A stretch of DNA of 63,374 nucleotides, filler included, from Reticulomyxa filosa (taxonomy: Eukaryota > Protista > Foraminifera), in assembly GCA_000512085.1 (NCBI GenBank). It is 16 parts of 16 records of this genome, joined end to end, with 100 filler letters (N's around TTAATTAATTAA, not from the genome) between each part and the next. Parts side by side here need not be neighbours in the genome. Positions count along the whole stretch, not along the records: positions 8,144 to 30,736 come from ASPP01026239.1; 15 more parts are not named here. One strand, 5' to 3'. Below are positions 1-63,374 of the stretch, one piece after another. Within the stretch, counting starts at the first letter, position 1; every line of letters begins with the position of its first letter. The notes beneath the pieces are model-generated. The model saw only the letters and a program-made list of their open reading frames with translations, did no database searches and was not told the DNA's origin. Both the position numbers and the translations under genes were made by a program.

Positions 1-40
<40 letters not shown>

Positions 41-98
41 AAATTTTTTTTTTTATATTTGCTGAAATTAAGTTATAAAAAAAAAAATAGAACAAAAC

Positions 99-613
99 TG
101 ATTCCATGCCTCATTTCCAAAAGCAATGACTCGGTGGTGTTGATCCAATAACAATGCTGTCTTCGTCTTACAAGTCACTTCTCTTCTGTCTGACACTCCA
201 CTGCTACTCCAATCTGTGATCAAATGGACCCCTTTGCCTCCTTTGGTGTTCACGTTCATTGCAGTTCCATCGGTTCCAAAATCGATCGCAATCACATACT
301 CGAAATCTTCCTTATTTTCCCGCGGTACGACTGACCTTTTTGTTTCCGAGAAAGGTATTTTTAAAAAAATGGAGCGAGTTTAAAAAAAAAAAAAAAAAAT
401 TTAAACAAAAATAACAAAGCTGTGGTGCTTCGAGTCTATTATAAGTTGGTCGTGGCACTTCCGTTACAATTTGCTGGTAATCGTCTTTTGGCTGATTGAG
501 CGCCTCGACTCGGGGAGGTTTTGAATATGCTTTCCTTGCTAGAAGGCACGTAGTTCCTTCATTTTTCTACTTTTTCCGTCGTTTTCTTCGCTCTTTTCTT
601 CTATATTTGCCAT
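99..613 (-). CDS. HSPA12-like Hsp70-family ATPase, 5' exons (partial; runs off the contig)
   Basis: The exon at about 335-99 encodes EYVIAIDFGTDG...W...KTKTALLLDQHHRVIAFGNEAWNQ, matching the HSPA12 pattern (AxDFGT...KTPTxxLL...FG). A GT donor lies at 98-97. Upstream exon structure and the ATG at 613 are tentative. Confidence 0.7.
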
Positions 614-1022
614 TTCTAATGCTCTTTTTGAAATTTTTTCCAAAAGCACTTCCCAGCCTTTAACGCTCTGTTTAGACGCGAACTTAAAATTTTAAAGTTG
701 AATTTTACTTGTTTGCAAGTTGTGATTTATAAAAAATATATTGTGCAAATATCGATATCCCTTTCTGATATCGTATCCGTCTGGTGTTAAACCTTCATGA
801 GCATCCACTATTGTTTTATATTTTAACTGCAAATATTTGAAAGGACGATTGAGCGTGTATAAACACACAAAAAAAAAAAGAAAAAGAGTTGCTTTCAAAT
901 AAGTTTGTGAAGATACATTATTTTGAATTATTATTTACGTAGAAAAAAATGAAGTATAATTTTTTTCAGACATTCCCTTTTTTTTTTTTAAACGACACAA
1001 GAGGGGAGGAGGAAAAAAAAAA

Positions 1023-2019
1023 CTACAAAGTTTTGGAACGAATTAAATTGACAATATTTTTGGCTCCAACAACAACAACTTCTTGCGCGCTGCTCGCGTT
1101 TTCAATGACATTGATGTAATACAAGTGATGGTTGTCCAATTGAAAAGACAACAGATTTTGTTTTAATTCGTCGACACTTTGATGTTGTAAAGAAGATTTG
1201 GTCCATTCGAATTTGGGATAAGCGTACCATTCTTTTTCAACGATAGTGCTTTTGTCAATGTCTGAGAACATGTCACCCCAGTCTTGATCTGTCATCCGTT
1301 CGCAGCATTGCATTTTGCACCAATTGTCGTCCTTGTCGATGCCCATCGAATTCACTTTGCATTTTCGCTTGCTGTGGGGTTGTCCGCCAAAGTTGGACGA
1401 TAAGAGCGTGTTCACATAAGTGTCAAACTCTTTGCGTTTTTCGGGGTCGTGCAAGTTGAAGTATTTCGGGTTCAATACCCCACGAAGCGCGTAGCAATAA
1501 GTTTTCTGAAACTCTTGTCCGCCATGGAACTTTACTAATTTCTGTAAGTCATTCAAATAAATAAAATTATTATTATACGTATACATATATATACACATAT
1601 ATATATTTATATGTATACGTATGTGTGCATGTGTGTAGTAGTATAATGTATATCTAAACATTGGTTCTATCCTCAAAACCTTCAAATTGGATATTGGCCA
1701 AGCACAACGGCGTTGCAAGGATGACGACGTCATACTCGTTTCGTGTGACGGACGTAGGTTTGTGTGGATCGACGGACTCGACAATGTATTCGAAGCCATC
1801 CGAGTGTTGCTTCTTTCGTTTGACGACTTTGGTGACACGAGAGTTTAGACACACCTTGGCTTTGGACTCTCGAATTAAGTTTTCTTCCAACAGAATGTTC
1901 CCATCCGTGCAATACCACACCTTGCCACTGGCCAGCGGCGCGATGCTCATCATCGTCACCAAAGGGGTCAACGTTTCTGGGTTTTGGTTGTAATTCGTGC
2001 GATTCAGCGCCGTCACAAA
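1023..2019 (-). CDS. PCYOX1: Prenylcysteine oxidase/lyase, 3' part; exons 2019-1660 and 1541-1023
   Basis: Motifs RTNYNQ, GN..L...LI..SKA.V, YDVVILATPL, WYAYPKF and LYYINVIENASSAQEVVVVGAKNIVNLI. The phase-0 GT-AG intron 1659-1542 joins DRTN|KLVKF. Confidence 0.85.
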
Positions 2020-2119
2020 NNNNNNNNNNNNNNNNNNNNNNNNNNNNNNNNNNNNNNNNNNNNTTAATTAATTAANNNNNNNNNNNNNNNNNNNNNNNNN
2101 NNNNNNNNNNNNNNNNNNN
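2020..2119. other. Artificial contig linker (N44-TTAATTAATTAA-N44); first of 15
   Basis: The same 100-nt spacer, with stops in all six frames, occurs at 2020, 4909, 6413, 8044, 30737, 37323, 39463, 40633, 41947, 44463, 48754, 49956, 51429, 56773 and 62074. It splits the window into 16 unlinked contigs. Confidence 0.98.
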
Positions 2120-3589
2120 TTTTTTTTTTTTCACATTCTTTTCTTACCCAAATGCTGAACCTTTATTCCTTGCGTTGTCTTCCCACGTCACGTTCATTAC
2201 GCTTAGCTCATGCTTCTTTGCCAGTTTTTGAGCATCAGAGTTGTCTTTTTTTTAAATATTGCCTTCTTTCCCATCTGTGTTTTCCCTTCCAAACTTTTTC
2301 TTTATTAGAGACTCAACTATTGATCATTTCTTGTACCGCTTTGATAACGGGTAATAATGGAGTTGTAGACATATTTGCTTGAAAATGTATCAATTGCAAC
2401 AGTCCAAAAGTCTTTTTTTTTATAACTTTTGTTATCTTGGACCCACATATTATTTTTTTTTCAGTTGACCCTTAGCTGTTAACCGTTTCTTCAGACATTT
2501 TTATTTCTCAAATTCGCAGCTTTCTTTACACTAAACAAACACTCCGTAAAAACAAAAAAAGTTTGTTGTTAAAATTTGCACAATATATTAACTTTATCTT
2601 TCAAGCTGATATGTTCCTTTTTTCCATCTACTCATACATAATGTTGTTATCCTATAATACAGTTCGAAAGGAGGAGTAAGTACTGATTTGAAAAAAACTT
2701 TAGTTCTAACTAATAGACTAAAAAAAAAAAATGACTGCTCACGATAATCACCCAAATCGCGTCAATTTCAGCACATATTTAAAAATCGCTTGGTATCATG
2801 GAGATAATCCGTCCTCTTTGCTCGCTCACTCAGAGCAACATGTTAGACGTTGGAACGACTGCCAAAATCAAAGGACAAAGTTCTGCACCTGATGCAGAGG
2901 AACAACATCAATCTGAATCACAAAAAATAGCATGAATACAATGATAGCGTTAAAATCTTTAGAAATTAGATCATCTTGTCGTAAAGATTATAAAAATTTA
3001 GTTTAATTTCTTTTGAAGTGAGTCAGTTTTCTTAATTAATCATTGAGTCTATCATTCAGTAAGCAAAAATTATTTCATACTTTAATGTGGTACTTTTTAA
3101 AAATTTATACAAATAACATTATTTACAGTTTTCAATGATTAGTTTGTCCAAGTCTCTCAATATTCACTTTTTGCAAACAATTTGCACAAGATCTATTTTA
3201 TAACATAACGTCTATCAAGTAAATAATATATATTACTGAACTATAAAAGAGTTGATGAGTTACCAGTGTGTTAAACTTATACACTAACTTTTCTTCAATA
3301 TATGTTTGTTTTCTTTCTTTTATTGTGTTATTAATCTTCCATTTACTTAATTTACTTTTTTTTGTCGAAAACATATCTCTTTTTGAGTAAAACTTTTCGT
3401 ATTACATTTAGTGTATTTTCTTATCATCAGCAGACGTCCCAAAATACATATAAAAACATTTTTCAAAAACAAAAAAAAAACATATAAGACAAATAACATA
3501 ACTATTTTTTTTGTAGTAATCATTTCATCTTTAATACGCAAAGACTCACAACAACTATGTTCATTTAGCATTCAAAAAAATATCAAAAT

Positions 3590-4194
3590 CTTAATATATT
3601 ATACTTTGCACGTTGTTTTATTAGTGATTTCTTAAAAAAATAAGTTTAAAAAAAACTTCATTTTCATCAGAGTAATCAGTAAATACTATAAAAAACAAAA
3701 ACAAAAGATATTTACATACCTTTTCAAAAAAACTAATTTTGAATAAGCAACGAACGTAAAAAAAGAACAACAAAAAGTTGATAAAAGTTTTATGTTCGTG
3801 ACTTGCGAAAGTTATGTAGTTTTTTCTTTTGTGTAATAGTTTGAATGTTTTTGTTTTGATAAAAAATAATTATTTTGATTTTGGTACATTTTATATCAAA
3901 TATTTAACATTTTTTAAGTTCTAAAAAAAAACTTATTTTCTTTAATAAAATTATTTTAAATTGATGTCCTTTAAAGCGTTTCTGTGTTTAAAAAAAATAT
4001 ATAAAAGAGATTTTGTCAACTTATTCAAATATTGAAAATTGAAACAAGTCAGCTTTTATTTATTTAAATCTTCAAATATCACACTTTACACTGCATTGTT
4101 GTTTTTTTTCACAAAAATTTAATAAAAAGACAACTTCATTTTAGTCAGTCAATCAGTAAATCTATCACATAAAAACAAAAACTATTTACATACC
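3590..4194 (+). repeat. Diverged ~130-bp direct repeat pair (about 3590-3720 and 4066-4194)
   Basis: The blocks aaatctt..., aacttcatttt, aatcagtaaat, aaaaacaaaaac and tatttacatacc occur in the same order in both copies. Confidence 0.7.
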
Positions 4195-4524
4195 ACTTGA
4201 CGCAAGTCCATTTCCACAAGCTTATCATTTTCAGCAGGAAAAAAGATATGTCATTTTGAATGACGATAATCTTATTGGACTAAAACAAAGAGCGGCAAAT
4301 GTTATTCACTTTATGAACTTTTTGAATAATTGTGTCACGCTTTCTTTACTCCTCCAGTACAACCCCAAGTTCAAATAGAATTACAAACAAAATATTTGAA
4401 TAATTAATTCTTAATTACTTTTACCTCTTTGACCTGTCTCTCAGCAACATCACATGTTGGTAACACATAACGGGAGAAAAACGGAAAGGGCCGCCAAAAA
4501 AAAAGTTGCTTTAAAATCTACGAG

Positions 4525-4833
4525 ATGTCATATATTCCAATGAACGTGTCCTATAATTCAAATAATCCAATACTCCCTTTTGCCATGACAGGCATAAATA
4601 TGGGTAATTGGCAGCATTTCCCCCAGTATCAAAATGGCTTCCTTTTGAAGCCATATACACAGCCCCGTAACGTGTATCCACAACTTCGTTGGTGCTCTAT
4701 TTTCGTAAACACTGCCGCGATGGGGATGAAGTCATTGGAGGGAGCCACAGAGTTTGACAACGAGCTGCTTGAGGACATTGAGCACTATGACGTTGAGCAA
4801 GCTCTAGCTGCCGGGAAAAAAAAATGCCTCTAA
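4525..4833 (+). CDS. Hypothetical protein, probable first exon
   Basis: ATG-initiated 102-aa ORF with higher GC than its flanks, ending in an intron-like poly-A/T tract at the contig end. No family recognised. Confidence 0.4.
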   Translation: MSYIPMNVSYNSNNPILPFAMTGINMGNWQHFPQYQNGFLLKPYTQPRNVYPQLRWCSIFVNTAAMGMKSLEGATEFDNELLEDIEHYDVEQALAAGKKKCL

Positions 4834-5117
4834 TTTTTTGCTTTTTTTTTTTTTTTTTTTTTGCAAAGTATTCCTTTTAATTGAGTATGCATATCCAAAA
4901 AAAAAAAANNNNNNNNNNNNNNNNNNNNNNNNNNNNNNNNNNNNNNNNNNNNTTAATTAATTAANNNNNNNNNNNNNNNNNNNNNNNNNNNNNNNNNNNN
5001 NNNNNNNNTTTATTAAAATTAAGAAATTTTCAAATTTTTTTGTTTACATTTTAGAAATCTCCAAGTCGCGTAGATACTTTTTTTAAAAAAATTATGCTTG
5101 TATCATTCGTATTCTTT

Positions 5118-5223
5118 GAGAAAAATCATATTCTTTTATTCCAGTTTATTCACTTTGTATGCCGAATGATTCAAATTTTACTACTGAGTCAATAAACTGG
5201 AATAAAAGAATATGATTTTTCTC
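5118..5223. repeat. Perfect 33-bp inverted repeat with a 40-nt spacer (hairpin)
   Basis: GAGAAAAATCATATTCTTTTATTCCAGTTTATT (5118-5150) is the exact reverse complement of 5191-5223. Pairing extends 3 bp further after one mismatch. Confidence 0.92.
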
Positions 5224-5535
5224 CTTAACAATTAAAAATTCAATATAGTAATGAAGAAGCTTTTGAAAGTAATATGCTGTGTTAAAACACGTTTTTATTA
5301 CTTATTCAAGTAAAACATATTGTAGGCTGCTATATATTCATTGATGGTGAAGTGGAACATTCGGTCATTACTATACTATCGAATAAGTTTGTGTAAAAGT
5401 TAATAACAACTTTGATGATGTGTTCCCTCTTTTATCAAGTGAATGAGCGATTTGTTGCTTGATAAAAAAAAATTCACATGTATCTGCTTTAGAATGCTTT
5501 CAACAAACATCGAGTTATAAAAAAAAAAAAAAAAA

Positions 5536-6345
5536 TTAAACATTCTCTTTTGAGTGGAGTGATGAAGAAGAATGTTTGGAGGTATCATCAACATTAAGAC
5601 TAGGGTTAAAGTTGAAGTCAAGAGATAGCATGTCTTGTTTAGACATATTTCGAAGTTGAACTTGTGGGTGATCCTTTTCAATGGCATCGCACAAAGCATT
5701 GATATTTTCGACGATCCGAGGAAACACGTACTCATGATTCAACAAAGTAAACAAAAGTGGGAAAAATGGAAAGGCGCTCAATATCAACTTGTAAGCAATC
5801 GGAGCAGTGCTTAACACTACGTATTGAAAAGGATTCCAATAAATCAGGCCAATGGTACCCACATACGACAGAGTAACCCCACGCCACGATATGAAATCCA
5901 GTGTTTTCAGGTCTTTTGCAAAGGCTATAAGTTGGAACAACTTTTCATTATATGCCTTTGGAGAGTCAGAAACTTCCGACAGTTTCCAAAGTGCGCGGTT
6001 GAACCACACGCAATGCACATATTCGATCAACACTGGGATGCCCAACATCACCAACTCCAGGCCCATTGGCGTGTTCAGATATAATAAAAAGTGATGTGCA
6101 ATGGGGAAAAATATTGTCGGGATTACAAAACCGTAGTATCGAGCAAGCGGCTTTTTCAATAACATACAACCCTTGTGCAACTCTTGTATCCCTTCGTCTG
6201 TCGTTCGCACATTGCCTTCGCTCTTAGCTTCCGGTGATCCACCGACAAAATGTCTCGACGACGTTAAGCGAGGTAGGCACCTCAGATATCTATTACAGTC
6301 TTTTTTCGCCCATATTCTGAATGCAAGTCTGTATTTACAGTTCAT
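5536..6345 (-). CDS. Hypothetical multi-pass membrane protein, possibly mitochondrial
   Basis: Intronless 269-aa ORF with an Arg-rich N-terminus resembling a presequence and about 4 hydrophobic segments. Confidence 0.6.
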   Translation of the reverse strand: MNCKYRLAFRIWAKKDCNRYLRCLPRLTSSRHFVGGSPEAKSEGNVRTTDEGIQELHKGCMLLKKPLARYYGFVIPTIFFPIAHHFLLYLNTPMGLELVMLGIPVLIEYVHCVWFNRALWKLSEVSDSPKAYNEKLFQLIAFAKDLKTLDFISWRGVTLSYVGTIGLIYWNPFQYVVLSTAPIAYKLILSAFPFFPLLFTLLNHEYVFPRIVENINALCDAIEKDHPQVQLRNMSKQDMLSLDFNFNPSLNVDDTSKHSSSSLHSKENV

Positions 6346-6664
6346 TTTTCAGTTCAATTTTTTTTTCTTTTTTTCTTCGTTCGAAAATTGAAGTACTTGA
6401 TTTTTCGCTTGTNNNNNNNNNNNNNNNNNNNNNNNNNNNNNNNNNNNNNNNNNNNNTTAATTAATTAANNNNNNNNNNNNNNNNNNNNNNNNNNNNNNNN
6501 NNNNNNNNNNNNTACTAAATTACACTAACCTAAAAAAAAAAAAAATAAAGGATAAAATATTGAAATAATTATGAAAGATTTAATAAAAAACCAAAATGAT
6601 ATTTAAAAAGTACACTATTTATGATATTTTTTAAAAATTAGATATAAATATGGTTTTTTCATGT

Positions 6665-6727
6665 AGAAATCAATCATCTCTATAAGGTGACGTTTTATGT
6701 GTCAACTTTACTTTACATTATACTGTA
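6665..6727 (+). repeat. Dispersed repeat fragment, also present at about 8671-8732 on a different contig
   Basis: The 17-mer ATCATCTCTATAAGGTG is exact at 6673-6689 and 8679-8695, followed by similar tcaacttt...catt.tactgta in both. Confidence 0.7.
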
Positions 6728-7832
6728 TATTGATATAAATGACTTAATATCAAATATAGACACTTTGATTATTTATAAAACGATGATAACAAAGATTTGA
6801 TGAAGATCGACATTAACAGGCGATTGATAGATTGACGGAATCTTTGTTTACTATTCATTATCGATGCAGACACACGCTGTAAAGAACAGATATTGCTTTT
6901 TTCATTTGTGTACACTTAGTCTATTATCCACTAAAGATGCTGGACATGTAATACTTCTTGTGACGATCTGAAGCGCTTTAAACATATCAAATCTCAAAGC
7001 AAAAAGCAAAATCTATGAAAGCATGAAAATTCAAGCTTCATGTTTGCACAAAGAGTGATCTTTCGAGGTTGACAAATATTTCATATTGATAAATCATTTT
7101 TGTTGGTATTCCATTTCTGTTCTTCTCTTAGTTTTCAATGAGTTGTTTGTTCTCTCTTGGAATATCATTTATTGTAAAGAATGTCACAAGAAAAAAAAAT
7201 TAAAGCGGATTCAACTTGAAACAGTGCAAGGTCTTTGCTGGTTTTGTATGACGAATAATGAAGACTAAGTAACTTTGCAGTTTGTGAAACAGATGGGATG
7301 TGGGATATGCGTAGTTCCAGGAACAGCCTCAAAGAAAAGGATAGAAATAGTAAAATGAAGAAATTTTTTTTTGAATGTCATTTTTCCATTTATTTTGTAC
7401 TTCTTTTATGTAAGCTGCCCAAAAGCTGTTAACACAATTAGGCAAGGCCGCAACAATTCTTAAATTTAAATAGATCAAAAAGTTGCAAAAACAATTTTTC
7501 TAAAACAGTTACATTTTGCTCAACACAGCAATCTAAAATTATAAAAATAAATACAAAAATAATTTCAATTAATGCAGAACATACAAATACATTTTTTTAA
7601 GCATAGAATAAGCAAAGACTACACACACAAAGAAAAACTTTAAACTATATACTTGGGACAAAAACTTAAATATAAAAAGGGTCAACAATACTTGTTCCAA
7701 ACAGAGATCTAAGGAATAAAAAATGAAAAAAAATCTTCCCTTATTTGAAAGAAAGATATTTATTCACATTACTAAAATATCAAGATTCATCAATCACTTC
7801 TTTTATAAACGAACAATAATTTTAAGTTTATA

Positions 7833-8043
7833 TTATCCCCAAACACGAATAGGGCCCTTCTTTGAACCATAACACAAATTGAAGCCACAATCGACATTTT
7901 TTGTGTTTTCTTTTTTTTCCAATGGTAAAAATTTAAGAGATCTAATTCTATCATCTTCTTTGTCATCGCCTTTCATTACATGCAATTCCTTATTTGATCG
8001 AATATCCCAAAAACGAATTGTATTATCAAGTGACCCAGAACAA
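7833..8043 (-). CDS. WD40-repeat protein, C-terminal fragment (not in the ORF track)
   Basis: Minus-strand translation reads CSGSLDNTIRFWDIRSNKELHVMKG...LKFLPL...NLCYGSKKGPIRVWG*. Confidence 0.85.
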
Positions 8044-9168
8044 NNNNNNNNNNNNNNNNNNNNNNNNNNNNNNNNNNNNNNNNNNNNTTAATTAATTAAN
8101 NNNNNNNNNNNNNNNNNNNNNNNNNNNNNNNNNNNNNNNNNNNTTATTTCTTTAGAATGATTAAATTTTTTTTTTAAAAGTATGTATCTTTTTTTTTTAG
8201 AAGTAAAAACGTTACAACTTAAAAGTTGCTATTTTTTATTGAGTTAAAGGTTAATTCTATGTGGCATTTTGTTATTACGTTTCACAAGCAACAAGGATTT
8301 GGTAAGATAAGCGTTTTTGAAAGATATTGCTGAAACCTTAAAATTATTTGTTGTGTGTATGACTTGTATTTGAAATAGTCGGAAGAAAAGAAATTAAGGT
8401 AATTATTAAATATTGGGTTCGAATATTAAACATTAAATTAGGTTGAACTTTGATTTTAACAACTTGCTGCCAAATTTGTTATGTTTTTTACTTTTTGTTT
8501 TTATCATTTAATTGTACTATCTTTATACAATGAAATGCAAAAGAAAGTTGACATAAAACGGCACCTTATAGAGATGATGATTTTCTTCATGAAAAAACAA
8601 CATCCAGACATAATTTTTAAAAAATTCTCCAAATGTTTTGCACCAATTTTTCAAAAAAAATTTTCATAAAGAAAATCTATCATCTCTATAAGGTGCTGTT
8701 TTTGTATCAACTTTTTTTTGCATTCTACTGTAAAATAAAAATCTAAACTTTCTAAAAACTTTAATGTTGTTTTGCAATAATTAAAAACGCAAGATAAGTA
8801 ATTGATTTATTAACAAATTACATATAATAAAAACTAAAGACAATCAGTATTCTGAAAGATAGAAAGATTTTTATTATGCTTGTTGAACTGAAGTTGTTTT
8901 TTTCATTATTAAAGCTAGTAGTCATTCTTTGAAATTGATGATAAATATCTCACTCAATATGTGAATGTAATAAAGAATCCCTTCAAACAACAATGATTTT
9001 TGTTGATGAACAAGAAATTTCTTATTTCAATTATTACAAAAATTATGAATTTTTTTTAACAGATTTAAGAGCTGAAAAAAACTTACAAACAAGAGAAAAA
9101 GGGGTTTAAAAAAAAATGGGTTAGAAGAAAAACTTTTAAAAAATTTTTCAAATAACTGAACGTTAAGT

Positions 9169-12134
9169 ATGTCTTACAAAGCTTTTCTTTGCTTTGAAGA
9201 AGAGACGCATGAAGTAACACTTTCATCTTTGAGCTTAAAAAGTTTGGAAGCTGAAGTAATAGAACTACTCAACGCAACAACTATTAATGATAATGATTTT
9301 AAAATTGTTGATAACAATGGTGAAGACGTTACCAATGATGAAGAATTAAGAGCTGCATTTAAAGTGGAACCTGTTTTCTTTTTTATTTACAGTTTTGTTG
9401 TTAGTAATTTATTTATTTTTAAAAAAATTGGAAAAAAAATAGGCAGTGGCAATGATACAAAGAAATATCCAGAAGAAAAAAAAAGAGAAGAAGATAGTGT
9501 TAGCAGTGATGACAGTAATGACAATGACGACAAGTATGATGACGATGATGATTATGATAATAATAATCATGATAATGATGAATGTTATAAAATTGTAAAT
9601 CCATTGGTATTATTGACAGGAGCTGCAAGATATGACACTTTAAATTATTTACCCAAAGTAAACAAAGATTTGATGATGATTAAAGACTTATTTGAAGAAA
9701 TATATGAATACAATGTATGCTGTACTTATAATCCAAATCATCCTGAAAGTGACACATTAACATTGAATGAATTAGATATTTTTTTGAAGAACCATCATTA
9801 TTATGATAACAATTGGGATTCATTAATATTTGTATGGTATGGCTATGGTAATACAATATCAAATGAAGGAGATGTGTTAATAACATCAGATGATCATAAA
9901 CATAAATCATTTAAAAAGATACAAGAATTCTTTGCAAATATGTTTTTACATAAGCCAAAGATATTTATTAAAAATATATATAAAGAAAATAAAGAAAAAC
10001 AACAACAACAGCAATTGTATAATAGCGAATCAGATACTTTTATAATATCGTCAATAACTCCTATGAAATTGGCATCTAATCATAATAATATAAGTCATTT
10101 TACCGAGTGTTTTTATAACATTATGTCACAAAGCAGTATATCATTGGAATCATTAAAATCACTAAATGATAATTTGATATCAATTAATAAATTAATTAAA
10201 CAAAAGCTATTAAAAGGACAAACTAATGAAACTGTAATAAATTGTGATAAAAATATATTTCTTTATAATAATTATTTATTAAATATAGGCATTGAGATGA
10301 ATAAAAATCATCCATGGAATGAAGCAAATAAAATAGCACATGAAATGATGAATGAAATGATAGATGAAAAACAACAAGGAATAATAGTTGTTTCAACAAA
10401 TATTGATAAATTAGCAAAATCAAATAATAAATGGTTTTGGCAAGATATGCCATTTACAATGATGATAAATTCAATAGAATATATGAAAAAAAAAATATAA
10501 TTGGGCCATATTCAATTTGTGTATTTCATTCAAGAAAAATAATATTTGATAACATTGTAATTGATGGATGCGTTTATGTTATTGATTGTATTATTGATGG
10601 TTATGGAAAAAATTATATTACTAAACAACTTATCCACACTGATAATTCTATTATTCAATGTTTTTTTTATTCTTATGTTTTTATTTATTCTTGGCCTATT
10701 GATATAGTAAAATCAATAAATTTAGGAATAGATGAATTAGATAAATTAGATGAATTAAAGTTTAATAAAGCAATACAATATTTTCATTTTATACTTTGTT
10801 TTAAATTACAAACATTATGTAATGACGATTACGATGATGATATTATAATGGCTTATGCGTGGTTAGGTAGAGCATATGATGATAAAAAAGAATATGACAA
10901 AGCAATTAAATATTATAAAAAAACACTAAAAATATATTTAAATAAAGATAAATATAATAATGTTGATGTTGGAACTTTATATAATAATTTAGGGAGTATT
11001 TGTTATTATAAAAAAGAATATAATAAAGCAATAAAATATTTCAAAAAAGATTTAAGAATTAATAGTAATAATAATAATGATCTTAATATTGCAACATCTT
11101 GTGGTTGGTTAGGTTTAGCATATAGAGGAATAGGAAAATATAATAAATCATTAAAATATTTTGAAAAAGCATTACATATTGAATTAAAAACATTTGGTAT
11201 TTGTCATACAGATGTTGCTACTTCCTATAGTAATTTAGGAATGACTTATAATAAAAAAGGCGAGCATAATAAAGCAATTGAATATTATAACATGTCATTG
11301 AATATTAGATTAGATAAAACAGGATATTGGCATATTGATATTGGTGCTTTATATAATAATTTAGGAAGTGCATATAATAGTAAAGGTGAGTATGGTAAAT
11401 CTATTGAATATTATAAAAAGGCATTACCTATTTTTTTATATAGATCTAAATTTGAATATAATCATTATATTCTTATTGGATTATATAGTGGTTTAGGACT
11501 TGCATATAAAGATAAAGGAGAATATAATAATGCAATTCAATATCTTAAAAAATCTTTAGATATTAACTTAAAAACATTAGCACATGATAATCCTTCAATT
11601 TCTGTTGCATATAATAATTTAGCATGTCTTTATAAAGATAAAAAAAAATTTAATAAAGCAATTGAATATTATAAAAAAGCATTAAAAATTGTTTTAAAAA
11701 GTGATGGTCATCATCGTGATATTTCTATTTATTATAATAATTTAGGACAATGTTATTATATTAAAAAAGAAAATGTAAAAGCAAAAAAATATTTTGAAAA
11801 ATCATTAAAAATTAAATTAGATACAGTAGGATCTGATCATATTAGTATCGCTAATTCATATATTAATTTATCATATATTTATTGTTATGAAGGACAATAT
11901 AATAAAGCATTAGAAATTGCCAAAAAAGCGTTAGATTTAAGATTAAAAAAATTAGATCGTAATCATCCAGATGTTGGTGCAGCATATCTTGCTTTAGGAG
12001 ATATCTATCATGAAAAATTTGATATAATAAATGCAAGAAAATATTACGAAAATTCATTGTCTATTTATACTCAAAAATTAGGTACTAATCATCCTAAAAC
12101 AAAAAATGTAACAGCTACATTACAAAAATTGTAA
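9169..12134 (+). CDS. PB1-like + inactive caspase-like (C14 fold) + ~10 TPR protein; one -1 frameshift in the A10 run at 10486-10495
   Basis: N-terminus YKAF...FKIVDNNGEDVTNDEEL is PB1/OPCA-like. NPLVLLTGA..Y...LP.V.KDL...DLFE, DSLIFVWYGYG...GDVLITSD and KPKIFIKNIYK align with the active caspase-like gene at 42478 but lack His and Cys. These are followed by ~42-aa kinesin-light-chain-type TPRs (YNNLG..Y..KGEY.KAIEYY.KAL). A small in-frame intron probably ends at 9442. Confidence 0.8.
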
Positions 12135-12584
12135 TTGTATCATTTATTCATGTGTTTGTGTTGATTTGATCAATTAAAATTTGATCCAAATATATTGTAG
12201 TAAATTACTGCTTAGAGAAAGCCTTTGTTAAGTGTAATAATAGATTGCTAACATTTGAGCAAACTTTAGAACTTAATTCAATAATACTGTATTTTTGTTT
12301 TATTACATTGATTCAATAGGTATGGCATTGACTTTAAAAAACATCGGTGCCATACTCTCCTCAGCAAATAAATGACAAAAAAAAGATCTTGTACTAATTT
12401 TTTGGACTCTTTAAATTTTCAAAAGAAAATACTTTTATTTCTCACTTAAGTGTTAAGATTATCCCCGAACATGAGCAGTATTTGAAGTACGCGTGAAAAT
12501 GCGATAAGAGGTTTTTAAAAAACTGGAGTTGACATCGAACTTTTTTATTTATTTTATAATAACTATAACTCTAAATAAAAAAGA

Positions 12585-14432
12585 ATGCCGTACAAAGCTT
12601 TTGTTTCTCTTGAAAAAGAGGTGCATAAAGTAACACTTGTTTTTCTCAGATTAAAAAGCTTGAAAGAAAAAGTACTAGAGATAATTAACAATGACAAAAC
12701 AAAAAATTATACAAATTATTTTAAAATTGTCGATAATAATGGTGAAGACATTACCAGTAATAGAAAATTAGAAACAGCATTTAAAACGAAACCTGTTTTC
12801 TTTTTTATTCATTTTATTCAAAGTTTTGTTCTCTTTTATTTATTTATTAATTTATTTTAATAACAATTGATTGATCAAATAGATGATGACAATGATGACG
12901 AAAAGAAATATCCAGAAGAAAAAGAAGAAGAAAAAGAAAAATGTCACAAAATTGTAAATCCATTAGTATTATTAACAGGTGCTTCAAAATATAAAAATTT
13001 AGATAATTTACCTATGATGAAAAAAGATTTAATGACGTTTCGAAATTTATTTGAAGAAATATATGGATATGAAGTATATTGTACATATGATCCAAATAAA
13101 CCTGAAACTGAATCATTAACATTAAATCAATTAAATGAATTTTTAATGAAATATCATAAAAACAAAAATAAAAATAATTATGATTCATTAATATTTGTAT
13201 GGTGTGGTTATATTAATACAATATCAGAAAAAGGAGATATATTAATAACATCAGATGATAATAGATATAAACCATTTAATAAAATACAAGAATTATTTTC
13301 ATTTTTAAATAAACCTAAAATATATATTAAAAATGTATATCAAATAAATGGATATAATAATCAACAATATCATAATTGTGAATTAGATACTTTTATAATA
13401 TCTTGATCAATTCAAATGAATATATGAAAAAAAAATTAATAATTGGACCATATTCTGTTTCTTCATTTTATTCAAAAAATATCACATTTGATAATATTAT
13501 AATTGATGGATCTGTTTATGTTGTTGATTGTATTATTGATGGATTTGGAAATTGTCATATTACTCAACAACTTATCACTACTAATCAATCTATTGTTCGT
13601 TATCATTTCTATTCTCATGTTTTTACTTGTTCTTGGCCTATTGATATAGAAAATTTAATGGAATTGGGAGAAAATGCATTAGATATCCCAAAAATCAATG
13701 AGGCAATTCAATTATTTCGTTTTGCACTTTGTGTTAGATTGCAAACATTACATGATTTTCATGTCGATGTTGCGTATTCTTATTTCTGGCTGGGCAAAGC
13801 GTATGGTAACAAAGCAGAATATGACAAAGCAATTGAATATTGTGAAAAATGTTTAAAAATTCTATTGAATAAATTGGGACCTGATCATCCTGATGTTGCT
13901 ACTTTATATAACTATTTTGGATATCTTTATGGTAACAAAGAGGAATATGACAAAGCAATGGAATATTGTGAAAAATCATTAAAAATTAGATTGAATAAAC
14001 TGGAACCTGATCATCCTGATGTTGCTACTACATACAACAATTTGGGATGTGTTTATGAAAGCAAAGGGGAATATGACAAAGCAATTGAATATTATGAAAA
14101 ATCATTAAAAATTAAATTGAATAAATTAGGATCTGATTATCTCAGTATTGCTACTTCATACATTAATTTATCAATTGCTTATTATAATAAAAAAGAATAT
14201 GACGAAGCAATAGAGTTTGGAAAGAGCATTGAATTTGAGATTGAATAAACTGGATTCTAATCATCCAGATGTTGGTAATGCATATGGTATGTTAGGGGAT
14301 ATCAATTATAAAAAAGGTGACAAAATAGAGGCAAAAAAGTGTTATGAAAATGCATTGTCGATTTATACTCAAAAATTGGGTAATAATCATCAAGATACAG
14401 AAAAAGTCATGTCAAGATTGGAAAATTTGTAA
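12585..14432 (+). pseudogene. Tandem paralog of the PB1-pseudocaspase-TPR gene with ~5 TPRs; disrupted
   Basis: Same domain order, with intron 12823-12882. A ~410-nt frameshifting deletion at about 13402 corresponds to ~10051-10462 of paralog 1, and a further frameshift (about 2 nt missing) lies at about 14220. Confidence 0.8.
13802..14300 (+). repeat. 126-nt coding tandem repeat (42-aa TPR units) with high internal identity
   Basis: GAATATGAC[AG]AAGCAA recurs at 13817, 13943, 14069 and 14195, an exact 126-nt period. Confidence 0.9.
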
Positions 14433-15890
14433 GTGTATTTGATTTGTTAAATAGATATTTAAAAACAGAAATAAAGCAAAGTGAGTTTAAATTTAAAATG
14501 TAAAGTTTGTTGGAATGATTAAATGTGACAAGGATATCATCTAAATATGATGAAATACATTATATTATCTGATCAAACAAACAATCCAAGTTTTTTCTAT
14601 GTTGTGTCAATGAATTATTAACATTCTAATACATTTTTCCCAAAAAGCTTGCAATATTTAAATTACTAATTCTTAGCAAAAAAAGAGTCATTTTAATTCT
14701 TCAACAATGGCTCATAAAGAGATGAAGTAAGATTGGATTTTTATTATGGTGTATACTTCCAACATTATGTATCTTCATAATATATCTTTTCAATTGTTAG
14801 TTGAAAACTTTTTCTTTTCAAGCATAATCAAATTAAACTATTATTGTAGTTTGCAATTTGATTTTATTATCTCATAAAATCCAATAGTTTTGCTTTTGCT
14901 ATCAAACAGTTTTCATTGATACAATAGCACTTTAAATTAACATCAGTATTAACTTATCCAATAGTATCTCCACAATCCTTTCATTTCTTTCTGGTCCATA
15001 TTATGAAATATAGATTATGTTTTACATAGATATCAAATGTGTTGAATTGCTTTAAAAATATTGCTGCCTCTTGTTACACAGATCTTTATTCAAAATAATT
15101 TTCTTTTTTTACCAATAAATAATTTACCAATTACAACAATACTATTATTTTTACTGTTGTTGCTTTGCAATGATAAAATATCCAGACCCAACTACAATCG
15201 ATAGCTAAAAAAAAGATCTCTCTAAAATGAACCCCACGCACTTAATTAATGTTTTTTTCATTTTTGAAAATTATTAGAAAAATTGAACGATTTTTGTGTG
15301 TCTTTCCACACTTTTATTAAAAACCAAATACATTTTTGGATTCTCCACAACGTGTAGATATTATTTTTTAAAAATTTTGAATAAGTGTTGATTTTTCATA
15401 ATGAAACGCATGAATGTTCATAGATGTTCATTTTAGGGTGCAAATTTCAGAGAGTGATTGTATTTTAATGTTGCTCTCAATATCCAATGCACAAATTATT
15501 CTATCACAGTAATGATACTTGTCTTAATTGATATTATTTAATTTGTTTGTGTTATGAAACAAATAAGAAAAGAGAACATGTCAGTTGTTTAAGATAAATT
15601 TTTATTTATTATTTTTAAAGTTTCTTTTTATTGCTTTTCATTCAGTTCTTTTTCTGATTTCAAATGTTTAATTTCGATCTGAAATATTGTTTTTCACGTT
15701 TTGATACTTTTATTAAATAAGCTCTTTAAAAGTTTACAAATTTTTTTTGTTTCCATTTCTCAATTTTTTGTCTATTTTTATTTTGTCTTCATGAAATTGG
15801 CCGAAGACCAACACTCGTAGTTCAACTGTGTAGAATTACTTTAAAATGTCTTTTCATGGAGAAGCAATCACTATAAAGATTAAACAGAGA

Positions 15891-16558
15891 TTAGAATTTT
15901 CCACCACGTTGTCCCACAAGCAACTTCTGTTGAGGCGTCAAGCCAGTTGCGCTCTTCCAAATACTGTCTTTCATCGATAAACCAAAACGTTGAACACCCA
16001 TTTGCCAAATACACTTCACTAAACTCGAAGCACTGACGTCAATTATTCTACCATCATCACTACCCCATAATCGAATTGTTCTATCTTCTGAACATGAAAC
16101 CATCTTTGAACCGTCCGGTGATAACTGCAGTCCTAAAATAGGCCCAGAATGTCCCTCCAACAATTGAATTTGTCGTCCTGAAGATAGATCCCAGAATCGT
16201 ATAGTCCTATCATCCGAATGTGAAATAAGTTTGGAACTGTCCAGTGAAAAGTAAACTCCAAACATTATATCTGAATGTCCCTCTAAAACTTGAAGTTGTT
16301 TTCCGGACGACATATCCCACAATCGAATTGTATTATCATCTGAAAATGATACAAGTTTTCTACTATCTGGCGAAAATTTCGCTCCCCTTACCAAATGAGA
16401 ATGGCCTTCTAATAATAAAAGTTGTTTCCCAGACAATATATCCCACAGTCTAATGGTTTTATCATCTGAATAACTCACAATTTTAGGCTCATTTGACGAA
16501 AATTGTACGCCTCTAATGGCTTTTGTATGTCCTTGGAAGGTAGAGTAGCATAAGCAGT
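15891..16558 (-). pseudogene. 5'-truncated WD40-repeat gene with a STAND/NACHT-WD40-type C-terminal tail
   Basis: About four 42-aa repeats (LEGHS..V.G..FSPD..KLVS.SDD.TIRLWD) end in GLSMKDSIWKSATGLTPQQKLLVGQRGGKF. The frame is closed upstream by a stop at about 16560 with no in-frame ATG there; an unseen upstream exon is possible. Confidence 0.65.
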
Positions 16559-17043
16559 TTTAATTGCTCCCAGCAACAATTTCACTTATGGCTCACAAAG
16601 AGAACTGGGGAAAGACAAAAAAAAAACTTTTGCGAACTTATTGAGTAGTTTCTCTAGTAAATCAGTATTCCATTTATGAATTGTTTATGGATCAAACAAA
16701 ATAGGGAAAAAAAGCTTCAATTGCTTACATTATACTGTATCTATTTTTAATATAAAAAGGCTATTAATTAATGGGAGTAAAACAAAAATTGGTTAATGCT
16801 TATTTCCCAAGATAATAGCACTACATTTTGCAATAAATTTGCTTACAGTACCCTTTAGCTTGTAGAAATACTGTTTAGGTAGTACCAAGAAAAAAGAGTT
16901 CTGTCGGGACAAAATCAACAAAAAAAAATTTAAAAATCTTTTTAATTCACGATCGTCATAGCCAAGCAATTTTTTTTTTTTAGCACGTAAAATCCAGTTG
17001 GAAGAGCTAACACGTACAACTGGTCACGTTTATCTTCACTTAA

Positions 17044-19358
17044 ATGCATTCAAATGACATTACCAAACGGCAAGAAAGTGAAAACGTGGACACCGCACCT
17101 TCCTTTGAAACGTTGACCCCATTGCCTGTTCCATTTCGTCATACGCGATGTGTGACCTACAAAGATGAGATTCTCATATGTGGGGGTTATCAAAACAATC
17201 AATGTTATTCCTATCACACACTCAAAAATGAGTACAAATACATCTGCTCTTACCCGGATGGCTTTCCATTGCGTCGACACTGTGTAGTGAAGATTGTGAG
17301 TGGCACACACAGAAAGGACAGCACCTTGTTGTCGTTTGGTGGATATGAAAATGAAAAAAAGCACGCAGTTGTGCTGAGATATAAGAGCGTTTGGAACAGT
17401 GATGAAAAAAAGGAGATTGGAATTGAAAGGGCAAATGGTTATAACAAATGGCTTCCCTTTACTGACAATGACAACAATCCAATTTGCATTGGAAGAGACG
17501 AAAGTAATTACGAAGGAGTGCGTGCAGTGATTGGTGGAAGCAATAATCATTTGTTGTTTATTGTTTACGAGCCGAGAAATATTGATGTGTTTGATTTGCA
17601 CACATTTCAATTTGTGAAGCAGGACATTTTGCCATGTGTATCCGATGTATATTATCCGTGTTTGATATCAAAGCTAAAAAGCGAAGCCGCAATGATGCAA
17701 ACAAAAAAAAAGAAAACCGAAATGGTGTTACTTTGCAATGAAACAGGATTGGCAATTGACTACAGTGAAGAAAATAATGCATTTCAATTCAACAAATTGC
17801 AGCTTTGTACAACCATTAAAACATTCCATGCGTATGCCTGTGTATGTGTTGATGATATCGTTTTGATTTTTGGTGGATTTGGTGGCTTTTCCATTGGCAT
17901 TTCCAAAGACGTCTACAAGTACTCGATTGCAAAGAACAAATGGATGAAATTTGATTGCACTTTGCCAATTCAACTACACGAATGTGAAGGAGTATTGAGC
18001 GAAGACAATACTTCTGCGTACATACTGGGAGGGTGCAGCATAGACGAAGGCTCGCCGATACATGTGAAGACAAATGTAAAGCAATGGACGAAGGAGCATG
18101 CAACAGAAAAAGAGAAACGATGGATTACCGAGGAAGAAGAAAAAATAGAGGTGGAAAAGATAAAAGCTGAACTGGAAGAAATGGAACAGGAATTGGATAT
18201 TAAAAAACTAAAAGTTAAGAAATGACTGAAAAGATATCATGTTAAAAAAAAAATCAAAAAAAAAATAAAAATAAAACAAAATATAGAGATTCAAAGAAGT
18301 GAAAATAATAGTCGAACATTGGAACAGACTATTGTGCATCAAATTGGGATGGATTGATGAATTCGACATAATCATTTCACGATATATTTTGGTACATTTG
18401 TTTTATCTTTTGCTTCCTTTTTGTTTTGACAGGTTCCTTTGAAAGAAAACAATCACAAAAATAGATGAAATATTTCAAACCTGTAAAAGCAATTTCTGCA
18501 CATCCCAATAGGATAAACAGTGTAAAATTTTCACCCAATGGAACAAAAGTTATTTCAGCTTCCAACGATAAAACAATACAAGTATGGGACATTGAATCAG
18601 GAAATAAAATTCAAACGTTGGAAGGACATTTACATTTTGTGAACGATGCCAAATTTTCACCAGATGGCAATATTGTTGTGTCTGGCTCTGAGGATAAAAC
18701 CATTCGATTATGGGATGTAAAATCAGGAAGAGAGATTCATAAGCTAAAAGGACATTTAGGTGGCGTAACATGTGTCCAATTTTCGCCAGACGGGGGTATG
18801 ATTGTTTCATGTTCAAAAGATAAAACTATTCGATTGTGGGATGCCAAATCAGGTGAAGAAAGAGAAAAATTGGTCATACATTCGAAACGGATAAAGACAG
18901 TACAATTTTCTCCAAATGGTCAATCAATTGTATCTTCATCGCTTGACACGACAATTGTTACACGAAATGTAAAGTCGAGTGAAAGAAAGCACCAATTAAT
19001 TGGGCGTTTATTGTTGGTATTATCAGCACAATTTTCACCCGACAGTCAATTTCTTGTCGGCTATTCCTGGGATCAAATCGTCCGAACTTGGGATTTGAGA
19101 TCAGGCAAGGTAGTACACAAATTGAAAGGTCATTCCGATCGGATAAAGGGGGCCAGATATTCAACTGATGGCCAAACTATTATCTCTTATTCCGTCGACA
19201 AAACAATTCGGCTGTGGGACATAAAATTAGGACTGGAAATACAAAAATTGAAAGTAGCCCCAAAAGACTATGTGACAAAACTTGATGTTTCACCGGATGG
19301 TAATGCAATTGTTTCATCTTCCAAAAATGGAAAAATCCAACTTTGGAGGTCATTGTGA
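17044..19358 (+). CDS. Kelch-repeat + coiled-coil + WD40 fusion protein (~722 aa); exons 17044-18213, 18287-18391, 18465-19358
   Basis: Kelch motifs (ILICGG, LLSFGG, VIGG, LIFGG, YILGG). Two phase-0 GT-AG introns flank the linker exon RFKEVKIIVEHWNRLLCIKLGWIDEFDIIISRYIL. Seven WD40 repeats follow, and the spliced frame is open throughout. Confidence 0.85.
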
Positions 19359-20026
19359 ATGTTATACAAGCTGAGGCCACTCTGAAAAAAAAATTTTTTT
19401 TTTCTTACAAATATGTTTGACAGACAACAATGACCGAACAAAGACATGTCTATTTTTACAATTTTTATACATACAAGTTGTTCCATAGAAAAAAATAATA
19501 TTTTCAAAAGACAAGGTTATTTTTCAAGTCATTTGTTGTCTTTATAAATTCTTTCAAAAAATATAACTAATAATCAGACACAAACCTATTTGAGACCTGG
19601 TAAGTGTCATAATTTTTTTGAACAATTGCGAAAGTATTATAATTTTTGTTTTCTAAACTAAACTAAAAAATGGTGGCTAGTCGTTATTCATCATTTGTTT
19701 AGTAATGATTTTTAAAATTAATTTGTGACTTTGAAATATTCCCTATAATCAGATTGAAAAAGATACAAGAGTATTATTGTTCGTAGTATTTATTTCTGTT
19801 TTTTGTTAAAGATTTTTCTCTTCAGTGTAACTCGTTGAATGGTATAGTTGTACAGCCCGATGTAAGACTGAGCAGTCAATTTTCGCAAAAACAACTCTAC
19901 AGTGAAAAAAACTTCTTTTGTTATCAAAAAAATAGAAGTAGTGTAACGAATTTTTAAAACAAGAAATGAAAGCCTTTGGCGAAAGGGGGCAAGGGGAAAA
20001 AAAAAGAAATATAATATTCGAGAAAA

Positions 20027-23000
20027 ATGGAAAGACGCCTCTTTGGCTCATTACTTTGTTCAATAATAACGCTCTTGAGTTTGTTTCGTGTGATCCAAAG
20101 TTACGAAATAAGCTGTGAGACAAATACAGTATGGACCTGTCGGTCAAACTCAAGTAACCCGAAGTGTGTAATAACCGTTTCACCAAGCAAGTGTGAAAAT
20201 GAAGCAATAATGCCAACCTCAATATTGATTGAGATGAGTGTGGACAACAGCGATACGAAAGTGAGTTTTTACAATGAGATTGTGTGTGACGTGGATCAAT
20301 GTCAGCAAACGAAGATAAGCATTGAGTTGGTAGGAGCAACGCCAACGACGAGTCGAATGGTGCACGTGGAGAATAAAATCGAATGCCAAGGCAGCGAGAA
20401 TAGAAACGACAAAACATGCCAACACATGAACATCAGTATCGAAACTGCTCCTTTGGCCAACACGTCTGTGGGCAGTAGCAACTCGACTTTGGCATGCATA
20501 CAAAGTCAATGCTATGACTTGACGATGACTGGCGTTGGGACTGATCTAATCATTCAAGACGATAGATCTCACAACATTAATATCTTTGGAGCATTGGCTA
20601 ATTCATTGCTAATAGTTGATAATAATATATACATACAAATATATATATATATATATATATTTTATATTTATGTACAAATGTATACTCTTAAAAAAAATAA
20701 AATAATAATAATGGAATAGGTGAGTAACAGCTCAATGTTCAATACATTGATGAATAGTAAAGTGTATTGTTCGACATCGACGTGTAACATCAAATGTGTG
20801 TCGGTGGAGAACGAGAACAACCGAAGCTGTGGGAAAGGCTTGTGGATCGAGACGAAGAACGGAGTTGCGTCAACAAGCAGTGTGTCAGGATACCAAATTG
20901 TAAGCAGCGAGTTGTCAATGGTTTGTCCGTGGACGTCGAAGAACAGATGCTTTGCGGGTGCAAACTTGTATATGCAAAGCCCTTTGAAAGAGTGTGCGAT
21001 CGGCCCACTGTTCGAAGAGAACCATCCAAATGTGGTGACGAACCTCTGGGGATGTGAGGCCAGTACGTATCTGTCTACATGCAGTGCACGCATTAGCAGT
21101 GCTATTTGGTCATTGGTGCCATCTCCGCCTTCGCATTCACCTTCGCATTCACCTTCGCGAGCGCCTACAGCCGCACCGTTACTGTCGTCGACACTATCGT
21201 CAGAGTCGACTACATCCACATCCACATCCACATCCACATCCACATCCACGCCACCTACGAAAGCACCCGCACTCTTTCCGTCCTCGTCGCCGTGGGTCGT
21301 GAACAATGCGACCACGCCGTGCCATTCCTTACAATGTCCGTTTAACAACTCGGTGGTGTGTCAGACCTTCCCCGTTGTCTACGTACTCAATATCTCCGTG
21401 GACGTCGCCGACATCCTCAGTTTCATTCGCTATAACCTGTCCGACGCCCCCGTCGTCCAGTTGCCAATGCTCTTGTATAACCAACTGCTTTGCACAGATG
21501 AGCTCCCTTGTTATGGACAGTGGACCATCCAGTTGTCTATGGATCACGTCAACGCGAGCGACACTCAAAGTTTTTTTTTTTTTTTTTTAAAAAAAAAAAC
21601 TAAATCTTTTTTTAACGAGTGACAAATAATAAACATATATAAAAACAAAATATAATAACAATGTTCAAAAAAGCGTGGGAGGAAACCACGAATGCAATGT
21701 TCCCACTGTTTGCATTGCAGACGGAACTGCGATGTGCTACCAACGTGGCGTGCGGGGATCTAAGTGACATCACAATGCGAGGTCTAGTGAATGGGAAAAA
21801 CGAATCGACCGACTGGACTCGTCTGCATCAAAAAGACGGCGCATGGCCTGATGGACTACCACTTGGACGTGCGTCTAATGAGTGCAGGGCCTTTTGTTAT
21901 CGACTTGTCGCACGCGATCAAGTCCATTCGCCACTTTGTTGCCAACTCAAAGTTGGCGCTAACCGTGAATAATGACCGCTGGCAGTCAAACACAAGTAGC
22001 AACAACGCCGACAGCACGTCGACGGCAGTTCAAATATCGTCCTGGGATTATGTAGTTGTCCAACAGTCGGGACTGACAGCCAATGTCTTGGATATCTATC
22101 AGTGTGATAGTGTTAATATTAGCACTGAAAACTGGGCCAATTCCATAGTGAATCTGTATCGAGTTAATATTAGCAATAGCAATAACAATAACAGTGGTGA
22201 TAATGTAATTGTGGCTAGTTGTCGTGGCGAGTGCACGGACAACAAGTGGATGATAGAACAGGATACAACGACGTCGAGTCAGATAACGTGTGCCGACAAT
22301 TGCGCGCGGAACAATGTGTCAGTGAGCACAGCTGTGAACACTGACGTGGGTACCAGCGTGGTGACGTGCGACGGATGTGTATGGGACGACAGCAGCGTCG
22401 TTGTGACGGACACGTCGTTACAAGTGAATTGTTTGGAAGAGAACAGTTGCAGTGGAGAGGCACATGTGGACCACCGCGACGCTCATGGACATGTTCGACT
22501 GTACTTGCAGGGCAAGCGAACCGGGCGTGATGCACACTTATTTTGTCCGGCGTCGTTGCAGCAGTCTTGTGTCGTCGAATGCATTAAAGATTATGGCGGC
22601 AGAGATATGGTCATTTATGTCAATACCACCACTACATCATCATCATCATCATCATCTTCTTCTTCTTCTTCTTTAGATGGAAGTAATAAGATAATACATT
22701 GGAGAGATCAATTGCAATTGATCGGACATCAACCCACGTGCTTTTATCACGCGCAGGTGCGGGATTTGAACGACCACTCGCGGGTCTGTTGGCTGTCATT
22801 TCGCGAAAAAAAGCACATTGGCACGTCGGCGTTGGACAAATATTCGTGGGAGTGCGCCCGTCCGTCGTTTGACTCGCTGTTGCTGGTGGCGGCCGTTGGA
22901 ACAAGTGTCTTGCTCGTGTTGCTCTTGCCGCTGCTGCTGCGACAGCAATGGTGGTGTTGTCGTTGCTGCAATTGCAATGCATCATCATCTTTGATTATCC

Positions 23001-25192
23001 ATCCCATGTTCCATTTCTTTGATGTCAGTCATCAAGTATATACCACTTTGTGGACAATGCTGTTCCTGTATGATGTGGGCATCTTTGTCATTCTGCTATA
23101 CAACGATAGTCCCTCCACGCAAAATCGCCTCTTCCGCATCGCTATCAAATACACACTCATCTTCCACTGGGTGCTGTGCGCGCTACTGTTCATCATTGCG
23201 TTCCGAGAGTTCCGCTTCTTTTACTGCTGTCGTCGATCGCCACAGTTAGCCGATGCCATTGATACGTACAATGACAGCTATGACAAGAACAACAACAAGA
23301 ATAATAACAATCGCCAACCTCACTATAAAAGAAATGAACCAAATAACGCTAACGATAATGATGGCAATGATGATGGTAATGACGGTGATGATGATGATGA
23401 TGATGATGATAAGAATGATGGCAATGGTAGTGAGGACAAGAAGGAAATGAGCAATGGAATTTGGTTGGATGTGACATCGAAAGGAAAGACAAAAAAGAAA
23501 AAGCAGCAAAATGAACAGAACTCGAGATCGATGGAGATGGCTATACCAACTTCTAGTCAAGTATTTGAGCAAGAAGGGTTCTTCGACAATGATAGTCTAA
23601 TCGATTTTTACAGCGATAACTACTCGAAGGTGCTATTGCTAATAATCGCGTGTCAACTGCTCGACATTCCGTATCTCACCAAAGGTCTCAAGGATCCAAA
23701 CACCGGACTCGTGCCGCTCATCGTCGTGACTGCCCTCATGTGCATAGGCACGTCGCTGGGACCCATCATCCTTTGCTGTCTCGGACTCTCGTACGGCCTC
23801 GTTACCATTGAAATCTGGGCGCAGCCTGGGCGCTACGGCGACAACGACGACTTGGTCGGCGATTTGGACATTGTCGTCAAGCAGGTACACTACGCTTGGA
23901 TCGCTCTGATTGCTGCCATGTTCGTATGCAATGGCTTTCGAAATCCGTATGTGTCCAATCTCGGATGGAGATGGCTCGGAATGATCGTAAGCATCATGGA
24001 CTTGGTCACCAACATTGGAGTGGTCGTTACCATGTTTCGATATCAACACTATGTCTTATTCGCTCTTCAATTGGCTATCCTTCTCTTTGCTCTGTTCTTC
24101 AATGCCTTTCTGCTGCCCTGGATACACGCACACATCTTTGTGCTTCAACCACAACTCAAGCCTTTTCGGCCGCCTCGTCAATACACGCCCTTCTCCACGC
24201 TCTGCTTTGCTTTGGGACTGGGCGATCTCTATTCCACCTTCTCCATGCTCGCTTTGGCCAATACCACAACCGCTACCAACAGCGACAGTGATAGTGGCAC
24301 TATAACCACGGCGACAATAGACGAACTGTTTGCTACGTATGACCAATATCGCTTTTGGACAATGTGCTGGAGCTCTTTTCCTAGCATTGCCTTGCAAATC
24401 TTTATCATATCCATGCACACCAATGTGTCCTATGTGTACAGCATCGGCTGGTCTTTGACCTGGGGAGTCTTCTCCATTGTCGCCACGCTGCTGCTCTATT
24501 GGTCCAGACATCCACTGCAATCGCAACTCGACGATGCAGACGAACAACACGAGCACAAAGACGACAACTTAGTTGTTCCTTCCAATGATCATATTAATAA
24601 TAATAATGCCAGTCAATCACCTGCAAATGTTGAAAACCAACTGCAAGGGTCGTTACAACATTGGAACTGGGTATCCCATCCCTCATTCATCAATTATTGC
24701 TTGTATACGTTTGTGTATCCTGTACTCTTTATCATCAGCGACTTCATGTGCCGCTGCTTGCCCTTCATCGCCCTTGCACTGGTTGCGCCGCCTTATGTGT
24801 ACGCCTGTGTCTTGGTCGCCTTGGCCCTCTATTGCGCCATGTACTCGTACCACATGCTGCAAGTACACTTTGTCTTGCGCGGAGACATTCGATCTGGAAT
24901 TCAATTCACGTGGTTCTTTTTTTGGATTAGTTTGTGGTCCAGTGCAGTTTACTTTTTACCTTGCTCCGATCCCAACTTCCCCTTTTTACCTAATGTCTTC
25001 AAACGAGATAAATATGCCAATGAACAAGTGAAACGCTTGGCCATTGGCCTCTTTATCTCACTCGTTGCCCTCGTCTTTGACTATCATCAAGACCACAAAT
25101 GGCGCTATATTGCTATTACTATCATTTTTTGGATTTTCATACTCATCAACTGGTTCACCTTTGCCAAACTGTCCAGATTTCTTAATTTCTGA
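20027..25192 (+). CDS. Large membrane protein: signal peptide, Cys-rich and Ser/Thr/Pro mucin-like ectodomain, many TM helices, C-terminal XK-related (Xkr)-like domain
   Basis: Exon 1 is 20027-20614, with phase-0 intron 20615-20719 and exon 2 running to about 21569. The junction into the 1133-aa ORF (21570-21790) is unresolved. XK-like motifs: MDLVTNIGVV..MFRYQHY.LFALQL, YRFWTMCWSSFPSIALQIFII and ISDFMCRCLPFIALA. Confidence 0.65.
21212..21250 (+). repeat. (ACATCC)n coding microsatellite encoding a Thr-Ser run
   Basis: Hexamer repeat inside the mucin-like stalk of the 20027 gene. Confidence 0.85.
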
Positions 25193-26526
25193 GACTACTT
25201 TCAAACTATTCACTCCGAGTTTTTTTTTCCATTCATTCTTCTTCTTTCGTTTTTGTGTGTATGCTAGTCATCGTCGTCCGTTGGTTTGTTCTTTTTTTTT
25301 TTCTCCAACAAGGAGAAAAAACAAAAATAAATTGACAAAAATCTAACAGTGTTTTTTTTGTAAATATAAAAAATTGGGGATAAAAAAAGAAAACAGCTTT
25401 TTTGGCACTGTCTTGACTTTCAAAATTTAGGTTTGTTGGGTTTTTCTGATTATCCCCGAATTCGATTAAAAGGCTCTTGTTTGCTGACAAGCTTTTCTGA
25501 ATCGTAACAACTTACAAAAACAATTTTCTTTTTAAGATACTTATCACTAGCACGTAGCTCTTTACTTGAATTTTGATAGTGAGATATTTTTTTTTTAAAA
25601 GAGTGGACATGATATGCTCAAGATACCTCTCTTTAAAAATTACAAAGCCAATCAATGAAGACCACAAAACGTATTTTAAACAAAGAAAACAAGAAAAACA
25701 CACAAGTGTCTCCATCTCACAACCTAGATAAACAAACAACAACGTCCCACTTGTTGTAGAAGCCGCCAGCAAAAACAACAAAGCACACCAAATACATAAA
25801 GCGACATCAAGGAAGTACAACAAAAACTTTTATGCTCTCTTGCAACTTTTTTTCTTGTTATACTTGTCACCAAACAAAGGCACTGTTTCTTTTCATCAAA
25901 TAAACTAAAGAAAAAATTACTTCTTTTGGGGCGTATAAAAATAACAAAAGGAGAGTAAGGCAGCAGGGGAAGGAAACAAATAAATAATAAATAATGGAAA
26001 TATTTTATGCACAACAAAGTTTTTTGGGAAAACACAATGAAATAAATAAAAACAACATTTAAACCACGTACTAAAAAATTGGAATAATTAAATAACATCA
26101 ACATTCTTGTTCACAACACGTTTTAAAAAAACAAAACATTTATTTTTACACAATTAGTGCACACTTTTTTTTTGTGTGTAATTTTTTGTTCGTTTTCCAA
26201 ATAATAAAAAGGATGAAAACAATGAGTAAGATCAACAGTGACAACAAATAAAAATTTACCTCACACTATTTCATACTTGGCAATGTGTATTGTTTCAAAC
26301 ACTCAAATAGTTTTTACACATTAAAAAAAGCAAAGTGCCAATTAAAACTATTACACATAAAAAAATATCTGTTTTTGACACGTGGTATGTGTGGAGAATT
26401 TATTTTTGCTTGTGTTTTTTTGAAGTTTTGGCTCCAAATCGATCTTTACTATTTTTTTCCCCTCCATTGTTTAAGATTACAAAAAAAACGGTGGGAAAAA
26501 AAGAGAAAAAAAAGAAAAGAAAAAGG

Positions 26527-27774
26527 TCAAGGCATAAAATAATCCAGGTTCGACTGCTGTTGAATAATGTGTGGCAGCAAGGATGTCAATTGTTGTAATT
26601 GTTGAATGACGTGCTGAATTGAGGGTCTTTCCCGAAGTTTTATCGATTTCACAAAAACGTTGGACAGTATATCACCAAACACCAGGCAAGCGTTTCTCTC
26701 GGCCCACGAGTCACCCACCGATATGATATGATAATGTTTCGCTTCTTTGTGTTGCACAAACTTGTCCGCGCATTCTCTGCCCTTCTCTTTCACTTCCTCT
26801 CTTTTTTTTAGAGGCTCAAACAGGCACACGTTAAAAAAAAATTCACTGCACATTTTTACGCACAAAAAAAAAATTATATAAATATTGATATATTTTTTGA
26901 AAAATACTCTTAACTCATCCACATATTTGTTGTGTTGCATCGAAAGGAGAGACACCGAGCTCAGACTCTCCATCAATTGGTCCTTGGTCTTGTCACATTG
27001 CATTTTCGTATGCACCGCCAACGACACATTTTCTTTGTCGCTTTCAATACTCTTCAAAATGTTTCGCTCAAGACCGCTACTACTTTTCGTCTATTACACA
27101 AAAAACATTATATGTATGTATACACATATACATATATGTATATATAATACATGGAGCAGTTGCAGGTGCAATAGATATGACTGCATGTGAATCTTCATGA
27201 CATGCTTCAAGTTTTCGGCATCCAAGCAGGGCAACGTGGCCTTCCAGCACTTTTGCATGATATAGTGCATGCAGCGATGCTTCCATTGAAAGGCTTGGGG
27301 ATACTTGGCTTCGAACATCGAACGTGCGGACAGGATGTGCAAGCGCTTGAGCAAGCGCACAGATTGCGGCAAAAAACGCAGGGCGCTCAGTTCCACCCAA
27401 CCTTTTTTTGCGTTGGTCATCACAATAACATTGTCGCAGGAAAGCTCGTCAATGGCAACGGTCAGCAATCGGCACACCTGAGCTTCCAACACAGACAATT
27501 CCACGGGTAAACCCTTGTCCGCATTGTCGGCTTTGTATCCCAAATGCTCCAAATAATCGCTTGGCAGAATTGTGTTGTCCCAATCGAGTATCAGAATTTT
27601 GTGTGTTTTTTGTTCCCTTGCTTTTGGGGTTTCGGACATACTTGTGTTGGTTCTCTCAACAACGTTTCTGCTCATGTTTTTCATATTCGCTACGTCGGCC
27701 AATTTGTTTCCCATATCTATCTTTACATCCGTTCCGTCAATGTCACTTATCTCATTTTTTGCATACGATGTCAT
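26527..27774 (-). CDS. HAD-superfamily hydrolase of the protist DWDxT type (multi-exon)
   Basis: Motif I ILILDWDNTILPS, motif II VIVMTNAKKGWVELSA, SARSMFE...WK, motif IV IISVGDSWAER and KSIKLRERP, interrupted by AT-rich introns. Confidence 0.8.
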
Positions 27775-28820
27775 CGCACCTATCCCTCACACGCACACAT
27801 GTTTGCTTTTTGTTGTATATGTCTACATAAACATATAGTCATCCAAACAAAAACACTTTTGTATGCGAAATGCACCAATACATCTTTTTTGCTCAAAACA
27901 TTTTTTGGGGTGGAAAAAAACAACGTTTCAAACTTTGTTCTCACATAAAATGAAGTACATTACCTTCAAAATGAATCACTAGAGTATAAAAAAAACCAAG
28001 CAAATGTTCTACAACAAGTTGAGAAGGCGTAGTTGCAACCGTAAGTTACACGCCAAAAAAATTTTTTGTTGTTGCTTTAAAAAAGTGTTTTGAAAGACTT
28101 CGACCAGATCCACGTAGTTACAAGTCTCCGGCTTTTTTAAATAAAAGACGCAAAAAATAAATAAATTAGTGTACAATGAAAAGATAACATTTGTTTGGCA
28201 TTTAATCGGATAAAGACTTTGCTCATTGTTTTAATCTACAATCTGTTGTTTGATATCCCTGATATCTAAAACAAAGTGTGATCAATGAAACTTCTTACTT
28301 GAATTGATATTTAAATATTTTTTAACGTTAAATTTAAAAAAGATTGCTGAGAAATTCTTTTAAAAAGCTTAAAAAAGATCAAAGTCATTTAAATCATTCT
28401 CAGGAATAAGCTGTTTAGCAAAAGTGACGCTATAAATTTGTTTTTGTTTCTTTTTTGGTGTTGCAGGTCAACATTAAATTTTGTTTGTTTCTTTTAATTG
28501 AGGAAAAAACATTTAACTTCATAAAAACTACTTAAAACAACTATAAAAGTTGTCTTAAACAAGGTTATCAAATGTATATCATTTCTTTGAAACAGATAAC
28601 ATGATACACAATAAAATTTATTTCGGTAATTATTAATTTTTTGTTCGAGTTGATAAAATCGAGTGGAATAGTGATTTAAGTAAGTATATCTTATTAGGTA
28701 AGAATAACCTAGTAGGTATTTTCCAAAAAACTTTTTTAAAAACCGCAAAAAACAATACCTGTACAAAAGTGTATGTGTTTATTTAAAAAAAAAAAGGGGT
28801 AAGCAGATAGAATAATAGAA

Positions 28821-30736
28821 ATGACCGAGTATCTCTATGAGACGACAGCCTTGGAAGATGGGCCAGAAGAAGAAGGAGGGGAGGACGGAGAAGAAGGTGA
28901 CGTGGAAGATGCACGTCAAACAGAATATGAAATAAACAGCGACGCGACAACCAGCACAGGAAGTGAGACACCAAGTCAAGGACGGGAAGATGTCCTCCGA
29001 AGTGGGAGTTTCAAAGAAAAAGGGGGATATGATCTGAAAGGCTTTGACGGAAGAATGATGAGAGCAGCGTCTCATTCATACTGCATGTCGAGTGCAAGCC
29101 TATCTAGTTGGTTTTTTACTTGTTTGTTTGTTTGATTGTATGGATCATTTCCTAATCCCATTCTCGTTCATCGTTCAAAGGATCACCCTTCCCCTCCCAA
29201 AAAAAAAAATATATGTATATGTACATATAAACAAAAGTGGGAAGTGAATCGAAAAAAAAGAGAGCATTGGTTCGAATAAAACCCGGGAAAAATGGAATAA
29301 AGCAAAATCAAACCAATCGACGTGGCAGTGGAGTGCCGAATGAATCAGTGCAAATAACAAACTTGCGCCGAGCGGACGAGGAATACCTGCGACCATTGCC
29401 GACGATGGAAGGGGAGTTTAGGTGGGTCGTACTGCATGTGAAAGACCTATCATTGATTAGTCATCATCATGGCAATAGTCAATCACTCTTCGAGTCCATC
29501 AGTCAATGCATTCTCCAAGTTAGTCAGGCTCATATCTTATTATTACAAATGAAAGACCTGTTGTTGTGTCTATCCCACAGTGGTAGCAAAGCACCCATCA
29601 CAGATCGCACTTACCTGAGTTTTTGCATCGACCATATCAAAAGATACTTTGGACTGGTGCGTTATTGTGTTGCATGTTGACTGCATGCTTATATTATTTA
29701 TATTGGCATATAATACATGTATATAATATATAATATATATACATATATATGTATATATGTATGTATATATATATATGTGTATATGTATATGTATATTAGA
29801 ATGTGCCAGTACACACAGTGGGTGAATCATTGCAACACAAAGACATTGGGGAAATATTGGAATCATATCGTGATGTAAAAATATTGGAGGCACACGAACA
29901 GATTCGTGTGAAAAATGTGAAATATGAGTCGACACGCAAAGTTAAAAAATCTGTGAATCAATGGGAGTTATTGTTAAATGATGCAAAATTGCTAAAAGTG
30001 ATATCCACAATTCGTAAAACAACAACAAAATCAGCAGCGGCGATGGCCACTATTGGCGAGGAAGATATTGAGATAGAGAACACAAATTCAGAGCCAAAAG
30101 AAAAAGAAAAGAAAAAGAGGAGAGACAAATAGAGCATGAAAAAGAAGAAGAGTTGGAAATGAATGAACAAAAAAAAAGGATATAACTGCAACAGCATTGG
30201 ATTGGGCGATCTTTCAATTTGAATCAGTCCGCCGAGGAGTCAAAAAGATGACAGTGGAGCATTGTGGGTTTGGTGGTATTGTTACATTGGGCTCTCATTT
30301 GAAAAAGATGAATCAACTTCGTTATTGCATGTTAAACTTTCAATACGGACATATCGCAAAGCGCAAGAAATTGCTTTTGATCATTTGGACAGGTGGTCAG
30401 ACCATGGAACAAGCGGAATTGATTGCCATGTTTCGACATAAAAAAAATATCGAAGAGATTTTGGGAGTTAAGATTTACCAGCTAACAAATACATATATGT
30501 GTATATGTATATGTATATGTTGATGATATGACATAAACTTACCCAAATATTCTGTGTGGTATGAAAGACGAGTAAAAGCTTAACGATCAGTTCGTCAACG
30601 AGGCTGAAGCGGTCGATGATTTTATCGCAGCTGGCCAGAGAGGGCTTGTTACCGGAGATATTGATTCGAGTGGTGGTAAAGACTGACGATGACGACGACG
30701 ATGACAATAACAATAGTAGCAAGGACAATGCAAAGC
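28821..30736 (+). CDS. ADF-H (coactosin/cofilin-like) domain protein, multi-exon, 3' partial
   Basis: DWAIFQFE...GFGGI..L...L...QLRYCML......KRKKLLLIIWTG......RHKKNIEEILG fits ADF-H. A more degenerate copy may lie at 29410-29660. The N-terminus is acidic. Confidence 0.6.
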
Positions 30737-32049
30737 NNNNNNNNNNNNNNNNNNNNNNNNNNNNNNNNNNNNNNNNNNNNTTAATTAATTAANNNNNNNN
30801 NNNNNNNNNNNNNNNNNNNNNNNNNNNNNNNNNNNNATTGTCATTTTCTTCGCTGTAACATCATCATTTTAGAAAGGAAAGACAATCCAAAAAAAATAGT
30901 CAAAACAGCACAATTTACTTCAAAAGAAAGATTAAAACTAGAAAAAAGAAAAACAATTTTGTTTCAAAATTAATCCTTAAACTTTACAAACAAGTATTGT
31001 AATGACACTATATTTTGAAGAGGAAATGTAGATGCCAACGAATTAAAAAATTTGCTGTATGTGTTTCTATTGCAAAGTCGAAAAGCACTCTTTTCGTCAA
31101 GTACCTTTTTTTAAAAAAGGGAAATTCAAAGTTCAAATAAAAATTAGGTGAATATATTACTAAAAAAAGAAGAAAGAAGCAACCTTGAAAAGCGGCTATA
31201 ATGTGGTGTTTGCTGTATGGAGCGAAAAACCATATGAAATTAAAACATAAACAGTTGACAGAAATGGCCAAAAACACGTCAGCGTCAATGACAATGGTAA
31301 TAACAGAACGACAACAAGGACAATAAAGACACTGCCTGGACAATGACGTGGAACGAAATACGGACATTGACAGTCATACTTGCCGTTGAAGAAGTGCTAC
31401 TCAGAATCCTCTTGTTTGATCCATTTGCGCAATTCTTTTTATTATCATTGCGATGGCAATATTAAAGATTTGGAGCCAGTGTAAGGAACCGAGATGAGCA
31501 AATGGAAAATGGAGCCTCTTGAATGGATATAAAGAGAATAGTGGAATTGATTTTTGACATTGACTGTACTGACACAATAGTGTACTGATTGAAGCTGTGC
31601 AAAAACAAACAAACAAAAAACTTGAGTGGGATGATACACGAGAATATATACAAAGATCGGTGCAATGCATTGAAATCCGGGTACTTGATTGTTATCGATC
31701 CAAACGGATGTGGACATTACCAAAACTTTCCTCAAATGCTCTCATTGTGCATAGACAACAAAAGAAAGACGACAAGTCATACCTTTGTCTCCATTTGCCA
31801 AATACTGAAAAGTATTGGATGCAACAGTCGTTCAATTTCATAGAGAAGCATGGATTTATTCGTTTTGACTATTTCGCTGCAAGGTTCACAATGATGGCAA
31901 TAAACGGGACAATCAATATCAAAACCAGAGCCACTCCGAAAATATACGTAAAAGTGGGAATACGTATTACAAACTTTTTTTTTTTTAAAGACACGATAAA
32001 TTGGAAAACTTCACTAATCTTTTCCTTAAAGCAATTGCAATGCAATTGA

Positions 32050-34320
32050 ATGCAAGCCAAAAGCATTTGGACGATGTTTTCAAATGTTTGAGTGGATTAA
32101 AAGATGAAGCTGATTATGTTTGTGCATTATGTGAAAGATAATCTGAGACCATTTCAACAAAATTGAATAATAAACCATTTGAGAGAGTTTTCAGTGCTTT
32201 CATTAATGCGTTAAAAGATAAAAAAATTTATAATGCAAGGTCACTTGGAATAATTACAACAAAAGCGAACGCGAAACAGTTGGGTGTGAGTTTCAATGTC
32301 TTGACAAATAGTTTAAAAGATAAAAGATGGAAATATTCGTAACTCATGTGCAAACTCACTTGAAATAATTTCAACAAAATTGAATGAGAAAAAATTGGAA
32401 ACTGTGTTAATACTTTGATAAATGGAATAAAAGATGAAAATGCAGATATTCATAAATCAGGCATAAAAAAATCACTTGAAACAGTTTCAACGAAACGAGT
32501 GAGAAACAGTTGGAAGGGGTTTTCAATGTTCTTATTAATGGATTCAAAGATAAAGATTACCATATTCGTAGTTCATATACAGAAGCACTTAGGAGAATTA
32601 GCAGCAAAAGTGAATGAGAAATAATTGGAAATGATATTTAATAAATTAATGAATGGAAGATAGAGATGAACATGCTTGCAAAATTACTTGGAACAATTTC
32701 AGCAGAATTGGCTGATAAACAACTGGAAGAAATTTTCAATGCTTGTATTGGAATCGTTTTAGATTATGTGTAGAAGCACTTGAAGCAATTCAGGACAATG
32801 GAATAAATTGCTGTGTTTTTGACGCTTTGATGTTTATTCTCAAGCTTTCGATAGACACAAATAACAACATGGATAAACAATTGATGGAAGCATTTAAAAG
32901 GATATCAAAGAAAGTAAACAAATAATTGTATTTCTTGATGATACATTTGTCGAAAATCGCAAATATATATGTGTATATGTACATGGGAGGCATTCACAAA
33001 AATCTCAGAAGATATGCAATAATCGGTGGATTGAAAGAGAATATTCAAATGGAGCATACAAAAGAAAAGGAAAAAGCATTAATGAGCAAAGTAATTGTAT
33101 TTGGAAAGCAATCAAAGACATAGACAAGATATTATTGGTATTTGGTTTGATGATATTTGACCATCGTATTCAATTGAATTGCAATGATGATCATATCAAT
33201 GTGGATAATTTGAATGAGTTTATAAAATATTGTGGGGAATAGGCCATTGAATGGAAATTTCCAATTCATCAATCAAAATGGAATGACGACAGTAATATTC
33301 CATGATCATTGTCTAAAAAATTGAAGAAGTTTCTAATAATGAAAATGTATACAAGTAACTTTACGCTGCTGTTCACGAAGTAAGTAAAGTCTGTATACTT
33401 GTCACAATTTAAATTGATATTGCAAGATTGCAAATTGCATAAATGATTTATGTGATGAATATTGACAAACCCCCATTGCATTTGGCAATTAACTATCGAT
33501 GCTGGAATATTGCCCGTTATTATATTGAACAAGGTGCAATACATTGATGTCAATGCGCCCATGAGAATCTCTTTTGAAAAAGTCATGGAATTGGCTTGGG
33601 AACACAAAAAGGATCAAGATAACAAAAAATATATTCAGACGCAAAGTAAGTGGGTAAATTGACGTTAAAAAAAAAAAACAAACTCTATATCCAATGAAAG
33701 GATGATTATGTGAAAAGACAAATTGATTGATAAAGATGGTGCAATCAAAATCATTGATGACAAAAAAATTTTAAACGTATTGGATCAGAAAGGGTTAAAA
33801 GAAATATTAAGCAAATATAGTCTAGTGTATTGTGCCATCAGTTCATTAAAGTGGAAAATTCAAGAAAAAAATATCACTGAAGAAGGTAATCCATCCTTTT
33901 TTTTTAATCTCTGGAATATTTTTATTGTTTAAAATATGTACTGAATTAAAAATGGAAAAGGCAAATCAGATGCAATTACCCATGTGGTATAACATTCAGA
34001 CACGCCTATGAAAAAGGAGTGAAAGAGTTGCACGTTCAATTGACAATTTATTGGGATTATATTGCAGTTGAAGAGCTTAAAAACAAGTGTCCAGGTTTTA
34101 TGAGTGATTGGAGTTGCAACCATGGAATAAAATGAGTTTGGTGATTGTTCATAGAGATCATTGTATTATTTAAGCTTGTATAAAATATTGGACTCTATTT
34201 TGGTACGATTGGGTAATTAATGGACTTCAAATCAAATGGTTCAAATATTGATAAAAACAAAGAAGGATTGAAGAAATACATTAAAAAAGCAACCAAATTG
34301 AAAGATAAAGTTAGCTATGA
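32050..34320 (+). pseudogene. Decayed HEAT-repeat + ankyrin gene (paralog of 62174-63374)
   Basis: Collinear nucleotide similarity to 62174-63374 (e.g. ggattaaaagatgaa, accatttcaacaaaattgaat, agagttttcagtgctttcatt, tggtggattgaaaga-like blocks) and an ankyrin PLHLAIN remnant at about 33470. Many stops and frameshifts. Confidence 0.85.
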
Positions 34321-37300
34321 GAGTATGAGCTTTCAATTGTTTCGAAAATATTTTCGTCAATTCTGAGGACGAGAATTTCAACTAAAATGATAGACACTCA
34401 TTTGATGTATTTACACACGTTACACTCTCGTTGATATCACTATCTTTTAATATTTTTGCTTTTTAATATGTTATCTTAAACATTCTTTGTTTTTACTAAT
34501 ATTCCAATTATTTGATTGAAAATATGCAACTAGATTGGGCATAGAAAATGATATAATAATAGATGAAATAGTTTTATCTTTTATTTCATTAAATCATTTA
34601 TTCGCTTTGCGTTTTTAGCAAAATCCACAAAATTGGAACTACTCACTATTCAATTTTTTATTTTTTTCTGTATTTCAATTTATTCACAAACAAAATATTA
34701 TCTCATAGAAAAGGAAAACAGCCAACGAAACGATATAACAACCAATTATTGCAAATATCGTCAATATTTATTTGTATCATTTGTTACAATGCATTTCAGA
34801 AATACTGTTGAAAAAAAGATTGTATATAAAATAATTTGAAATAAAATATAAAACAAGAAATCAATTGAAATCCACAATCATATTGCTAAATTATGAATAT
34901 AACAATAAATACTTTATTTAACATATTTTTTTAATTTTGAGATTAAGTTTTTTTTAATTATTTAAGTACGATTGAAAGTTTGCACTATTTAAAAATTGTG
35001 CAAAAAATTTTATTATTTATACAAAGTGGCTATGTTCGAAAATAAACACATGAACAACACTTTTTTATTCAATAAATTTATTATTCTTTTGTTTTAGATA
35101 AAATTATCTTTTGAAACAAAGCTTGAATGTTTAATACGAACAAATTGAACATTGCAATCTTAATTTATTTATTCATTCAATGAAATTTAATTTCATATGT
35201 TCAGAAAGAAGCATATGCAAGACACATTTTTAAGTTGTATGTTTTTAAAGTCAACTAATCCTGAAAGAATTGCGTGCAAAAATGACTTTTAAAAAAGATT
35301 GTGAAATGAACTATATAAATGACCACATTTGCCAAGCTGTCTCTTCTCACTTTCTAGTTGTATCAATTTAGTTGTGTCATATTATTTGACGTCATAAAAA
35401 AACCGTATAATTTTGAAATCTTGCTTTGCTTGCTTCTAGCATTGTCTTTCATCAATAAGATATAATGTGAACATGACAAAACAGGATTTTAGAAAAGAAT
35501 TAAAGAAAAATATCATTCTTTATCAAAAAAATGTACAATTTCAAGAAAGAGAGGATAATGAAGGCATCAATACATGAGTGCCAACATTTTCTTTTGTTCG
35601 TGTTTAATTGCTTTTTCTGCTTGATTGTTGTGCAAAAATTAAAATTTTTTGGAGTGATTTTTTAGGGTTTTGATAATAACATACTGCGATTTGCCGTCCC
35701 TTGAAGAAAGAAAAGGTTACATTTTGTATCAAAGTACAGTTTCCTTTATCAAGATCGTACTCTTAGATGAAAGAAGTGCTTTTTGTTCAAGTTGAAACCT
35801 GTTCGTCTACTTGAAAAACTAGAGTTCATATTTGACCTCCTTTTTTTTGTGGTGGAATGCCTTTATTCTTACATTTATTTTAGGCAATTGCAACTATAGC
35901 TAACACTGAAAAAACTTTCAAATCACGAACAATCAAAGCTCAGTTTTGCCAACGAACTGACATATTGTGACATCTTTGATTTGATTTCTCACTGTCACAT
36001 TCTTAGTTTTGTTTTTTTTAAAAAAAAAATGCATCATCGATATCTTGTCAGTAGTGTATTGAAACAGTTCATTTTATTTAGTGAAATTGTTCTCATTATG
36101 TTACTCTTGTAAATGATATCAAAGGTAATGTTAGTGCTCTTTCACTTCTGCAAGCAAATGTTTTTTTTAACGCAGCTTGGATTATTCTTTCAATTTGTTC
36201 TAAAAACTACCTTCTCTTTTAAATTGTCTAAGTTGGTGCAAAGACAGCGTTTTACTCTTTAACTTAAGTAAGAACATGAAAGAGAAAAAAATAAAAAAAT
36301 AGAACTACCCCTTTTTAGAACGCTTTATTGGTATTTCAAATAAATCCAATAAAATCATTTTATAACAACTTCAAATCTTTTTTAACATTATTTTTGCACA
36401 AAATTCTCTTAGAATTAGTTGACTAAAAAACATATCTAACTATTTAAAAATGTGTCTTGAATGTGCTTATTTCTGAACCTAAGCTTATTTATTTAAAATA
36501 ATAATATATTTATCTGAACGGACGGTATTATTTTCATTTGTGAGCTGAAAAAAGACGTGAATTATCAAAATAAGCAATATTCACAAAAATTGGCTGGAAT
36601 GAATATGTTAATGAAATGAACTATCTTCTTTGTTATTTAAATGAACAATTTCAAATTTGTAATAAGCATCAGACCTTTGTTGCAAAAGACTGTTCTGTCA
36701 AATAAAAAAGTTGTCAAAAAAATTTTTAAAAAGTGTTGTTCATGTACTTATTTTTGAACATATCACACTTTATATATAAATTGTAATTTTGTACAATTTA
36801 AATAAGTGCAACTTTTATTCCCGCTGTAATAATAGAAAAAACTTATGTCAAAAAAATCATTACATAATTTCAAATAACTTATCCTTTATGTCATTTCATA
36901 TAACAAATTGATATGCCAACATAATTAATAACGCATTTGTCACAATAAATTTGACTCTTTCATCAAATATTTACAATATGATAAGAAAAAAAGAAACAGC
37001 AGAAATTCTCAATAATATCGAAGATTCTACAAGTATAAACATTATCAAATGATGATGCACAAGTGACATTAGAATTCATTGCAATCACTTTGCAAATTTT
37101 TTTGTGATTTTTCAAATGTAGTAAAGATATGCTCATTTGTTTGTTCTTCATGTGGAGAGTGGAAGAGAAGACCAAACAAATGAACTCTTGTTATGCAAAA
37201 CAACGTCCACTGACTGTCAAAAGGCCTTTTCTACAATGAAAAGTAAAGTTGAATGAATGTAATAAGAAGTTACTTTCTAGAGAATTGATGGAAAACAATT

Positions 37301-37589
37301 CCGTTTTGATTAAACCACTTTGNNNNNNNNNNNNNNNNNNNNNNNNNNNNNNNNNNNNNNNNNNNNTTAATTAATTAANNNNNNNNNNNNNNNNNNNNNN
37401 NNNNNNNNNNNNNNNNNNNNNNTTTGAGGCACACTAAAAAAAAAAAGAAAAAAGAGGGGTCGTAAAACTACTAAAACAATAATTTCATAATTTTTTTTTT
37501 TTTAAAATCCCACGCGTCATAGGTTTCGTTAATTGCACCCTCAAAAAAAAAAAACTATTAACGCATACGATTTTTTTGTTTCAAGTTTG

Positions 37590-38777
37590 CTGTCGGCAGA
37601 GTTGTTCTTATGTTCCAGACACGGGAAGAGGTCCAAACAAACAAAAAACACAATGCAAAAAACAGTACTTGTGGTCTCGTGGCGATCCATTACGACACCC
37701 AGTGTGTTGGTATATGGCACACACCGCGGCGTTTTACATCAACAAGGTATGACAATAGTTCAAATCAAGGAGGGAGAGAGAGAGAGAGAGAGAATGAAGT
37801 ATAACCACAAAGGTCATAGCATTAGTTTCATCACAAAACGATACAAACAAAAAAGTACTCTTTGTTTTTGTTTGTGTCAAGTCTGTTGGGTTTTGTTGTC
37901 ATAACATGCTTGACTTTTTATTGATAGCTACGTTTGGCTCATTTGGTCGATGCTCCACTAAATGCAACCTTTGAGGCGCGCTTTGCTGTTGGTGTGGACG
38001 AGATGTCATGGGATGACAAATTAGAAGTTTTTTATTTATTTCCTTTTTTTTTTTTTTTTTTAAGATTTTCAATTTTTGTATACTTTCTTCTTTCATAAGC
38101 AAATTTCAACAACAACAACAAAAAAAAAAACACACACATATACACATCATACATAAACTCTGTCCCAACCAACAAAAAATTTTTTTAACTAGTTTCTTTT
38201 TTTTTTCAATTACTTGCTACGTGTCCCCTAATTTTTGTATAACATAGGATCGTGATGATTGGCCCTCACCCAAGGAAATCCGCAATTATCGCTTGCAAGT
38301 TCGCAAGGTGGTGAATGATGTCATTGAAGTTAAGTGCCGCTGTTTGCATAAGGTTTTTTTTTTTTTTTTGGAAAAGGGGGAAAAGGTGTTTCTTCGTAAA
38401 CAGTACCTTTTCAAAACAATGGTAAATTGTCCGTAGGCGCATTGTGTGTTTGACAGAAATTGGATATGACTGTACCCATAACCTGGAACAGCCCGTGGTG
38501 GTGCATACTAATGGGGATCGAGCATTCCCGCATTCATCTGGAGACTTCGTCAATGCTCATTCGTCAAGTGCCCATCGAACGCATCCAAGCCAAAGGCGTA
38601 TGGGCCAATGAATGCAAAAGCGGCATTTTCAGCGACAAGCATTGGAAGCCTAACTTGGGTGCAGTAGGCCATGCGCCTTTAAACAAATTGCTGCCTGTCC
38701 AAGGCAAAAAGGTTTGCTTTTGAAAAACAAATCAAACAAAATAAATAAATGTATACATATATACATATATATGTGCA

Positions 38778-38808
<31 letters not shown>

Positions 38809-39290
38809 ATATTTATTTATAACAATCAAAACGAACGAACAAATGAATAAATGAAATCAGGTGTCGTATGGACGTCAAATTGATTCGAATGAACCGTTAC
38901 CGGTGTACGGTTGGGACAACGAATTTGGTGAGATGGTGGTTGATGTTCCATCGTTTAAGGCGTCCAAGTACCTGGTGTCGAACGAGGAGTACTACGAGTT
39001 TGTGCTGGACAAAGGGTACCAGACGCAGTCGTACTGGACGGAGGAAGGATGGAGATGGGCAACCACGACCAAGTCCACTCATCCCAAGTTTTGGATTCCG
39101 CAAGCCGATGGCGGATGGAAATTGCGCACCATGGTTTCGCAAATCCCGTTGCCGTGGAACTGGCCCGTCGTTTGTAACCATTTGGAGGCTGCCGCTTTCT
39201 GCAAATGGAAAGGCAAGGTGTCTCTCGCAATATCCGATTGCCGACCGAAGATGAATATCAAGTACTTCGCTCACTTGGCGACGTTATGAT
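37590..39290 (+). CDS. ovoA: 5-histidylcysteine sulfoxide synthase (ovothiol biosynthesis), multi-exon, partial
   Basis: Spliced exons give DPLRHPVCWYMAHTAAFYINK, FAVGVDEMSWDD, DWPS..EIRNYR, PITWNSPWWCILMGIEHSRIHLETSSMLIRQ (HX3HXE iron site) and an FGE-like domain (YGWDNEFG, FKASKYLVSN, RLPTEDEY). There is an apparent frameshift at about 39225, and the 5' boundary is approximate. Confidence 0.92.
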
Positions 39291-39616
39291 CTTTCTTTCC
39301 TTAATCACTTTATTATATATACATATATGTATATGTATATATACATGTTTTTTTTTTTTTTAAAAAACTCTGTTTTGTTGCGTATATAATATACATTACT
39401 TAAAAAAAAAAAAAAAGTTACGTAAAGTACTTTGGTCAATATACATATATATGTATGTATGTNNNNNNNNNNNNNNNNNNNNNNNNNNNNNNNNNNNNNN
39501 NNNNNNTTAATTAATTAANNNNNNNNNNNNNNNNNNNNNNNNNNNNNNNNNNNNNNNNNNNNTTTTTTTTTTTTTTTTTTTTTTTTTTTGAAAAAAAAAA
39601 AAAAGATAAACCCCCT

Positions 39617-40274
39617 TCAGGGTCTCGTTGTTTTTTTTCCTCGAAACTGTTGATAAAAAATTTTTTGTTTCGTTGTAATGTTGGCTTTCACTACAATACA
39701 ACCGAAAAAATGAGGGGGACCAAGATAAGGACAAACCTTCATCTTCTTCTTCTTCTGGAATTTATGCGGTTCCAAACGTCGACGCCGATTGGAAAAAATG
39801 GACGCGAAATTTACAGAAATTTCGACATCAAACACAAACACCCCAAGAAAATGTTTGCAGTTTGACATGCACTTATTATTTTCTCATATGTTTCTTCTGA
39901 TTGTAAAAAAAAACACAGAATAAATATTACCTGACACTGCTGGTGACGTTCCGATACCTATCAGGTGTGCGCCTTGTTCCATCGTTGACAGCAAGCTATT
40001 GTATATTTATTGATAAATACACATTGTATTTTGTAATCTTGCAAAGACATCTTAAAAACACATGCTTCACTCACCAAATTGGAGAATATGGCATAGTTCC
40101 TGTTTGTTCCATCGCTTGTGTTTTCGTCTTTGTTTGACATGGAATGGAAAAACTCGAAGCCATTCGAGTGTATGTGTTGAATTGACCACCGAATCCCGAA
40201 AAAGAGTTGTTCATCGACGACATGCGACGACCCAACCCACGAAAACTTGCACCAATCCTACTTTGCATGATCAC
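39617..40274 (-). CDS. Small basic mitochondrial protein, possibly mS38/COX24-like (multi-exon)
   Basis: Presequence-like start (MQSRIGASFRGLGRRMSS), GT-AG introns, and C-terminal SIFSNRRRRLEPHKFQKKKKMK resembling the RRR..xHK..K..K motif. The family call is weak. Confidence 0.4.
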
Positions 40275-41536
40275 TTATTCCTTTATTCCGCAATGTATGA
40301 TATTTGAATGTGCCCTCAAATTTTGTAAAAAAAGAAGTAACAGTTTGGGGACGTCGACATTAATATTGCACAAAAATCACCATATTTTTCAAGAAGACGT
40401 TAAAAAAGCAAAAATGCCGTTGGTATTCCAAAATATACAAAGCTCTTATATTTTAATCGTAGCTTGTTTTATGTTACAATTTTTTACTGTTTTGATTTGA
40501 ACTTTTTTAATTCTTTTGACAGTTTAGTTTTAGGTAAATTTTGTGAAATGCACTCTTTTTTAACTTTTGTATTTTCCCATAAGCAGAAGATTATTTTGTT
40601 TGATCACATTAATGTGCATATCTTTTATCTTTNNNNNNNNNNNNNNNNNNNNNNNNNNNNNNNNNNNNNNNNNNNNTTAATTAATTAANNNNNNNNNNNN
40701 NNNNNNNNNNNNNNNNNNNNNNNNNNNNNNNNCAATAACGACCACAATAACCAAAGTAACAATATTAATAATGATAATAGTAATAATAATAATAATGAGA
40801 ATGAGAATGAGAATGAGAATGGTGATAATCACAATAATAATAATGATAATCGTATACAAATGGCTCATGTCGATCACATGCAAGATAATATTCCATCGCT
40901 TATCCGGGAAAATGGACTCTATGTCGCTCATCCGACAAATGAAATTTTTATGAGCACTTGAATTCCAAAACAAAGTAGAAACTAAAGCACCATCGATGTT
41001 GGATTTTAGCTTTCATTGATGTGTACAACTATTTTTTAAAAAAATAATAAAAAATAAAAAGAATGGGTTATTTTAGCTTTCCTCTCAAACACATTCACCA
41101 CTTTTCAATGCAAATCCACTGTACAAAATCGCATTATATTTGGTTGTATGTGTAAGGGACTCAGTGGGTCACTGGTCATTCGTTTAAAAAAAAATTAATT
41201 AAATAAATACAAAGGATACCAAAACACAAAGCAGTTCCAATTAGTTCAACGTTTAACTTCATTTTTGAACCTTTTTATGAACAACACTTCATTAACACGA
41301 AGGGATTGTCATCTCGGCAATTAGAAATGTAAAAGTCAGTTTAAGGCCTATAAAAATCATAATGATGTACTACTTCTTATTAAAAAGGTCTTTTGATAAA
41401 CATTTCTAAACTGAACCAAGTATTATAATAAACACGTTACGTTGAATACTGCATTTTTTAAGTTTTTGTTCTTTTTTTCTGGCTCCTAAAAAAAAGAGCT
41501 GAACTTTTCCTCTCCCTTTCATTTGAATAACGGGGC

Positions 41537-41819
41537 ATGACGACACATCCAAAAACTTTTCGACAGGTTGAGATAGAAGAAGGAAACAAAAATAACACCT
41601 AAAATAAAAACATCAATAATGAACATACCGACAACAAATATGAATTGAACAGAAAGTGTATGCTCAATGCGTTGAACTTTTAGTAGAAGCAGAAAACAGA
41701 CTGCAAAAGCAGAGAAAAAGGAATGAGGAAGCAAGTGAGCTAACTCGACAGCAAGTCGAAGACATAATGAAAAAGCGCTACGACGATTATATGTACCGTG
41801 CTAAACAAAACCAACAAAA
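41537..41819 (+). CDS. Hypothetical coiled-coil protein, 5' exons
   Basis: MTTHPKTFRQ|KVYAQCVELLVEAENRLQKQRKRNEE..., joined by a GT-AG intron. Runs off the contig. Confidence 0.5.
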
Positions 41820-42046
41820 GTTAGTTATTATTTACCAAAAAAAAAGTGACGTGCATGGAGATAAAAAAAAAAAGAGGTCACAAATCATGCATGTACAAAA
41901 CAAGCAAGGGAATAAGAGAGAAGAGAATAGAGGAAGAAAAAAAAAANNNNNNNNNNNNNNNNNNNNNNNNNNNNNNNNNNNNNNNNNNNNTTAATTAATT
42001 AANNNNNNNNNNNNNNNNNNNNNNNNNNNNNNNNNNNNNNNNNNNN

Positions 42047-43500
42047 GAAGAAGGAGAAGAGGAAGAAGAAGAAGAGGAAGAAGACGAAGAAGAAGAGAAG
42101 AAATGGAGGAAATGGTTGAAAGAGAGGGACGAAAAAGATAAAAAAGAAATTGTTACAAACTTTGAGAAATTATCGGATGACAATTTCGAGATATGGTTAC
42201 TGAAGCAGAGTAAATGGAAAAATGATGTAACGAAAAAAAATATTCCTTCAATTTGTGATGCAATAGAAGCTTTTGTTATCTGTCATTCCACTGATAGAGT
42301 TCAGTTTTTCTCATTTTTTATTTTAATACAAACAAATTGTAGTTATTATTACATCCAATGCATGCCATTTGATGTGAATAGGATAATCAAGACAGCGACG
42401 AAGAGAAAGTTAATCATGTTCTCATTTTTGTCGTAATCTTTTTTTATCTAATTACAGTAACAAAAATATAAAAATAGTTGGCAGCATGCGTGATAGTGGA
42501 TGAAAAACCAACAAAGATAATAATGAGAAATTTGACCTTTGAAGAGCTTTTTCGTCAAATTTACAGCAATTTGGAATGGAAATATTTGCGAGAAATGAGT
42601 GATAAAGATCAAAAGCTTGAATTAGCTGATTCAAATGATGAAATTATTAGATCAGATGAAATGGTGAGAAGAGAGTTTGAAAATAATGAACCTTTATTTA
42701 AAGTACTCTGGAGTCCAATACGAATTGGAAAAATAAAAATAATAAAAAATGCATTGGTTATAATGATTGCCATTAGTGAGTATACTGATAATGTGGAGTG
42801 GAGAAATCTTTCAAATGTAAAAGATGTCGAGAATTTCAGACAATTATTTGAACAAAACTTGGGATATGAATTTGTATGCAATACGAATTTCAAGATGAAC
42901 AAAGAAGATGTTAAAGAATTTTTGATAGAATTAATAACTAGTCGCGGACTTGTCAAGAATAGACAGCGGTATGATGCATTGATACTGATAGTATCAGGAC
43001 ATGGGGGCGAAGGAGATGTATTGATAACAAGTGATGGAAAGAAAACTCCAATTGATAGTATTCGAACATTGTTTAACTGTGATCGAATGAGCTCGTTTCA
43101 AAACCTCCCTAAGATATTTTTCATCGATGTTTGTCGTGGCACAGCCAAGCCGAAAAAGAAAATAACATTACAAGAAGAGGCAAAGTGCACGATAGCGAAG
43201 TGTATGATAGCGAAGTGAGTGATAGCGAAGTGAGTGATAGCAAAGTGCAGGATAGCAAAGTGCACGATGGCGAAGGTTTTTTAATGGTGTGGTCAACAAC
43301 GAGGGGATATTCACTGAGTGACTTATCGATATTCAGCGAAAGCATAAAATGTATTATTGGTGAAAAATATCAAAACGAAACTTTACAACAAATGCTAAAT
43401 AAAATTCGAAATAATATTAAAAAAAAGATTTATGTTACTGCCTGGAAAAGAATGACACCACTGATTATGATATTATCTTTCAACAAAAAATAACTTTTAG
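42047..43500 (+). CDS. PB1-like + caspase-like cysteine protease (clan CD, C14) with an intact catalytic dyad; 5' partial; two -1 shifts in A-runs
   Basis: NALVIMIAISEY, YDALILIVSGHG (His) and LPKIFFIDVCRG (Cys), with a p10-like GFLMVWSTTRGY...SIFSESI and, in a shifted frame, CYCLEKNDTTDYDIIF. Upstream KLELADSNDEIIRSDEMV is PB1-like. Shifts lie at about 43155 and 43422. Confidence 0.85.
43182..43271 (+). repeat. 6 x 15-bp tandem repeat encoding KVHDS-EVYDS-EVSDS-EVSDS-KVQDS-KVHDG
   Basis: RAAGTGNNNGATRGC units start at 43182, 43197, 43212, 43227, 43242 and 43257. Confidence 0.95.
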
Positions 43501-44562
43501 ACAACTAAAGAAAAAACTTGCTTCAGTGGAATAAGGTAGCCTCGAGTTGTCTTTTTGCGTGTGTTTCTCAATGTTGGAAACATCCCACAGTTCAATCAAG
43601 TGAAATTACGAACATCTCTTACATTTTTTATATATCGCACCCATTTTTTCTTGTTTTGAATAAGTTAGCACATAGGGAAAAAATACAAGTCTGGAACATT
43701 CTCATCTTGTCCATTTTTATTATCAAAACACCCATTGTTGGCTAAAGTTAGACAAAGAGAATACGAAATATTTTTAATAATTTTTTTTTAATTCTTTTCG
43801 CTAGACGATTGCAAAATGTGATTGTTTTCAATATAAAACTAAGAAGATTTTATATGACAATCAACAATCGCTACAAAATGATTTCAGAGTAACTCCAATT
43901 TCAACAAAATTATTCAAATTTAAGTGCATTCACAATCAAATCGTATAACATAGGGAAGATGTATTATCTTCTGAATAAAATCGAAGGTCGATATATGACA
44001 GCACCTTTCTTAAACAATTTCAATATATTGTCTTAAAAAATTATTTCTAGCCGCACTTTTCTACAAATAATTTGTTAAGATGTTAATCCATTTGATATTC
44101 TCAGATTATTTATAACTGAATAAAATTTCTTCTTTGTAGTAATTCTTTTGGCGGGTGAAGTATAGAAAAAAGCTTGATCACACATTTTGGATATTTTTTG
44201 GGGAAAATGAGTATGGAGCAACATGTACTAAATGATGTCGTGCTAATACTAATAGCACTCATGCCGAAACTGGCAAGAAAAGGATTTTGACAGTTTCTCT
44301 TAACACGTATAGTGAAGGAAATCACAGCAAAGTAATCCATGCCTGAAGGCTGCCCTTTTCCTGACAACAACAATTTGATTGCCACAATTGCTTTCAATCA
44401 AGTGCATTATAGACACTAGCAACCAAGGAAAGTTTTGTGAACATTACCCAATACTTTAAACGNNNNNNNNNNNNNNNNNNNNNNNNNNNNNNNNNNNNNN
44501 NNNNNNTTAATTAATTAANNNNNNNNNNNNNNNNNNNNNNNNNNNNNNNNNNNNNNNNNNNN

Positions 44563-44598
<36 letters not shown>

Positions 44599-44651
44599 CA
44601 AACAAACACGTAAATGAAATAAATGAATGAACAAAAATCGGAAAAATGAAG

Positions 44652-46001
44652 ATACGGAGAGGCCGGATTAAAGGGATCATCGCAGTCGAGCATGGGCGAC
44701 ATATTCGATATGTTCTTTGGTGGACGAGGCGGCGGCGGTGGTGGTGGTGGCCGCGGCCGTGGCGGGGGCGACCGACAGAAGAAAGCTCCTCCGATCAAAT
44801 TGCCATTGGACGTGACGTTGGAGGATTTGTTTGTTGGTGCGACCAAAAACATGGACTTCAAGCGCTTTACGTTATGTCGCAAGTGCGAGGGCAAAGGGGG
44901 TTCCAAAGTCGTTGAGTGTAGTGAGTGCAATGGACAAGGGGTCGTCATTCAGATTCAACGCATGGGGTACATGACTTTGCAACAACAACGGCCTTGCACC
45001 AAGTGCGAGGGCGAAGGTACTACTATCAAAGAAAGTGACAAGTGTAAACAGTGCGATGGAAAAGGATTGAAAGAACAACATGAAACAGTTTTGTTTTTTT
45101 TTTTTTTTTTTTTGTTGAATAATAAAAATTTCCTCTCCTCCCCCTTTTTTTTTTTTGAGAAAAAAAAAAAAATTGATTTAAAGATTATGTTATGTACGCC
45201 TGTGTATGTGTATGTGTGGTGAAGCTTGATATACAAATTCCAGTTGGTTCGAAACATGCAGATCAGGTAATCATGCGCGGACGAGGTCATGAGATCCCGC
45301 AACAAGCTAATGGAGATGTAATAGTGATGATCCGATGCGCAAAACATGCAACGTTTACCCGAGTCGGCGCAGATTTAGCCATGAATTACACCTTGTCTTT
45401 GAAAGAGGCTTTGTGTGGGTATGACATTCGAGTCCGTCACTTGAGTGGAAAAATCCTTCGCATTAAATCAAAGCCGAAAGAAATTGTTCAACACGAAGAA
45501 ACCAAAATCATTTACAGCCAAGGTTAATCTCAAGTGATTTTTGTGACTTGTTTCAAAAAGAAAACGAAAGAAAAAAGGGGAGAGAACAAACAGACAAAAA
45601 GGTGTTGATATGTGGATATCAATTTCATAGGAATGCCACAAAAAGGAAACACTCACGTAAAGGGACATTTATACATCAAATTCAAAATTAAACTCCCTTC
45701 TCCTGACGCTTTTAATGACAAAGCTTTGGCAAAAATCAAAGAACTGCTTCCAGACGAAAAAAAAGAAAGCAAAAAAGACGACGCTGAAATGAAAGAAGCT
45801 AAAAAAAAACAGAAACCAGAAAAAAGCAAAGACAAAAAAGATACAGCCGAAGAAGAGGAAGAAGAAGATGATGAACCCGTTGAAGTTCATGTTGATGCAG
45901 AACCAGTGGAAGGAGAACCTGAAGTTACTCCTGCTTCAAGTAAATCTGCTTACGATGAAGATGAGGAAGAACAACAAGGCGTACAATGTCGGCACATGTA
46001 A
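44652..46001 (+). CDS. DNAJA: Type I DnaJ/Hsp40 (DNAJA/Ydj1-like), J domain off the contig; 3 exons
   Basis: YGEAGL...DIFDMFFGG G/F region, four CxxCxGxG motifs, GDVIV...H..F.RVGADL, LKEALCG, GMP..G...KGHLYIKF, and a terminal CAAX box CRHM*. Confidence 0.95.
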
Positions 46002-46717
46002 AACCACTTTATGAGCGCAAGATGAACCCTTGCCCAACACACTTAAATTAACAAACTTTTCTGTCTTTCGATTATTTGCTTTCTATTCTCCTCACAAGTT
46101 TGTGTTTTGAAGACCAAAAGACTTGGCGCTGAAAACCTCCTCAACAACTTTTTTAAATTTATTTCATATTGCAAAGTTTGTGTCGAGTTCAAACCAAAAC
46201 AAAAAAACATACAAACGTAAGAGCACTTTTTGGAGCGTCTCACAAACACACTCAAACAAATTCAATAATAGAAAGAAAAAAAAACAAAAAACGCAAAAAT
46301 AAATATGTCCGAACTGGGACATAAAACAGAGAATATTCAATACAAAAATTTTCCATCAGTATTTCATATTTTGTTGTCTTGCTTTATAAACGGAGGCAAA
46401 TTTTTGTGTCAGAAAAGGGACTGAAAAAACCACTCTTGGGCGTTTGAGTCAATAAATGTACACACAGAACCAAAATCAACACTCAACAAACAAGAGAGGC
46501 TTATCTACCCAACTATTAAAGAGCGAGGCATTCTATATATGTCACTATAAAGTACATGCGTTATATGGATTCGGGGTGACAAAAGCGGACAATACAACAC
46601 TTAATTCGTACATAGCAACAAATCCAAAAAAAGCCCAAAACCTCGTCCAGATGTTACCGTCATCACCAAAATATAACCACATATGAAAAAATGCTTTTTG
46701 TTTGTTGGTTAGCGGTA

Positions 46718-48363
46718 CTACAATATCTTTGAATATTTCAATTGAAGTAAATGCGCGTCGACCAATGAGCCATTCATTCTATTGATTAATACGTATAGTT
46801 TTTTTCCCATTCTCTCTAAAAAAAAAAAAGATACAAAACTATAATATAAGTAACAATAGCCAACAACATTGAGAGCGTGACGACTCCCAATAATGCCCAA
46901 TTTGCACTTTTTCCAATAATATTATCAGTCAGTAAGGAATGTCCAATCGACCACTTATCGCATAAATTTTCAATGACAAGGAGCATGAACAAGACAGCCC
47001 TTGCACACAGTTCACAGAAAAAGAGCATTTGCCAATGCAAGATAACTCGAGACAAACGAATCTCCTTACCCTCGCATTGAATAGTTTGTGTTGAGGATGA
47101 AGAAGAGACGAAATGTTTGTTATCTGTGAGATGCTCAACAGAATCAACATGTTGTAAATCGACGATATCTTTGGAATATTTATGACAGTTACAACAGTGA
47201 AATTTTTTGTTATGAAAAATGAGCAACAATGGTAATTTCTGCATAGCACACTTGTCAAACATTCGATGATACCAAATATCACTATCACGAGCAATGTGGG
47301 AGATGGATATGATCAACAGCATAATCCACCAGCCACGAGCAAAAGTTATTTGAAGGACCAACAAGATATCGATAAGTTCTTCCAAAAAGAATACTGGGAA
47401 CATGATGTACAAATAGCGAGTTGACGTTGTCGCCTGCATGGCACTCTGTTCCCACAGAATTCGAACGATCCAAAAGATTATTTTATTCACTGCAAATATC
47501 GTCCATATCAAAGCAGGACTTTTATTCCAAGAATTGATCGACATGAAATAGGCAGAGCCTAAATTGTCACATTACACATACATTTTTTTAAAAAAATGTG
47601 TTTATTTGAAAGAAACAAGCAAAAAAAAAAAAAAAAAAAACGTATACCTAAATAAGGTAACAATAAAGTCATGGAAACCAAAATGCTAGCAAAACCAACA
47701 TCATTGGTAAGTTGGAAATGCCCTTTGTCGTCGACCAAAAAAGTGGCATGATAAATGGTTTGATACGTCCACAAGAGCAAAGTGAAGAAAAAGATGACGT
47801 ATACGATTTGATCGATATTTTGTCGGACACTTGCTTGCGCAAAGAAAAGCAAAAGCAGCACAATCCAAAGCCACGTTCGCAGCCAATTGGCATTGGACGC
47901 TTCATGTCTTGCATGTGTAAAAAACGGGACAATGAGGATAAAGGCCAGAATGGCGAGAACGCACAGCTGATATGCGATTTCGCTGGTGCAAGTCGCCATT
48001 CCAACCCGTGCTGCGTCGATTGCAATAATGCAACTCAGAAGCGACAAACACGCCGTTCGATAGGTTTGCCACGGAGGACTGCCTGGATGTGAGCTACGAT
48101 AGAGCACCGCAAGTGTGCCAAGCAGCGACCCATAATAAAAAGGGGTCCACCCAACGCTATGCAACACGCGAGAGGTTAGATCGATAATAGGATAATGTAA
48201 TGGATGATGTGGTTGTCTCGCAAAATACCGCATCATCAACATCCAAATTACTAATTGCAGCAGAGTCATTCCTAATATCATTATCTGATGTCTCCAACGA
48301 GGCACTGGAGCAGGAAACTCGGGCTACAGATATATGTATAATGTATACATACTTTACGTATAC

Positions 48364-48394
<31 letters not shown>

Positions 48395-48753
48395 ATATGT
48401 ATATAAACTTGAGAGGGGGCCACAAGAGGTTCTGCCTTTTGAAGTTTTCTAAAATCTTGAGTGGATTGAAGTTGATTATAAGATTTGGATTTGGGCACAA
48501 TGATGCTTCCTCGTTTGATTTTTTCATAGTCGATTTCTTTTTCGGTTGGTGAAGCGTCAGCGGGGACAGGTACCACACCTTGTTGTTGCTGTTGCTGTTG
48601 CTGTTGTTGTGATTGTTGATGTTGTTGAGGGTGTGAGTGTTGATCGAAGAATGCATTGTCGGCAGCTTTGTGCGCTGGGCTTTGCATGGGTGATATGGGA
48701 GACATTCCAACGAATCCTTTTGCTTCTTCTTCCTCGTCCCCTTCTTCTTCTTC
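46718..48753 (-). CDS. Hypothetical multi-pass membrane protein with an N-terminal polyQ (about 4 exons)
   Basis: Consecutive minus-strand ORFs (48157-48705, 47559-48305, 46816-47544) with many hydrophobic helices, separated by AT-rich introns. No family recognised. Confidence 0.6.
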
Positions 48754-50055
48754 NNNNNNNNNNNNNNNNNNNNNNNNNNNNNNNNNNNNNNNNNNNNTTA
48801 ATTAATTAANNNNNNNNNNNNNNNNNNNNNNNNNNNNNNNNNNNNNNNNNNNNTAGTAGTTCTTTCTGATATCGCTTTAGCTCATCTGTCAATATATGAA
48901 CCATACGTGCTTCAATCGCTCATTTAATGCTTTCTTTCGTTTCCACAATTTTCGTCTTTTATGTTACAGAAGCGCGTGTTAGTAAATCTTTGTCGTTTGT
49001 TCTCGGAACACAAACATTACAAATAGCAAAATAAAAAAAAGTGAACTACATTCCCCATCGACAACTTTTTTTTTGAAAAAACTGGTTCATTTTTAAAAAT
49101 TAGCTCAAAAAAAATAAAAAATTACCCACAACTGCAAAAAATTGAGAATTTTTTGTACTAATGAATAATGTTCATTTTTCATTTTAGAAAAATAGTTGAC
49201 ATGCAATTTGACTGGTACTGATGAACATTCTTTTTTTACTTTTATCTTTTTCAAAAATATTCATAACAAAATGAAAAAAAAACAATGCAAAAGCATAAAC
49301 ACTAGCACATGGTCCAACAGCAAAAATCACAAAACAAATTTGGACAAAAAGTATTCATTCAAGCAGTAACAATAGAATTTAAATTTTTATTTTTAGAAAT
49401 TACGTACAAACACTAGTTTTTTAAAAACTGTATGCATATACGTACCCAACATTAATGAACAAACCAAAACCAAAAATTAAAGTTTTTCGGTTTGCATTTT
49501 AACGAAGCAATTTTTTTAAAAATCAGTAATAATTCACTTGAAAGAAGCCACTGACTTGATACTGGCAGTAAGATTGCAATGAGCAATTTAATCATTCTTC
49601 GATTGCTAATCAAAGCAGCAATGATTATCGAATATTTGCTTGTATCTTTCTTAATTTTTATCATACATGCATCATCCAATAAAATTACAATTTCTTTTTT
49701 CATTTTCTTTTTAAACCATAAATAATAATTTTTACATTCAACGTACTTATCATAATGATACACATCCAAACATTACAAAGACAAAAATAAAAAACTTGAA
49801 CTACACTAACATTTGTAACACGTTTTCTAAATTTTTTTAACGTAATTTTGATTTGATAAAATAGGCCAAAACCGAAACAACTAGATTATCAGTCGTTATT
49901 TAATAAGAAAAACATCATTTTATTTATTTGAAAAAAACTTGTCATTTTAAGAAACNNNNNNNNNNNNNNNNNNNNNNNNNNNNNNNNNNNNNNNNNNNNT
50001 TAATTAATTAANNNNNNNNNNNNNNNNNNNNNNNNNNNNNNNNNNNNNNNNNNNN

Positions 50056-50486
50056 AAATGATTTAAAATTGTGGTATAAAATATGATATTTGGATGAATT
50101 TGTTTGCTTTGCACAATTTGAATAATTTGAATGATTGAATTGGGATATTTTAATTCTGAACATCTTTTAATAGCTGCAGCATAGAGAGATGTATCTTGAG
50201 ATGAGCTTTCTTTGAGATATTGAAGAATCTCTTTATCAGATTCCATTTTTTGAATTAATGATCGTTCATGTCGTGATTCAGGGGAAGATTTTGTTTTTGA
50301 TAATGCACCCTGTTGTCCTTTTAGCTTTTTTATATATTGGGTCTTTTGATGCTGTTCATTCAACGCGGCTTGACGTAAGCTGTTTTGACTAAGTTGTCTG
50401 ATAAGAACGCAAGGAATGAGTTTCCAGTTTAGTCGTTTGTTTAGCTTTCCTTGTCTAACACCAGCTCTTCTGAGAGTTGTAATCAT
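50056..50486 (-). CDS. Pentatricopeptide-repeat (PPR) protein, N-terminal part, likely mitochondrial
   Basis: Basic presequence-like N-terminus, then DTSLYAAAIKRCSEL...IIQIVQSKQIHPNIIFYTTILNH, which fits the PPR consensus. Confidence 0.75.
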
Positions 50487-50874
50487 GTTTATTTTTTTAT
50501 TATCAATTTTGCTACTTGAACTTTGTGAACCCTTTGACTAAAAAAAGTTAATGATGAATTTCAAATTTAATGATTCAATTGGAATTTGTTGAATATGCTA
50601 TTTGTAAATACTATTTTTGGTGTTCCTTTGTAACAAATAAGTGGGCAATTTAAAAATTTTTTGTAATAATTTGCATTATTTTAAGCAACTAACATCTTTG
50701 CCCAAAAACATAATATATAACAAGAGATTTTTAATTTTAATGCCTGATATGATAGTAATTGATTGCTTTGTAATAGAATATCTACTTGAAGATAACCAAT
50801 TCAAGAAAAAGAAAAAGGAAGCAAAAAGACTTAACATCAAAATTTATTTTGAGATTTGATTTTCTTCTTTTTGG

Positions 50875-51125
50875 TTGGGATGTTTCATGAATTATCCAGG
50901 ACAAATAACTTTTCTTACAGTTCTCCCTTTCACGTAACTGCAAATATCATGTTTCCCAACAGAACATTTCTTGTTTACTAACTAGCAGTGCATCTTCTTG
51001 AAGTCAATTCCATTGCATTGTTTTACATAATAGACATTGCAGGCGTATTACTTTGCTTTGTTTATTCGAAGTTTCTACACAATCTTTGTTGTAAAAGCCT
51101 TCAAGAAACAAGGTTGTTAAGCTTT
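50875..51125 (-). pseudogene. Decayed TRAF-type RING/zinc-finger gene
   Basis: Minus-strand fragments read LEGFYNKDCVETSNKQSK...LQCLLCK, (NN)AMELT, CSVGKHDICSYVKGRTVRK and VICP, with deletions and stops. Confidence 0.55.
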
Positions 51126-51528
51126 CTTCTTTTTTTTCCTATTTGAAACATTAACATATTACCTAACTCTTTTTTTTTTTTATATGCAAGTGGAGTAAAA
51201 ACTTTTGTTGTAATTTCAACTCTTTTTTGAGGCAGTCGATAAAGTTTTGTTATTGACAAAGAGCAAAAGTGATGAAAAGATAAAATAATATACAAATATT
51301 TGAAAAACATTATAATCATATCTATGTCAAATGAATTGTCCTTATGGTAAATCAAACAATTTTATTACTTTATTTATCCCTCAAACACGAATTAAATCAT
51401 CAGTTATTTTTTCTTTCTTTTTCAAAGANNNNNNNNNNNNNNNNNNNNNNNNNNNNNNNNNNNNNNNNNNNNTTAATTAATTAANNNNNNNNNNNNNNNN
51501 NNNNNNNNNNNNNNNNNNNNNNNNNNNN

Positions 51529-53371
51529 CCATCATTATTATATTCTGCACAATCACGAATTAAAAATACAAATTTTATATCAGCCAATTGTCGACTTTGT
51601 TTATCTTTACTCAAATTAAGTTTATCATAAGCCCATAATATGACATCTAAACATTGAGCAAATGTTGCCACTACGCATAAAATTCAAAATAAATACTCGA
51701 CTACTCGCTAATGATCCCAAAATTATTTTATTATCTTTTTTGGTTCCACTATCAGCTTCTTTTTGATCAGAGATCTTTTCTGGTGCACCTACTCCTTCAG
51801 AATCAAATATCTTTGAAATAAAATCATCACTCATTCGACTTTGATCACCATCACAAAATTCAATTGGAATACCTGTTTCAAATAATCTCTTTGCAAAATC
51901 TGACACACAATTTTCAAAATATTCCAATTTATTTTTCAATTCCCGCTTTGGTGAATAAAATATATTGTCTGTACTCTTTGAATTTGCTTTCATTACTTTG
52001 CAGTCCTTTACTACCAGTGCGATTTGACATTTTGGTGCTTCATTCTTTCAATTACAAAATTTAAATACATTATTTAAAAAAAATTTTTTTTTTTTAATTA
52101 ATGAAAAATATAACTCCAAAACTTTTAATTTTTTTAGGAGTTCCTCCATTTCAGGACATTTATCGGGTTGAATACCAAACAAATCGTTTTTGGTTTTTTT
52201 GGCTTGAAATTGTGTTTTTGTAACTTGCAATACAATGCAATGACAAAACTTGGCTAATCTGACAATTGCATCAATTTTTGATATTTTATTATTTGTGCAA
52301 TGCAAAAAAAAAGGATCGTTGAGTTTTCCATGCACGTCAATCACATGATAATTGCATTTATGCTTTTCACCTAAAAATATCAAATCAACACATGAACTGT
52401 GTAATGTGTTTTTCATTTGTTGTGCACCGACATTAAATGGTTGTTCTTCAAATAATTGCATCAATAATGTCGATTTTCCTTTGCACTTATCACTACCAAC
52501 AAACATTACTAATGGTCGATTACGTGAAATCTCAGTTTGATATATACCATCGCTTAACATTATAAATTATTGGAATTGGAATCCATTGTTCTACAGCTGG
52601 TCCGAGAATTCGTTTGTGAGTTATCACGTCACTGATTTCTAACAAAAAAGTTATCAAATCACTGCAGCTGATTTGGACCTAAATAAATCCATTTAAAAAA
52701 ATAAATATAACTTATATAAATGTATATTCCCAGAGACAGATTTTGACATAACTTTGGGTTTTTTGGTCCCAAATCCAATTTAGTAAAAGTTTTTAATTCA
52801 ATACGACATTTTAATGCGTCGAGTAAAGAGTGTTGTACATCTTCACGTTGCAAGAATCCTCGACTCAATAAATTGTTTTTTTCTTCTTCCAACAATAATT
52901 TTGTCAAATCACCAAAATTTATCTTTTGATTGAAAATATTTTTTTTCTTCATTTTCATCGTCTTCGTCATTGTCATCTTCATCGTCCTCGTTGTCATCTT
53001 CCTCAACAATCAGCTCATCGTTCGACGACTTCTCTTTCTGTTATATTTTATAATATTTAAAAAAAAAAGTCATAAACACAACTCTGAAAACAAACCATTG
53101 ACTCCATTTCTTTGTGATCCACAATGGATGCCTCTCCAAGGCAACAAAGAGAAGAATCGTTTATTGAGATGTTCGACCGATGGTTCACACCGACCATATC
53201 CAATGTAATTTCGACAAATTGATTCAATACTTTTGCCACCCCTTCATTTGACTTGTCTGTGACAACATTAACTGTTGGCGCTGACGGGTCAATCTTCAAG
53301 TCTTCATCAGCCTTTGGCAATACTGTTGATGGTACATGGATCTTCCAACCCGAGAATACTTCAATTGACAT
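51529..53371 (-). pseudogene. VLIG/GVIN1 (URGCP)-like very large GTPase relic
   Basis: First P-loop-like domain PLVMFVGSDKCKGKSTLLMQLF...VIDVHG, then FETGIPIEFCDGD, DSEGVGAPE...KDNKI, LDVILWAY and FVFLIRD as in VLIG/GB1-RHD3 G domains. Several frameshifts, e.g. at about 51670, 52560 and 52930. Confidence 0.7.
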
Positions 53372-56300
53372 TCAATCTTTCGGAAATGTCTTTAAAATCG
53401 CTCAAAAAAAGTTAAACTTGGTTATCGAGTGTCTTTTTTTAAGGGGTTGGGATAGTGTGACGTTGTCTTTTGAAGTTGTACACAGCTCCAAACATATTAT
53501 GACTTTTATTGCACTTACACTTCACTAATTAATGTCTACATACAAAGTATTATACAATTTGAATACTTTTTTTAATAAAAGTATTTCATTTTTCAATACA
53601 ATATTCCATAATCAAAACTATTTTTCAAATGAAAGATTGGAAATACTTTATATTTGTTTTTATTCATTTTTTTGTCATTTATATTTAAAAATATCTACTG
53701 AAGTTAATGCAATGTATCTTAATGATGTAAATTGATTACTTCCTCAGTAATTTTGTGGTAAATAAGTGATGAAATAGATTTAAAAAAGAATTGTCGGATG
53801 GATGTATAAAATAAAAAAATACAAATTTCCTTTTACAAACATTACAATGCTATTACATTAAGTCTTGGAAAAATGGATTAAAAAAAGAATTGGTTTATCA
53901 TGTTCTTCGAGGTATTGTGGCTCCAATATTTTTAATTTTTCACCTTTCATTGAAAAAGACAACATCACATTGAGCGAAAGAATAGAATTGACTGTATCTT
54001 TAAAAAAACAGTTACTACTGCTGACAGCCTTACTATATTTCTTTTTTTCCAATATTTGATAGTATAGTAGCTACACTGATTGAATATTGTGGGCATTGTT
54101 TGTGCTGGAATTGGCACAAGAGACAACTAAATTACGAAAAAACCACCAAAATAGTAATTATAAAATATTTAGATCTACTCTATAAACAATGCACATAATA
54201 TGTTCAAATAAAATTGTTACACAATACTCGGAGGCTAGACGGTAAGTTATTTATACCCACTGATTGGGTACATATCTCTATATCACATATATGCGTTATA
54301 TTTTCGGTATATTGGGTTGGGTCAAATGATGAATACTGTCTATTGGGGATCGACACCTCAGTGTCACATAATGAAAAAAATTATCTTTTTTTCTTTTTTT
54401 CCATTTTAATCTTTTTTTTATCATTTTTACACATTGCTATTTTTTAATTTTTTTTTTTCTTTACAAATTTTTTTTTTCATTTTTTAAAATTTTCTCATTC
54501 TTCTTTCATTTTTTTCTTTTTTCAAATAAAATTTTCATATTAACTTTTTTCCTATTTTTCCCCCTTTTTTCAACTCAATTTTTCCCTCCATTTTCCTTAT
54601 ATCAAATAAAATAAAAAATAAAAACTTTTGCTTGGAGCTAAAGGCTCTACTTCCAACCTTTCTATTTTTTTTCTTTTGCAGTTAGATGTGCAAACATTTT
54701 TTTTGTGGGGGTATGCATATTCAAAGACACAAACAGTCGTTTTGTAAATAAAACAAAATAAATATAAATGGAAACCTTTTCATTTTTTCTTCGACACGGG
54801 GTGGCTTCAACCCTGAAATTTTCTTTAGAGTGATAACATATATTTTTTTTTGACAGGGCTGCGTCTGTAATGAAAAAAACACACAAAATTGATTATGTCA
54901 AAAAAAAAATAGATATAACAAACCATAATTTCTCCTTACGGAGACAGGGCGCCTTACCCCATTTTCTTTTTTTTTTTGTTGAAGGATGCACAGCATCCGA
55001 ATAGAAAAACCATTTTTTTTTAAAGTGAACGACTGTCGAAAAGAACAAAACCACTTTTTTAAGTTGAGAAATTATTTTAAAAAAAACCAAAAAAGACATA
55101 CCAGTTAAAGAGGGTGCAATCACCCTAATGACGAGCTGTTACGATAGACAGACAACAAAAAAAAGGTCTTTTTTTTTGTTAAGACTTAATGCACAACTCA
55201 TAAATGTTTACAAAAAAGATGTAAATTTGTAATTTTTTTTGAATATTTTGACATTTTTGGCAAAAATTTGAAAAAAAGAATTGTTAAAATTTTTGTATAG
55301 TATTTCTATAATGGTGATTCCAAAAAATGGGTTACTTACAGATAATTGAAAATCAAAATTGTTTTTGGAAGGAGTCACTATTTTTCCTTGAGTAATGATT
55401 TTTCTACTGAAGAGAAAAACTTTTCCTGTTTTAGAAAAAACTCTCTTGGACATTACGAACGCGGTTTTAGCTATTCTCTCTTTAAACGACATAACAATCC
55501 AACGTAGACAACATGGAGAGCTTCTTCAACAATGTATTCCTCTGCAAAGTGCAATAGCTGCCGAAAAAGAAAGAGAACAATCAGTGTAAACCCAAGCCAT
55601 CCAATATAACAACACCATTCGGAGAAAAAGGGCTGTCATCACGGCCCAAGCAAATACGCTTGCCTATTATGGTCTCTCCTGACATTGGCAACAGGCAAGT
55701 TGACGTTGTAAATCTATCTTCACAGTCAAGAAAGGACATCAAACTTTTTGCTGTTTCATTCAATCTGTTTAGCGACATCATGTTTTTAGTATTTTTTTAT
55801 CACTTTATTGTGACCAATCTCATTTTGAAACATTTGAAATCTAATATTTTAATACATTGACTATCCAGAACATTTGTCATCTTATAAAAAAGGATTTTGA
55901 AGAACAATGCATAAAAAGTTGGCAATGAGTCAATTTGGAGTGAAATTGAAAAGTTCTTCTTTTTTGGAGTTATCATCAATGGGAAAAATATCTGATACAG
56001 AATACAAGAAAATAGAGGAAAAATCACAGGTAAATGTATAATCAACCCAATGATAAATCTTCAGTAGCACTAAAATCGACTTGCTGCCATTGCAACAAAA
56101 ACATTTAGACAAAATTATAATTTCTGAAAATTTCAGGGGTGGGAATCGGATTAACAACATAATCTTTTTTTTGTGCAGATGACAACGTAGTCGCTAAGGG
56201 GGAAATAACGTATACAATAACATATCAAAAACACATCTTTTTTTAAAGACCTGATCTTTATCAAAAAAATACAATTAAAAAAAAAAGGACTCTCACATAG

Positions 56301-56946
56301 AATTCTCAACAGTGAAAAGAAGTAAACTTAATGAACAGAAAGATATAGTACTACAATTGCAACAAGTGACGGATACGCTACAGCGACGGTGTTATTTTTT
56401 TAAACATACGTACATGTTGAATCGTATACCGATTTTTGACAGCTTAAAAAAAATCAATTTTTTGCAGATATGATCAAATACATGGGGAAGACGACAGGTT
56501 CGGCATTCATTGAACGAATTCAACCTCACCATCAATGATAACAACTAGTTTACCGCCATTGCTTGTTATAAGGGAAACAATTGTCAAACGACAACAACAG
56601 CGGAGAATTATTCTTGAAATGGGCGCCTGTGTTTTGATGAACGATAAAATCACGGGTAAGTCTCAGCTTTTTTCTTTTCATCTGAATATTTTGTCAGTTT
56701 TAGGCGTTCCAAATTTGGGTGTATCCAAAAAAAAAAATATTCACATTGGACAAACCAACGTGTAGATGCGCCNNNNNNNNNNNNNNNNNNNNNNNNNNNN
56801 NNNNNNNNNNNNNNNNTTAATTAATTAANNNNNNNNNNNNNNNNNNNNNNNNNNNNNNNNNNNNNNNNNNNNACACACACACACACACACACACACAGCA
56901 ATTAAACAAACAAACAAAAAACAGAATGTAAATAAAATCGATGCAG

Positions 56947-57429
56947 AGACGTTATTTGTGTCGAGCATTTGCATGAATTACAATTGGAATGACCATTGCC
57001 AGGCCGTCAACTGCTGCAAAAAGCACTTGTGCTCAGGCTGCGGGCAGCATCATCCTGCACGCTTATGCAAAGAGTGTTGTGTGTCATTCAATTGGACAAA
57101 ATGTCAAAAATACTGTCCTGATGGAAAAAAGTTTAATTTTTTTTTTTTTTATTTGTTTGATACTTTCAATTTCAGTATTCAATGCTCACACTTTTTTTTT
57201 TTTTTTTTGAATAGTCATCATTGTTTGGCGTGCGGCTCAAAACGTCATGCTGCCTGGAAGTGCTCTCATTTATCTCATTTTGTCAAGGATCGCTATCGTT
57301 ACATTTATAAATGCCGGAAAATTAAAAGGGGTTTTTTTTGCTGCAGAGTCCAACAAAGAAGCGAACAAATCGATTCGCAGACAAATTGACGGTAGCAGAC
57401 AAATCATAGCATTTGGAAGAAAAAAGTAA
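56947..57429 (+). CDS. Tandem CCCH + CCHC zinc-finger protein, 3' exons
   Basis: CMNYNWNDHCQAVNCCKKHLCSGCGQHHPARLC, then CVSFNWTKCQKYCPDG|HHCLACGSKRHAAWKC, split by poly-T introns. Confidence 0.6.
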
Positions 57430-58428
57430 TAAGGGTAGCAATGTCTTCTCTCTTCCTCTAAGTATGTCACAATTTCGTCCATGGACCTCAATATCATCTT
57501 AATTAATTAATAAACAAACAAAATCTCAAATGCAAATCGAAATTCCACCTGTCAGGGACAAATGTCTTCTTGCTTTGTAACTGTCTCGTAAGGATCCAAC
57601 CTGTTGTTTTTCTTTGTTATGTGTTTTGGTGTTTGTCCTTGTTTTGTGTTGTTTGTTTTTCCCTCCCTCTTTTTTTTTTGTTACATGCAATCCAGTGCAG
57701 CTTCAGATATCTGAGTTATTCAAGAGAAGGGGGGGAAAACACGTGTTTGGAGTTTTCTTATGTCCAATGTGTTGTTTTTTTTAAGAAACAATTGAAAGAA
57801 GCTTTGGTTATATTTTTTCTTTGTCCTCTCTTATTTTTTTTAAAGAAGACAACAACGACAAACTCATTTTGATATTAATCAGGTTGGTTATTTTGTTTGT
57901 TTTCTTCCAGTGTTCCTGTTTCTTCTTTTGTTGTTAAATGTTGAACGTGTGACAAAAGACAGCTTTGAAGTGTTTTTAGAGTGTATTTATCCGTTAGATG
58001 GATACTGTTTTGTGCCTGAAAAGTATTTGACTTGGAATGTAAAAACTTTTTTTTATTATTATTGAGATTGTGTTTTAGAACAACTTTTTTTTTTCTCACA
58101 TCGGTTATATTGTTCCGTCACCGAGACTGCACTGTCTGAAACCAGTTGGAAAAAAGATCCAAATTTGAAACGTGGCTGAGATTTTTATTTCTTTAGTCTT
58201 TTTCATTTGTTTGATGACATCTTCAAAACGTATTAAACAACGCCAATTTATTTAAAAAAAACGTTTGAATTACAATATTTTGAACTTGTTTAAAATATTT
58301 TTTATCTTTTGTGAAATTTTTTTAGAGTTACTCCGCAGCAAACAGAATTAAAAAAAACAGTTTCATCAGAGACTACTTTGGATGTAAAAAAATCAAACAA
58401 AAACCCAAAAAGAGTAGTTTCTTGTTTG

Positions 58429-59473
58429 TTAAGAGTTATTTGGAACATTTTCGTTTCTTTTGCGAATAGAACCTCTCACATATAAATTTTGAGAGGATTT
58501 AGTTTCCACTGCAATGGCTTCGTTTGTTCTGCACTGAACAAACGTAGCCGGAATAGCATTATCGGAAGTAGGAAAATTTGATGGAGTGCCCTTTGCTTGC
58601 TGTTGCTTTTCAATTTGCTTTTCATACACTTTGCACAGTTTTTCCAGTTTTTTAGAATGTTCAATTTGTTGCCTGACTTTGGGAAGGAGCTGTTGGATTT
58701 GGCGACGATTGTTTTCTTCGTTCGTTTTAAGTTGGGCTATGGTATTTTCAAGCATTGTAATTTGAGTTCGGTTATTGGTGGTGGGCAACAATCGATTGCC
58801 TTTATCCAAGTAATCAGTCGAAGAAGCAATGTCACTGGAAGAGCGCAAGGAGCGAGGCCCAAAAGATTGTATTTGATCATGCAATTGCGATATTGCTTTA
58901 TTCATCTGTTCATAATGCGATCTTAACTTATCAAGGCAATCTGTTTTTTCGTTTTGAAGGCCGTCTAAGCGCTACCACATGCATATACGCATAACATGCA
59001 CATACATGATACCAGCATCCGTATATATTGTGTAAGCAAACGTAAATCACATACGTATATGTATGTATTACTGTTTTTTGTGGCATATTTTTTATTTGTT
59101 TGAAATACAAATTCGACCAGTTGCAAAAAAAAAAAAAAAAAAAAAAAGAAGCCATCAAACTTGCTGTAATAATTGGGTTTGTCTTTTCAGCAGGCTGGTA
59201 TTGTCATCAGTGGCTGATGGTTTCGTTGTTGAATGGTTACCATTGCTATTGTTATCAGTCGAGCTGTCGGTAGCAATGACAAGCGGGGCATTGCTTTGAG
59301 CCAGAGTCTTTTGATCTGTGGAAAAGTTTTTTGTTTTGACCTTGTGTCATTGTTATAAAAATCTTCATCGACAAAAATGGTTGTATTTCCGATCAGCGAT
59401 GGATGAGCATCGTGTCCATTTTGATTTGAAATCCAAACATTTTCATTCATTAAATTAGATGTGTTGTTACCCC

Positions 59474-59506
<33 letters not shown>

Positions 59507-60198
59507 CATTGTTATTATTATTGTCTTGTGTGAGATTTTGTTGTCTGTTGACATTGGAATGAACAACACACAATGGTAAAATGGTCTCTTGCATCGATTG
59601 TTTCATCTGTTTTAATACTTGTCGCATTTGCTTTTGATACATGTTATCTGTTGCTTCGTCTAACATTTGTTTGCTCAAATCATTTTGATTGGTTGACTTT
59701 GATACCATATTTATGTGCTTGTTGTCTTTCGTTGTTGTTTTTGATGATGCTGTTGTCGCCGTTGTCAATGTCACATTTGTTATATCTTTCACATAAATAT
59801 ATTCGTTTTCATCAATACTTTGACGTACTGCCGTGTCAAATCCCAAAATTTGTTTCAGATGCAACGCTCGATTACTATGGTAATTTATTAATATTTGCAA
59901 TGCCTTATTCGCCTCTCTGTGACTACTTAGTTTTAGACTCTCTTTGAAATATTCACTTGCTTCCAAGTGTTTGTTAATGGCGCTTCTCCAGTGTTCTTGC
60001 TTTTCCAAATTCGCTGCCTGTTTTGCACTTAAGTGTCCCTTTTGTTTTTTATTTTTTTTGCAAACGTCGTATGCTGTGTCCGTCTATTCTGTTCTATCTT
60101 CTCCACTTGTTATATCTCTTTCATTTTGATAGAACAGAAGGCTTTTTAACTTTAGCCAAAGAAGATATTTCCTCTTCATCATCTTTATTCTCGTTCAT
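58429..60198 (-). CDS. MIT-domain + coiled-coil protein, NRBF2/Atg38-like (multi-exon)
   Basis: SLAK|GHLSAKQAANLEKQEHWRSAINKHLEASEYFKESLKL...KALQILINYHSNRA resembles the NRBF2 MIT domain. An Asn-rich linker and a C-terminal coiled coil follow. The junction near 59320 is unresolved. Confidence 0.6.
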
Positions 60199-60531
60199 GA
60201 CAAAGCTTTTTTTGTTTATTTTGTTAAAGAGGGACGTTTGAAACTTTTACTGAATAAAATGATTGAAGGAGAAGTACTCCAAAAGATATTAAACATACAT
60301 TTTATCTATGCAGTTATATCTCTTGAAAGCAAAACGTTGCCAAGACCCGATTAACATTGGAATGTTCTGTGCATTGGATGTACAGGCCTTTGCAAAAAAG
60401 CCTGAATAGGATGAAACAAAATAATCATACAAGCGAAAGCGTCATAATAATAAGTTCTTTGTAATGTTGACAAAAACGGGCCAGTGAACTTATTTGTATA
60501 TTATAATAAATATTTAGTAAATCGTATAATA

Positions 60532-61980
60532 ATGAAGCCAGCCAAATTAACTAAACAAATATCAAAATATGAAGTACGAGAAATGATGAATTTATTCAAG
60601 GAATTTGATTTTGAGAGTTAGATTGTGTTAGGTTTTTTTCTTTCGGTCACTGCAAGTGGATTTCTCAAGAAACAGGTTATATGGGGGGGGGGTGACGGGG
60701 AAAAAAAAGAAATGGGGACCTGGATGAAGATGAATTTGTAAGGGGTTTGCAAACTGTGCGTGCGAACGTGCCTCGAGAGGAAGCAGTGCGATTGTTCAGA
60801 AAGATGGACGTTGAGAGTTAGTAACCAAATTTAAACAAAGCGTAGTTATTTTTTTTTTTTTTTTTTTTTAATTAAAGGGAAAAAAAAAAAAATTTTCCTA
60901 CATATTGCATATACACCTGGAACTCTCCCCTCCTCCTCAGACAGTGGATATGTGGACAAGAAGACATTTTTGAAATGGCTAAAAGACGAAACAAATCATG
61001 AAGAGGTAACAAAACTCGGCCAGAACATCCGAGAGGGATTGCAAATAGGCGATTCTGGAGATGAGTCTCATCATTATACGGAAGATGAAGTTAACTTTTT
61101 GATCGAACAATATACATATGTATATATACATATATATATATATGTATATACGTATATGCATGTATATTGAATATAATGCATATTAAACTATGCTGTGTAA
61201 ATGTATGAACGTGTGGACACATAAAAAAAAACAAAAAAAAAACAGACAGACGATTCAGAAATGGTGTTGTCACCCAATCCTCCGAGCGAAAGTGATGCGA
61301 GCCCGTATGTGGGCAAAAAAATAGTCAAGATTGACGAAAAAAAGCCGCTTGTGGGCACATCAAACAAAGCCGCATTGACGACGGCCAAGCCGTACGATCA
61401 AAGCAGAGACACGGAGGAAGAGAGAGATATAGAAAACGAACTTGCCCAAGCTAAAGCCTCACAATTTCGAAGAGTGGTTTAGTCATTTTTTTTTTCCCCC
61501 CTTTTTTTTTGTTTTAAAAAAAAAGTGCAAAGGGTTGAAAAATAGTCGAGAATCGCAGAGGGAAGGAAAGTGATTCGCAATGAAGATATAGCAAACGACA
61601 AGTGGACAAAAGAAGATATTGATGATATGCAAGATGAAATGAAAAAAGAATTGAAGCGATTGGCCAACCAAGTTATGCATATACATATACATACACATAC
61701 ACATACATATGTTATAAAGAAAGACCGCAAGAACAAAACATGGGAAAGAAGACAATAACAAATGTGATTGTTTTGATATAAAAAAAAAAAAAAAAGGAGA
61801 GTAACAAGGGCAGCAGCAATGAGGCTTTGCTGATGCTGCAAAGCAATGGCGTAGTGGACTCGCAAACTATGGACGACGATGATAACCGGACTGTGATTGA
61901 AAATATCAGCGGCCTGTCTGAAAAGCAACGGTCGGTGGACATGCTCAGCGATCCGTTGTCGGGACGCCTCTCTCGTGGTT
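60532..61980 (+). CDS. EF-hand calcium-binding protein, multi-exon, 3' partial
   Basis: MKPAKL...LFKEFDFE|xNGDLDEDEF...LFRKMDVE|xSGYVDKKTF: two EF-hand loops, each split by an intron, followed by further short exons. Confidence 0.75.
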
Positions 61981-62035
61981 AGGAACAATCAAAAGTTTTT
62001 TTGCCAAAGGGGAAGAAAGGGGGTTAAAAAAAAAT

Positions 62036-62073
<38 letters not shown>

Positions 62074-62173
62074 NNNNNNNNNNNNNNNNNNNNNNNNNNN
62101 NNNNNNNNNNNNNNNNNTTAATTAATTAANNNNNNNNNNNNNNNNNNNNNNNNNNNNNNNNNNNNNNNNNNNN

Positions 62174-63374
62174 TTTTCGAATGTCTGAATGGATTAAAAG
62201 ATGAAAATGAATGTATTCGTGCATTATGTAAACAATCACTTGAAACCATTTCAACAAAATTGAATGATAAACAATTGGATAGAGTTTTCAGTGCTTTCAT
62301 TCATGGGTTAAAATATTCAAATGAATGGAATTGTGGATCATGTGCAAAAGGACTTCAAGTAATTTCAGAGAAATTGAATGATGGAAAATGCAATTAATAC
62401 TTTGATCGATGGACTCAAAAATAAATATGAAGATGTTCGTGAATCATATGCAAAATCACTTGGAGTAATTTCAGAGAAATTGAATGAGAAACAACTGGAA
62501 AATGTAATTAATACTTTGATCGATGGACTCAAAGATAAAGATAAAAGTGTTCGTGAATCATATGCAAAATCACTTGGAGTAATTTCAACGAATTTGACTG
62601 ATAAACAACTGGAAGGAGTTTTCAATGCTTTGCCAAATGATCTGGAATATGATTACTTTAACTCATATTCCAAAGCACTTGAAGAAATTTCAACGAAATG
62701 GAATGACAAACAATCGGAGAGGGTTTTCAACGCTTTGATATTTCTTTCCAAACATTCGATGGATGCAAACAACAACAAACATAAAGATAAATTATTAGTG
62801 CAATCACTTAAATTAATATCAACGAAATTGAATGACAAACAATTGTATTTATTGGTGATACATTTGTTGGAAAGAGCGAAAAAAAAATGTTCATGGGGTG
62901 CATTATCAAAAATATCTGAAGATATGTGGAAACGTGCAACAATTGGTGGATTGAAAGAAAATATCAAAATGAAACATGAAAACACATTGATGAACAAACA
63001 GAATTCAAATAATGATGCAGACGTTCAATTATTGGTAGTTGGTTTGATGACAGTCAACCCTCGTATTCAATTGAGTTGTAATGATGATAATATCAATTTC
63101 GATGCTTTGAATGAGTTAATCAGATACTGTAATGTACAAGTCATCGAATGGACATTCCCAACTAATCAATCAACGTGGAATAATAGTATTGGGGATATTG
63201 AATATCCTTGTTTGAATAATGAAATTGAACAAGTTTATAATGATGAGAACGCATTCAAAGGACGTTACACTGTTGTTCATGAAGCAGCAAGATCAGGAGA
63301 CTTGTCAAAATTCAAATTGATATTGCAAAATCATCGTGATATTGATATAAATGATTCATGTAATGAACATCGAC
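62174..63374 (+). pseudogene. HEAT-repeat (38-aa units) + ankyrin gene fragment with one 8-nt frameshifting deletion
   Basis: Plus-strand reading LENVINTLIDGLKDKDKSVRESYAKSLGVIS is repeated. GTAATTTCA anchors at 62359, 62465 and 62579 give spacings of 106 and 114, so 8 nt are lost at about 62381. The fragment ends in the ankyrin-like TVVHEAARSGDLSKFKLIL...DIND. Confidence 0.8.

Follow-up and report, generated by a model that had tools for sequence, protein, structure and literature searches.

Animal-type caspases are usually regarded as an animal invention, recruited via death-fold domains. What, then, are two tandem genes of the foraminifer Reticulomyxa filosa that appear to place a caspase fold without its catalytic residues between a PB1-like N-terminus and a TPR array, and does either gene still function? 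The locus lies in a window of 63,374 nucleotides (the whole stretch of DNA analysed, 16 joined parts of the genome), in which gene 1 (9169-12134) and gene 2 (12585-14432) follow one another on the + strand with a common domain order: N-terminal beta-grasp, acidic disordered linker, caspase fold and TPR_12 array (Table 1). A sequence-only reading of the window had described this tandem PB1-like/acidic linker/caspase/TPR order, and its motifs were recovered (VWYGYG, KNIYKEN, GDVLITSD and KPKIF in gene 1; VWCGYI and KNVYQ in gene 2, where the fold motifs read GDILITSD and KPKIY). The description held in part: domains and motifs are in place, but neither gene forms one open frame. Enumeration of frame-keeping GT..AG pairs placed an intron directly after the N-terminal domain in both genes, at matching positions; because the gene 1 intron keeps the frame and contains no stop, the ORF list runs straight across it. 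Genes with WD40 and Kelch repeats adjoin the locus.

Table 1. Features of the two tandem genes, in positions of the window.
Feature	Position	Strand	Evidence
Gene 1 exon 1, PB1-like beta-grasp (74 aa)	9169..9391	+	AlphaFold2 pLDDT 91; PB1 the nearest folds
Gene 1 intron, 51 nt, GT..AG	9392..9442	+	GT..AG enumeration; annotated paralogues P0001 and P0010 omit the equivalent stretch
Gene 1 linker, acidic, disordered, Asp/Glu/Asn/Ser-rich	9443..9582	+	Translation; model pLDDT <50, residues 78-136
Gene 1 caspase-fold domain, both catalytic residues Tyr	9583..10293	+	Foldseek; L004 alignment; census; omega
Gene 1 middle domain, ~150 aa, family-conserved	10309..10760	+	Three-frame translation; comparison with gene 2 and L004
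Gene 1 TPR_12/TPR_10 array, ~10 repeats, up to stop codon	10761..12134	+	Pfam
Gene 2 exon 1, PB1-like	12585..12822	+	Aligned with family N-terminal domains; HMM E 1e-29
Gene 2 intron, 60 nt, GT..AG, two in-frame stops	12823..12882	+	GT..AG enumeration; translation
Gene 2 linker and N-terminal two thirds of dead caspase-like domain	12883..13403	+	Pfam Peptidase_C14 E 4.8e-6
Gene 2 deletion junction	13404..13430	+	BLASTN blocks against L014, 27-nt overlap at junction
Gene 2 rest of middle domain and TPR repeats, frame differing from upstream part	13406..14248	+	Translation; Pfam
Gene 2 final TPR units, third frame	14217..14432	+	Three-frame translation

The N-terminal domain of gene 1 was modelled by AlphaFold2 as a beta-grasp with PB1 topology. 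PB1 domains fill the top seven VIA-align rows (Z 8.8-9.9, with an rmsd of 1.6-2.2 across 67-71 residues), with CIDE-N and other ubiquitin-like folds just 1-2 Z units below; the best Foldseek rows for the domain are PB1 and CIDE-N; and in the best ESM Atlas rows nearly every protein bears a PB1 domain (Bem1, Cdc24, NLP7, NBR1 and PHOX1). A profile of the family's N-terminal domain found its best PDB match in the PB1 of Bem1, at a marginal E of 0.004, and the Pfam PB1 model (PF00564) matched neither gene 1 nor gene 2 and was absent from the 25 families most often matched by 36 N-terminal domains. PB1 domains carry known signatures, a strand-1 Lys marking type B and an acidic OPCA motif type A. 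Gene 1 has a Lys at position 4, on strand 1, and an acidic patch of D48/E52/D53/D57/E58/E59 with a spacing shorter than that of the canonical OPCA; in 53 copies compared, position 4 carries a basic residue in 69%, and the D48 and D57 positions carry an acidic one in 79% and 91%, respectively. The models therefore support the beta-grasp that had been suspected, with PB1 domains as the nearest structures; with PF00564 unmatched, the PB1 assignment rests on the fold and a marginal profile match.

Modelling likewise confirmed an animal-type caspase fold for the central domain of gene 1, the caspase/hemoglobinase fold of a p20-p10 unit. Most of the predicted core has pLDDT >90, and a Foldseek search of the model against the PDB returned caspase-6, -11, -4, -3 and -9 and cFLIP (E 2e-9 to 1e-7, target TM 0.6-0.77), the last through its protease-like domain (3h13). 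Pfam PF00656 (Peptidase_C14) matched the gene 2 piece (E 4.8e-6; 26.9 bits, cut-off 21.4) and close paralogues (P0010, E 2.4e-11; P0007, E 2.5e-15), and had no match on the gene 1 ORF at E up to 1. Catalytic columns were set through an intact paralogue, L004, aligned to caspase-7 and Dronc: its NACRG faces QACRG of caspase-7 and its CGHG faces the Dronc His, and at the S1 pocket for a P1 Asp, in one pairwise alignment of L004 and caspase-7, L004 has Asp opposite the SWR Arg and Asn opposite the QACRG Gln. In gene 1 both the H-site codon (9844-9846) and the C-site codon (9979-9981) are TAT (Tyr), and gene 2 has Tyr at 13209-13211 (H site) and 13338-13340 (C site), which rules out cysteine protease activity for both. 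The claim of a caspase fold with its catalytic motifs lost is thus borne out by the structural matches of gene 1 and by Tyr at both sites.

Downstream, the middle domain matched no Pfam family in intact relatives and returned no informative ESM Atlas match. The TPR arrays claimed from sequence, of the kinesin-light-chain/NPHP3 type, have strong profile matches in both genes (TPR_12, E 3.4e-73 in gene 1 and 3.1e-39 in gene 2; TPR_10 in gene 1, E 2.3e-56, 10 stretches), and across the family the arrays range from 4 TPR_12 stretches to over 12. Pfam found no NACHT or NB-ARC NTPase and no death-fold domain (CARD, DED, PYD or DD) in gene 1, gene 2 or the scanned R. filosa family proteins; NACHT was seen only in a metagenomic protein, P0083, joined to a caspase domain. 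By this Pfam result, genes 1 and 2 do not match the definition of NLR/STAND receptors or of inflammasome or DISC components.

Gene 1 is probably an intact family member: no in-frame stop interrupts ~2.9 kb of 75-80% AT, bar one shift from frame 1 to frame 3 inside an A10 run (10486-10495) in the middle domain. This break may be an assembly error or may be real, and gene 1 may be silent. Gene 2 (annotated as RFI_30038, with P0109 on the same contig) is a pseudogene, a decayed tandem duplicate. Compared with copy L014 on contig C23809, to which it is 97-98% identical (~97.5%), it lacks 352 nt, comprising the C-terminal third of the caspase domain and part of the middle domain, a loss that shifts the frame; a second frame break, near 14215, lies outside any homopolymer. 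Across the family, 12 of 35 loci are interrupted by a stop or a shift of frame where the caspase domain passes into the middle domain; many copies may therefore be true pseudogenes and not products of faulty assembly. More than one stop is present at several loci, L022 among them, and breaks in others (L002, L033, L045 and L065) tend toward A/T runs.

The genes belong to a very large multigene family, so far found only in R. filosa: from 304 candidates, its assembly yielded no fewer than 117 matches to the caspase-like domain and 150 or more to the N-terminal domain. A search among 1.84 billion cluster representatives gave only 97 matches, R. filosa hypothetical proteins at the top; 20 were looked up (13 from R. 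filosa, 3 from two other foraminifera and 4 metagenome proteins), and within these every strong match checked was from R. filosa. The His/Cys dyad was incomplete in 49 of 60 scored loci, about four fifths (both residues in 11, His only in 15, Cys only in 4, neither in 30). Codons at the H site were CAT in 29 and TAT in 31, and at the C site TGT/TGC in 19 and TAT/TAC in 35; the losses are mostly single changes, C-to-T (CAT to TAT) or G-to-A (TGT to TAT), which fit the AT-rich genome. The tree mixes dead with intact copies, does not split them into two lineages, and requires the intact state to have changed 6 times or more. Catalytic death thus prevails in the family and is not a speciality of this pair of genes, and we read the dead copies as non-catalytic family members.

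Dyad-intact paralogues do exist in the genome, as had been proposed, but their architecture differs from what that proposal held. Seven have enough flanking sequence to score: six carry the same middle domain and TPR tail (L002, L004, L012, L033, L043 and L062), while in the seventh (L020/P0007) a TRAF-type zinc finger takes the place of both. An active class without TPRs was thus not observed. TPR-bearing members mostly do not retain His and Cys, although some do, and three members (P0040, P0044 and P0022) have no caspase domain at all.

Dead domains are under purifying selection equal in strength to that on intact copies. Omega, estimated by NG86, was 0.26-0.46 for seven independent dead-dead pairs (all upper bootstrap bounds <0.8) and 0.25-0.38 for active pairs; these values are rough in a strongly AT-biased genome, and the pairwise ones average time before and after dyad loss. 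On its own branch gene 1 has an omega of 0.40 (CI 0.25-0.66), and by part the caspase, middle and TPR regions all fall at ~0.3-0.5 (TPR, 0.28-0.48). For the gene 2 lineage omega is 1.2-1.9, and its interval takes in 1. The dead domain is therefore non-neutral, as predicted, in the family and on the gene 1 branch, but neutrality is not rejected for gene 2.

On balance, we think it probable that gene 1 is an intact and gene 2 a decayed member of a PB1-like/linker/dead animal-type caspase/middle/TPR_12 family, with a putative non-catalytic role in mixed assemblies with intact paralogues. Gene 1 would then work without catalysis: its TPR array would bind a protein or peptide partner, its PB1-like domain (with strand-1 Lys and OPCA-like acidic patch) would associate head to tail with other family members, and its dead caspase fold would offer a binding or scaffolding surface in assemblies that include the dyad-intact minority. 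It is unlikely, by comparison, that both genes are non-functional relics of a rapidly duplicating and decaying swarm, the break in gene 1 being real and the products inert. Such decay would suit the broken gene 2 with its omega near 1 or above, the frame break in gene 1, the 12 of 35 interrupted loci and the multi-stop copies. Against it stand the constraint on gene 1's own branch and the ~960 codons that gene 1 keeps open bar the A10 shift, in a base composition that would end a random frame about once per dozen codons; the tendency of breaks at other loci toward A/T runs is also what homopolymer-length errors would produce.

The sequence-only reading had gone further, casting dead PB1-caspase-TPR proteins as ligand sensors in which PB1 replaces a death fold and recruits or gates TPR-less active PB1-caspases, an inflammasome or DISC analogue. 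Its PB1-like fold, dead caspase and constraint stand, as do the TPR array, the paralogues that keep the dyad and share the N-terminal domain, and the likeness to cFLIP, but the two-component picture is not supported: the six TPR-tailed intact loci and the zinc-finger seventh count against a TPR-less active partner, dead and intact copies intermingle on the tree, both tandem genes are dead and one is a pseudogene, and some members have no caspase domain. With the dead state in 49 of 60 loci and gene 2 decaying, no special sensor/partner pairing emerges, and we hold this model to be very unlikely. By analogy with the NLR repertoires of fungi and animals, the family might instead be a receptor repertoire, without an NTPase, for innate immunity or for self/non-self recognition (fusion compatibility) in a syncytial amoeba, its dead copies acting as decoys or regulators. 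The very large lineage-specific expansion, tandem copies, frequent pseudogenes, variable array length, adjoining WD40 and Kelch repeat genes and the NACHT-caspase fusion of P0083 are indirect signs, all consistent with such a repertoire; the TPR region, however, bears no sign of diversifying selection, its omega resembling that of other domains, and NTPase and death-fold domains are missing from the Pfam results for the family proteins scanned, and we judge it improbable. A bolder version, in which TPR arrays would see foreign or non-self proteins, PB1-like domains would polymerise into mixed filaments and the many dead members under constraint would tune the threshold of the active minority, so that 150 or more genes would encode a caspase signalling system nucleated by PB1 and free of any NTPase, seems to us quite unlikely.

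As the earlier reading allowed, caspase-like genes of this lineage were already known: in passages naming Reticulomyxa, R. filosa caspase-like proteins were grouped with animal caspases and not metacaspases (Klim et al. 2018, PMC5982838) and served as an outgroup (PMC10959488). These come from the same organism and the same Peptidase_C14 family, and the alignment of L004 with caspase-7 and Dronc agrees with the animal grouping; the same passages of both papers treat the protease domain only and do not describe the PB1-like N-terminus, TPR tail, family size or the dyad loss seen in most copies. Human cFLIP(L) is likewise a pseudo-caspase, a caspase fold without catalytic residues selected as a non-enzyme, but it is a single gene with tandem DEDs and a known caspase-8 heterodimer (PMC7586951), whereas the R. 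filosa family has a PB1-like N-terminus, a TPR C-terminus and dozens of dead copies. Bivalve caspases also form an expanded repertoire with odd prodomains, including one PB1 (Mytilus coruscus), and with His/Cys mutated in a subset; they differ in being animal, in numbering tens of genes rather than at least 150, in lacking a TPR tail, in mostly keeping the dyad and in having PB1 as a rare exception (PMC10967218), where in R. filosa the PB1-like N-terminus is the rule. Bacterial caspase homologues with TPR or WD40 (Asplund-Samuelsson et al. 2012, PMC3501461) and TPR-CHAT proteases similarly join a caspase fold to repeats in one polypeptide, but belong to orthocaspase and CHAT lineages, and PMC3501461 reports no PB1 and discarded dyad-less copies; the likeness is not evidence of shared descent. 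With PB1 scaffolds (p62/SQSTM1, NBR1, Par6-aPKC, Bem1-Cdc24 and plant PHOX proteins, the last of which also combine PB1 with TPR), the R. filosa domain has in common its predicted beta-grasp topology and, as candidate counterparts, a strand-1 Lys and an acidic OPCA-like segment; it differs in leaving the Pfam PB1 model unmatched and in the shortness of that segment.

Together, these results describe a rhizarian protist whose caspase-fold genes are closest to animal caspases but have a wiring of their own, headed by a PB1-like domain and ending in TPRs. Because the majority of R. filosa copies lack protease function and many are damaged, caution is needed when R. filosa 'caspases' are used as outgroups. 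At least 150 genes, mostly without catalytic residues yet kept by selection, amount to a large natural set of pseudo-caspases, which offers material for asking why a dead caspase fold is kept and a test case for whether PB1 can replace CARD or DED in proximity-driven assembly. If the PB1-nucleated system proved true, a giant syncytial protist would have evolved protease activation by induced proximity independently, possibly to serve immunity or fusion compatibility.

Six-frame reading of contig C26239 (positions 8144-30736 of the window), one of 50,809 in the 101.9 Mb assembly of the freshwater foraminifer Reticulomyxa filosa, yielded two tandem plus-strand genes in a region of 21-27% G+C, and the closest protein matches of both were 'hypothetical protein RFI_...' entries from R. 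filosa itself. The sequence-only reading was sound in recognizing the tandem pair, its domain order (PB1-like domain, acidic linker, caspase fold and TPR array) and the lost catalytic His and Cys (hereafter, the dyad), but it overlooked the introns, the frame breaks and a 352-nt loss from gene 2. In gene 1, the frame switch falls within an A10 run (10486-10495), and adding one A to the run would restore a reading (...KKK N IIGPYS...) that is single-frame in gene 2 and other paralogues; the protein collection lists the read-through open reading frame (ORF) as a product of 443 aa. An intron bridging the frame change near 10490 was considered and rejected because the homologous codons are read without interruption in gene 2, the dyad-intact locus L004 and others. 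Gene 2, by comparison, is a pseudogene: its frame jumps directly after '...DTFIIS', nucleotide comparison with L014, a copy on contig C23809 that is 97-98% identical, revealed the missing 352 nt (junction overlap, 27 nt), and a second frame break lies near 14215, outside any homopolymer. The annotated protein RFI_30038 (253 aa) corresponds to the front part of gene 2.

Gene-model features of the tandem genes and their repeat-protein neighbours on C26239
Feature	Position	Strand	Remarks
Gene 1 start	9169	+	
Gene 1 intron	9392-9442	+	51 nt, GT..AG; stop-free and in frame by chance
Gene 1 frame switch	frame 1 to ~10495, then frame 3 to stop at 12134	+	
Gene 2 start	12585	+	
Gene 2 intron	12823-12882	+	60 nt; homologous to gene 1 intron; contains stops
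WD40 gene	15891-16478	-	next repeat-protein gene
Kelch gene	17044-18225	+	repeat-protein neighbour
WD40 gene	18465-19358	+	repeat-protein neighbour

Approximately 450 nt upstream of gene 1 (8523-8735) lies a long inverted repeat with imperfect pairing, whose nested arms at 8523-8595 and 8661-8735 enclose a loop of ~65 nt and which could be a hairpin or MITE-like element. On the other side, the minus-strand WD40 ORF appears to be a single exon within a longer gene, G+C rises from the 21-27% of the caspase-TPR genes to 41-48% in window 20000-25200, and no Pfam family matched a 1133-aa ORF (21791-25192) that contains extended hydrophobic segments along with poly-Ser/Asp/Asn tracts.

Pfam searches found strong TPR_12/TPR_10 arrays in both genes, a Peptidase_C14 match barely over threshold in a piece of gene 2, and no Peptidase_C14 match in the first ORF of gene 1. 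The proposed caspase fold was nonetheless borne out by structural modelling of the unspliced ORF 9169-10497 with an alignment of 50 relatives (pLDDT 79 overall and >90 in both folded parts, with an acidic disordered stretch at residues 78-136); because the exons were not joined and the ORF was folded as read, the model includes 17 intron-encoded residues, located in the disordered linker. Foldseek matched the central domain to caspase-6, -11, -4, -3 and -9, Dronc, CED-3 and the protease-like domain of cFLIP, the classic pseudo-caspase (E values of 2e-9 to 1e-7; target TM 0.6-0.77). By sequence alone, L004 aligns to caspase-7 ('KNACRGN' on 'QACRG' and 'GSYFTECF' on 'GSWFVQAL'), and against Dronc its 'CGHG' falls on the catalytic His; these alignments therefore fix the catalytic columns of the family, which are occupied in gene 1 by Tyr226 and Tyr271 (ORF numbering; TAT codons at 9844-9846 and 9979-9981) and in gene 2 by Tyr at 13209-13211 and 13338-13340. 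In the alignment of L004 with caspase-7, the S1-pocket Arg (SWR) faces Asp and the Gln of QACRG faces Asn, substitutions suggesting that dyad-intact members may not be Asp-specific proteases.

Modelled alone with 35 relatives, the N-terminal domain of gene 1 adopts a beta-grasp (pLDDT 91), in agreement with the PB1 assignment of the sequence-only reading: the top seven VIA-align rows against 48,161 PDB representatives were all PB1 domains (MEKK3/MAP2K5, Par6, NBR1, p62, Bem1 and TFG; Z 9.9-8.8), followed by generic ubiquitin-like and CIDE-N folds (Z ~8). The Pfam PB1 model matched neither gene 1 nor gene 2 and was absent from the 25 families matched most often by 36 family N-terminal domains, which gave only scattered weak Pfam matches (GRHL1_C, CIDE-N and ubiquitin-like). 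The top Foldseek rows were PB1 and CIDE-N (E 2.5e-3 and weaker), shape searches of the ESM Atlas returned mainly PB1-bearing proteins (Bem1, Cdc24, NLP7, NBR1 and the plant TPR-PB1 protein PHOX1; TM 0.75-0.84), and the best PDB match of a family N-terminus profile was the Bem1 PB1 domain (E 0.004). Among 53 copies, D57 (acidic in 91%) and D48 (acidic in 79%) are the most strongly conserved polar positions; a basic residue occupies position 4 in 69% and position 12 in 76%. Overall, the models point to a PB1-like domain, through which, we infer, polymerization might occur; a complex prediction pairing the N-terminal domains of gene 1 and the dyad-intact locus L002 gave a score of 0.02 (mark, 0.34), which speaks neither for nor against association.

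The caspase fold is separated from the TPR array by a conserved middle domain of ~150 aa (window 10309-10760; also L004:2302-2700), comprising a helix, a strand segment and a beta-rich part with 'I-x-F-D-x-I-x-I-D-G-x-V-Y'. Pfam searches of intact relatives returned no family for it, and a protein-atlas feature search returned only unnamed bacterial or viral clusters (scores ≤0.90), with no informative neighbour. A hidden NTPase in this domain was rejected because both a Walker A motif and a Pfam match were absent.

Both genes belong to a large family. Searching the R. filosa genome with the caspase-like part of gene 1 gave at least 117 matches, and with the N-terminal domain at least 150 scored matches among 304 candidates; only 97 matching proteins were found among 1.84 billion cluster representatives. 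Of 20 of these 97 that were looked up, 13 were from R. filosa (as was every strong match checked), 4 were unnamed metagenome proteins and 3 were from transcriptomes of the foraminifera Bolivina and Nonionella, where the caspase domain is combined with Kelch or RCC1-SAM. Weaker relatives among these carry NACHT downstream of the caspase domain (P0083, one of the metagenome proteins), or, upstream of it, Kelch (P0067, Bolivina argentea) or RCC1 repeats and SAM (P0092, Nonionella stella). Some members (P0040, P0044 and P0022; contigs C967, C2677, C27477, C20995 and others) lack a caspase domain altogether but carry the PB1-like domain, the middle domain and the TPR array, matching only the last ~70 residues of the caspase-like query, with the N-terminal domain just upstream.

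When catalytic columns were scored with a family HMM across 70 loci, 60 of which were scorable (≥150 aligned columns), 11 retained both His and Cys, 15 His only, 4 Cys only and 30 neither. A lost residue was nearly always replaced by Tyr, at both sites through one transition (CAT to TAT and TGT to TAT; site codons CAT 29 vs TAT 31, and TGT/TGC 19 vs TAT/TAC 35), exactly the pattern expected from GC-to-AT mutation bias once catalysis is dispensable. The census gave no support to the earlier proposal that dead PB1-caspase-TPR sensors gate a separate active PB1-caspase partner: six dyad-intact loci (L002, L004, L012, L033, L043 and L062) all carry the middle domain and TPR downstream, and on a tree built without the two catalytic columns, in which many branches are weakly supported, dead and intact states are interleaved, the intact state needing at least six changes. 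Among the seven with enough flanking sequence, dyad-intact copies form no separate TPR-less class; the seventh, L020 (G000:C4888; protein P0007), has a C-terminal TRAF-type zinc finger and coiled coil replacing the middle domain and TPR.

Parts of this picture have precedents. R. filosa Peptidase_C14 proteins were reported to group with animal caspases (Klim et al. 2018, PMC5982838), and a later study takes an R. filosa caspase-like protein as an outgroup (PMC10959488). There is one earlier record of a PB1 prodomain, in a caspase from a mussel, and bivalve caspase expansions commonly include mutated dyads (PMC10967218); bacterial caspase homologues are commonly fused to TPR or WD40 repeats (PMC3501461). 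Our literature search found no paper combining PB1, caspase-like and TPR domains, nor any on the family's architecture, size or mostly dead state; this large PB1-like/caspase-fold/TPR family is undescribed, the related known kinds being pseudo-caspases and repeat-fused caspase homologues.

Finally, we used omega (dN/dS; Nei-Gojobori on HMM-aligned codons, with bootstrap bounds) to assess constraint on the dead domains. Omega was 0.26-0.46 in seven independent pairs in which both copies lack His and Cys (bootstrap upper bounds ≤0.76), 0.25-0.38 in three intact pairs, and 0.40-0.42 on the gene 1 branch measured against L003, L005 and L009 (CI 0.24-0.70). By domain, the caspase, middle and TPR parts each gave ~0.3-0.5; at the level of whole domains, therefore, the TPR part shows no sign of diversifying selection. 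The gene 2/L014 lineage, at 1.2-1.9 with intervals including 1, looks released from constraint. Gene 1 itself may be intact and its frame shift an assembly error, given that this lone shift lies in the A10 run, that ~960 codons run without a stop in very AT-rich sequence and that its branch is constrained; against this, the stretch between the caspase and middle domains is interrupted by a frame break or stop in 12 of 35 family loci (including L001, L002, L003, L033, L045 and L065), several coinciding with A/T homopolymer runs, and such breaks may fit assembly error or real slippage alike. We regard gene 1 as probably a functional dead family member. From the low omega of the dead pairs and of the gene 1 branch, it follows that the family, gene 1 included, maintains the dead caspase fold.
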